NCBI RefSeq assembly: GCF_001194135.2
Contig: NC_068984.1
Location: forward strand, 58,876,988 to 58,929,557
Origin: Octopus bimaculoides
Lineage: Eukaryota
Length of the DNA: 52,570 bases
Direction: 5' to 3'
Shown here in pieces: positions 1-52,570 of the stretch (its first letter is position 1; each line of letters begins with the position of its first letter). Both the position numbers and the translations under genes were made by a program. The notes under the pieces were generated by a model. It made no database searches, was not told the origin of the DNA, and saw nothing but the letters and a program-made list of their open reading frames with translations.

Positions 1-32
<32 letters not shown>

Positions 33-283
33 TACATACATATATATGTATATATATATACATACATATATATGTATATATATATACATACATATATATG
101 TATATATATATACATATATATATATATATGTATATCTATATATGAATACACATATGTATATACATACATATATTTATGTGTGTGTATAGGTATATATATA
201 CATATATATTTATATACATATATGTATATATATATATGTAGGTGTATTTATATATGTATATATGTGTGTTTATTTATTCATAA

Positions 284-343
<60 letters not shown>
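1..343. repeat. (TA)n/(TATACA)-type microsatellite
   Basis: Near-continuous TA dinucleotide repeat; ORF 72..368 is a translation artefact of it. Confidence 0.95.
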
Positions 344-346
<3 letters not shown>

Positions 347-794
347 ACAAATGACAGAAATAGTTTGATGAAATTTTATTTCACAATAAGTATTGTGGTC
401 TTCCAAACTGCTTGGTGAGCTTAGTAGTATTGGTGACACAACATGCTGTTAAGTGGTTGACGTCAGGAAAGTCATAGAGATACATAAACCATGTGAAACA
501 GCCACTGGAGCACAGTGCTATCCTGGGACCCATCAGATCCTGCCAAACTGTCCAACTCATTCCAGCATGAAACATTCATGTTCAATGCTGCTGCTACTGA
601 TATATATATATATTTAATATTCAATCTTTTATTTATTCAATAGGACTTTCAATACTTCATTTCATTTTACTATATATATTATATATTCCATGATGATGAT
701 GATAAATAAAACATAAAATACAGAGTTGGAATTCTTTTCAATGATATATATATATATATATATATACATATATATANNNNNNNNNNCACATATG

Positions 795-831
<37 letters not shown>

Positions 832-1831
832 ATGTATACATATGTATTTGTATATACATATATGTTCATGTATGCATATTTATCATATGTATGCTTCTCT
901 CTATAGGTTGTTGGTCTTTATTCCCAACTCAGCTTTTATCTAATAGTTCCTTGATATAAAGTTTTCCACTTGTGATCACCTATGTTTTTTTTTAGATCAG
1001 TGTCTCTATGATTTCATTATCCAATGTACTTTTTATTTCTCTTAAAATATTAGTGTATAATTTAAAGAAGATTTTCTTGCTCTTTCTGTTCATTTGAACA
1101 ACAACATAATGTTACCATGTTATGCTTATTGTAGCAAATTTCAGAGGGGGTTTTACAGTAATCCATGCCTTTACAGTCAATCCTGTCTTTATTGGGTTTC
1201 TTTACCCTGTTATTTTAGGCCAGTGCATACAATAAAATCCTTTCAGATATTTATTTCATTTTTGGCCTACTTCTTTTGGAGCATTCCTCCATTCAGTTCT
1301 CATAACATAGGCTCACTACCAAAATTATCTCACACAAGGGACACAGTGTACCTTTTTAATTCCCAAATATTTATTTTTATCTTCTTTAAATACAGTCTGT
1401 CTTCTAGCTTTGCATTGCTCATTCTGTAGATTATACACATCTCACACATCTTTGATTTTGTATTTTTTAAATATTTTAATATGCGCTTTTGATTACTTGT
1501 ATCATGGAAGCTTTATTCCTCTTTTCCTCTTTGGGATGACTAAAATATTCTAAAAAAATTATGGTTAAAAATATTATAATCTGCTTTCTCATACCTTAAT
1601 CTTTGATGGGCTGTAAGAGTCATAGGCACTACATCTCTCATCTTCCTCTGATTAACTTACAAAAATACAAATCTTGGTTAAATTTGCAAGACTGTCAAGT
1701 GGATTATGTTGTAGCTGTTTTTATAGCTCTTCAGATGTTGTTTCCTTGAAAGATTTGCTACACTCATCCAACTTTATAAGCTATTCTAAAATTATTTGTA
1801 ATAGAAATTTTCAGAAGCAGTAGTAATTATA

Positions 1832-1965
<134 letters not shown>

Positions 1966-3101
1966 GGCATTACCAATTGTTCAGACACAATATGCATGTA
2001 CTTTGCTTGTTTGCCAGTAGGTGTTAAGACTTCACCCCAAATCCTGTTCAGGAGTGATGGATATCAATAGTTTGATATTTTTGTGGCTTATCAATGTCAC
2101 ATGCCCAAATTGAATCCAAGGCAAACTGAATTGCCAGTCTATGACTATATACAAATAGTATAAAAGCCACATAAATATATATATATTGTAGAAAAACAGT
2201 TACAAAATTACATATTTGAGGGAAAAAATTCTTTTATACTCAACATTGTCATGACCCACTGGCTGGAACCAATAAACATGTATAAATGCTTTGAGTTGTA
2301 AACACTTGTCTGGAAAATATTCATTATTTCATCATTAATGTTTGACCATGCAGTTTTATTTAAGAAACTATGTAAATACATGGAAAAAAGACCTACTTAG
2401 TAATTTATTTACTGTATAGTCTAAAAGAGTTAATAGCCTGGTTCATTCCTAACACAAGTTTAACATATAACATATATTCAAAATATGGGCTAAATGTTGG
2501 TTGTATTTCCTGCTGTTACCCCTATTTACCCTATTATATTTCCTCCTTCCATATTTAGTTGGTATTGTTATTTGGCATGTTTATTCATTTCAAGGTCTAT
2601 GTGAAGTAAAGTATATTTGGCATTTCAGAGTTGGTACCAAGCATAATATAAAGTAAATTTGGATATAAGATAAATAGGAAATAGACAGCATGGGGTAGTA
2701 AAAAACAAAAGAGAAGAAGAAAAAATAACCTTGCTATCACTTCCTTTATAACTCAAACTGTGCTAAAATAAGTCTATTTATTGATATTCTGATGACCACA
2801 TCGTTTACTCAAACATGACTTAATTCTATAATTGGATTTAAGTGAGGAAAAACTGCTCATACATAACATACATTCTTTCATCCAAAGTTGTCAAATCAAT
2901 GTTTAGCTGGCTTAAATGTTCCACTTTAGATTTTTTTTTCTATTAAGCCTTTTATTTTCTCCTATGCAGATAACGATGTCAGAACCCTGAAATTTCCTAA
3001 GCTTAATACTTTGCTGATTGACTCATTAATGCTCTTGACAAATTGCTTTATTCACAACATACATTTGTTGCCAGTCAAATGTACTAGACTGTAAAACTTA
3101 C

Positions 3102-3158
3102 GCCAGTTTAGGGCTAATCTTTCTCTGAAAAGATCATCAATACTAACAATGTCAAGTT
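3102..3158 (-). CDS. Candidate 57-nt internal coding exon of an unidentified gene (xLDIVSIDDLFRERLALNWx)
   Basis: Minus strand: acceptor ttattttttatatcttcAG|, donor TGGC|GTAAGT; 57 nt, phase 1-1, one open frame. Protein not recognised and no partner exon established. Confidence 0.4.
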
Positions 3159-4353
3159 CTGAAGATATAAAAAATAACATCATTTGTATACATATATACA
3201 TACAAGTATTTTTAATGCTGCTTAGCTCCAAGTATGCCCTGATGAAGCAGACTTATGCTCAAAGACTCACTATAGCCATCCATCTTTTTATTGCTATATA
3301 AAACTGCATTATCTATTGTGTCTGTTTATTTAAGGCAGCAGAGTACGATTTGAGGACAATTTGACTGTCTTTTCTATCAAGTCATGGGACCGTGTACACA
3401 TGCCCTCATTTTGTCTTTCTTCAGGTATAAATTTCTAATAATAATGAGCTTATTGCATTCAGTGCTCAGGTGCACCAAACTCAACAGAATAGAGTAAAAG
3501 AGGAGACAAAATGCAGCAACAGGAAATCATGCAAAAGAAGACAGCAATGGTAATCCAAACTTCATGCATAGGACACAGGATGGCATTAAACACAAGAACC
3601 AAAAAGGCAAATAGTACAAGTGACACAGCTAAAAAAACAAATCTCTCTCAAAATCACATTCTACTGTTTTGAGAAAAAGGAAAAACACAGAACAGTGTAA
3701 TCTTTGATAAAAAGAAAAGAACAAAAACACTAATTAAACAGACCAAAACACGATGGTCACAGCTAGATTTGTTTGGTTTGTTTGATCAGAGTTGACCTGG
3801 GGTTAAACAAGAACAGCAAAACAACATTGACACTACAAATCAACATAGTGTTTATTCTTTCATTGATTAAATCTGTTGATGATTACTCTCAGTACATAGA
3901 AACATCTATTACTGATGGATTTTAGATTTGTGATTGGATGCTACATCAATAATCTCACTGCAATCCATTGAAATATTTCTTTTTTCCTACATATTTTCTT
4001 CCACCACATTCAGTTCTCTCTCTCTCTCTCTCTCTCTCAAAATATTATTCAAAACATTTCTATCAAGATCAATTTTGTCAAACTTCTTTAAGAAGAAAAA
4101 AAAAAAATTCATTTTCCCTCATTTTTTTATTCATAAGTTTTATTGACTCTTTTTGCAGTTCCATGAATATACTTGGGTCAGATTAGCAGATGTATATGTA
4201 CCTACATCTGTCTGTCTGCGTTTAAAACAAGCTTACCTATTTCTAAGCTTTATGTATGTATAGTTTTTTATGTGCATGTGTGAATGAATGAATGAAAATA
4301 TACCAATGTAACTCTGTGTGTGTATGTGTGCGTGCACACACAAAATGGATACA

Positions 4354-4510
4354 GATATGGCTGAATGGCTAAGAAGTTCATTTCTCAACCATAAGATCCT
4401 GAGTTCAGTCCTGCTGTATGGAAATCTTGGGCAAGTGTTTATAACACAGCTTTGGGTTAATCCAAAACTTGTTTGTGAATTTTGGTAGAAACTGTGTAGA
4501 CACTGTGTCA
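4354..4510 (+). mobile_element. Decayed tRNA-derived SINE
   Basis: Head with A/B-box-like segments (tggctgaatggctaag...gagttcagtcc) then cttgggcaagtgt body shared with many copies here. Confidence 0.65.
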
Positions 4511-4930
4511 CACTGATTCTACTTTAAAATTACATTAAGGGTACACAGGTCTGTGGAATGCTTAGTTACACTAATTCAGTGAGTAGGTTGTCTAACTGAT
4601 CAAACAAATGGACATTCATGTGTTGAAATTGGCAAGAGAATACATACTTTTACACACACACTAATCAGTGTGAATGTATGTATGTATTTGTATACACACA
4701 CACACATATAGCATGTAAAAATTGAATTCAAAGAATCAAGAGCGACCTGCTGCAAACACTACAAACAAGGATCTAGTAATCAAGTAACATATAATTAAAA
4801 TTTAATGTAATTTAAACTGAACCATGCGCAACTGAAAATCTGCGATATACAGCAATGTTTCCTTTGTGGAGTATATGGTAAGCAAATAAAAGAAGGAAAT
4901 GTTAGAGGCAAGAAGATTTTAATGCTTTTG

Positions 4931-5027
4931 TAGAGGTTACAGCTGTTTCATAATTCACTGAAAATTATATCTATATCAAAGTTGATGATGTAATTCTGAG
5001 TGGATTATGAAACAGCTGTAACCTCTA
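4931..5027. repeat. Inverted repeat of two decayed hammerhead-like halves
   Basis: tagaggttacagctgtttcataattcact (4931-4959) vs agtggattatgaaacagctgtaacctcta (4999-5027); both arms carry GAAACAGCTGTA. Confidence 0.7.
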
Positions 5028-6014
5028 TAGTATTAAAATTCTTTTTACATCTTACCTTGTCTTGTTTTAGTTATTTATGTATATATGTATGTGTGTGTGT
5101 GTATATATGTATATATATTATATTTATAATCATCATTTAACATCCGTCTGTCATCAGAATTCATAAGTCAAAAACAAAAACAAGCACACATATTTGTCAA
5201 TAGAGTTTGTATATTAATATTTACAAAAGACTGTTTCATTCATTTACCCCCTCACATTGTGAAGACATGCTGACCCTTGTGCAAGGGCATAACTCTAGAT
5301 GGATTTCCCCTCTAAACTTCTCCCGCAGATCTTTTTGTTTTGGTTTTTCACAATGCACACAAACTAGATGTGACACTTCTTGGTTTTTAATAGCAGAGTA
5401 CCATCACCATACTTTTCATACTAGCCCTTCTGATAAGTGCTGAGATTGGGTTTTCCCCCAACTCTAGTGTGCAAAACTGATAAATAAAATGATCTATAAT
5501 GGATCTATAATACTATATTGTATAAATATGTGCATTTGTGACCTACTATTTAGACTTTTTGTTCTTCAAGTGACTTGAAAAACATGGAATTCTGAGCAGC
5601 TACTTGCAAAATTTTAAAGCACTGAATAAAATCTTTTGCAGTCAACTTGAGTAATTGAATATACAACACTGTCAGCATCTGTATTTCACACACACACACA
5701 CACACACACACTTAGATATGTTTTGATATATATAACTAATTATGTGGTACAGTGACATATTTCAGTATGTCACACTTATACATACATTTGTATATACACT
5801 AATGCAGACACAATAATACATGATGCACACACACGCATGTGCATACATGCACATATATAATTGTTTGTTTTATGTTAGTTATAATAAAATCAATTTTTAC
5901 ATTTATCTGTTGGCTTGCTCTATACTTTCATAGAGTACAAATTTATTATTCTTAAACAAGAATGTTTTTGACACTGACTTTGAAGTTTTGGCCAGCTAAG
6001 TCATCATTAGACTG

Positions 6015-6051
<37 letters not shown>

Positions 6052-6056
6052 TCTAT

Positions 6057-6288
6057 CTTTACTCTTTTACTTGTTTCAGTCATTTGGTTGTGGCCATGCT
6101 GGAGCACCGCCTTTAGCCGAGCAAATCGACCCCAGCACTTATTCTTTGGAAGCCTAGTACTCATTCTATTGGGCTCTTTTGCTGAACCGCTAAGTTACAG
6201 GGATGTAAACACACCAGCATCGGTTGTCAAGCGATGTTGGGGGGACAAATACAGACACACAAACACACACACACACACACATACATAC

Positions 6289-6322
<34 letters not shown>
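6057..6322 (-). mobile_element. tRNA-derived SINE, 3' half (interrupted)
   Basis: gccatgctggagcaccgcc...gctaagttacagggatgtaaacacaccagcatcggttgtc matches the 3' half of the intact copy at 30450-30946. Confidence 0.85.
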
Positions 6323-6328
<6 letters not shown>

Positions 6329-6359
6329 CAAAATAAGCAACACGGATTTCAAAGATGAT

Positions 6360-6447
6360 TGCAGTACGCACGTTTCATGCTACTCCATTTATTTAAGTAA
6401 TGCGAGCATTACATTAAATGCAATATGTAGAGCAATCTTCAGCTGCA
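6360..6447 (-). ncRNA. Type I hammerhead ribozyme, intact core, long stem II
   Basis: Minus: TGCAG-CTGAAGA-T-TGCT...AGCA-T-GAAAC-GTGC-GTA^CTGCA; stem I TGCAG/CTGCA. Confidence 0.75.
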
Positions 6448-7704
6448 GGAAAATGCAGAAAATCACAGTAGAATAAACATATTATAATTGTGGCAACATT
6501 TCAAATCCAAGTGGGAGGAAGAATACATAAAAATCCATCTTGACATAGCCAAGTCTATCAGGCTAGTAATTGGTTCTAGGCAAAAAATTCAAAACTGTCT
6601 CTGATTTTATCGTCTCTTATCTAGTAGTAATAATTTTTTTAAATAATTCAAAATTATCTTCATGAACCCAATATACTTAATATCCTAAGACTTTACACCT
6701 ATCTATAGCCTCTGAATTCAATACTGACATTACTTCATGCTTTATTTTTATTAGCATATTTTTATTAGCTTACCTCTTACTGTTAAAATATAATGTTAAA
6801 ATATTGGTTAAACTAATATTGATATCTGTAAAACAATTGATGCTCTATTTAGACTAAAGGAAAAGCCCTGGTTGACCTATATACCTAGGGTTTAATTCCT
6901 CAACATTTTGATAGTAGTAAAATACCCCAACCTATAAGAGTGTTTGCCACTCTGACCAGAGAATCCTTTATAACCATATCTTTTATAGCCTTGTCCATGC
7001 ATAATGCTTACACCTTCCCTTTCTTTAGAAGTGATTGTCCCTCATACTATTACTACTAGATAAGNNNNNNNNNNNNNNNNNNNNNNNNNNNNNNNNNNNN
7101 NNNNNNNNNNNNNNNNNNNNNNNNNNNNNNNNNNNNNNNNNNNNNNNNNNNNNNNNNNNNNNNNNNNNNNNNNNNNNNNNNNNNNNNNNNNNNNNNNNNN
7201 NNNNNNNNNNNNNNNNNNNNNNNNNNNNNNNNNNNNNNNNNNNNNNNNNNNNNNNNNNNNNNNNNNNNNNNNNNNNNNNNNNNNNNNNNNNNNNNNNNNN
7301 NNNNNNNNNNNNNNNNNNNNNNNNNNNNNNNNNNNNNNNNNNNNNNNNNNNNNNNNNNNNNNNNNNNNNNNNNNNNNNNNNNNNNNNNNNNNNNNNNNNN
7401 NNNNNNNNNNNNNNNNNNNNNNNNNNNNNNNNNNNNNNNNNNNNNNNNNNNNNNNNNNNNNNNNNNNNNNNNNNNNNNNNNNNNNNNNNNNNNNNNNNNN
7501 NNNNNNNNNNNNNNNNNNNNNNNNNNNNNNNNNNNNNNNNNNNNNNNNNNNNNNNNNNNNNNNNNNNNNNNNNNNATATATATACGGTTTAGATATAGAT
7601 TCAAGGCTTGAATATGGTACTTATGCGTAGGCACCCGAATATCGCATCCCAAAAGGATAGGTGATTAAAATCAAAAAATAAGCAACACGGATTTCAAAGG
7701 TGAT

Positions 7705-7793
7705 TGCAGTACGCACGTTTCATGCTACTTCAATTTATTTAAGTAATGCAAGCATTACCTTAAATGCAATATGAAGAGCAATCTTCAGCTGCA
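7705..7793 (-). ncRNA. Type I hammerhead ribozyme, intact core, long stem II
   Basis: Same core as 6360-6447; stem II extends TGCT-CTTCA..ATTTAA-GTAATGC / GCATTAC-TTAAAT..TGAAG-AGCA. Confidence 0.8.
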
Positions 7794-7939
7794 CGAAAAA
7801 ATGTAGAAAAAATTACTGTAGAAAAGACATATTATAAATGTGGCAACATTTCAAATCCAAGTGGGAGAGAGAATACATAAAAATCCAAGTGTGAGGAAGA
7901 ATGCATAAGTCCATCTTGACATAGCCGAGTCTATCAGGT

Positions 7940-7954
7940 TATATATATATCAGG

Positions 7955-7987
<33 letters not shown>

Positions 7988-8137
7988 TATATATGACGGG
8001 CTTCTTTCAGTTTCCGTCTCCAAATCCACTTACAAGGCTTTGATCGGCCCGACGCTATAGTAGAAGACACTTGCCCAAGGTGCCACATAGTGGGACTGAA
8101 CCCGGAACCATGTGGTTGGTAAGCAAGCTACTTACCA
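7940..8137 (-). mobile_element. tRNA-derived SINE, 5' half (partner of 6057-6322)
   Basis: gacgggcttctttcagtttccgtc...gaacccggaaccatgtggttggtaagcaagctacttacca, same orientation as the 3' half. Confidence 0.85.
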
Positions 8138-9704
8138 ACAAAAGTTTGTGTGTATTAGAACATAGTAGTCTCTTCAGAGCCAGTTTCTTAAACTGTTCAT
8201 ATCTACCAGCTTTAGCTAAATCCTATTAGAGTAGAGCCAGTGATGCTTGTTGAAACAATTTAGCTAATCTAAATTGCTGCATTAGATTATCAAACAGTTG
8301 GTTCTGCTTTAATCACTAATTTAAGAGATAAATATACTTTTGGGTGATAAATACCCAGCTATCACTAACTGCTTGTCAATTAATTGTTCTTAAATGTTTA
8401 TTTATATGTACATATTAGTTTTGGTATTTGCATATGATTTAGATAACTCTCACTCGTTATTTTGTAGAACAGTCTGTATATGAGGACAATTGCTTAGTTG
8501 TAGAATATTGCTTGATATTAGCTCTTACCAAATTGTGTTGAGTGTTGTAGGGAAAGGGAAAGATCCAGACTTGATTCCATTTAGCATAATTTATGTTTGT
8601 CATACTCTTAACCTTTTGCTTGTCCAAAGTTTGTCCTAAACAGCCATGCTTGCTATCAGACTTTTAGTTAGTTTTTGTTTCATACATTCTGAGTTATTTA
8701 AAGCTTTCCTTCCATAAGTCCTAAGTTACTCTGGTGGTTGAGTAAAATTGGGAATGTGTATCACTTATATGATGCATGTTCACCAGAGTGATATGTCCTG
8801 TGTATCACATGTGATACACAGAACAGGCAAAGGATTAAGAAGAAAATGAATGTCACATATCTAGCCTAATTTTTCCTCTCCTATAAGTAATTAAGCATGT
8901 ACTTTTATGTTGTAAACTGAAATCAATATAAGAGCATTAAAGTAATTTATTTTCTAACTAATGACAGGGAAGGCAACATCCATAACTTTTGAAGGGCTTC
9001 CAAGACTCATGAGGGAGCACCTCAAGATATCAAATCATCTTCAGATTGGACACCTGGTTCAGATACCTGCAACAGAATGGACACTGCTAAAGGCACCCAG
9101 AGACCAGAAAGGAGTTTTAAGCTTTGTGGCAGATAGTGTCTAACACCCACAATCATTCATAACAAATTATTTCAATCAAATATCTTTGATTCTACCCATC
9201 AATTTCCAGCTAGTTTCACTCAAAACCCAACAAATTAAGAACTTACTGTTCTTCAGGCAATTATTCAGTCTAGCTTTGCAATTTTCTATCTAATTGTTTA
9301 AAATGCTCGTCATGTATTCATTTGTTCCTTATTTTAGATGACAATAAAACCATTTCCTTTTTGTAATGAATGTAGTTTTACTTTTAAAATGATTTTAATG
9401 AATCCAGTGAGTTTCTCACATTTTTAATTTATATATTACTCAAAGGAATTACTTCTACCTATGTCTTCGGACAGTGTAAAAAAAATAATTGTTGGATAAG
9501 ATTTCTAGAGTAGTAGTAGAAATAATTGTATTTTGGTTTACAACCAGTGTTCCACCTTATTAAGCTGATTTAGTTTTAGACATGTGATCTAGATAAAACA
9601 CTCTTTTGCTTTATTCATTATGCTGCTGGTGTTGCTTATTGTAAATAATAAAAAAAAATTTGCATGAGTTTTCTTAATACTTTCTGATTTAATATTTGAA
9701 GCTA

Positions 9705-9895
9705 TTAAGATGGCAAGCTGGCAGAATCATTAGCACACTAAGCAAAATGATTAGTGTCATTTTGTCCATCTATAGTCTGAGTTCAAATTCCAACAAGGTC
9801 AACTTTGACTTTCATTCTTTCAAAGTTGATAAAATAATCACCAGTTGAACACTGAGGTTGATGTAATTGACTTACCCCTCCCCTAAAATTGCTAT
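9705..9895 (+). mobile_element. tRNA-derived SINE, second family (Nin-domain-like)
   Basis: gatggcaagctggcagaatc...gagttcaaattcc...aggtcaactttgactttcattcttt; homologous to 28690-29800, 49082-49290 and 50561-50770. Confidence 0.75.
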
Positions 9896-9931
9896 TGTAA
9901 AGTTACTGTGCAGTTTCTTTGTCTGATAAGC

Positions 9932-10098
9932 CATGCTGTCTTAAGGCATAGACACATTGGATAATTGCCCAGGGGCCTCACAGGTCTAGGGACCCAATTC
10001 TAATCCATATATGCTGTGATTTGTTGTCAATAAATAAATGTTGTAAGGTCCATTGCATGGTTTGCCTAGGGGCCTATAATGCTGCTAAGATGTCCTTG
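9932..10098. mobile_element. Possible decayed MITE
   Basis: Weak terminal inverted match catgctgtcttaa / ctaagatgtccttg with internal gccyaggggcc repeats. Confidence 0.3.
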
Positions 10099-10792
10099 CT
10101 GATGAGAGATGAACATTAATTTTTTTTTTGTATTTTAGTCTAGCAGAAAAGTTACCTTTTATGATTGTATGAATCTCTTTTTTAATAACTAACTTTTTGT
10201 TTGTAGCTTGTATGCATAACATTGAATATAAATGAAATGTTATTGATTTAAAACAAACTCTATTCCATTCAAGAGAATATATAGTAAAAAATCAAAACAA
10301 CCAATGATAATTGCTAAATTAACTAAGCATAAAATTATTTGAAGATTTGAATTTTCTGTAATAAAATCTTCAGAAGAAGAAATGTAACTCAGCAAGCATA
10401 AAATTGTGAATAAAGAAAAAGAGAAAAGTACTTAGTTATTTACTGAACAAATGCTGTGCTGTCTAGGTTGAAGACATCTGCAAATTTTAAAGAAAAACAT
10501 CTTCAATGATTGATATTGTATTTGTAATTGAAATATGTCAAGAGGATATTTTATCAGGTACACACTACAAGAACTGATACAACTTTTATATAAAAAAAAA
10601 TTTAGTTATAGCATATTCACATTTCAAAGAGATTTACAAAAACTTCACAAGAGTGTATGGTGATTTTGCATTCTAGAATCCATCCATCCATCATTTCAGA
10701 CTGTTATTTTAAATTTGAAATAAAATTAAAAGAAATAATAAATTAAAACCAAACAAATACCCAACATGAATTTTTAAATATATATCTATATA

Positions 10793-11750
10793 TATAACAA
10801 TTAGAAAATGGAGGATAATATGCTGAACCCAACTACTTGCAGACAATGTATCCCGTTGAATTCATTAATTTAATTCGTAGCTAAAGTGACAAAAAAAGAA
10901 AGAAAAAAAAAACCAAAGCACAGGTGTCTATGACAGACTATGTTATTTTGCCAACCTGGTTTACATATAGAAGTACAAAGTACATAAGGAATTAGAGAAT
11001 GAACAGAAGTTTAATCTTACAGCTGTTTCGGCCTAGTTTTAGCATGCCCCATTCTATCCGAATATTTCTTGCCGGAGTGATTATCGGATGACACGTTGAA
11101 ATGGGGTTACATGTCCGAACCGCTAGGCCTCTTCAGAGATTCACAAAGGGTTTCATACAAATATAGAGCAAGAGGTAAAAACAGAGGTGTGGTAGAGACC
11201 AGAAGAAAAACAACAGCAAAAATAAGGTAGAAATAAAAATAAAAAATAGAATTAAANNNNNNNNNNNNNNNNNNNNNNNNNNNNNNNNNNNNNNNNNNNN
11301 NNNNNNNNNNNNNNNNNNNNNNNNNNNNNNNNNNNNNNNNNNNNNNNNNNNNNNNNNNNNNNNNNNNNNNNNNNNNNNNNNNNNNNNNNNNNNNNNNNNN
11401 NNNNNNNNNNNNNNNNNNNNNNNNNNNNNNNNNNNNNNNNNNNNNNNNNNNNNNNNNNNNNNNNNNNNNNNNNNNNNNNNNNNNNNNNNNNNNNNNNNNN
11501 NNNNNNNNNNNNNNNNNNNNNNNNNNNNNNNNNNNNNNNTAATTCCTTATGTACTTTGTACTTCTATATGTAAACCAGGTTGGCAAAATAACATAGTCTG
11601 TCATAGACACCTGTGCTTTGGCTTTTTTTCTTTCTTTTTTTCTTTTTTTTTTGTCACTTTAGCTATGAATTAAATTAATGAATTCAACGGGATACATTGT
11701 CTGCAAGTAGTTGGGTTCAGCATATTATCCTCCATTTTCTAATTGTTATA
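10793..11750. mobile_element. Foldback element with ~200-bp inverted arms and an internal hammerhead
   Basis: 10793-10994 is the reverse complement of 11540-11750, with one substitution and different A-tract lengths; TA at both ends; N gap 11257-11539 inside. Confidence 0.75.
11013..11141 (-). ncRNA. Type I hammerhead ribozyme, intact core, ~86-nt insert in stem II
   Basis: Minus: AATCT-CTGAAGA-GGCCTAG...CTAGGCC-GAAAC-AGCT-GTA^AGATT; perfect stems I and II; palindromic stem III ACAGCTGT. Confidence 0.85.
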
Positions 11751-12419
11751 CAAATTTGGGGTAAAACCTCCACTTTTACCCGCTCCCATTGATTGCACTT
11801 GGTATAGCACTAGTGTAGCAATAATTGAGTACCCTCCCAGCAGTATACTGGATAGATACTATCCCTTAGTGGGTTGAACCCTCAACCCCTAACTCTCTCG
11901 CATTATCTATATATATATCTTACTCAAGAGAGTAAGCAGTGTCCATGACTTATGACCTTCAAGACTGATGGGATAGAGGGAGACATCCTGAAGCTGGAAA
12001 TCTGGCCTGAATGCTTACAGCAGAGTGGACTCCATTAAAGGCACCCATAGTGCAAGGTAGTAGTGTTAAACAAGACAACAAATTAAGTTTACCACCTAAG
12101 TCGGCCATGGTGGGATTTGAACTCAGAAAGCAAAGTACTAGAAAATATACTGCAAGGTATCCTGTCCAACATTCTTACTGTTCCATTTATCCTCTGCCTT
12201 AGATTGGCAATTTTTTAATGGATCCCCCCAAAAAGATGAAAGCTAAAGTTAACCCCCATGGTTTTTGAACTTGAGAGTGAAGAGAGTCAGAACAAATACC
12301 ACAAAGCATTATGTCTAATGACTACAAAAAAATAGATTAGATAAACTTATAGCTTGAGAACAAATACATAAGTCTCAGTCTAAGTATTATTTTCTTAAGT
12401 ATTAGGGTTTTTCAATGTA

Positions 12420-13617
12420 CAGAGTGCATAAGATATTTGAGGACAGATTTATGTTTATAGAAAAACATATATAATAACAGATAATAAAGTTATTATCAAA
12501 AAATAAACCTTCTTTTTTATAATGTTATTCAATAAATCCAGCTTCAGCTTCAACAACCGCTTCTATATGAGATCTAAATCATCTACATGCTCGAATCAAG
12601 TGGTCCTGGTTCATTTTGGACAATGTTCTGACTATGGCAGCTTTCAAAAAATCTTTGGTGTTATGGGCGTGTTCATTAACCTCTCTCTCAGTAATGCTCC
12701 AAATGTAATAGTCCAATATATTGAAATCTGGGGAATTAGGAGGCCAAATGTTAGGGGTTATGTAATCATGAAATTTTTCAGCCATCCATTCCTGTTACTA
12801 GAGCCATGTGTGTTAGTGCAGAGTCTTACTGAAACACATATGGCCTACCATTGCAGACACTGTCTATCCAGGGCTTAACAATTATTTCCAGGACCTCAAT
12901 GTAGATGGCAGTGTAACTCTAAGGCCTTGTGGAAAGAAGTAAGGAGGCATCACATGTCCTTCATTGCTGACACCCCCTAAAACCATGACAGTTGTAGGAA
13001 ATTTTGTATGCATAACACTTGGAACTTCAGAAGGGTCTGCAGATAACTATCTGTCATTTCTTCCATTAACTTTTTGATTTTGGTCGAAATTTTTCTCATT
13101 TGAGAAAAACCAAATCAAATCTTCTGTTGGGTTTTTAAGTTTGTTTAAGTGCCTTTAATATCTGATGTAGTGATTTTCTTTTGCTTTTTCTGACAAATTG
13201 ACCTTTCTTCATCATATTAGACTTATATCTGATGTCTTCATGGACAACATTTCTGACTGTTCTTTCTGACACATGGAGATCTTTTGCAATTGAGCTCATG
13301 GACTTTGTAATCAATGGTCTGTTGAACTTGCTGGATAAATTCAGGTGTTCTGATGATTTCAGAGCATTTAGAATGCTTTTTATGCTTTGATACTGGTGAT
13401 ACGTTTCCATCTTCAGTCTCTAGCTCCTTACAAACTTTGTAAGGATATTTTTAAATCGCTATGCTCAGCCTTGATAACCACAATAACAGCATGCCTCTTC
13501 ATTTCTTGAGTATGCTGAAGGTCTGCCATTATTATTTTCTGAAACAAAGACTATAAAGAGCAAAAAATGCAGCAATGACCCCCAAAAGGTATGTCCTCAA
13601 ATACCTTACACACCCTG
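12420..13617 (-). mobile_element. Near full-length decayed Tc1/mariner DNA transposon
   Basis: TIRs cagagtgcataagatatttgaggaca / tgtcctcaaataccttacacaccctg, TA flanks; ORF remnants 13135-13410 (HTH-like SIAKDLHVSERTVRNVVHED) and 12579-12785 (WPPNSPDFNILDYYIW); stops and frameshifts. Confidence 0.9.
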
Positions 13618-16600
13618 TACACCCTGTGAATGAAAACTTATAACAAAACATAATATTGCATCAATTTTGCCTCCAAAATCCTCATAAAAAGGCTATTCTC
13701 GTTGCTTGGCTGTCCCCTGAAATTTCCTTTGTTTTAGGGAACTATCTCATTGCTTTATTAGCATGTACAAAAGAAAGTAATCAGTTAATTACACTTGGTT
13801 TGCTTTTGCATTCAGATTTGTCCTGTTTCATTCTTCATCATACTGTGTAGCAATTTTGTACTTTCTTAAAGTATAGTAATTTTTTTCAAATAATTCTGTA
13901 TTCTTGTTATCCCATCACATCATATAAACATTAAAAAATATTAGATACCAAACTAAAAGTTGTTATAAAAAGAGTGGAGGGAGGTAAAAAGAAAAGTGTC
14001 GTTGCAGAATCATTAGGATTTGCACTGTCAGCTTTTAAAACCATAATACATCAATCTAACAAAATGAAAATTTCCATGTAAAATTCAAAGAAGCATCATG
14101 CTCACATATGCATGCATAAAAATCATGAAATACATGGAAAAAAATATAAAACGCTTGGGTAGATAATATATCACAGTATCAGTTACCACTCTCTCAAGCC
14201 ATTTTCCACCAAAAGGCATTAAATTTAGTTAATTAATTGAGTGAGGTGGGATGGAAGAAGTGTGCAGCTTATTAATTCAGAACGAAATTGGAAGAAATAG
14301 AAGAGACATTTATAAGCTAATAGTTGTCATATATCACTAGCCAAGTCTTTGCCAATCATATTGAGTTATATTTTTTTATATGAAGTCTAGGATACTGTTG
14401 TATGACCGCAGCATTGTTCCAGACATGTGAAGTTTTCCAAAGTGAGTCACATTTCTTGAGAACTGAACACTGCAACATGTGTCAATAGACTGGCATACAT
14501 TTTTGAATAGAATGGAAGAATGAAGATTTTGATGACAATATAACCTAATGCTAAAGTATTGTTTTTGCAGCAATGGAATTGATTCTATCAGTTTTGGTCA
14601 TGTGATTATGTTGGAGTGATTAGAAAAGTTTATGTGCATGTATGTGGTGTTGAGGCAGCTGGAAGAAGAGTTTGTAAGGAATTTGTGTGTATGCAGTTTG
14701 AAGTTGGAAACAAACAGATAGCAAAAATGGTAGCTTTATGAGATGGAGAGCAGTGATTCAAGGATTCTGCAAAATTGATGAAAAACAAAATGTCATAGGT
14801 GAAACTTGAGTTGCAAGGTAGCTTACCAATACCATAAGATAAAATATACACTACTAGGAAAAGGAATGAAATTAATTTTGGACTGATTTTTTTTTTTCTT
14901 ATATTAAAACTTTTTTCCTTGTTATGTATGTGTGTATAAGTCTGTGTAGGTATATGTAGATGTAGATTGTGTGTATTTGTTCTGCATTGTAATAAAAGAA
15001 ATAGTATTTTCATTACGATTGAGAGTGAAGCCTTATCTCTATTGTTTAGACAATAGTGAATGAAACCTTGAAATACATTAATGACTTAAATTACTACCTT
15101 GTATTAAATAATGCTACATCTTTTATACAAATATAGGTCAAGCCTTCATATATATTTTGTTATAGAAAATATTTTGTAGGTTGACATGTTTGCTAGTATT
15201 GTGGGTGTGACAGACACATCAAGGATAATTATCTACAACTGTTAAAAAGCTGTGGATTCTTTTCACAGGAGATTGCACAGAAGTAATATGTGTAATAGAA
15301 ATATTTATTGCTCAGGGAAAGAAATTAGCAAACTAATGTTTTCAAAAGTGCTTTACTATTTCTTGAAGATAGCTGTATCAGTGTTGGTAAGCAAGTAGGT
15401 TTTTAATTAGAAGCATAATTTGCTGGCTTTGCAAGATTCATTGCATGTCAGGTGGGGGTGGGAACTTGAAAAAAATTTTTTAAACCAGTGTATATCCCCT
15501 TTCCTTGGATAATACTTACTGTAAGGACAGAATTAGTTTTCGTTTTAATTTCACTTCTATATACAATTTAAGTATAACCTTGACTTTCTTTTTAACCTAA
15601 AGAACAATCAGTGGCTAACACTGTTAATGGCAAGTAAAGCCAGATGCTAAATTCCCTGGCTGAATTTTAGAAATATATTTTCCTCCATTTGATCTATTAC
15701 TATTTCTTTTGAAAACTGGTTGAATAAACTGCTTCTCCTCAGCTGCTGTTTTTTAATACAATTTCTTTAACCTATATTTCAAATACAACTCTTTCAATAA
15801 ACACTTTCTGAAAAAAAACATAAAATTAAAGGTCTGTATATAAAATACATTCAGTTATTACTGTTATTAGGACATTCATCACAAAGATAAATTATTAGTA
15901 TAGGAGTCTCTGAGTTCTAAAACTGACAATATAAATGACAACTTTTGTATATAAGCAGTCAGAAGTGACCAATTATAATATTACTGTATATCTCAGAACT
16001 ACACATGTTAGCAGTTGGGATGTTAGGGTGGTTATGCCTTTTTCGAAAATATTAACCATATAAATGAAGTTAAATGTCTTCAATCACCAGTGGAAACTAC
16101 TCTGCAAATTTTTCTCACTGATAGCTTACCATTTTCTTACTCATTAATACTTCTTAGTGTTCTAAGTTATTTCTTATAAGAGGTGAAAGAGACCTAATTA
16201 TTTAAACTGACTGCTTATTTTATCAACAGCTGACAATCTTTTATTTTTCCTTCTTATTACAAATCAATCAGAAGAAAAGAAGAGCAGTACTTATGACCTT
16301 TGCAGGTGTCCTTCCACATGGGTGAAATTGATGTGGTATCAGCCCAGCCCAAATGCCTGCTAGTTACTGCTTGTGGGGACAAAAACAAAGAAACCTTTGG
16401 GAAAGAAACTAGGGATCTGATCTGATTGCTTTAACCTTTTAGTATTTAAACCATCTCTCTCTCTCTCACTCTCTCTCTCTCTCTNNNNNNNNNNTACATA
16501 TAATGTTCAAACCAACCAGATCCAGCCTTTCACATACACTCTACAATGCCATTCTAAAAGTAAACAATCACATCATCATAATTCTGAAGCTATGAGATAA

Positions 16601-17384
16601 TGCATAATTATTTCAAAACAGTGTGACTAAACATTACATTTGATGAAGTAATCTGAATGCTAATGGGTTAAAGTCAACCCTGGTAAGATTTGAATTAGGA
16701 TCATCGAAGACTAATACTAAAAACTGAAGTTTTAGTATTGGTTAATTTTTTCCATATTGGCCATCTTTCAGTGTTGGAACATTGATTTCTTACAGTGACT
16801 CAATCAACATCATAAATGTATAGGGGATGGGCATAGTCAAGTGGATTGATTGTTTACTTACACCAAGATGTGAACTCAGAACCAAGTGAAATGGAACTAA
16901 TTATTTTGAAGTAGTTATCTTACACTGTTGTTTATCTCATTCCACTATTTTTATGTATGTGTGTGTATGTATCTAAGCATGTGTGAGTGTGCATGTGCAT
17001 GTGCCTACATATATATATATGTATTCCTTTTTTACCCTTACTTATTCCAGTCAATGGGCTGTATTTTTGCTTATTCTCTGCCATGAGTGTGACTACTTTC
17101 CTCATGTGTGTCCATTGTTGCAATTTTAGATGCAGGATCTTAGAAAGTTGAACAACCAATTGTTTTTCATATGTTAATGTCTACTACATGTACATCCCTT
17201 TTGTTCTGTGAGTTGATATTGTTTGAAGCCTAAAGTATTGCAATGTGCAGTTCTAACCCAGAGTACAGATAGTGAGGTCTTGGCACTGTGTATGGCATCT
17301 AGTCCAGATATTTACACAACTTTCAGTGTCAATGCTTACCACTAGTATTTTCAATACCTTCCATGTGTGTGTGTGTGTATTCTT

Positions 17385-17617
17385 TTATTCTTTTATATGT
17401 TTCAGTCATTTGACCGCAGCCATGCTGAGGCACTACCTTAAAAGGTTTTAGTCAAAGGAATTGACCCCAGAACTCATTCTTTGTAAGCCTATTATTTATT
17501 CCATCAGTCTCTTGCTGAACCACTAATTTACAGAGGCATAAACACACCAGCATCAGTTGTCAAATGATGGTGATGGTGGTGGGAGACAAACACAGATTCA
17601 AAGAAACACTCATAAAT

Positions 17618-17620
<3 letters not shown>
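17385..17620 (-). mobile_element. tRNA-derived SINE, 3' part
   Basis: Homologous to 6057-6322. Confidence 0.75.
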
Positions 17621-17648
<28 letters not shown>

Positions 17649-17680
17649 CACGTATGTATGTGTGTGTGTGTGTGTGTGTG

Positions 17681-17723
<43 letters not shown>

Positions 17724-17789
17724 CATCATCATCATCATCATCATCGTTTAACGCCTTCCATGCTAGCAAAACTCTCCCTTTAAATTACA

Positions 17790-18000
17790 TTCTTTATCTT
17801 TTACTTGTTTCAGCCATTAGACTGCAATGTTGCTGGGGAATTGAAGAATTTTTAGTCGAATGTATTGACCACAGTACTTATTATTCTAAGGTCTAGTGCT
17901 TATTCTTTTGGTCTCTTTTGCTGAACTGTTAAGTTATGGGGACATAAATGCACTAGCACCAGTTGCCAAGCAGTGGTGGGGGCGACAAACACACACACAC

Positions 18001-18042
<42 letters not shown>

Positions 18043-18183
18043 GCTTCTCTCAGTTTCTGTCTACCAAATCCACTTACAAAGGCTATAGTTAGTCTGAGGC
18101 TATAGTAGAAAACACTTGCCCAAGGTACCACACACTGTGACTGAACCCAGAACCATATGGCTAGGAAGCAAGTTGCTTATACA
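17790..18183 (-). mobile_element. tRNA-derived SINE with internal (TA)n
   Basis: Both halves present around a (CA)/(TA) tract. Confidence 0.8.
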
Positions 18184-18521
18184 TGTATATTCAGCATAAA
18201 AAAGAGAAAAGCATATATTTCACATATAGTTCATACTTTGTGCTCAAGAGCTGTTTCATTAAGTTAAACATCATTAAACGTATAATTAATTTACATTATT
18301 CTGGCTTCTCAAATATGAAACAGCTGTTGAACATTAAGTATGAACTATTTGTCAAATTTGTTTTCAATCTTTTATACTTAATACGTTGCTCTTTAAGATT
18401 TTTTTTAACCAACTGTGTTTCTACATGCAAGCGGGTTCCACATGATTTTGTACAATGTAATAACATGTGAAAGTTTAAGAACTTGTCATTAATTGGGCTT
18501 TTAATTATCATGGATTTATCT

Positions 18522-18690
18522 TTTTGATATTCATACATTACCTCCTTGTGTGTGTGTGTACAAATGCATGTGTCAGCAGCAGCATTTAGCATCCGTTTTC
18601 CACGCTTTGATATTCATACATTACCTCTTTGTGTGTGTGTGTGAGCACACGTGTGCCTGCAGCAGCATTTAGCATCTGTTTTCCATGCTG
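18522..18690. repeat. Local ~84-bp tandem duplication
   Basis: tttgatattcatacattacctc..(tg)n..gcagcagcatttagcatc occurs twice in tandem. Confidence 0.8.
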
Positions 18691-19019
18691 GCATGGGTTA
18701 GATGTTTGGACTGGAATCGGTAAGCCAGAGAGCTGTACCAAGCTGTAGTCTGGTTTGGCTTGGTTTCTACAACTGGATGCCCTTCCTAATGCCAACCACT
18801 CCAAGGATGTAGTGAGTTCTAGGAAGGGAATCCAGCTGTAGAAACCAAGCCAAGTCAGATTGGAGCCTGGCACATATATATATATATTCATTTTCATATC
18901 TAGTTTTGTACTGACCAGATTTCTTCATTAATATATACTACCTACAACATTATAATTTATGCTTTGTGTTCCATCTTTAGAAATAAATACCCTTGAGGAC
19001 ACACTATTTTCCAAGTCAT

Positions 19020-19261
19020 TCTTTTATTCTTTTACTTGTTTCAGTTACTTGAGTGCAGCCATGCTGGAGCACCACCTTAAAGAGTTTTTTAGTCAAAGAA
19101 ATCGACCCCAGTAATTTTTTCTTTTTAAAGCCTAGTACTTATTCTACCAATCTCTTTTGCTGAAATGCTAAGTTACAGGGATATAAATACACCAACATCG
19201 GTTGTCAAGTGATGGTGGTGGGGGGTGGAGAAACAACAATGACATGCACACATAGATATAC
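19020..19261 (-). mobile_element. tRNA-derived SINE, 3' part
   Basis: Homologous to 6057-6322. Confidence 0.75.
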
Positions 19262-19540
19262 ATATATTTATGACAGGCTTCTTTCAATAAATACAGTTCT
19301 ATATTTAAGAGATGAGGAATTATGTACATTATTTACATTATTTACATTTGATGGATATTTGTCCTCATCTTGTTTGTTGTTAACACAATGTTTCGGCTGA
19401 TATACCCTCCAGCCTTCATCAGGTGTCTTGGGGAAATTTCGAACCTGGGTTCTCATTCCTAAGGTATTTTTCGATGTTGCTATTATTATTATTATTATTC
19501 AGGTCACTGCCTGGAATCGAACTTGGAATCTTGGGGTTAA
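19262..19540 (-). mobile_element. SINE-like repeat: partial tRNA-like head, (AAT)n, body with minimal hammerhead
   Basis: Minus: ccccaagattccaagttcgattccaggcagtgacctg (B-box-like), (aat)n, then an HHR motif and a tail with aatgtaaat repeats. Confidence 0.6.
19382..19427 (-). ncRNA. Minimal type I hammerhead motif with one stem III mutation
   Basis: Minus: GACAC-CTGATGA-A-GGCTG-(10 nt)-CAGCC-GAAAC-ATT^GTGTT; a G at the A after GAAAC would restore the AACGTT palindrome. Confidence 0.65.
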
Positions 19541-20814
19541 GAGCGCAGGCTACTAACTCCAAGATTCCCAGTTCGATTCCAGGCAGTGACCTGAATAATA
19601 ATAATAATAATGTGCCACTCAGGCGGTACTGGCAACGGCCATGCTCAAATGGTGTTTTTATGTGCCACCTGCACAGGAGTCAGTCCAGCGGTGCTGGCAA
19701 CGACCTCGCTCGAATAACCGCTTGGGAAACCTAGGTGCTGTAAGCATTCCATTTCATTTCTTGATAAATAAAAATCTATTAAAGAAATATCTGATTAAGA
19801 TATTAAGGTCTTTGATTAAGATATTATGGTTTTTGATTAAGGTCTTTGGTCCATATGATCACTTCACAAAATAGTGTCTTAGTAGAACCTCAGCCAAATA
19901 ACTAAAACTAAATAAAATGTGTTTACCACATACAAATTATGCATGTAACTAATGACTCTAGCTATTCTGCCGCCAAATTTTCAGTCTTCAGATTTAAGGG
20001 TTGGTATTATAGCCCCTTACATAAGTGAATGAATTCATAGATAAAGAGTTGATTAAGAAACAGGTTTTTTTTGTTTTTTGTTTTTTTAGTGGGGAGGTTG
20101 AGACTATAGTACATCCCCATTCCTCATTTGGTGGTTGGTCTAGAGTGCTTATATTTGATAGTGGAATGATACTGATAACCCAGTTTGGCTTCTGAAAACC
20201 CCTTTCTCTCACACAGACATTCAATCTACAAGAAAACGGAAAGAAGTGTCATCAAAATCGCTTGCAATTGGTTATGTAACAAATAATAAATGCATTCATA
20301 ACTTATATTACCATTTATTTTGTCACCTAATCTTTCCACTTTTTTTTTGTTTTTTGTTTTGTCTCTTATCTCCACAATATCTCTTTACAATCTCCACTGA
20401 GATTTTTATAAATTGATTTGTTTGTATCACTGAAAATCAGTGTTACTCTCTCCTAATAATAGTAAAATGTTGAAATGTTCAGCTGTTTGGTTTTTTTCTT
20501 TGTTTTCATTAAAATTCTTTTTTGGAGTAGAAGTAAATGTCAAGAAGACTTTAAGATTACCTCAGACTTTTATTGGTGTGGTTAAACATTTGTTTATTTT
20601 ATTTTTTAGAATAAGTATGTTATAACGACATTTTTGTGACAATGTATTTTTCTTTTCCGGTAGCTTTTGTAAACTTATCTGTTCCTTTACCAGTATAGAT
20701 TTAAGGACCTATTTGTATATGAAATTTTACGGATTACTGTTTTAAACAGTATTTCTGTTATTCAAAGAGGAAAATTTATTTTCTTGAGTTCATTTCCCAG
20801 GGTATCTGTCAATA

Positions 20815-20965
20815 GATGCTGTGAGTTAAGAAGTTTGCTTCCCAACAACATGGTTCTGGGCTAAGTCCTACTGTGTGGCACCTTGGGCAAATGTCTTCTA
20901 CTATGGCCCCAGGCTGACCAAAGCCTTGTGAATAGATTTAGTAGATGGAAACTGAAAGGAGGCTG

Positions 20966-21002
<37 letters not shown>

Positions 21003-21215
21003 AGTGTGTGTATGTTTGTGTCTTTTTGTCTTGGCATCATGTGGTAGTTGTAAAATGGTTATCACTGTCATACAAGCCTGTCATTTATTTCAAATATTCT
21101 GTGAGAACATATCTGGCTATGGAGAAGTATTATATTGCTTGAAAACAGGTCATAGAAAACTTGCTGCAATAAACTTTGTCCAACCCATGATAATGAAAAA
21201 ATGGGAATTGTAGCA
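20815..21215 (+). mobile_element. tRNA-derived SINE with internal (TA)n
   Basis: Head, ccttgggcaaatgtcttctactat body, then (TA)n and a 3' segment. Confidence 0.75.
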
Positions 21216-22138
21216 TTGATACCATTTCTAAGGGCATCAGTAATATAAGCCAAATGAAATAGTTTATACTTGAGAACTGGGAAACTTGGTTATGGTTATT
21301 GTTCACTGGGAATTGACTGCAGAACACTCAATAAAATATTAGAATTAAATATCTACATTTCTAGAATGAAATGTGAAGCAGTAGAGTAGAGCATTAAGCA
21401 TTTGTGTTAAAAATAAAGGGTCCATGTTCAAATCCATCTCAAAGTAGTAGTATTTTCAATACAACATTATTATCAACATGGCAACCAGACTGTTTTGATC
21501 AAAAGAGTCAAACACTAATATTTACAAATTATTTTGGTCTAAATAGTATTGATGATATTTGTTTCTATCACATAATATAAGCAGAGGAATGAGCCATGCT
21601 CAAGGCCTTTACAAGCCCTCCAAGTGTGGTGAGATTGATTCAGTTGATTTTCTTGAAAAACTGCAAGTTGATGGCTGTGAAAACAACATAGGCAGTGTGG
21701 CATAATTTTACACTATCTAAAACTGGTGTTGCTATTTATGCTGTTTATGCTCTGTAACTTAGCTTCTTAACAAACAAAGAATGATAAAATGTTTGAAATA
21801 GGTACTAGGGTCAATACAATTGACTAAACCCTTGAAGCCAACACCACCACAACAGAGTCACATGCCAATAACTAGAAACAGTAAAAGAATAAATGAATAT
21901 ATTTGTTAATTTATGACATGGTGGTTAAGAATACTGAAAATTTGTATGAGATATTGAAGTTTTAAAATTTTGGATTGAGCTAAACTGGTTGTTGTGCATA
22001 CCATAAAGTATGTCTTCTTTTGTGTAAAATATAGCATTAAATATTTTTATAGTTGTGTACAGGAAAATATTTCATTCTTCAAGTTTTATGAGCCCCATAA
22101 AATAGTATCGTTCCTACATCTGGGATGTAGGAACAGAT

Positions 22139-22240
22139 ATTCTGCACTAGCAGACATTCTGCACTAGCAGACATTCTGCACTAGCAGACATTCTGCACTA
22201 GCAGACATTCTGCACTAGCAGACATTCTGCACTAGCAGAA
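22139..22240. repeat. Six tandem copies of a 17-bp unit attctgcactagcagac
   Basis: Five perfect copies, sixth differs at its last base. Confidence 0.95.
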
Positions 22241-24149
22241 AGTCACTCATATAGATACACTTCTGACTCTAGCCTACAGTCTTCTCTCTCTACCTTCTCT
22301 ACCACTACAACAATGGCTTGTGTTTGTCAGAGCTGGCTGGTCACATGTTATGTCTACTCTGGCGCTCTTGATTTACTTGTCTCTCTTCCCATCACCCTTC
22401 TTGTGTCCAGTTCTCACAGGCTCCACTCCTTTCTCTTCAGAATATTATCCTTTTGGGATTCCCTCCTGTTTCATGTTTTCCTTGCTGGTATCAAATTATA
22501 ACAGTAGCATATTGACAACCTCAATTTCATCAATTTTTGAAGGCTTCCAAAGGCCAATAGTACTTCTTCTCTAGACCCAACAAATACAAAGCATACACAT
22601 GAAAGAAAAAGCATAGGAAAATTCAAGTGTTTTTGATGCAAGTATGGAATGGTAAACTATACTCATTATATATTCAATCCAATAACACATTGCCAAAAGT
22701 GCAAATCTTGAACAGCCATTAATTATGTTATGACATAATTCTGCTTGCCCCATTTTGGCTTATTTACAAAAGACATGTTTCGCTCTTGCTTCATAGTTGA
22801 GTAGTTATAAGAAAGACTATCCAGCTGTAAAATAACAAAAAACGAAAATCACATCTCACTCATGCAATCCTGAAAAAGATAAATATAAAACTATACAAAG
22901 GGGGGGGGGGAATATATATGAAATATTTTAATCAATGAATGTATGGTGTAGAATGTGTGTATTGCTGTTGTGATTGTGGTTGTTACTATTTATCCTGAGG
23001 TCAAAGGCACTTCTGTCACAACCATCCCACAACGTTATCCAGCATGTCCTTCCCTCATTTTATGATAGTTTGGTGTGATTTAAGGGAGATTTTGCTGTTT
23101 TTTACTGATACAGTGACGACATAGGTGCCTTCTCATTAGTAGTAGTGGCTATGTGTGTGTTTGTATACATGTTGAAGGAAATTCTTGAATAGAATTCTTT
23201 GTTGAAAGGAATTCTGATTTTTACCGTTTTCAGTGTTCATATTACAACATAGGTGCATATATTATTTGTTCTCATTGTTTTAATTACAGTGGTTGCATTA
23301 GTGTTCAAATGGCTGGCAGCTGCATTCCTATGCTTATTTCAGTACATATATTTGACAGCTGCTAAGTAAAATGCTGCTGTCCAACAACATATGTTAAAAT
23401 CATGTGAAAACAAAACTGTGGCCTTTTGTTGTGTTGATATAATTCAGTTGCAATTAAATCTCTTACTCTCTGTTGCTCCCTTCTCTCTGTTCTTCCTTTT
23501 CCTGCTGTTTCTTAGATATGTGTTGCATGCATGTGTATGTGAAAGAGAGAAAGAGAGAGAGAGAGAGAATTTTTGTGGTTATTTTATTTAGATTCCATTC
23601 TCTGTAGTAAAAATGTATTTCTACTAGTTTATACTCTGTCTCTTTCCCTTTCATTCTGTATCTTTTTCTTTCATCTATCTCTTTTACCTTTGAAACGGTA
23701 GTTCTCTCTCTTTCTCTCTAGACCTTTTCTGTTTTCTACTTTGTATAATTCTACTCTCCTTTTCTTTATTTTCTTTTACTGTACATTTTTATCTTCTTCA
23801 AAATGTTTCATCCTATTTCTTTCTTTTTTCTTATTAAATCCTACATCTTATATCTTATGTTCTAATCCTCTTCTTCCTTTCACTCTCTATTTTCTTCTTT
23901 CACTTCTCTTCTGTTCTTTCTCTTTAAGAAAAAGAAATTGAAATAAATATATTTTGTGAGGTTTGTAAGCAAAGTTATTGGAGATATGTACTAATGCAAT
24001 GCATTCATTTAAGAAAATATAAGAAAAAATAACAATAAACTATTGATAGCTTCAAAGCAAACAAGTCTACTAAAATAATTATTGATTATATTTCTAAACA
24101 ATCATTCATATACACTATTCTATAGTCCTTTAAGAATCATTCTGCTGTG

Positions 24150-25431
24150 CTATTCTATCAAATTGACGGACCAAGCGAGAAATGTAACAGAAGGTATGAT
24201 AGCACAACTGATAAGAAAGAAAATTAGCTTAAATGATATGCAGTTCGGGTTTGAGCTTGGATAAGGTGTCACCAACATCTTTGTCTCAGTGAGACAACCA
24301 CAGAAGTTCTTACTTAAGTGCAAGACACTATACTTAGCATTCATTCATTTGGAGAAAGCTTTTAACAATGCATTGTGCTCTGTAGTCTGGTGGTTACTCA
24401 GAAAACTAGATGTATATCAGTGACTAATGAGAGTTATGCAAGCTATATATACAGAAGCTGTTTGCAAGGTGGAGAAATTTAACTTGCAAGTAAGTATCCA
24501 TCAGGGCTTGGTTATTAACCCTTTCCAATATATTATAGTTTTCTAGGCCATAACATAGGAATTTAAAACTGGCTATCCATGAGAACTCCTATATGGCACT
24601 GATATAGATCTCAGAGCTGAATCTCAAAAATTCAGAGACAAAATACAAAATACGGAAACAAGATCTAGAACTGAGATGCCTCAAAGTAAACAAAACAAAG
24701 ACTAAAGTTTAGTTAGCAGGAAAGAAAACTTGATTCTGATAATGTATGGGAAGTGGTCATGCTTCTCCTGCAGAGATGTAGGTTGAAATTTCATATTATG
24801 TACTGTATATAAATTATGGGTGCAACAAAAGGTTTTGTGGGATTGCAAGCAGGTTGACAGAGAAAGAAAACTTCCAACGTAACAGATGCACAAAAATAGT
24901 TAGCAGTAAGAGCATCCATGAAATGAATTCCTTAAGATGTTCAGAAAGATCCTTTGGAGTAATTAAAGTAGCACTGCTGATTAAGTCTCCTAGTTAACTG
25001 AAGTAGCTTGTGTTAGCTGGGACACCTAATTAGCAGTGAAGGTGAGTGCTTCAAAAACATAATAGCCAACAGAAGAATGGGATGGAAAGAGTTGAGGGAG
25101 CTATTTTTTTACCTCTGCTGGCAAGAAATAGATTCTGTTTCCCAGTGAATGACGATTTGTATGATGCTTGGGTAGAAAGTAGTGTTGCATGAAGTGAAGG
25201 CTGGAAAGAAAGGTTTATGAGATAGGATCTGAGTGGAAAGAACCTATGGAAGAAGAAAGCATAGGAAGAAGTAGAGAAGGTGGTCTCAAAGATGTAGGCT
25301 AAGCCTCACAGAGGAGATGACAAATAGCTGCAATGTGTTGAGATACTGTGCTGGAAAGATCCTTTCCAATCTATGTAAACATAGAAAAATGAATGTAAAA
25401 GAAAAAAATGATGATGTTGATGATGATGATG
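24150..25431 (+). mobile_element. 5'-truncated decayed RTE-clade LINE (reverse transcriptase relic)
   Basis: Translates with stops to IKLTDQ..MQFGF..YLAFIHLEKAF..IHQGLVINPF..ELLYGTD (decayed QG and YADD motifs); ends in a (GAT)n tail. Confidence 0.9.
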
Positions 25432-26414
25432 ACCCATTTAGCTTTGAATAGATAATTTTTTATTTGTTATTTGCTTTTTTAGTTTGTTCAGATTCCTGCG
25501 TTGTATTAATTGTAGGACAAATTCTGTGTAACTAAGTACATCTTCGTACTTAAATTTTATTGACAAAGCAAACTAACATCTAATGCTATCCTCTTCTAAT
25601 GAATTCCAAACAACAATGCTGTATTGTTGGCAATTTCTATTAAATCTTCTTGTCACCACGCACTGTTATGAGCTAGTGTTGCTATATATACAGCTAAGCT
25701 AACTCTTTTACACCAATGCAATTCAACAAAGGATTCATTGGGCTTAAATCTCTATATTACGTTATCTTAACTAAATTTATAAGATAAATATATATAGGAA
25801 AATAAATATATAAACATGTTAAATATCATTTATTTCAATTTTTTCATCTATTCTAATTTTTCTTTTAATTAAATTGGTGAGATCAAATGACAGTATTTGA
25901 TGTCACCTTCTCTCTTAATTGAAAGTGCATGACTAGAACATAAATGAACATGTTTACTTCTGTTTGCATTTTACATGTGCAATATTGAATTTTTTTATAT
26001 ACTCTGTCTAGTTTTTGAAAGAGAAATGGCTCTAAATGTAATTTTATAAATACAAATTAAAAGGTAGAATTTACATTCATATTTAGACATCAATATTCGT
26101 TTTTCATTGTGGAATTAAATAAATGCTAATCGAAATTAAATTTAATAGATCAGAAATTTAAATAAAGTTTGTCAAGCATTTCACCAGAATTTTTAGTTAC
26201 TAGGCAGCAGTGTGTAATCAATCATTTGAGTGGGTTGTTCTGTAAGGACATTAATAAGGACAGCTCAAGAATATGATATTGACAGTGTTTTTTCTTTTTT
26301 GTGTATCTTGAAATTTAGAAACAGATGATGACTAGTTCAAAGCATTTGTTGAATCCAATTTTGTTTGTTAAATACAAGATTTGCATTAAAAAAAAAGATG
26401 ACCTGATAGGTATG

Positions 26415-26775
26415 AGCATTGGTGTGTAGATAAGAAGCATGCTTCCTAACCATGTAGCCTTGATTTCAAACCTATTGAACAGCACCTTGGGTAAATGTCT
26501 TCTATTATGTCCCTGGGCTGACCAAATACCTTGTGAGTGAATTTGGTAAACAGAAATTGAAAGAAGCTCATTGTGTGTGTGTGTACATATGTATGTATGC
26601 AGGTGTGTATTTTCCTTTGTGTTTGTCCCTTAGAAGTTTGGCATAGGAATTTGATAAAATAAGTACCAGGCTTAGAAAATAAATACCAGTATCAATTTGC
26701 TTCACTAAACTCTTCAAGATGGTGCCCCAGCATGGCCACAGTCCAGTGATTAAACCAAGTAAAATATAAAAGCTA
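26415..26775 (+). mobile_element. tRNA-derived SINE
   Basis: Head, caccttgggtaaatgtcttctatta body and atggtgccccagcatggccacag 3' segment. Confidence 0.75.
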
Positions 26776-27699
26776 TACGCACTGCACAAATGTGAAATGA
26801 TTTTGGCAACTGTATTTTGATTTGAAATGGTAGTCTTTAACCAACAGCCCTCGAAAGTTGTTCTGTAGGTCTACTTCTATGAGTTGGCATAGATCTCTTA
26901 GAATTTATGTTATGTATGGCATGTAACCATCTTATGAATTTAATTGGTTTGAAAACAAGATAAAAACTGTCATTGCAAACCATATCAAATAATAGGAAAC
27001 TGAATAACTCCATTCTTATAACCCATAACTTTTATTATCAGCATAACATTTATATATGTTGAACTTCCCGAGTTACTTATTCTATATTTTCTGATAAAGA
27101 GAACTTTCATATTATCAAAATACAATGCGCATAATGCATTATGTTTTGAAAATATGTGTGTGTGTGTATGTTTTCCTTTCACAAAATGCAGCAGTAGTGA
27201 TGACTTTTAATTATCTTCTGTTTCTTTTGTGACTTCCTTTTCTCTTTGCTTTATCCAATGCAACTGGTATGGCGGAAAGTAAAAATATTCTACAACCCTT
27301 ACTGTGTCATTGGGCCAGCTTTGTCTTCCTGTAGTGTATCAAATTTAATCCCTTTGATGCCAACTTACTTCAGATTATCCCTTGTTCTATGATATAAGCA
27401 TCCTATTTTATGGTAATCTAAATAAAAACCCGTCATCAAAATTTCAGATTAATTCATATGCCAAACAGTAACTTAATAATGACAAACATACTTTACTAAA
27501 TGTTTCATTATTTTAAACAAAAACATCGAATTTCTGCAGAAATATGGCAACAAAAGGGTTACCCCAGTATGTCAGAACACAAATTATTGTTATAATGGCC
27601 AAACAAATCACAGGTACAAACATGAGTAAAATGAAATTGCTCACTTGGGAATCTAAATTTCCTCATAGACTCAACTTGTGGGGAGCTAATCACTATTTT

Positions 27700-28560
27700 A
27701 CTGTGTTTATACACAAGTAGGATAGAGGTTATTAATCAGCCTCTCATGATTGCCAATATTTTTAAATGGGTGGTCAACATGGTTGACTTCAGAGTGACAA
27801 GGAATGGTGATTGTGACAACTTTGATGCTTTTACATAGAAATAAATTGCCTGAAGAGTTTTATTTGAGTACCAGCTGAAAGGCTTGAGTTCAGGCATATT
27901 ATTGTGTATTTGAGTACATAGGTATAAAATTTAATTCTAAACACTCTAGTTCACCAAGCTGTTAGGCAACAGAAACCAGATACCCTAGAAATGTTACCTA
28001 AATAGGGTATCCAAAGGTGAGATATTTCTTATCTTGATGATATAAAATTAGAGCTAAGTGCAACCTTTCTGTATCTGGATGATAAGTCAGTATATCTGGA
28101 CAAAAACAGTTGGAAGGACATCAGTGGTGTCCTCAGATTAGTGGCCATGTAAGCCTTGACAGGAGCTGAACAATCTGATGGTTTTAGATTTCTAGAGACA
28201 TTCCTAGAAACATTTTGCTTATTAGTGAGGTGCATTTGGAATAACATCTTAAATGCATTCAGGAATTATGGAATTAGTTAATAGGAGAGTATGTAAAAAC
28301 CTTGCAAACCTGCTCAAGGCAGTTCCAATTGGCTGACTGGTATTGCTTTGATTTCCTTAATACACTAATGTGGACTTGGACAAGCCACAACGGATCATCC
28401 AAGATGTACATTTTTCTCAGGTTACACAATTGGTCACTTTTGAAGCCACTGATGTGGCAGAACAGCCCAGGACTTGGTACTGGGTTTTCCCCACTAAAAT
28501 TACTCCAAGCGATTTTCTCTCTATTGAGGATCTTTCTTGTTGACATTGTTATCTATTGAT
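27700..28560 (-). pseudogene. Possible ancient LINE ORF2 relic
   Basis: Consecutive short minus-strand ORFs with normal codon complexity; YQSANWNCLEQ and ECI*DVIPN loosely resemble the post-endonuclease region of LINE ORF2. Confidence 0.3.
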
Positions 28561-28689
28561 TGTTTTTTTTTTGTTTTTTTTATTTCACCTTTTACAAACT
28601 CTCATTGTGTTGATTTTCATACTTATGATATCCTCAGTATCTTGGTTATTATAACTAAGAAAAAGAAATCATTATTGTTATTGTCATTA

Positions 28690-29800
28690 TTAGGGTGGCA
28701 AAGCTGGTAGAATTATCAAATTATTAGAAATATTACTTTGCAGTATTTGTTTCAGCTCTTTTACATTCAAAGCTGAGGTCAACTTTACCTTTCATTTCTA
28801 AAGAGTCAACAAAATAAAGTACCAGTCAAGTACTGGAGTTGGCCTTGTGCCTAAATTAGAAAACCATTTTAAGGTGATGAGCTGTCAGAGTCATTAGAAG
28901 AAATGCTTTGTGACATTTGTTCCAGCACTTTACATTTTGAGTTTAAATCTTCTTGAGGTCAACTTTGCCTTTCATTCATCCAGGTTCAATAAAATAATGT
29001 GAGAGTCATGAGTGGAGTCAATGTAATCAACTAATCCTCTTTCATCAAATTCGTTGGCTTTGTACCTCAACTAGAAACTATTATTATTATAGTGTTGAGC
29101 TGGTAGAATTGTTAGTTCATCAAACAAAATGCTTAGCAGCATTTCTTCTGACTTGTTACTTTCTGAGTTTAAATTCTGCTGAGGTCAGCTTTGCCTTTCA
29201 TCCTTTCAGAGTTGATANNNNNNNNNNNNNNNNNNNNNNNNNNNNNNNNNNNNNNNNNNNNNNNNNNNNNNNNNNNNNNNNNNNNNNNNNNNNNNNNNNN
29301 NNNNNNNNNNNNNNNNNNNNNGCCTATAATAGAAAGGATTGTTATTATTATTATTATTAAGGTAGAAAGCTGGCAGAATTGTTAGCATGATGGATGAAGT
29401 GCTATATTCTGAGTTCAAATTCCACCAAGGTCAACTTTGCCTTTCATTCTTTTGGGCTTAATAAATTGAGTACCAGTGAGACACTAGGATCAATGTAATC
29501 AACTAGTCCCCTCCCACCAAATTTCAGGCCTTGTGCTTTTAGTAGAAAGGATTGTTGTTATTATTATTATTATTATTAAGGCGGCGAGCTGGCAGATTCG
29601 TTAGCACAGCGGGTGAAATGATTAGCAGTATTTCGTCTGTTGCTATGTTCTGAGTTCAAATTCCGCCGAGGTCAACTTTGCCTTTCATCCTTTCCAGGTC
29701 GATTAGATAAGTACCAGTTACGCACTGGTGCTGACGTAATCGGCTTAATCCCCTCCCCCAAATTTCAGGCCTTGTGCCTACAGTAGAAAGGATCATTATT
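28690..29800 (+). mobile_element. Head-to-tail array of about five Nin-domain-like SINE copies
   Basis: Units start near 28692, 28872, 29091, 29359 and 29577, mostly separated by (ATT)n; gap 29218-29321. Confidence 0.85.
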
Positions 29801-29887
29801 ATTACTATTATTGGGTGCTGGGAAACCTATTGGCTTACACATTACACTGAATGCAGTTTTAATATATTGTTATTTAGAAAACTCTTA

Positions 29888-29928
<41 letters not shown>

Positions 29929-30096
29929 CACAACTGTATATATAACCAGTGCTCTTTTTTTCTAATATCGTTTCAATAGTGATTTCTCACATAGGTACAA
30001 GGCCTGTTACTATTTTATTATAAAATGAGCCAACAAGGAAATATGTATGCGATCAGTCTCTAGACGCACTAGAAATAGCTATCAAATTACCCTCAT

Positions 30097-30214
30097 ATTC
30101 TTTTATTCTTTTACTTGTTTCAATCATTTAATTGTGGCTATGCTGAAGCACTGCACTAATGGGATTTTAGTTGAACAAATTGACCCCAGTCTAATACTTA
30201 TTCTATCATATATA

Positions 30215-30283
<69 letters not shown>

Positions 30284-30441
30284 CAGGCTTCTTTCAGTCT
30301 CTGTCTACCAAATCCACTCACAAGGCTTTGGTTGGCCCGAGGCTATAATAGAATACACTTGCTGAAGGTGCAACACAGTGTGAGTAGACACAGAACCATA
30401 TGGCTGGGAAGCAAACTTCTTACCACACACACATGCCTGTA
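30097..30441 (-). mobile_element. tRNA-derived SINE with internal (TA)n
   Basis: Both halves present. Confidence 0.8.
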
Positions 30442-30449
30442 CTTATTAC

Positions 30450-30741
30450 TTTTTACTCTTTTACTTGTTTCAGTCATTTGACTGCGACCATGCTGGAGCA
30501 CCGCCTTTAGTCGAGCAAATCGATCCCAGGACTTATTCTTTTGTAAGCCTAGTACTTATTCTATCAGTCTCTTTTTGCCGAACCGTTAAGTTACGGGGAC
30601 GTAAACACACCAGCATCGGTTGTCGAGCGATGGTGGGGGGACAAACACAGATACACAAACACACATACATATATATTTATTTATTTATTTATTTATTTAT
30701 GTGTTTCAGCCAAGTGGCTGCGGTCATGCTGGTGCACCACC

Positions 30742-30780
<39 letters not shown>

Positions 30781-30946
30781 TACGACAGGCTTCTTTCAGT
30801 TTCCGTCTACCAAATCCACTCACAAGGCTTTGGTCGGCCCGAAGCTATAGTAGAAGACACTTGCCCAAGGTGCCATGCAGTGGGACTGAACCCAGGACCA
30901 TGTGGTTGGTAAGCAAGCTACTTACCACACAGCCACTCCTGTGCCT
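30450..30946 (-). mobile_element. Young tRNA-derived SINE, CpG-rich, full length
   Basis: Full head-to-tail copy with internal (TA)n/(TTTA)n. Confidence 0.9.
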
Positions 30947-31499
30947 ATGCTTATGTTTTAAATAAAGAAGGATACATTAGATTGTGTAGTTCCAGATATA
31001 TGCATATCATCCTGGAGAATGAAACAAGCTGGTCATGGCTGGAATGCAACTGATCAAGTCACTGCTGTGGATAAGCAACAACTTCTGTATTTAGCTGTCA
31101 ATTTTCTTGAATTGCATTTCAATACATGTATTATTCATATTTTTCATCTTAGGAAAAGCAAGAAGCTACCCTTTACATGAATATAGACTCAGAATTCTAA
31201 CTCAAATTCAAATCCCTATGCTCTATATCCAATTCATGATTCATAATTAAAAATAGACATATTTACAAAACATTTTGTTTTGTTCACTTCTCTTTTAAAA
31301 TTTACTGCACATTAAGCTATTTTCTCTTTGGAGAATCATAAGCTTTATCTCTTTTCAGATTGCGTAGGCTGATTTATATGATTATATACATGTAGAAATA
31401 TTAAAGCCTCTAAATCAACCAAATACATATAGAATATGTGTGTGTATGTATTTGCACACATGTATATATATAATCCTCTGTGTGTGTGTGTGTGTGTGT

Positions 31500-31602
31500 G
31501 TGTGAGCTTCAGTAATACATATACTAAAATTGGAATGATACAGAGATTATCATGGCCCCTGTATAAGGATGACATGCAAATTCATGAAGCATTTCATATT
31601 TT
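31500..31602 (+). pseudogene. U6: U6 snRNA pseudogene
   Basis: cttcagtaatacatatactaaaattggaatgatacagagattatcatggcccctgtataaggatgacatgcaaattcatgaagcatttcatatttt aligns over the length of canonical U6, with CpG transitions and a deletion next to the ACAGAGA box; (TG)n lies directly upstream. Confidence 0.9.
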
Positions 31603-31677
31603 CTGAATAGTTGTGCTCTGGCATGGCTTACAGCCCTTGAGGTGGGACACAAAAAGGAAAGAAAGGAAATGCATGTA

Positions 31678-31710
<33 letters not shown>

Positions 31711-31991
31711 GGGAGAATATACAAATAATAACAACAGACGAGGACAGGTGGTGTAAATAACAAAAGTATATATTAGTATGATATATATATATATATACAT
31801 ATATTATATGCAATTCTATTACTTATAAAACTGTTATGGTACAGTGGGTTATATTTCAGAAGGGTGGTAGTAAAGAAAGACAGAGAAATTGAAATTCACA
31901 AGCAGTTGTATGGGGCTGGTAAAGAAGCAGCAGGAGAAACTTCATGAGCAGGTGGTAGGAGGAGGTAAAAAAACAATTGCTCTATATGACT

Positions 31992-32087
<96 letters not shown>

Positions 32088-32170
32088 TATATATATATAT
32101 ATATATACACACACATTACAGACACACACAAACACACATTATATATACACACACACACACACACATATAT
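31992..32170. repeat. (CA)n/(TA)n microsatellite
   Basis: Long CA run; source of several artefact ORFs. Confidence 0.95.
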
Positions 32171-32326
32171 ATAGGAAAATTATAGTGATCAACTAAACTT
32201 GACTAAGGGTGTGAATAGCACCTACATTGCTAGATATAGGAGCTAAAATGCTCCAATGCTGTTACAAAGCACATAATATATACTCTGATAGGGGCTGCAA
32301 TCGCCCTGAGCACCTAACAGAGAATT

Positions 32327-32378
32327 CCTTAGACTGACCGGCCAGTTTTAGCTCTTTCGATAGCCATCTTCAGTAAAG
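32327..32378 (-). ncRNA. Type I hammerhead in array unit 1 (G12 changed to A)
   Basis: Minus: CTTTA-CTGAAGA-TGGCT-atcgaaag-AGCT-AAA-ACTGG-CCGG-TCAGT-C^TAAGG. Confidence 0.75.
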
Positions 32379-32810
32379 CCAGCTCATTCAGTTGATTCCG
32401 AGCTAGCTTGCTTATCAGAGTAAATATACTCACCATAAAAATCTAGCAGATTGCTAATGTGTATACAAAAAAAATTCAATAAAAACAGCTGTTTACAACA
32501 TTATACCTTAAAGGGAAATCAACTAAACTTGACTAAGGGTGTAAATAACATCTACATTGCTAGAAACAGGAGCTAAAATGTTCCAATGCTATTGCAGAGT
32601 ACATAACATATACTCTGATAGGGACTACAATCTCCCTGAACACTGAACCAAGACTTCCTTGGACTGACCTTTATGGTATAATGCTGCAAACAGCTGTTTT
32701 TATTAATCTTTGCATGTACATCAGTGATCTGCTAAACCATCCATAGATTTTTATGGTGAGTGTATACACTCTGATAGATGAGCTAGCCCAGAATCAACTG
32801 AACGAGCTGG

Positions 32811-32860
32811 CCTTACTGAAGATGGAAGGTAAGAGCTGAAACTGGCCGGTCAGTCTAAGG
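32811..32860 (+). ncRNA. Type I hammerhead in array unit 3 (core intact, stem II damaged)
   Basis: CCTTA-CTGAAGA-TGGaaggtaagAGCT-GAA-ACTGG-CCGG-TCAGT-C^TAAGG; predicted cleavage after 32855 (GUC). Confidence 0.8.
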
Positions 32861-33149
32861 AGTTCTTGGTTCAGGGTGATTGCAGCCGCTATCAGAGTAT
32901 TTGCTATGTGCTTTGTAACAGCATTCAAGCATTTTAGCTCCTGTTTCTAGCAATGCAGGTGTTATTCACACCCTTAGTCAAGTTTAGTTTGACAGCTATA
33001 ATTTTCCTTTATGACATAACATTACAAACAGCTGTTTTTATTAATTTTTTGTATACACATTAATGATCTGCTAAATCATCCATAGATATTTATGGTGAAT
33101 ATATACACTCTGATAGGCAAGCTAGCCTGGAATCAACCGAATGGGCTCG

Positions 33150-33201
33150 CCGTACTGAAGATGGCTACGGAAAAAACCAAAACTGGCCGGTCAGTCTCAG
33201 G
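33150..33201 (+). ncRNA. Type I hammerhead in array unit 4 (G12 changed to A, stem I damaged)
   Basis: CCGTA-CTGAAGA-TGGCTacggaaaAAACC-AAA-ACTGG-CCGG-TCAGT-C^TCAGG. Confidence 0.7.
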
Positions 33202-33414
33202 AATCCTCAGTTTGGTGTTCAGAGCAATTGCAGCACCAACAGAGTATATGTTATGTGCTTTATAACAGCATTGGAGCATTTTAGCTCCTATTTCTAGTAA
33301 TGTAGGTATTATTCACACCCTTAGTCAAGTTTAGCTTGACAACTATAATTTTCTTTTACGGTATAACATTGCAAACAGCTGTTTTTATTAATTGTATACA
33401 TATATATATCAGAT

Positions 33415-33515
33415 TGGAGCCTGGTGTAGCCATCTGGTTTCACCAGTCCTCAGTCAAATCGTCCAACCCATGCTAGCATGGAAAGCGGACGTTAAACGAC
33501 GACGACGACGACGAT
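33415..33515 (+). mobile_element. RTE-type 3' tail fragment
   Basis: ccaacccatgctagcatggaaagcggacgttaaa followed by (cga)n; same 3' end as the RTE relic at 24150-25431. Confidence 0.75.
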
Positions 33516-34609
33516 ATATATANNNNNNNNNNNNNNNNNNNNNNNNNNNNNNNNNNNNNNNNNNNNNNNNNNNNNNNNNNNNNNNNNNNNNNNNNNNNNN
33601 NNNNNNNNNNNNNNNNNNNNNNNNNNNNNNNNNNNNNNNNNNNNNNNNNNNNNNNNNNNNNNNNNNNNNNNNNNNNNNNNNNNNNNNNNNNNNNNNNNNN
33701 NNNNNNNNNNNNNNNNNNNNNNNNNNNNNNNNNNNNNNNNNNNNNNNNNNNNNNNNNNNNNNNNNNNNNNNNNNNNNNNNNNNNNNNNNNNNNNNNNNNN
33801 NNNNNNNNNNNNNNNNNNNNNNNNNNNNNNNNNNNNNNNNNNNNNNNNNNNNNNNNNNNNNNNNNNNNNNNNNNNNNNNNNNNNNNNNNNNNNNNNNNNN
33901 NNNNNNNNNNNNNNNNNNNNNNNNNNNNNNNNNNNNNNNNNNNNNNNNNNNNNNNNNNNNNNNNNNNNNNNNNNNNNNNNNNNNNNNNNNNNNNNNNNNN
34001 NNNNNNNNNNNNNNNNNNNNNNNNNNNNNNNNNNNNNNNNNNNNNNNNNNNNNNNNNNNNNNNNNNNNNNNNNNNNNNNNNNNNNNNNNNNNNNNNNNNN
34101 NNNNNNNNNNNNNNNNNNNNNNNNNNNNNNNNNNNNNNNNNNNNNNNNNNNNNNNNNNNNNNNNNNNNNNNNNNNNNNNNNNNNNNNNNNNNNNNNNNNN
34201 NNNNNNNNNNNNNNNNNNNNNNNNNNNNNNNNNNNNNNNNNNNNNNNNNNNAAAGGTCTCTGAATAAGGTTTGTTTAAGGATGTTGAACAAAACAACCAT
34301 GCTTACAAAGGTGAATTATTCAAACCCCAAAGAATTCCTCTCAACACATGACTATGATGCTCCCCCACTACTTCTGCTTGTGATCAGAGATGCACATATC
34401 GTCAGCCACCAAGGGACATGCTCAACTGGTTAAGGTCAAACAACTGACAAGCAAATCTGTGGTACTGAGCAGAATATTTGCTGTAGCCCATCTTTTTATA
34501 CCAAGACAAAACAATGTACATGATAACACTTCCAATCAATTAAGATCAGAAGCCATGAGAGCCACTGCCTGGTACTGCATCCGGGCATTTATTATTATTA
34601 TTATTATTA

Positions 34610-34995
34610 TTATATATCATTATCATGTGTCCATTTTCCATGCTAGCATGGGTTGATTGGTTTGACAGGAGTTGATCAGCTGAAGGGCTGTTCAGGCTCC
34701 ATGTCTGTTTTGGCATGGTTTCTATGGTTGAATGCCCTTCCTAATGCCAACCACTTTACAGAATGCACTGGGTGCTTACATGCAGCACCAGCACAGGTGC
34801 TTTTTACATAACACCAGCACTTAAGAACCCACAAGATTAGGGATGCTCAGCAAGGGATGAGCCTGTATGCAAGGGCAGCCATGCTTTTACTTAGCTTAAC
34901 ATATCTTTTCAAGCACAGCAAACTGCTAGGAGTCTCAGTCCCCTGTCATCCCCTCTGTGAGTCCCAACATTTGTAGGTCTTTTCTCACTACTTCA
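34610..34995 (-). mobile_element. RTE-tail-bearing repeat fragment
   Basis: ttttccatgctagcatgggttg...atgcccttcctaatgccaaccac; shared with 18670-18870, 41905-42170 and 52263-52570. Confidence 0.7.
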
Positions 34996-35584
34996 TTCCA
35001 CATCTTTCTGGGTCTATCCCTTCCACACATTCATTCTATAGTTAGAAATCTTGATGCAACTGTCTTCATTCATACACAATATATATATATAATATATATA
35101 TATATATTTAAGTTATCTGTGTGTTGTGTGTGTGTATGCAAGAGTGTATGGATATTTTCTTGAATCAAAATCAGTATCTGTCTGTCTCGCTCTCTCTAAA
35201 TATGTATATATATGTGAGGTAGGGAAGAAGTATATTATATGCAGGGTGTTCAGGCTATATTTGACAGTCTGCATAAAAGGAAAAGAAAACACAATATCCC
35301 ATCCAAAAATAAAAGTATTTTTTAAAAATCAAATAATATTGACTAGATTATGACTGGGAGATAATAGTTTATTTGAAGTAACTACCCTCAGCTTTCACCA
35401 TGGCTTCAAAACACTTCTGTCAGCTCGCCACCATAATCTGTATTAATATCAAAAGGTAGAAGGGTGCCAGATGAAATACTTTCTGTTATTTAGTATTTTT
35501 TACTATACTCTCTATTCAAAACCCTCAGGGTCAACTTTGTCTTTCATCCATTCTTTATTGAGATGATTAAAAAGTATACAGCTT

Positions 35585-35740
35585 TGCACCAGTGACATCA
35601 CAACTCATTTCTACAGCTGAGTGAACTGGAGCAACATGAGATGAAGTGTCTTGCTTAAGAACACAACACACAGCCCAGTTCAGGAATTGAACTTACTACC
35701 TCATGATTGTGAGCCCAATGCTCTAACTGCTGAGCCATAT
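35585..35740 (-). mobile_element. tRNA-derived SINE, third family
   Basis: ctggagcaac..gaagtgtcttgcttaagaacacaac..ggaattgaacttactacctcatgattgtgagc; related copies at 43830-44084 and 45560-45720. Confidence 0.7.
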
Positions 35741-36366
35741 TTTCATCATTACCATCATCTTCATCATAATTATTACCTTCATCATGTAAAGACTATAGCC
35801 AACGTCATCATCATCTTCATTCATGGCTTCTTTTTCACCAATCTCTCTCACTCTCTCCCTCCCTCTCTCCCTGTCTCTCTCTCCGTGGAATAAAGTAAAA
35901 GTGATATAAAGAAATGAAAGTTTATATATAAGCAAAAAATCTATACACATTACTTGTACATTTGTAAGATCTTATTCACTAAGAAATAAGAAATATACAG
36001 TTTAGAAAAAATTTTTGCTTTTTCTGATTTTGCTACTGCACTTTTAGCCACTTGGAAAATTAGCTGAGAGATGTTACTTCCTTCACTGATATGCATTCCA
36101 GGTCACTTCTTTCTGACTCTCTTAACTCCTTGACACCCTCCAATCTTCCCTGGAATTTGGGATCACATCTTTTACTAATATAGTTTATCTAACTTGTCAT
36201 TATCACTTTGAGGAATTCTGGATCACATCTTCTCTGACTCATTTTATCTCATTTCTCCCTTTTCTCTATCTTTCCTGATTAGAATGAGCAAAATATGAAC
36301 AACCAAACTATATTTCAACTACTTTACACCATCGTAGAATATAACATTTCTTGCTTTTTATTTGAT

Positions 36367-36402
<36 letters not shown>

Positions 36403-39400
36403 AAAAAGGAAATAATGATCACTTTGTTTTTCTAGATATAGATTGATATTTTATAACTTGCCATATTTGTTCAGCTAATTTATTTAGTATCTCTATTGCT
36501 TAGAATTTGCTTCCTTCAAGACATATCTTCACTTCACTTTTTTTTATGATGCCTTTTTTACCAAACCCAAACTTTTACTATGATACTTATATTGTATTTT
36601 AAATGATATAATATTTTGCAAATCTCTTTATATTTTAAATGTAGGAGAATGATAGTATTTTCATTTCAAATCCCCCTTTATTTTTAGTGATGTCCTTAAT
36701 TTTTAAAATTAGTTTTAGCTATCATGGCTATCTACGATGGCTTTGATGAATAGCATTCTGTTGCTTATTTGGCAAGAATGAGAAAGCCTACTTGTAATCA
36801 ATACTGTTTGAAGAATAAGATCTACCATTGAATTTGGTGTCCTATATAGATAGATACTTGCATTTAATTCCGGCAGAAAATTGAAGTTACTCATCACTTC
36901 AGATTCTGATAGCTAGTGCATTTCATTGTAATAGAATTCTTGGTTTTGGTTTTGTTTTCATATTCTTATCACCAAAAAATAGCAACACTGTTAGCATTTT
37001 ATATTCAGTTACTTCCAATGTATACAGCTATTAATCGTAAGAGCAGAAAGTGTATATGTGATATTGAATCTGTCTAGCTATGTAATAGCTATTATAGCTA
37101 TAGAATTGTTGTTTCACTCCTTACAGTCCCTGGTTGTTGATTCACTTATTCCCAGGAGGGACAGGAGGAAAGGATATAATATTGCATTCCCTTCTGAGTC
37201 ATGAATATGATGAATGGAATGTTCCTGAAAGATCAGCTTGACCTATTCTGTTTAGGTGGCTTTCTAAAAGATTTATCTGATATATTTTTCATCACGTTTT
37301 AACCCTTTACCTACAACAAGGAGCATTATGCTTCATATGGTATTAAGATATTATATTTGCAAGAGTCTAGTATACTTAATATTAGATGAAAATTAACTAT
37401 GTTAAAGGCAATTTAGAAATTGAGTAACTTTTTCTTCAGAGAAAGGATATTTTATAATGGAAAATATTTTGTAAATTGTTTGAAATGTCTTTTATCCACC
37501 ATCATTGTTAATTCTATGTTTGATATCTCCTTAGCAATTCAACTATGTTTTCCTTCTTGACATGTTCTCATTTAAATCATTCAATCAAAATTAAAATAGT
37601 AGACTGTACAACATTGATTTTTCCTGGCCAATAAGTTAAAAAAACTCAACTGTTTTTACTTTCGGACAACTATTTCATGAACCATCTAAATTTCACTAAT
37701 GGCATCTAATCTTTTAAGTGATTGTTTATCTAGAGAACATTTTGAACAACACCTTCAACTTTCGTTTTCAATCATTTATCTAATCTTTTTAAACAATACA
37801 TTATTTTACTACTTCTTCTATCACTTTGTTAAAGTTGTGTATCATATTTATTTATTTGTTTGTTTTTATCAACATTTGTATCTCAAGAGATGGCTTGTGC
37901 AAACTCAAGAAAAAGTAGAACATTACTGTGTTAAATTCTAACTTAAGATGATGATTCATTGTGCCCAAAATGTCTATAGGTCAAACTACTTGTGTAAAGA
38001 GTCAACCCTTAAAAAGTTCACTAAGGCAGAAAGGATGTATGTCTTCTAAAGATATCAAATAACTCTATCCTTATACTTAATTATAATGATGGTTCATTAG
38101 AAATTTTCACCTTTTTAACTAATATTTAGTGACATACTTTTATATATTTTATCTATTTATTATTCTCTCTACAAGAATGGCTTTAAACAGTTATAAAATG
38201 TGTTTGATAGTCACTAAAATTTAAAATTCTCTTAATTATGGCCTTTTTTATTCCTTGTATATTTATGTCCTTTGGGGTACCTACATATGCACCCCTATTT
38301 CATATTCACAAGTAGAATAAAGTGTTGTAAGTGAATTAGTTAAGATGGGCTTCTGACCCATGAGTCATAAGTTCAATATGTGCATTATTCTTAAGGTAGC
38401 CTACTTTACTCAAATCAGCTTGTTTGGAAAAAAAATCAAATGAAAAAGCAAAACCTCTATCTCACTTCAGGATTAAGTGGTTGACACTAATAAGAGTACT
38501 CAAAATAATTACTGCAAATGTTTGAATTCTCAAAACTTGAAACATACTAGAATTTTCTGCCCATATAACTTGAAGTTTAAAAAAAAACACAAAAATCAGA
38601 AAGCAAAAATTCCTGAAACCTTTCTAAAGTACATCTTGTTTCTGGATAGGCAGATATCCTGTTTACATTTATTTCTATGATATCATTTCACTAGCTTTTC
38701 CTGCTTAAAATAATATCTCTCTATGACATTATTTAAAATGGGAATATTAACATGGACATTAAATGATGATGATGATAAATTCATGAATGCTATAAATAAA
38801 TGTCATACCAATTTATACTATGGAGATCATTTATGTGCATTCTACTCCCCACACTGCCCAGATACATAGCTGGCTGTAACAGTAGTTTTAAGCTCTGACC
38901 AAATATTCATGTACTGACACTGCTGCATCACTGTGTCCATGAGGAAAACATAATTTTCAATGGATTTAAACACTTTTCTGTAAATAAATATATTGGGAAA
39001 CAATGGAAACTGTAAAACTAATGAGGGTTTTGTTAGTTTATAATGAGAAACTAATGATGGGAAATCAGGCTAGTATATCTTTTCTTGAACTATCAGGTGG
39101 GAATGAAGTCAACAGAAGTGTTCCTGTATTCTGGTATTTTGAAGAACATTACTTACTTTGCATTATGCTCTTAAGCAAACTATTCTATTTGCTTAAGTGA
39201 GTTTACGGTTGTAATTTTATAGAGTGGATTAGTTGAAATAAGAGCACTATGTATATCATATAATCATCATCATTAGCATTGCTTTTACAGCCAATCTTAC
39301 GTGGGTTGGACAGAAATTGCTGAGGCAGATTTTCTACAGCCAGATGCCCTTCCTGTTGCCAACCCTTACCTGTTTCCAAAATATATTCCCCCATGGCTGG

Positions 39401-41039
39401 ACATGTTTTCATAGAAGATTTGAAAACAAAGGACACTGCTTGCATGATGCATTCAATGTGAAATCAAGGAGACACAAACACACCCATTTGTACTTATATA
39501 TTATATGATGGGTTTCTTTTCACTAACCAAACTCACTCAAGGTTTTAGTTGGTCTCAGGCTATAAGTAGAAGACACTTGCTCAAGGTGCCACATAGTGGG
39601 ACTGAATCTAAAACCATATTGGAAGGAAGTGAACTTTTTAATGACACAGCTAGTACATTGCTTTCAACTGCTTATTTTTGTGTTTATGGTTTGTACTTAT
39701 TTCAAACTACTACATTGTTAGGAATAAAAATAAACAATATAGGCTTCTTGGACCTTAAACATTAAACATCAAAACAAAGACACAGAAAGGACATACATGT
39801 ATGTGTTTACATGCTTGTATTTGTGTGTAAGTGTATATATGTGTGTGCATCTGTGTATCACGTACGTCTAATGATATGTTTGTTTGTGTATGTATACTGA
39901 GAGAAAGAGAGAGAGAGATGTTTATGCTTGAAACTTCAGTTCAATTTGTTGGCAGAGCTTGTAAACTGGTAGATTTCCTTACAAAAAATAAATAAATAAG
40001 AAGAGAACAAAAAAAAATACTGGAGTAAAAAAAATTCAAAGAAAAACAATTTTATTTTATTACTGGCAGATAGTGATACATAGAAATATAAACCAAGCCA
40101 TTGCTTTGTTTATGATATGAAACAGCTTGAATGGCAAAAGGTAATGAAGGTATTGATATTGAATATTAATTGTAAACTAATAAAATCTACATGCAGATAA
40201 ATATACACACATACATATGCAATTACACATATCATTACTTGCATGTGAACATTTACACATGCATATGAACACATACACATGCATGTATAGAAACTTATAT
40301 ACATACACACGTATTATTGATTTAATGAAATATTCAAAGACATATGTGTTTGTTTGGATTTTTGTTGTTTTTTTCTGAAACTTAGTTTGCATACTATCAG
40401 TTGGTATTTAAAATGTTTCTTTTATCGATTTCAGATGTCAAGCATAAGTAAAATAGAAGAAAGTTTCCTTAGATTTCATGTTTATTTAGGATTTTCTGAA
40501 TTAGTGTGGAAGTTTTATGTATACATATGCATATATACATATATATATCATTATCTTTACCATTTCAATATCCACTTTTCCATACTAGCATATATCAAAC
40601 AAGACTTACTGTGGCAGTTTTTCCTATAGACAGATGTCCTTCTTGTGTGATAACAGCCCTTACTTAGTCTTTCTTGGGACACACAGCTCAACACCCAGAC
40701 ATGTATTCATAGCAGATATAAACAAAATACATAATAGTGACATTGTTTATGCTGTGCACAGATGTCTGGTTATGTTTTTGCTACAAATATGAACAATGAC
40801 ACTATTTACATGGCACACAAACCAATGTCAAAACATTGATCATTTTGAGGCCATAGTAGAAGGCACCTGCTCACAATGTCATGCTGGGGAAATTAACCTT
40901 AAACCATTTGACTGCAGAACAAACTTCTTAACCCTTTTGCATTTAAACCGACCATATCTGACCCAAACATTCTGCTCATTTTATACTCAAACTGGTCAGA
41001 TCCAGCCTTTCACATTTACCCTACAATGTTATTCTAAAG

Positions 41040-41417
41040 GAGTGGCTATGTAGTAAGAAACTTGCTTCCCAACTACATGGTTCTGGGTTCAGTCCCATTG
41101 TGTGGACTTTAGGCAAGTGTCTTCAGCTACAGCCTTGGGCTCACAAAAGCCTTGTGAGTGGATATAGTAGACAGATACTGAAAGAAGCCCGTCATGTATG
41201 TGTGTGTGTGTGTGTGTTTGTCCCCTCATCACTGTTTGACAACTGGTGTTGCTATGTTTACATCTCCAAAACTTAGTGATTTGGCAAACGAGACAGCAGA
41301 ATAAGTACTAAGCTTAAAAATGAAGCCGTAGAGTTGATTTGTTTGACTAAAGCCCTTCAGGTGGTGCTCCAGCATGGCTGCAGTCAAATGACTGAAACGA
41401 ATAAAAGAATAAAAGAA
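41040..41417 (+). mobile_element. tRNA-derived SINE with internal (TG)n
   Basis: Complete head-to-tail copy ending aataaaagaataaaagaa. Confidence 0.85.
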
Positions 41418-41904
41418 CATCATCAAAATCTTGAAGTTATGAGATAATGCTTGATTAAGTCAAAACAATGTGAATAAATTAGCAATACATTTGATGGAGC
41501 AATCTGAATACTAAAAAGTTTAATCATGCAGCCATACCCATGCTTAGCTTCTCAACTACAAGGGTTTGGTTTCAGTCCCATTGTACAATGGGACTGAACC
41601 AAACTCTGAGTTGACTAGAGCCTTGTTGGTGAATTTGGTAAGTGGATACTGCAAGAAAACCATCAATTACACTGCACTTACTTTGTGCCTTTGAAGACCT
41701 AGAAAATAAGAGAGCTTCAAAAATAGGTAAGGGTTAGTAACTGGAAAAGCATTTGGCTATAAAAAAATATTTCAATAATATATTTGTCTAACACAAGCTA
41801 CCATGGAAGAAACGTGTAAGAATGAACCATATTATATTTAGATGAGTGTGTGAAAGAAATTTAATCATACTAAAATCACAAAAATTAATATCAAAACTTT
41901 TTTA

Positions 41905-42170
41905 TGTTATCACTGTCATCATCATCATCATCATCATCGTTTTACATCCGCTTTCCATGCTGGCATGGGTTGGACGGTTTTATTGAGGACTGGTGAGCCA
42001 GATGCTGCAACAGACTCAATCTGATCTGGCAAAATTTCTACAGGTGGATGACCTTCCTAACGCCAATCACTCCAAGAGTGTAGCAGGTGCTTTTACGTGC
42101 TACCAGCACAAGGGCCAGTCAGGCGATTCTGGCAATGACCATGCTCAAAAGATGTTTTTCTACCTGACTG
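41905..42170 (-). mobile_element. RTE-tail-bearing repeat
   Basis: (cat)n cgtttacatccgctttccatgctggcatgggttggacgg. Confidence 0.75.
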
Positions 42171-43292
42171 TTTGTTTATTTGTTGTTGTTTAGCCTACCC
42201 CATCAGTTGTAAATGATCAAAGTGTTCTAGTTATGATATTATTTGTCTAGTTCTACATCAGATAACATGTTTCTTTTTAAAAAAAAGTTTATTGGGTATG
42301 TTTTGAAGGAGATTTGAATGGTATTTTTAGCCTGTTGCCCAACCATGTAGAGGTTCTCTCATTGGTATATATATGTGATTGTTTATCAATAGAGCCAATA
42401 TCTGGCTCTACTGATTTGACTGATTTGACTTAACTATTCGATGTTTAAAAACTAGTTTTATAGAAACTTCTTTCGAAATTCCTATTTTATTTGTCACACA
42501 TTCACTTGTGTAGGTTGAACTATGTAAAATGTCAGAGAAAGAAACCTGTTTTTTTGTGATAAATATATCTAAAGCAAAATTGTTTTTGTGAACCCATAAA
42601 ATACTACTGTGGACCGAATTTATTAGTTTGCTTGTGTGGACCCCAAAAAATCTCAGTTGAAAACCACTGATCTAGGATATAGTTACAAACTTTAAAAAGT
42701 TGTCTTGAATAATACCAGGTGTCCCCTATGACAAACAGCATGTAAACATTGATACAGTGTGTAATGATGCTACATACATGGAACATCTGCTATATTGCTT
42801 TGTGTGTGTGTTTTTAATGTCTTCTAGTGAAGTAGAGGAATATTGAAAATGGGATTATTCCAGTAGCTGCTAATTTCTTGTAGAAGCTTCCCTAGTTGAT
42901 TGTCAGTAGTATGATAATATTTTGACTGCATTTCCCTGCAGTAAATTACATATTATTGAAGGCTTGAATTTTTCAAAGGATTATCAATTATTGTTTCCTT
43001 GTGTTATTGTGTTACAAGGAAACAGTCTAAGGATATTAAATCTGTCTGTGTTTTATGGCAAAACTTTTAAATGGTAACAGCAACGCAGAATGTAAACTGT
43101 GCACTGATAGTTGTGCTGCTCAGTGTAATTTGATAGTTTTATTATATTACTGGGATAGCCAAGTTGCTTGATAAGAAGAGTCACATATACATATTGTTTT
43201 TCTTTGCTCTCAAGAACTGCAACTTATATCTTTTTTTTAATTACAAGTAAGAAAATATTTCTAGCTGTGTGCATATATATATATATATCTTC

Positions 43293-43323
<31 letters not shown>

Positions 43324-44276
43324 AAGTATATTTCTGACTTACCTACATAGAGAATAATGCTGGAGTACCTATATAAAATCACCCCTGGGGTGGGTGATTT
43401 TATATGGGCACTAGGGACAAGGGGAGTAATAGGGAGTAGGTAGGTGCAGTTGTACTGGTTTTTTGTTTTGTTTTTTTACTTTTTTTCAGTCTTTGTTATC
43501 TATTTAAAAATTAAGAAGTTAAATGTAATGTTATGATAAACTGCTTGTTGGCTACCATACAACAACATCAATAATTTTTGTAGACTCCAAAATGTGAATA
43601 AGTAAATAAACAAAACTGCATGTATAGCACCTATCCATAAATTACAAACAATAAATGTAAACATAATTTAAAAGATATTGCCATAGTTTGAGGACGTTTC
43701 TATACATGAAACAAAGAGGACCACTTCACCTGCTCTATTAAGTAATTTCATGACTTGTGTATGCAAATATATACATAAATAAGAAGGACTCTCCCATCAA
43801 AGATAATGTGAATGTTCAGTTTTTTTCTGAATGACTAGCACAAATGATTCGTTTATAGTGATCAAATGTACATGCCGTACATTAGCTTACTCCCCCCTAT
43901 CAAATCAATGTTGTCTGAACAGGTGTATGGTGTACCATACACCAGGTGTCGAAGTGACCACAGAGCAATGTAAGATGAAGTGTTTTGCTCAAGAACACAA
44001 CACACCACCCGGTCTAGGAATTGAAACCATGATCTCATGATCATGAGTGCAACACCCTAACCACTTAGCCATGCATCCTCACACNNNNNNNNNNNNNNNN
44101 NNNNNNNNNNNNNNNNNNNNNNNNNNNNNNNNNNNNNNNNNNNNNNNNNNNNNNNNNNNNNNNNNNNNNNNNNNNNNNNNNNNNNNNNNNNNNNNNNNNN
44201 NNNNNNNNNNNNNNNNNNNNNNNNNNNNNNNNNNNNNNNNNNNNNNNNNNNNNNNNNNNNNNNNNNNNNNNAAAAA

Positions 44277-44400
44277 GCAGCCAAAATATCACAAAAACTG
44301 TTACTCAGAGTTTTACGTTCCCGTTTGTCAGACAAACAAGACTGTCTGACAAACGGGAACGTGAAACTCTGAGTAACAGTTTTTGTGATATTTTTGCTGC
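44277..44400. repeat. 58-bp inverted repeat (56/58 matches, 8-nt spacer) made of two head-to-head hammerhead copies
   Basis: 44277-44334 vs 44343-44400. Confidence 0.9.
44338..44383 (+). ncRNA. Type I hammerhead motif (G8 changed to A)
   Basis: AAGACTGT-CTGACAA-ACG-GGAA-CGT-GAA-ACT-CTG-AGT-A^ACAGTTTT. Confidence 0.7.
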
Positions 44401-44483
44401 CTTTTAATAAAGCATATTACTCTACCTCTGGTATTCGAGTACTATTTTTTCCCACTTTGTTTCGCATTTATGTGCTTACTCTG

Positions 44484-44519
<36 letters not shown>

Positions 44520-45339
44520 TTGAACATTGTTAGATTGTTGATTCTAGCTATGAGTGTCAATTGCTTATCTCGTAATCTACTTATGTGTATAAACAGACAG
44601 ATAAATTTGCATGTAGGCAAAGAAATTAGTATGTGTGTATGTATGAACATATAAAAAATACAACTATAAATCAGAATATAACGATAAATTTCAGCTGGTA
44701 CCTCTGGGGGTATATATAGAGTATAAAGAATATGTACTTGAGTTTGGCCAAAAGTCATGTCCTCAAGGTTGGGTCAACAACTAAGGTCAAATGGTGATGC
44801 ATCAAATATTCACTTATTATAGGGTGGTGCCATTCTAAGTAGTCACCTACATTGAACTAGTACCTTAAACCAAATTATTCTTTATATACTTTGTGTATTA
44901 AAATTGGGGAGAGAGAAAACAGACAGTAACTAACAAAAAAAATAGTTTGAGAAGCACAGTTTTAAGTGTTACTACTTAGTGAACTAATGATCTTTGAACA
45001 GACATGGCAACCACCAACTTCCTCTTTCTTCTATTCATTCTTCATTCTTTATTTAGCAATTTTCATTTTTTAGATACATATTATTAATTTGATTCATATA
45101 TTAATTTGAAGAAGCCTACAAAGGGGTCTTTCTGCACACTCTCTACCTGTTAGACATAGCAATAAACTCTCCCAGAAATCAAGCCCTATTACCTTAAAAA
45201 AAATTAAGGATACATTTATTAGTGCTGTTTGCATAAGTAATGCTTGAATAAAAGATGAAATATCCATGGCTGGAGTTATTTGACCACGGTGCTGTTAGAT
45301 CAACTCAGACCTGAGGTTTAGCTGCTGCTGTTGCTACTA

Positions 45340-45349
45340 CTACTACTAC

Positions 45350-45390
<41 letters not shown>
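45340..45390. repeat. (TAC)n/(TAG)n microsatellite
   Basis: tactactactact followed by agtagtagt...; self-complementary junction. Confidence 0.9.
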
Positions 45391-45391
<1 letters not shown>

Positions 45392-45743
45392 ATATATAAA
45401 AAAGGTAAAGACCACCTTCATCATGAATGACCATAGGATGGCACCTAGAAAGTTACCCTCTGAGGCCCAAGTCCAGGCAAGGTTGCTTACAGAAGACCAG
45501 CTGTCACCCTTGCATACCAGCCTCCCCTCTCCATACTATTGATGTTATCCAATGGAAAGGGCACCAGTGACATTGCAACTCATTTCTGAAGCTGGGTGAA
45601 CTGGAGCAACGTGAAATAAAGTGTCTTGCTCAAGTATCAAACACAGCCTGGTCTAGGAATTGAACTCACTGCCTCATGATTGTGAGCCTAACACTCTAAC
45701 CACTGAGCCATGCACCTTCATAGTGTGTGTGTGTGTGTGTGTG

Positions 45744-45777
<34 letters not shown>

Positions 45778-45895
45778 AAGATATATATATATAATAAAAA
45801 TAGTATATAAATATATGCATATATCCATACATATATGTATATACCTACATCTATATGTATACATACGTACATGCATATATATNNNNNNNNNNNNN

Positions 45896-45938
<43 letters not shown>

Positions 45939-46593
45939 CACATAGTATTACAAAAATTTCATTGGCAAAAATATATTTCTTATATTGTTTTGTAAGTTAT
46001 TGCCAGAATATTTAGGTTTCCTGACTTCTCTAGTTCCTAGGGTCTCTGAGCCCTTCTCTCCTCACTAAAAATTGTCAGACATGAAAGCATACACATAAAG
46101 AAACAACAACATGATTTAATGGATACGTTAAATAGGGTACAATGACAGTACTGGTGTACAATACTGACTGTTAAGAAATTTCTGAACTAAGGATAATATT
46201 GGCCCTTTATCATTCAGATTACTCTGTTAAATATAATGCTCATCTATTTACCTTGCTTTGAATTAATTATGCATTGTCTCACAGCTTCAAGTTTTTTATA
46301 ATATGATTGTTTATTTATAGAATGACATTGTAGGTTGGGTATGAGAGGCTGGATATGGCCAGTTTGAATACAAAACAAGTAGAATATTTGAGGATGGATA
46401 TGGCTAGTTTAAATGCTAATAGGTAAAAACAAGAATACTGATGGATATAACTTAAGAAGTTTGCTAAAATTACAATATATTAGCAGGAAAATTAATTTAA
46501 TTTATGCTTTGTAACTAAATAGTATTGTTGTACAAAAGGTGAGTAAAATTGTTTGATGTCAACAAAATGGGACTGAATGGGTAACTGCTTTAA

Positions 46594-46813
46594 CCCTTTA
46601 ACATTTAAACCAGCCATATCCAGCCCAAATATTCTACTTATTCAATCTTCAAACTGGCCACATCTGGCCCCTCACACCTAACCTACAATGTCATTCTAAA
46701 AATAAACAGTCACATCATTGAAATCTCAGAGCTACAAGATAATTAATGACTAATTCAAAACAATGTGAATAAAAAAAAGCATTATATTAGACAATAATCT
46801 GAATGCTAAAAAG
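46594..46813. mobile_element. piggyBac-like MITE with TTAA flanks
   Basis: ttaa|ccctttaacattt...aatgctaaaaag|ttaa; related fragments at 16500-16670, 40930-41040 and, inverted, 46320-46425. Confidence 0.6.
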
Positions 46814-47829
46814 TTAAAGAGCTAAAATTAGTATTTACAATACTAGTTTCTGATATGAGTTGTATATCATTAATTCTATGTTCTTGTATGAACCATCCAG
46901 AATCTAAAGATTGATATAGAATTAAATAACAATTGAAATCTTTGACATCTGTTTGTGTATATATCTGATCAAAAATAACAGATATCAGTTCTTTTAATTC
47001 ATGTTTTATTTGGAAATTTCATTTTTGGTGATAAGGTTAAGAAAATATATTTTCAATAATTTGATGTTAGGCTTTGATTAGATATTAATCATTTTGTTGC
47101 CCCTTTTTTATATATTGATTGTAATGGTTTAGAATAATAACCTGACATAATGAGACGATGGAAGAAATTAATAATTTTTGATATTGGTTATTTTTCCTTA
47201 CTGATAGTATTTTCAAGATTCATTGTTTGCATGAAATATCTCTAGCACTTGCCTTTTTTTTTTTTTTTTTTTTTGTCTCAAAATATCCTGCAATTTTGCT
47301 ATCTTCTATTCATCTTCTCTTATTTATTGTTTGTCTAGTTTTCCATTCTCTGCTTTCCTGTGTTCTTCACACACATAACTATTGTAAATGAGATTTTATT
47401 CTGTTTTACTCTCCATAGCAAAGAATAAACAAAATTGCTATTAAGCAATGCAGATTAATCTTTATTTTTAGTTTTCAAGATGTGAACCATTTTTCTTTAG
47501 ATGAGATAGGCCAAGAAAATAGCTTATGTTTAGTGGAGAGAGAGAAGTTCTTGATTACATGATCAGAATTTAGATTTCACTAAAATTAAAAACATTCAAT
47601 TTAATTATTTTCTTAGCATAGACTTTTTCGTTAATCTTACCACACAGAAAAGCCCATGGTTATTAAGAAGTTTCTTTTAAAATCATGTGGTTCCAGTTTT
47701 GAGCTCACTGCATACCACCTTGGACAAGTGTGTTATAATATACCATAATCTTGGGGCAACCTGAGTCTTGTAAGGGAAATTTGGTAGACATAGACTGTGC
47801 AGAAGCCCATCATATATGTGTGTATGCAT

Positions 47830-47870
<41 letters not shown>

Positions 47871-47968
47871 CTCTTACACACACACACACACACACACACA
47901 AAAGCTCTCACACACAAAAGCTCTCACACACACATACACACACACAAAAGCTCTCTCACACACACAAG

Positions 47969-48001
<33 letters not shown>

Positions 48002-48080
48002 ACACACACACAAGCTCTCTCTCTCTCTCACACACACACACAAGCTCTCTCTCTCTCACATACACACACACACATGCATA
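47830..48080. repeat. Compound (CA)n/(CT)n minisatellite with repeated caaaagctct/caagctct spacers
   Basis: Directly visible; source of ORF artefacts 47751-48293. Confidence 0.85.
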
Positions 48081-48097
48081 TACATATATACAGAGTG

Positions 48098-48245
48098 CAG
48101 ACATGGCTATGTAGTTAAGAAGTTTCCCTCCCAACCATGTGCTTTCAAGTTTGATCCATCTGTGTGGCACTTTCAACAACTGTTTTCTGCTATAGCCTCA
48201 AGTTTCTTTGGTTGGCAGAAACTATGGAAGCCCATCATATGTATA
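48098..48245 (+). mobile_element. tRNA-derived SINE, 5' part
   Basis: catggctatgtagttaagaagttt...gaagcccatcatatg. Confidence 0.7.
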
Positions 48246-49081
48246 TGTGTGTATGCATGCATGGTTTTTTTTTTCTTGGTACCTTTCCATTGACACTATT
48301 TGGGTAGCAGTAACATTTGTTTCAAACTTAGGAGAGAGGGCAAGTTGATTACATCAGCCAACCCCAGTACTTGACTGGTACTTTATTTTATCAACCCTGA
48401 AAGGATAAAAGGCAAAGTTAACCTCAGCAAGATTTGAACTCAGAATGAATGTTAAAAGCCTGAATGCACTAATGATTTTACCAGCTTGGAGTGTCACAAT
48501 AAAATACATCCTGTACACTCTGTAAAGTCACAGAATGAGCAAAGACATTGTGGTTGTAAGGACTCTGTAGTCTGTCTGAGGATATGACAGCCTCCCCAGT
48601 GCCATGATAAAATGCTTCCAGTGCATTCTGTAAATCATTAGAAAGGGCATCCAGTCATGGAAACCATACTAAAAATGGAGCATTTTTGAGAAAGACATGA
48701 TTCTCTAACCCTATGGTCTTCCAACCCTTTTTGCATCATAAACTGGTTTCAAGCAAAGTAATTTTTCCATAGACCAGTGCATTATGTGCATAATAAAACA
48801 CTAAAGGGCATAATATGTAATTTAATTGTTATATATATATAATGATTTCAAAGTTTAGCACAGGGTCAGCAGCTTTTGAGGGGAAGGGGAAGTTGATTAC
48901 ATCAATTCCAGTACTTGACACCTACTTATTTTATCCACCACAAAGGGATGAAATTCAAAGTCAACCTCAGCAGAATTTGAACTAAGAAAATAAAAACAGA
49001 CAAAATGCCACTAAGCATGCTAACAGTTCTGCCAGCTTACATATTATGCACTTTATTTCTACTATTATTACATTGTAGACT

Positions 49082-49290
49082 AAGGCAGCAAGCTGGCAGA
49101 ATCATTAGCATGCTGAACAAAATGCTTAGCAGTATGTAACCCATCTTTATGTTCTGAGTTCAAATTCCACTGAGGTCAGCTTTGCCTTTCATCCTTTCAG
49201 GGTCAATAAAATAAGTACCAGTTGAGTACTGGGGTCAATGTTATCAACTTACCCTCTCCCAAAAAATTATGGTCTTCTGCCAAAATTCAA
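49082..49290 (+). mobile_element. Nin-domain-like SINE
   Basis: aaggcagcaagctggcagaatc...gaggtcagctttgcctttcatcctttcagggtcaataaaataagtacc. Confidence 0.8.
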
Positions 49291-50560
49291 AACCATTATT
49301 GTATTGCAGATGGCAATAGTTAATGAAATAGAAATAAAATTTTAAAATGTATGCTTTCTATGTGACCTGATTATCAAATGATCTACAGCCCACTTCTGGT
49401 TCAGTGCCTGGTAGTTGAGGATTCCTGCTCTAACCCATCTAAGCAATAACTACAGATAATAATTCATAGTGTGGTAACTTTTTCAACCCATGCCAATATT
49501 TGAAACAGATAAAAATGACAATGATGATACCAGCATGGGATCCCCTAACAAAATTTGTGCATCATTTTAAAAAGTACTTTGAATTATTTAGTTCTTTTGT
49601 GTGAACTGTGTCCAATGACACCAGTGGCTTAACTGGATGTCCCTTATGAAGTCAGTAAAACAAATATCAAAATACTAGGGCTGCTATAATTGATTAAAAA
49701 CCCTAAAGTTGGTGTCCCAGTACAATCACTCATCAAAAGCAAAAACCAGTTGAACAATAAATGAATTGTTGGTTTAGAAATTTCTTGTGATTCATAATTT
49801 TATATTCTTCAGGTTAGATCTGTAACAAGTCTTTAAAATATTGGATTGTTTGCCATAAATTTCATATTTAAGTTTTACTAAGAAATGAAGCCAAAATGAT
49901 TATTTGGCTTGGAGCCAAAATGGTTATTTTGTTATTTTGTTATCATTTTAGTTGGTCTATTTCAAAATTAAATGTAGATGTTTATATAAAAATAAATTTC
50001 TTATTTGTATGTGATTGATTTAGACAATTCATCTTTCTTTCTTTCTGCCTCTGTGGATGGAATAAAATAATTTGTATGTTAAATGCAAGATTTGGATTGA
50101 CTATCTGTCTTTTATTCATTGTATATTTTGGCTTTAAAGTTAAAAACCTAGCTAACAGAACTGCAAATTATAGTTAATAAAAGTTGTTTTGACTTAGAAA
50201 ATATAATAGTAATTTTTTTGCTTTTTCTTTCATTTTTTTTTACTTCATTTAAATAAATAAGGTAAATGTAAATCATATTAATAATACAGGAAACAAATAA
50301 AGGTCAATCCATTTTTTGATACATTTAGAAAAATTTGAAGATTATTTAACTTGGGATCAATGCTAGTTATATATTTTTTGATGTTTTTGTTTTAGAAGTA
50401 TAAAAAAACTTCTTTTTTTTTACGAATTGCTAAAATTCAATTTTATGGTTCTCAAATGATGCACCACAAGGACTACCTAGGTGTGATGCAGATTAAAAAA
50501 ACACAGAAGGTAAAAACAAAGCTTTAGAAAATCCTTACTAATATTTGAGCATGTTTAAGA

Positions 50561-50770
50561 TGGCTATCTGACAAAATTGTTAACATGCTGAGTAAAATGC
50601 TTAGCAGCATTTTATCCATCTTTGTGTTCTGAGTTCAAATTCCATTAAGGTTGACTTTGCCTTTCATCCTTTCGGGACCAATAAAATAAACACTAGTTGA
50701 GCACTGGGGTCAATATAATCCACTTACCTCCTGCCTTGAAATTACTGGCCCTGTGCCAGAATTTGAAGCC
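50561..50770 (+). mobile_element. Nin-domain-like SINE
   Basis: Homologous to 49082-49290. Confidence 0.75.
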
Positions 50771-51051
50771 AATATTTGAATATCTTGAAAAATGTGCCAT
50801 TCACACTTTTGTTATAAGCAAAGCATCATCATCACCATCATTGGAAATGATGGTGGAATATTGGAAATGAAGGACATGATTTGTGTCACAGTGACCCTTG
50901 TTTGTAATGCTGGTGCGAGCACACACACAAACACATACACACATACACACACACATATATACAGATATATATATACACAAACACACACACACACACACTG
51001 ACACACATAATGAGTTTCTTTCAGTTTCTATCTACCAAATACACTGTACAA

Positions 51052-51178
51052 CAGGTTGTCCACAAAGCTTGAGTGCATGGAGTAAATAAAATCATAACAT
51101 AAATGATTAAATATAAGAAATAATAATTTCTTAAAGTATGTGTTAATCCCCATGTACCCAGACTTTGTGGATACCCTG
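51052..51178. mobile_element. Tc1/mariner-type MITE nested in a SINE
   Basis: TIRs caggttgtccacaaagcttgagtgcatgg / ccatgtacccagactttgtggataccctg; SINE sequence continues on both sides. Confidence 0.7.
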
Positions 51179-51394
51179 TAGAATACACTTTCCCAGGGTG
51201 CCATGCAGTAGGATTGAGCCTGGAATCATGTAGTTGGGAAGTAGACTACTTAAGCTGTCTTATTAAGAAGCTTGCTTTGCAAGTGTCTTCCACAATATCC
51301 TTGGGTTGACCAGTACCTCGTGAGTGAATTTTGTAGATGGGAATTGTGGAAGCCCGTCATGTGTATATATATATATATATATATATTATATATG

Positions 51395-52245
51395 TAGGGT
51401 GCGATGGATAAATTGTCACCATTTTATATTTTTAATTTCATACATGCACAGTGTTTGTCTTTGATTTTGTCGACTACACAGTATAGTAGGGTCTGTTGGG
51501 CATTGTCTGAAAGAAAAACAGCACCATGACACGATTCACTTTGCCAGAAATTTGGAAACAATATGCTGTACTGCTTGGCATTCACACCAGAAGTTCCAAT
51601 ATGAATATTTCAGAGTGTTTGGGTGTCAATCTGAGGACATGTACTGAGAGTGATAAAAATCAAACATCCTGTCAACATTATGGTGCTTGGAGTGATCACT
51701 AGTGATGGCAATGTTAGGCCTTGATATATCTTTCCACATGGCCTCAGACACAACATGGAAGCCCACATCATGTGCCTGGAGGAGGTAGTGCTCCCCTGGC
51801 TCAAGAGGGTGGCTGCTGGAAAACCTTATGTCTGGCAACAGGACTCTACACCATGCCACACAAGCAGAAGAACCCAGTCACGGTTATCAGACAATCTCTG
51901 CGACCACATCACCCCTAACATCTGGCCACCTAACTCCCCAGACTGCAACCCCTTGATTATCATGTGAGGGGTACAGTTGAGTGAGAGACCAACAAAACTC
52001 CTTGTAACATCAATGATGAAATGAAGGCAAGAATGATGGCAGCATTCATGAACTTAAACAAGACGGCTGTCCAGAAGAGTTGTCTAGAGGCAGTGGTTGA
52101 AGCCAATGGCGATTTTATTGAATAAATTTACTCTTTAGTTTCAAGATATTTTTATGTAATTTTGGTAAATATATGTTAAAATGAGATGTCAGTATTATTT
52201 TCTTCTTTGTGTAATTTAGACGACAGTTTATTCAATGTATCCTGT
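51395..52245 (+). mobile_element. Internally deleted Tc1/mariner transposon
   Basis: TIR agggtgcgatggataaattgtc vs gacagtttattcaatgtatcct; C-terminal transposase ORF 51755-51967 (WQQDSTPCHTS, WPPNSPDCNPL); most of the N-terminal part is missing. Confidence 0.85.
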
Positions 52246-52262
52246 GTATGTATATCATATAT

Positions 52263-52570
52263 CATCATCATCATCATCATCATCATCATCGTTTAACGTC
52301 CGCTTTCCATGCTAGCATGGGTTGGACGATTTGACTGGGGACTGGTGCAACCGGATGGCTACACCAGGCTCCAATCTAATTTGGCAGAGTTTCTACAGCT
52401 GGATGCCCTTCCTAATGCCAACTACTCAGAGAGTGTAGTGGGTGCTTTTACGTGTCACCCGCACGAAAACGGCCACGCTCGAAATGGTGTCTTTTATGTG
52501 CCACCCGCACAAGAGCCAGTCCAGGGGCACTGGCAACGATCTCGCTCGAAAACCCTTCAAGGCCAGTCAG
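52263..52570 (-). mobile_element. Young RTE-tail-bearing repeat running off the window
   Basis: (cat)n cgtttaacgtccgctttccatgctagcatgggttggacg, CpG-rich. Confidence 0.8.

What the first reader, a model, noticed from the sequence alone, without database searches (positions are those of the whole stretch)
32174..33400. Tandem array of ~340-bp monomers each carrying a type I hammerhead ribozyme: candidate cephalopod retrozyme/circRNA locus
Seen: three full and two partial monomers (periods 330, 338 and 347 bp). Each full monomer has CTGAAGA, stem II, (G/A)AAA, stem III ACTGG-CCGG-TCAGT and a GUC triplet; stem I is CCTTA/TAAGG in unit 3, has one G-U pair in unit 1 and is damaged in unit 4. There is no ORF. 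Known: non-LTR retrozymes and HHR satellites (Schistosoma SMalpha, newt satellite 2, tandem type I HHR repeats in several metazoans) are non-coding monomers of this size class; transcription through two HHRs releases a monomer that can circularise. Inference: this is such a family. The three cores differ at the position before AAAC (CCAAAAC, CTGAAAC, CTAAAAC), which is what CpG deamination of an ancestral active CCGAAAC would give. These copies look decayed, and active source copies may lie elsewhere. I do not know of this family being described in octopus.
Basis: partly seen in the sequence, partly recalled or inferred. Interest (0 to 1): 0.9.

Follow-up and report, generated by a model that had tools for sequence, protein, structure and literature searches.

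The report
Decayed hammerhead-ribozyme retroelement repeat cluster
This is an old, mutated and silent cluster of ~340-bp non-coding repeats whose ancestor carried a self-cleaving hammerhead ribozyme of the kind linked to Penelope-like retrotransposons, so it is a real but fairly ordinary genomic fossil and not an active circular-RNA locus.

Summary
Units 1 and 2 lie on the minus strand. Units 3 to 5 lie on the plus strand. Their 5' ends meet head-to-head at 32669, and the cluster sits between (CA)n/(TA)n and (TA)n.

Independent assemblies cover the inverted junction with no differences. Four other species labels hold the same junction at 90-97% identity, so the insertion is real and old.

All three local ribozymes are damaged. 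Units 1 and 4 have A at G12. Unit 3 keeps G12 but has only a 2-bp stem II. No Rfam hammerhead model scores them.

Genomic reads from related copies give this family majority: CCUUA-CUGANGA-U-GGCUA-CGGAAA-UAGCC-GAAA-CUGGCCGGUCAG-UC|UAAGG. It is a complete type I hammerhead. The extra base between A9 and G10.1 and the near-palindromic helix III are traits of Penelope-like-element hammerheads.

The layout also fits insertion by Penelope-like machinery: partial tandem, inverted 5'-truncated copy, microsatellite target.

The family is small, about 40-70 ribozyme copies. In the libraries sampled RNA is trace-level, with no ends at the cleavage site and no circular junctions.

Verdict: a decayed non-autonomous retrozyme-like element, a new member of a known kind.

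The parts
31993..32173 (.). (CA)n then (TA)n microsatellite that abuts the 3' end of the left, inverted arm. It is the presumed target sequence.
   Evidence: period 2, 85 copies. The flank reads ...CACACATATATATA|GGAAAATTATAG.
32175..32513 (-). Unit 1, a full monomer of 339 bp in minus orientation.
   Evidence: blastn gives 80.6% identity to U3 on the opposite strand. See also the alignment and inverted repeats I1, I3, I4 and I6.
32327..32378 (-). Unit 1 hammerhead remnant: CUUUA-CUGAAGA-U-GGCU..AGCU-AAAA-CUGGCCGGUCAG-UC|UAAGG. Position 12 is A (32349) and position 11.1 is U (32350). C17 is 32332.
   Evidence: it passes only the relaxed descriptor. Family reads carry G at 32349 and C at 32350 on the ribozyme strand.
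32514..32669 (-). Unit 2, a 5'-truncated monomer in minus orientation. It starts inside helix III (GGUCAGUC|CAAGG). It keeps the cleavage-site side but has no catalytic core.
32669..32670 (.). Head-to-head inversion junction where the 5' ends of the two arms meet.
   Evidence: Contigs of independent runs cover it with 0 differences: X1 covers 32324-32973, and X2, X7 and X12 cover 32324-32822. Four other species labels cover it at 90-97% identity.
32669..33006 (+). Unit 3, a full monomer of 338 bp in plus orientation.
32811..32860 (+). Unit 3 hammerhead remnant: CCUUA-CUGAAGA-U-GG..CU-GAAA-CUGGCCGGUCAG-UC|UAAGG. G12 is kept, position 11.1 is U, and a 2-nt deletion reduces stem II to 2 bp. The cleavage site is after 32855.
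   Evidence: the canonical fold is only -1.0 kcal/mol.
33007..33353 (+). Unit 4, a full monomer of 347 bp in plus orientation.
33150..33201 (+). Unit 4 hammerhead remnant. It has A12 (33179), a broken stem II 3' strand (33174, 33176) and a broken stem I (33152, 33198). The would-be cleavage site is after 33196.
   Evidence: it fails even the relaxed descriptor. Family reads restore all five positions.
33354..33397 (+). Unit 5, only the first ~45 bp of a monomer. It is the 3' end of the right arm and runs into (TA)n.
33397..33410 (.). Short (TA)n that abuts the 3' end of the right arm.

Best explanation
The cluster is the fossil of one old insertion of a small non-coding retroelement. Its source copies carried a type I hammerhead ribozyme. 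This makes it a non-LTR 'retrozyme'-like element, most likely a non-autonomous passenger of Penelope-like elements (PLEs).

Inferred life cycle of the source element:
- A multimeric transcript is cut after GUC by the hammerheads. They may act singly, or as dimers through the near-palindromic helix III.
- The ~340-nt monomers may be circularised by a host tRNA ligase.
- A PLE reverse transcriptase and GIY-YIG endonuclease copies multimeric or circular RNA into a TA-rich microsatellite.
- Priming from both target ends gives two arms of more than one unit each, whose 5' ends meet head-to-head.

Shown here:
- The anatomy of the locus.
- The reality and age of the inversion.
- The intact family consensus.
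- Decay of the local copies, transition-dominated and falling on the CpG of the core.
- Near-absence of RNA.

Inferred, not shown: self-cleavage, circularisation, dependence on PLEs and the twin-priming origin.

The locus itself is dead. U1 and U4 have A at G12, U3 has a 2-bp stem II, and no pair of working ribozymes flanks a monomer.
For: 1. Anatomy. Two arms in opposite orientation, of 1.5 and 2.1 units, have 3' ends that both abut (TA)n and 5' ends that meet at 32669. There is no ORF.

2. The inversion is real. Contigs from four independent runs cross it with 0 differences.

3. The insertion is old. Orthologous junction contigs occur in four other species labels at 97, 97, 93 and 90% identity. 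The units differ from each other by 13-19%, mostly by transitions.

4. Family consensus. Reads of related copies laid separately on U1 and on U4 give the same majority: CCUUA CUGA(A/C)GA U GGCUA CGGAAA UAGCC GAAA CUG(G/A)CCGGUCAG UC UAAGG.
- G12 is present in 76/107 reads (U1) and 51/81 reads (U4).
- Both stems are restored.
- The only polymorphic base listed (at 15-20% or more of reads) in the CUGANGA box in both read mappings is the free position N7; A9>G (12 of 80 reads) was listed only on U4.
- The G.U pair in helix III alternates with A-U in about 32% of copies.

5. The consensus passes a strict type I descriptor that had 0 hits in 20 Mb of random sequence.

6. [quoted passage not shown] Here they are 433 bp apart. 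The helix III self-duplex is 14 bp at -24.7 kcal/mol.

7. PLE insertion hallmarks described in PMC8557442 are present: partial tandems, an adjacent inverted 5'-truncated copy and a microsatellite target.

8. Other family loci also show tandem and head-to-head junctions.

9. GC content of 37-40% and a monomer of ~340 bp fit non-LTR retrozymes (PMC7229834).
Against: - No Rfam hammerhead model scores any local copy, and I could not run the models on the consensus.
- Nearest-neighbour folding of the consensus prefers a competing fold. The canonical fold is -13.1 kcal/mol against an MFE of -19.3, and stems II and III have ensemble probability of 0.06 or less.
- No reverse transcriptase or GIY-YIG ORF is in the window, and no link to an autonomous PLE was shown.
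- No target-site duplication can be read in the microsatellite flanks.
- The family is small. The monomer is a mosaic of modules with very unequal copy numbers, from roughly 5-8 to about 2500, so a complete monomer of this type may exist in only a handful of copies.
- Whether any intact ribozyme copy exists is unknown, because the consensus pools reads from many copies.
- The monomer RNA fold is no more stable than shuffles (z = -0.13).
- RNA is at trace level only.
Confidence: 0.7

Rival explanations
1. This locus is itself a working retrozyme. Transcription through two hammerheads would release a ~340-nt RNA that circularises.
For: U3 keeps every core nucleotide, G12 included. U3 and U4 are in tandem with cleavage sites 341 nt apart. 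Trace RNA contigs of family members exist.
Against: - U4 and U1 have A at G12, the general base. From established hammerhead biochemistry, G12A is strongly inactivating.
- U3 stem II is only 2 bp, and its canonical fold is -1.0 kcal/mol.
- In three RNA read sets there are 0 reads at 95% identity or more on the array and 0 depth on the U3 and U4 ribozymes. There are no ends at GUC and no back-joints.
- The RNA contig sets hold none of the locus's 31-letter index words; one 171-nt contig of depth 2.4 lies on 32365-32535 at about 95% identity.
Confidence: 0.03
2. The units are pseudo-LTR remnants of an autonomous Penelope-like element whose ORF has been deleted or lies in unassembled sequence. 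On this reading there is no separate non-autonomous family.
For: The hammerhead has PLE-type traits and the layout is PLE-like (PMC4209133, PMC8557442). An N gap lies at 33523-34251. Some related contigs are longer and match only in part, for example a 2259-nt contig with 357 nt matched.
Against: - The repeat period is 340 bp with 2.1 and 1.5 consecutive units and nothing coding between them.
- The right arm ends in (TA)n and an unrelated interspersed repeat before the gap begins.
- Other loci also repeat at ~325-331 bp.
Confidence: 0.12
3. It is a SINE-like hammerhead element, like Schistosoma SMalpha, mobilised by LINE machinery. The tandem and inverted layout would then come from later local duplication and inversion.
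For: The monomer shares a 45-nt core with a family of about 2500 copies and an 80-nt module with about 180 copies. Some relatives continue into A-rich sequence after the 5' module, although the loose ends at 33393 agree poorly.
Against: - No tRNA-like part was found, and there is no poly(A) at either 3' end of the array.
- Inverted 5'-truncated junctions recur at several family loci, which is unlikely from independent rearrangements.
- The ribozyme carries the PLE-type extra base.
Confidence: 0.1
4. It is an ordinary local duplication or low-copy satellite in which a hammerhead-like string arose by chance.
For: No Rfam hit. The consensus MFE is not the hammerhead fold. Copy number is low.
Against: - The strict motif had 0 hits in 20 Mb of random sequence.
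- The family consensus is a better hammerhead than any local copy, at exactly the positions that matter.
- Variation concentrates at the free N7 position and as a G.U/A-U exchange in helix III.
Confidence: 0.05

Closest known systems
Metazoan non-LTR retrozymes: tandem ~170-400-bp repeats with type I hammerheads in coral, mussel and axolotl (Cervera & de la Pena 2020, PMC7229834)
   Same: The monomer is non-coding, ~340 bp and low in GC (37-40%). It carries one type I hammerhead. Tandem copies occur at several loci. The family is heterogeneous.
   Different: - This is a small family of tens of ribozyme copies, against thousands to about 10^5.
- The local array is part inverted.
- No monomeric or circular RNA was detected.
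- The ribozyme has an extra U after A9 and a long (4-5 bp) near-palindromic helix III.
- No loop 1 / loop 2 tertiary contact motif was identified.
Hammerheads in the pseudo-LTRs of Penelope-like elements (Cervera & de la Pena 2014, PMC4209133), and PLE insertion architecture (Craig et al. 2021, PMC8557442)
   Same: [quoted passage not shown] Ribozymes lie on opposite strands a few hundred bp apart. The insertion is a partial tandem with an adjacent inverted 5'-truncated copy in a microsatellite.
   Different: - There is no reverse transcriptase / GIY-YIG ORF here.
- The unit is 340 bp, not kilobases.
- Helix II is 5 bp, not 7-8 bp.
- Helix III is present, whereas most metazoan PLE 'min-HHRs' lack it.
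Schistosoma SMalpha SINE-like hammerhead element, and newt satellite 2
   Same: Short non-coding repeats of a few hundred bp, each with a type I hammerhead. A dimeric ribozyme through helix III is possible.
   Different: The comparison rests on the literature and my own knowledge only, not on sequence. No sequence similarity was tested, and those families are high-copy and transcribed.

Membership tests
Hammerhead ribozyme, type I | Conserved core: C3 U4 G5 A6 N7 G8 A9, G12 A13 A14, the A15.1-U16.1 pair and H17. | tested here: met
   Met by the family consensus rebuilt from reads and by U3. It is NOT met by U1 or U4, which have A12.
Hammerhead ribozyme, type I | Three helices around the core, with helix I open. 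| tested here: met
   In the consensus, helix I is 5 bp, helix II is 5 bp and helix III is 4-5 bp. In the local copies U3 helix II is 2 bp and U4 helix I is broken.
Hammerhead ribozyme, type I | Score at or above the gathering threshold of an Rfam hammerhead covariance model. | tested here: not met
   No hammerhead family is listed at gathering score, or at E<=10 even on 81- and 84-nt stretches. The consensus could not be submitted to the tool.
Hammerhead ribozyme, type I | Site-specific self-cleavage after H17. | not testable with these tools
   This needs in vitro transcription. RNA reads show no accumulation of ends at GUC, but depth there is close to zero.
Non-LTR retrozyme (PMC7229834) | Short tandem repeats of ~300 bp, each with a type I hammerhead, non-coding and low in GC. 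| tested here: met
   The caveat is that one arm is inverted and the local ribozymes are decayed.
Non-LTR retrozyme (PMC7229834) | Multiple genomic loci with tandem copies. | tested here: met
   Diverged contigs cross the monomer end-to-start boundary, and there are joints that go back 325-331 bp. Copy number is low.
Non-LTR retrozyme (PMC7229834) | Expression as monomer-length linear and circular RNA. | tested here: inconclusive
   Only trace RNA from relatives was found, with no circular junctions. Only about 6% of each read set was sampled, and the RNA selection method of the libraries is unknown.
PLE-type hammerhead and PLE-mediated insertion | [quoted passage not shown] | tested here: met
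   The consensus reads CUGANGA-U-GGCUA...UAGCC-GAAA. Helix III is ACUG(G/A)CCGGUCAGU and is a perfect palindrome in about 32% of copies. The feature list comes from PMC4209133.
PLE-type hammerhead and PLE-mediated insertion | A partial tandem with an adjacent inverted 5'-truncated copy, and a microsatellite target. | tested here: met
   The feature list comes from PMC8557442.
PLE-type hammerhead and PLE-mediated insertion | Association with a PLE reverse transcriptase / GIY-YIG ORF, either in cis or through a demonstrated autonomous partner. | tested here: not met
   No such ORF is in the window. A partner elsewhere in the genome could not be searched for with these tools.

The most novel reading that the evidence does not exclude
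Intact source copies of this family may still exist in the genome and make ~340-nt self-cleaved, circularised RNAs in some tissue. They would use a PLE-type hammerhead with a full near-palindromic helix III that can switch between monomer and dimer modes.
Probability: 0.15. Interest if true: 0.45.

Novelty: new member of a known kind. Interest (0 to 1): 0.27.

Why it matters
The finding adds one more animal lineage to the known spread of hammerhead-bearing retroelements. The locus also combines, in one place, a retrozyme-like monomer, a PLE-type ribozyme core and the PLE-type tandem/inverted insertion into a microsatellite. [quoted passage not shown] The practical value is for annotation: Rfam models miss this ribozyme type, so such repeats go unlabelled. 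It does not open a new question, because the locus is dead and the mechanism is already known in outline.

Tried and rejected
- Rfam scans of the whole window, of the 1.6-kb region and of two ~80-nt stretches found no hammerhead family. The only hit was a U6-like gene.
- Two pattern scans of metagenome contigs for the consensus ribozyme returned 0 matches. No related loci could therefore be fetched, and no covariance model or covariation count on independent copies was possible.
This also blocked a search for an empty orthologous site and a target-site duplication.
- An exact-protein look-up, tried to identify the organism, found nothing on record. Run and organism names are coded, so 'octopus' stays unverified.
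- The tRNA scan found none.
- The whole-monomer RNA fold has z = -0.13, so there is no sign of the rod-like stability typical of retrozyme circles. The copy folded is decayed.
- MFE folding of the consensus does not give the canonical hammerhead. I treat this as a caution rather than a refutation, because the competing fold needs long-range pairs and the model ignores tertiary contacts.
- A scan for a PLE ORF in the window found nothing coding.

Full report
**Observation**

The region holds five homologous pieces of a ~340-bp unit:
- U1, 32175-32513
- U2, 32514-32669
- U3, 32669-33006
- U4, 33007-33353
- U5, 33354-33397

Tandem Repeats Finder reports only 32687-33393, with period 347 and 2.1 copies. 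The reason is that U1 and U2 are the reverse complement of U3-U5.

The layout is therefore <-U1 <-U2 | U3-> U4-> U5->, with the 5' ends of the two arms meeting at 32669. U2 is truncated inside helix III of the ribozyme. The 3' end of the left arm abuts (CA)n(TA)n at 31993-32173, and the 3' end of the right arm runs into (TA)n at 33397-33410.

No ORF above 57 aa lies inside the array. No other copy is in the window.

Gap-free pairwise identity between units is 81-87%. Transitions outnumber transversions about 3-5 to 1. GC content is 37-40%.

**The hammerhead strings**

- U3 (32811-32860, plus strand) reads CCUUA-CUGAAGA-U-GG..CU-GAAA-CUGGCCGGUCAG-UC|UAAGG. It keeps G12, but a 2-nt deletion leaves only 2 bp of stem II.
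- U1 (32327-32378, minus strand) has a 4-bp stem II but A at position 12.
- U4 (33150-33201, plus strand) has A12, a broken stem II and a broken stem I.

No Rfam hammerhead model reports any of them. This holds at gathering score, at E<=10 on 1.6 kb, and on 81- and 84-nt stretches.

With my own descriptor, only U3 and U1 pass a relaxed version, and nothing in the window passes the strict one. In 20 Mb of random sequence with the window's dinucleotide make-up there were 5 relaxed and 0 strict matches. The motif is not a chance match, but the local copies are defective.

**Is the inversion real, and how old is it?**

Contigs assembled independently from four runs of the same species label cover the junction with no differences. 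X1 covers 32324-32973, and X2, X7 and X12 cover 32324-32822.

Contigs from four other species labels cross the same junction at 97%, 97%, 93% and about 90% identity.

The structure is therefore not an assembly artefact. It predates the divergence of these species, which fits the 13-19% divergence between the units.

**The family consensus**

I laid genomic reads at 80% likeness or more on U1 alone and, separately, on U4 alone. Reads from related copies elsewhere in the genome outnumber those of the locus itself. Both mappings agree.

On U1, the majority letters on the ribozyme strand are:
- G at position 12 (76 of 107 reads)
- C at 11.1
- U and G/C changes that rebuild stem II
- C in stem I

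On U4, the majority letters restore:
- stem I (33152 G>T, 33198 C>A)
- the stem II 3' strand (33174 A>T, 33176 A>G)
- G12 (33179 A>G, 51 of 81 reads)

The consensus is CCUUA CUGA(A/C)GA U GGCUA CGGAAA UAGCC GAAA CUG(G/A)CCGGUCAG UC|UAAGG. It passes the strict descriptor.

The consensus is CpG-rich, and the local copies carry TG or CA at those sites.

Two further observations fit selection on source copies:
- The only base in the CUGANGA box listed as polymorphic (at 15-20% or more of reads) in both mappings is N7, the position that is free in hammerheads (32369 and 33159). A9>G (33161, 12 of 80 reads) was also listed, on U4 only.
- The G.U pair in helix III is A-U in about 32% of copies (32342 and 33186).

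**Which kind of hammerhead**

The consensus has one unpaired U between A9 and G10.1. Cervera and de la Pena (PMC4209133) list several recurring traits of the hammerheads in Penelope-like elements:
- this extra nucleotide
- the G10.1-C11.1 pair
- a 4-5-bp helix I
- a palindromic helix III
- paired motifs on opposite strands 100-700 bp apart

Here helix III, ACUGGCCGGUCAGU, is one G.U short of a perfect palindrome. It can form a 14-bp self-duplex of -24.7 kcal/mol. The U1 and U3 ribozymes face away from each other, 433 nt apart.

Craig et al. (PMC8557442) describe PLE insertions as 5'-truncated partial tandems, often with an inverted 5'-truncated copy alongside, and biased towards microsatellites such as (TA)n. 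The locus matches all three features.

Other family loci also show head-to-head junctions, one of them inside the CUGAAGA box, and tandem junctions.

**Copy number and mosaic make-up**

I scaled contig word depth by single-copy depth, which is about 55 in X1. The estimates are (with the same profile in other species):
- the ribozyme: about 40-70 copies
- the linker 32421-32502: about 5-8 copies
- an 80-nt 5' module: about 180 copies
- a 45-nt core in the 3' part: about 2500 copies

The complete monomer is therefore rare, and its modules are shared with other repeat families.

**RNA**

Three RNA read sets, each with about 12 million reads sampled, gave these results:
- no read at 95% identity or more on the array
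- zero depth on the U3 and U4 ribozymes
- at most five reads from relatives on U1
- no joints
- no pile-up of ends at GUC

Four RNA contig sets hold a few low-depth (2-5x) contigs of relatives, including tandem and inverted forms. That pattern suggests read-through transcripts rather than an abundant small RNA. The selection method of the libraries is unknown, so a non-polyadenylated circle could have been missed.

**Cautions**

- Nearest-neighbour folding of the consensus prefers a competitor in which ACUGA of the core pairs with UCAGU of helix III. The canonical fold is -13.1 kcal/mol against an MFE of -19.3.
- The monomer fold is no more stable than shuffles.
- No PLE ORF is in the window.
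- No relatives could be fetched from other collections.
- The existence of any single intact copy is unproven.
- The organism could not be identified (names are coded).

**Conclusion**

The cluster is best read as one ancient insertion of a non-autonomous, retrozyme-like element with a PLE-type hammerhead. It was probably made by PLE machinery from a multimeric or circular RNA, with priming from both target ends, and has since decayed.

It cannot release a monomer today. G12, which is A in U1 and U4, is the general base of the ribozyme; that is established knowledge and was not tested here. The only copy that keeps G12 (U3) lacks a usable stem II.

This is a new member of a known kind, of modest interest.

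Noticed in passing
window 31500-31603 (+): A U6 snRNA-like sequence scores 81.7 bits against a gathering score of 44. It has a 3-nt deletion just after ACAGAGA, and the AGC triad reads AUC, so it is probably a U6 pseudogene. It lies about 390 bp upstream of the (CA)n that flanks the array.
   Followed up: partly
window 32216-32262 (also 32546-32590, 32918-32964, 33265-33307): A 45-nt core inside each monomer (ribozyme strand GCATTGGAGCATTTTAGCTCCT.T.TCTAGCAATG.AGGTG, containing a GGAGC/GCTCC hairpin) is present in roughly 2500 genomic copies, against about 40-70 for the ribozyme. It is transcribed and is equally abundant in the other species. It belongs to a much larger repeat family whose similarity fades on both sides of the core.
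   Followed up: partly
window 33036-33117 (and 32698-32777): The 5' module of the monomer is present in about 180 genomic copies. Some relatives continue into A-rich sequence after ...TTATTAAT, so this module may end another kind of element.
   Followed up: no
window 33408-33515: The sequence just right of the array is a copy of an interspersed repeat that ends in (GAC)n. Five further copies or fragments lie in the window: 52273-52380, 41921-42025, 18668-18752, 34629-34666 and 17728-17768.
   Followed up: partly
window 13135-13410 (-): A 91-aa ORF has a helix-turn-helix-like stretch (...SERTVRNVVHEDIRYKS...) that resembles the N-terminus of a Tc1/mariner transposase. No exact product is on record.
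   Followed up: no
whole window: CpG is strongly depleted (observed/expected 0.19, GC 33.5%). There are eight N gaps and very many (CA)n, (TA)n and similar microsatellites. This looks like a draft animal genome assembly.
   Followed up: no
window 22134-22239: A near-perfect 17-bp tandem repeat, CAGACATTCTGCACTAG, occurs in 6.2 copies at 98% matches.
   Followed up: no
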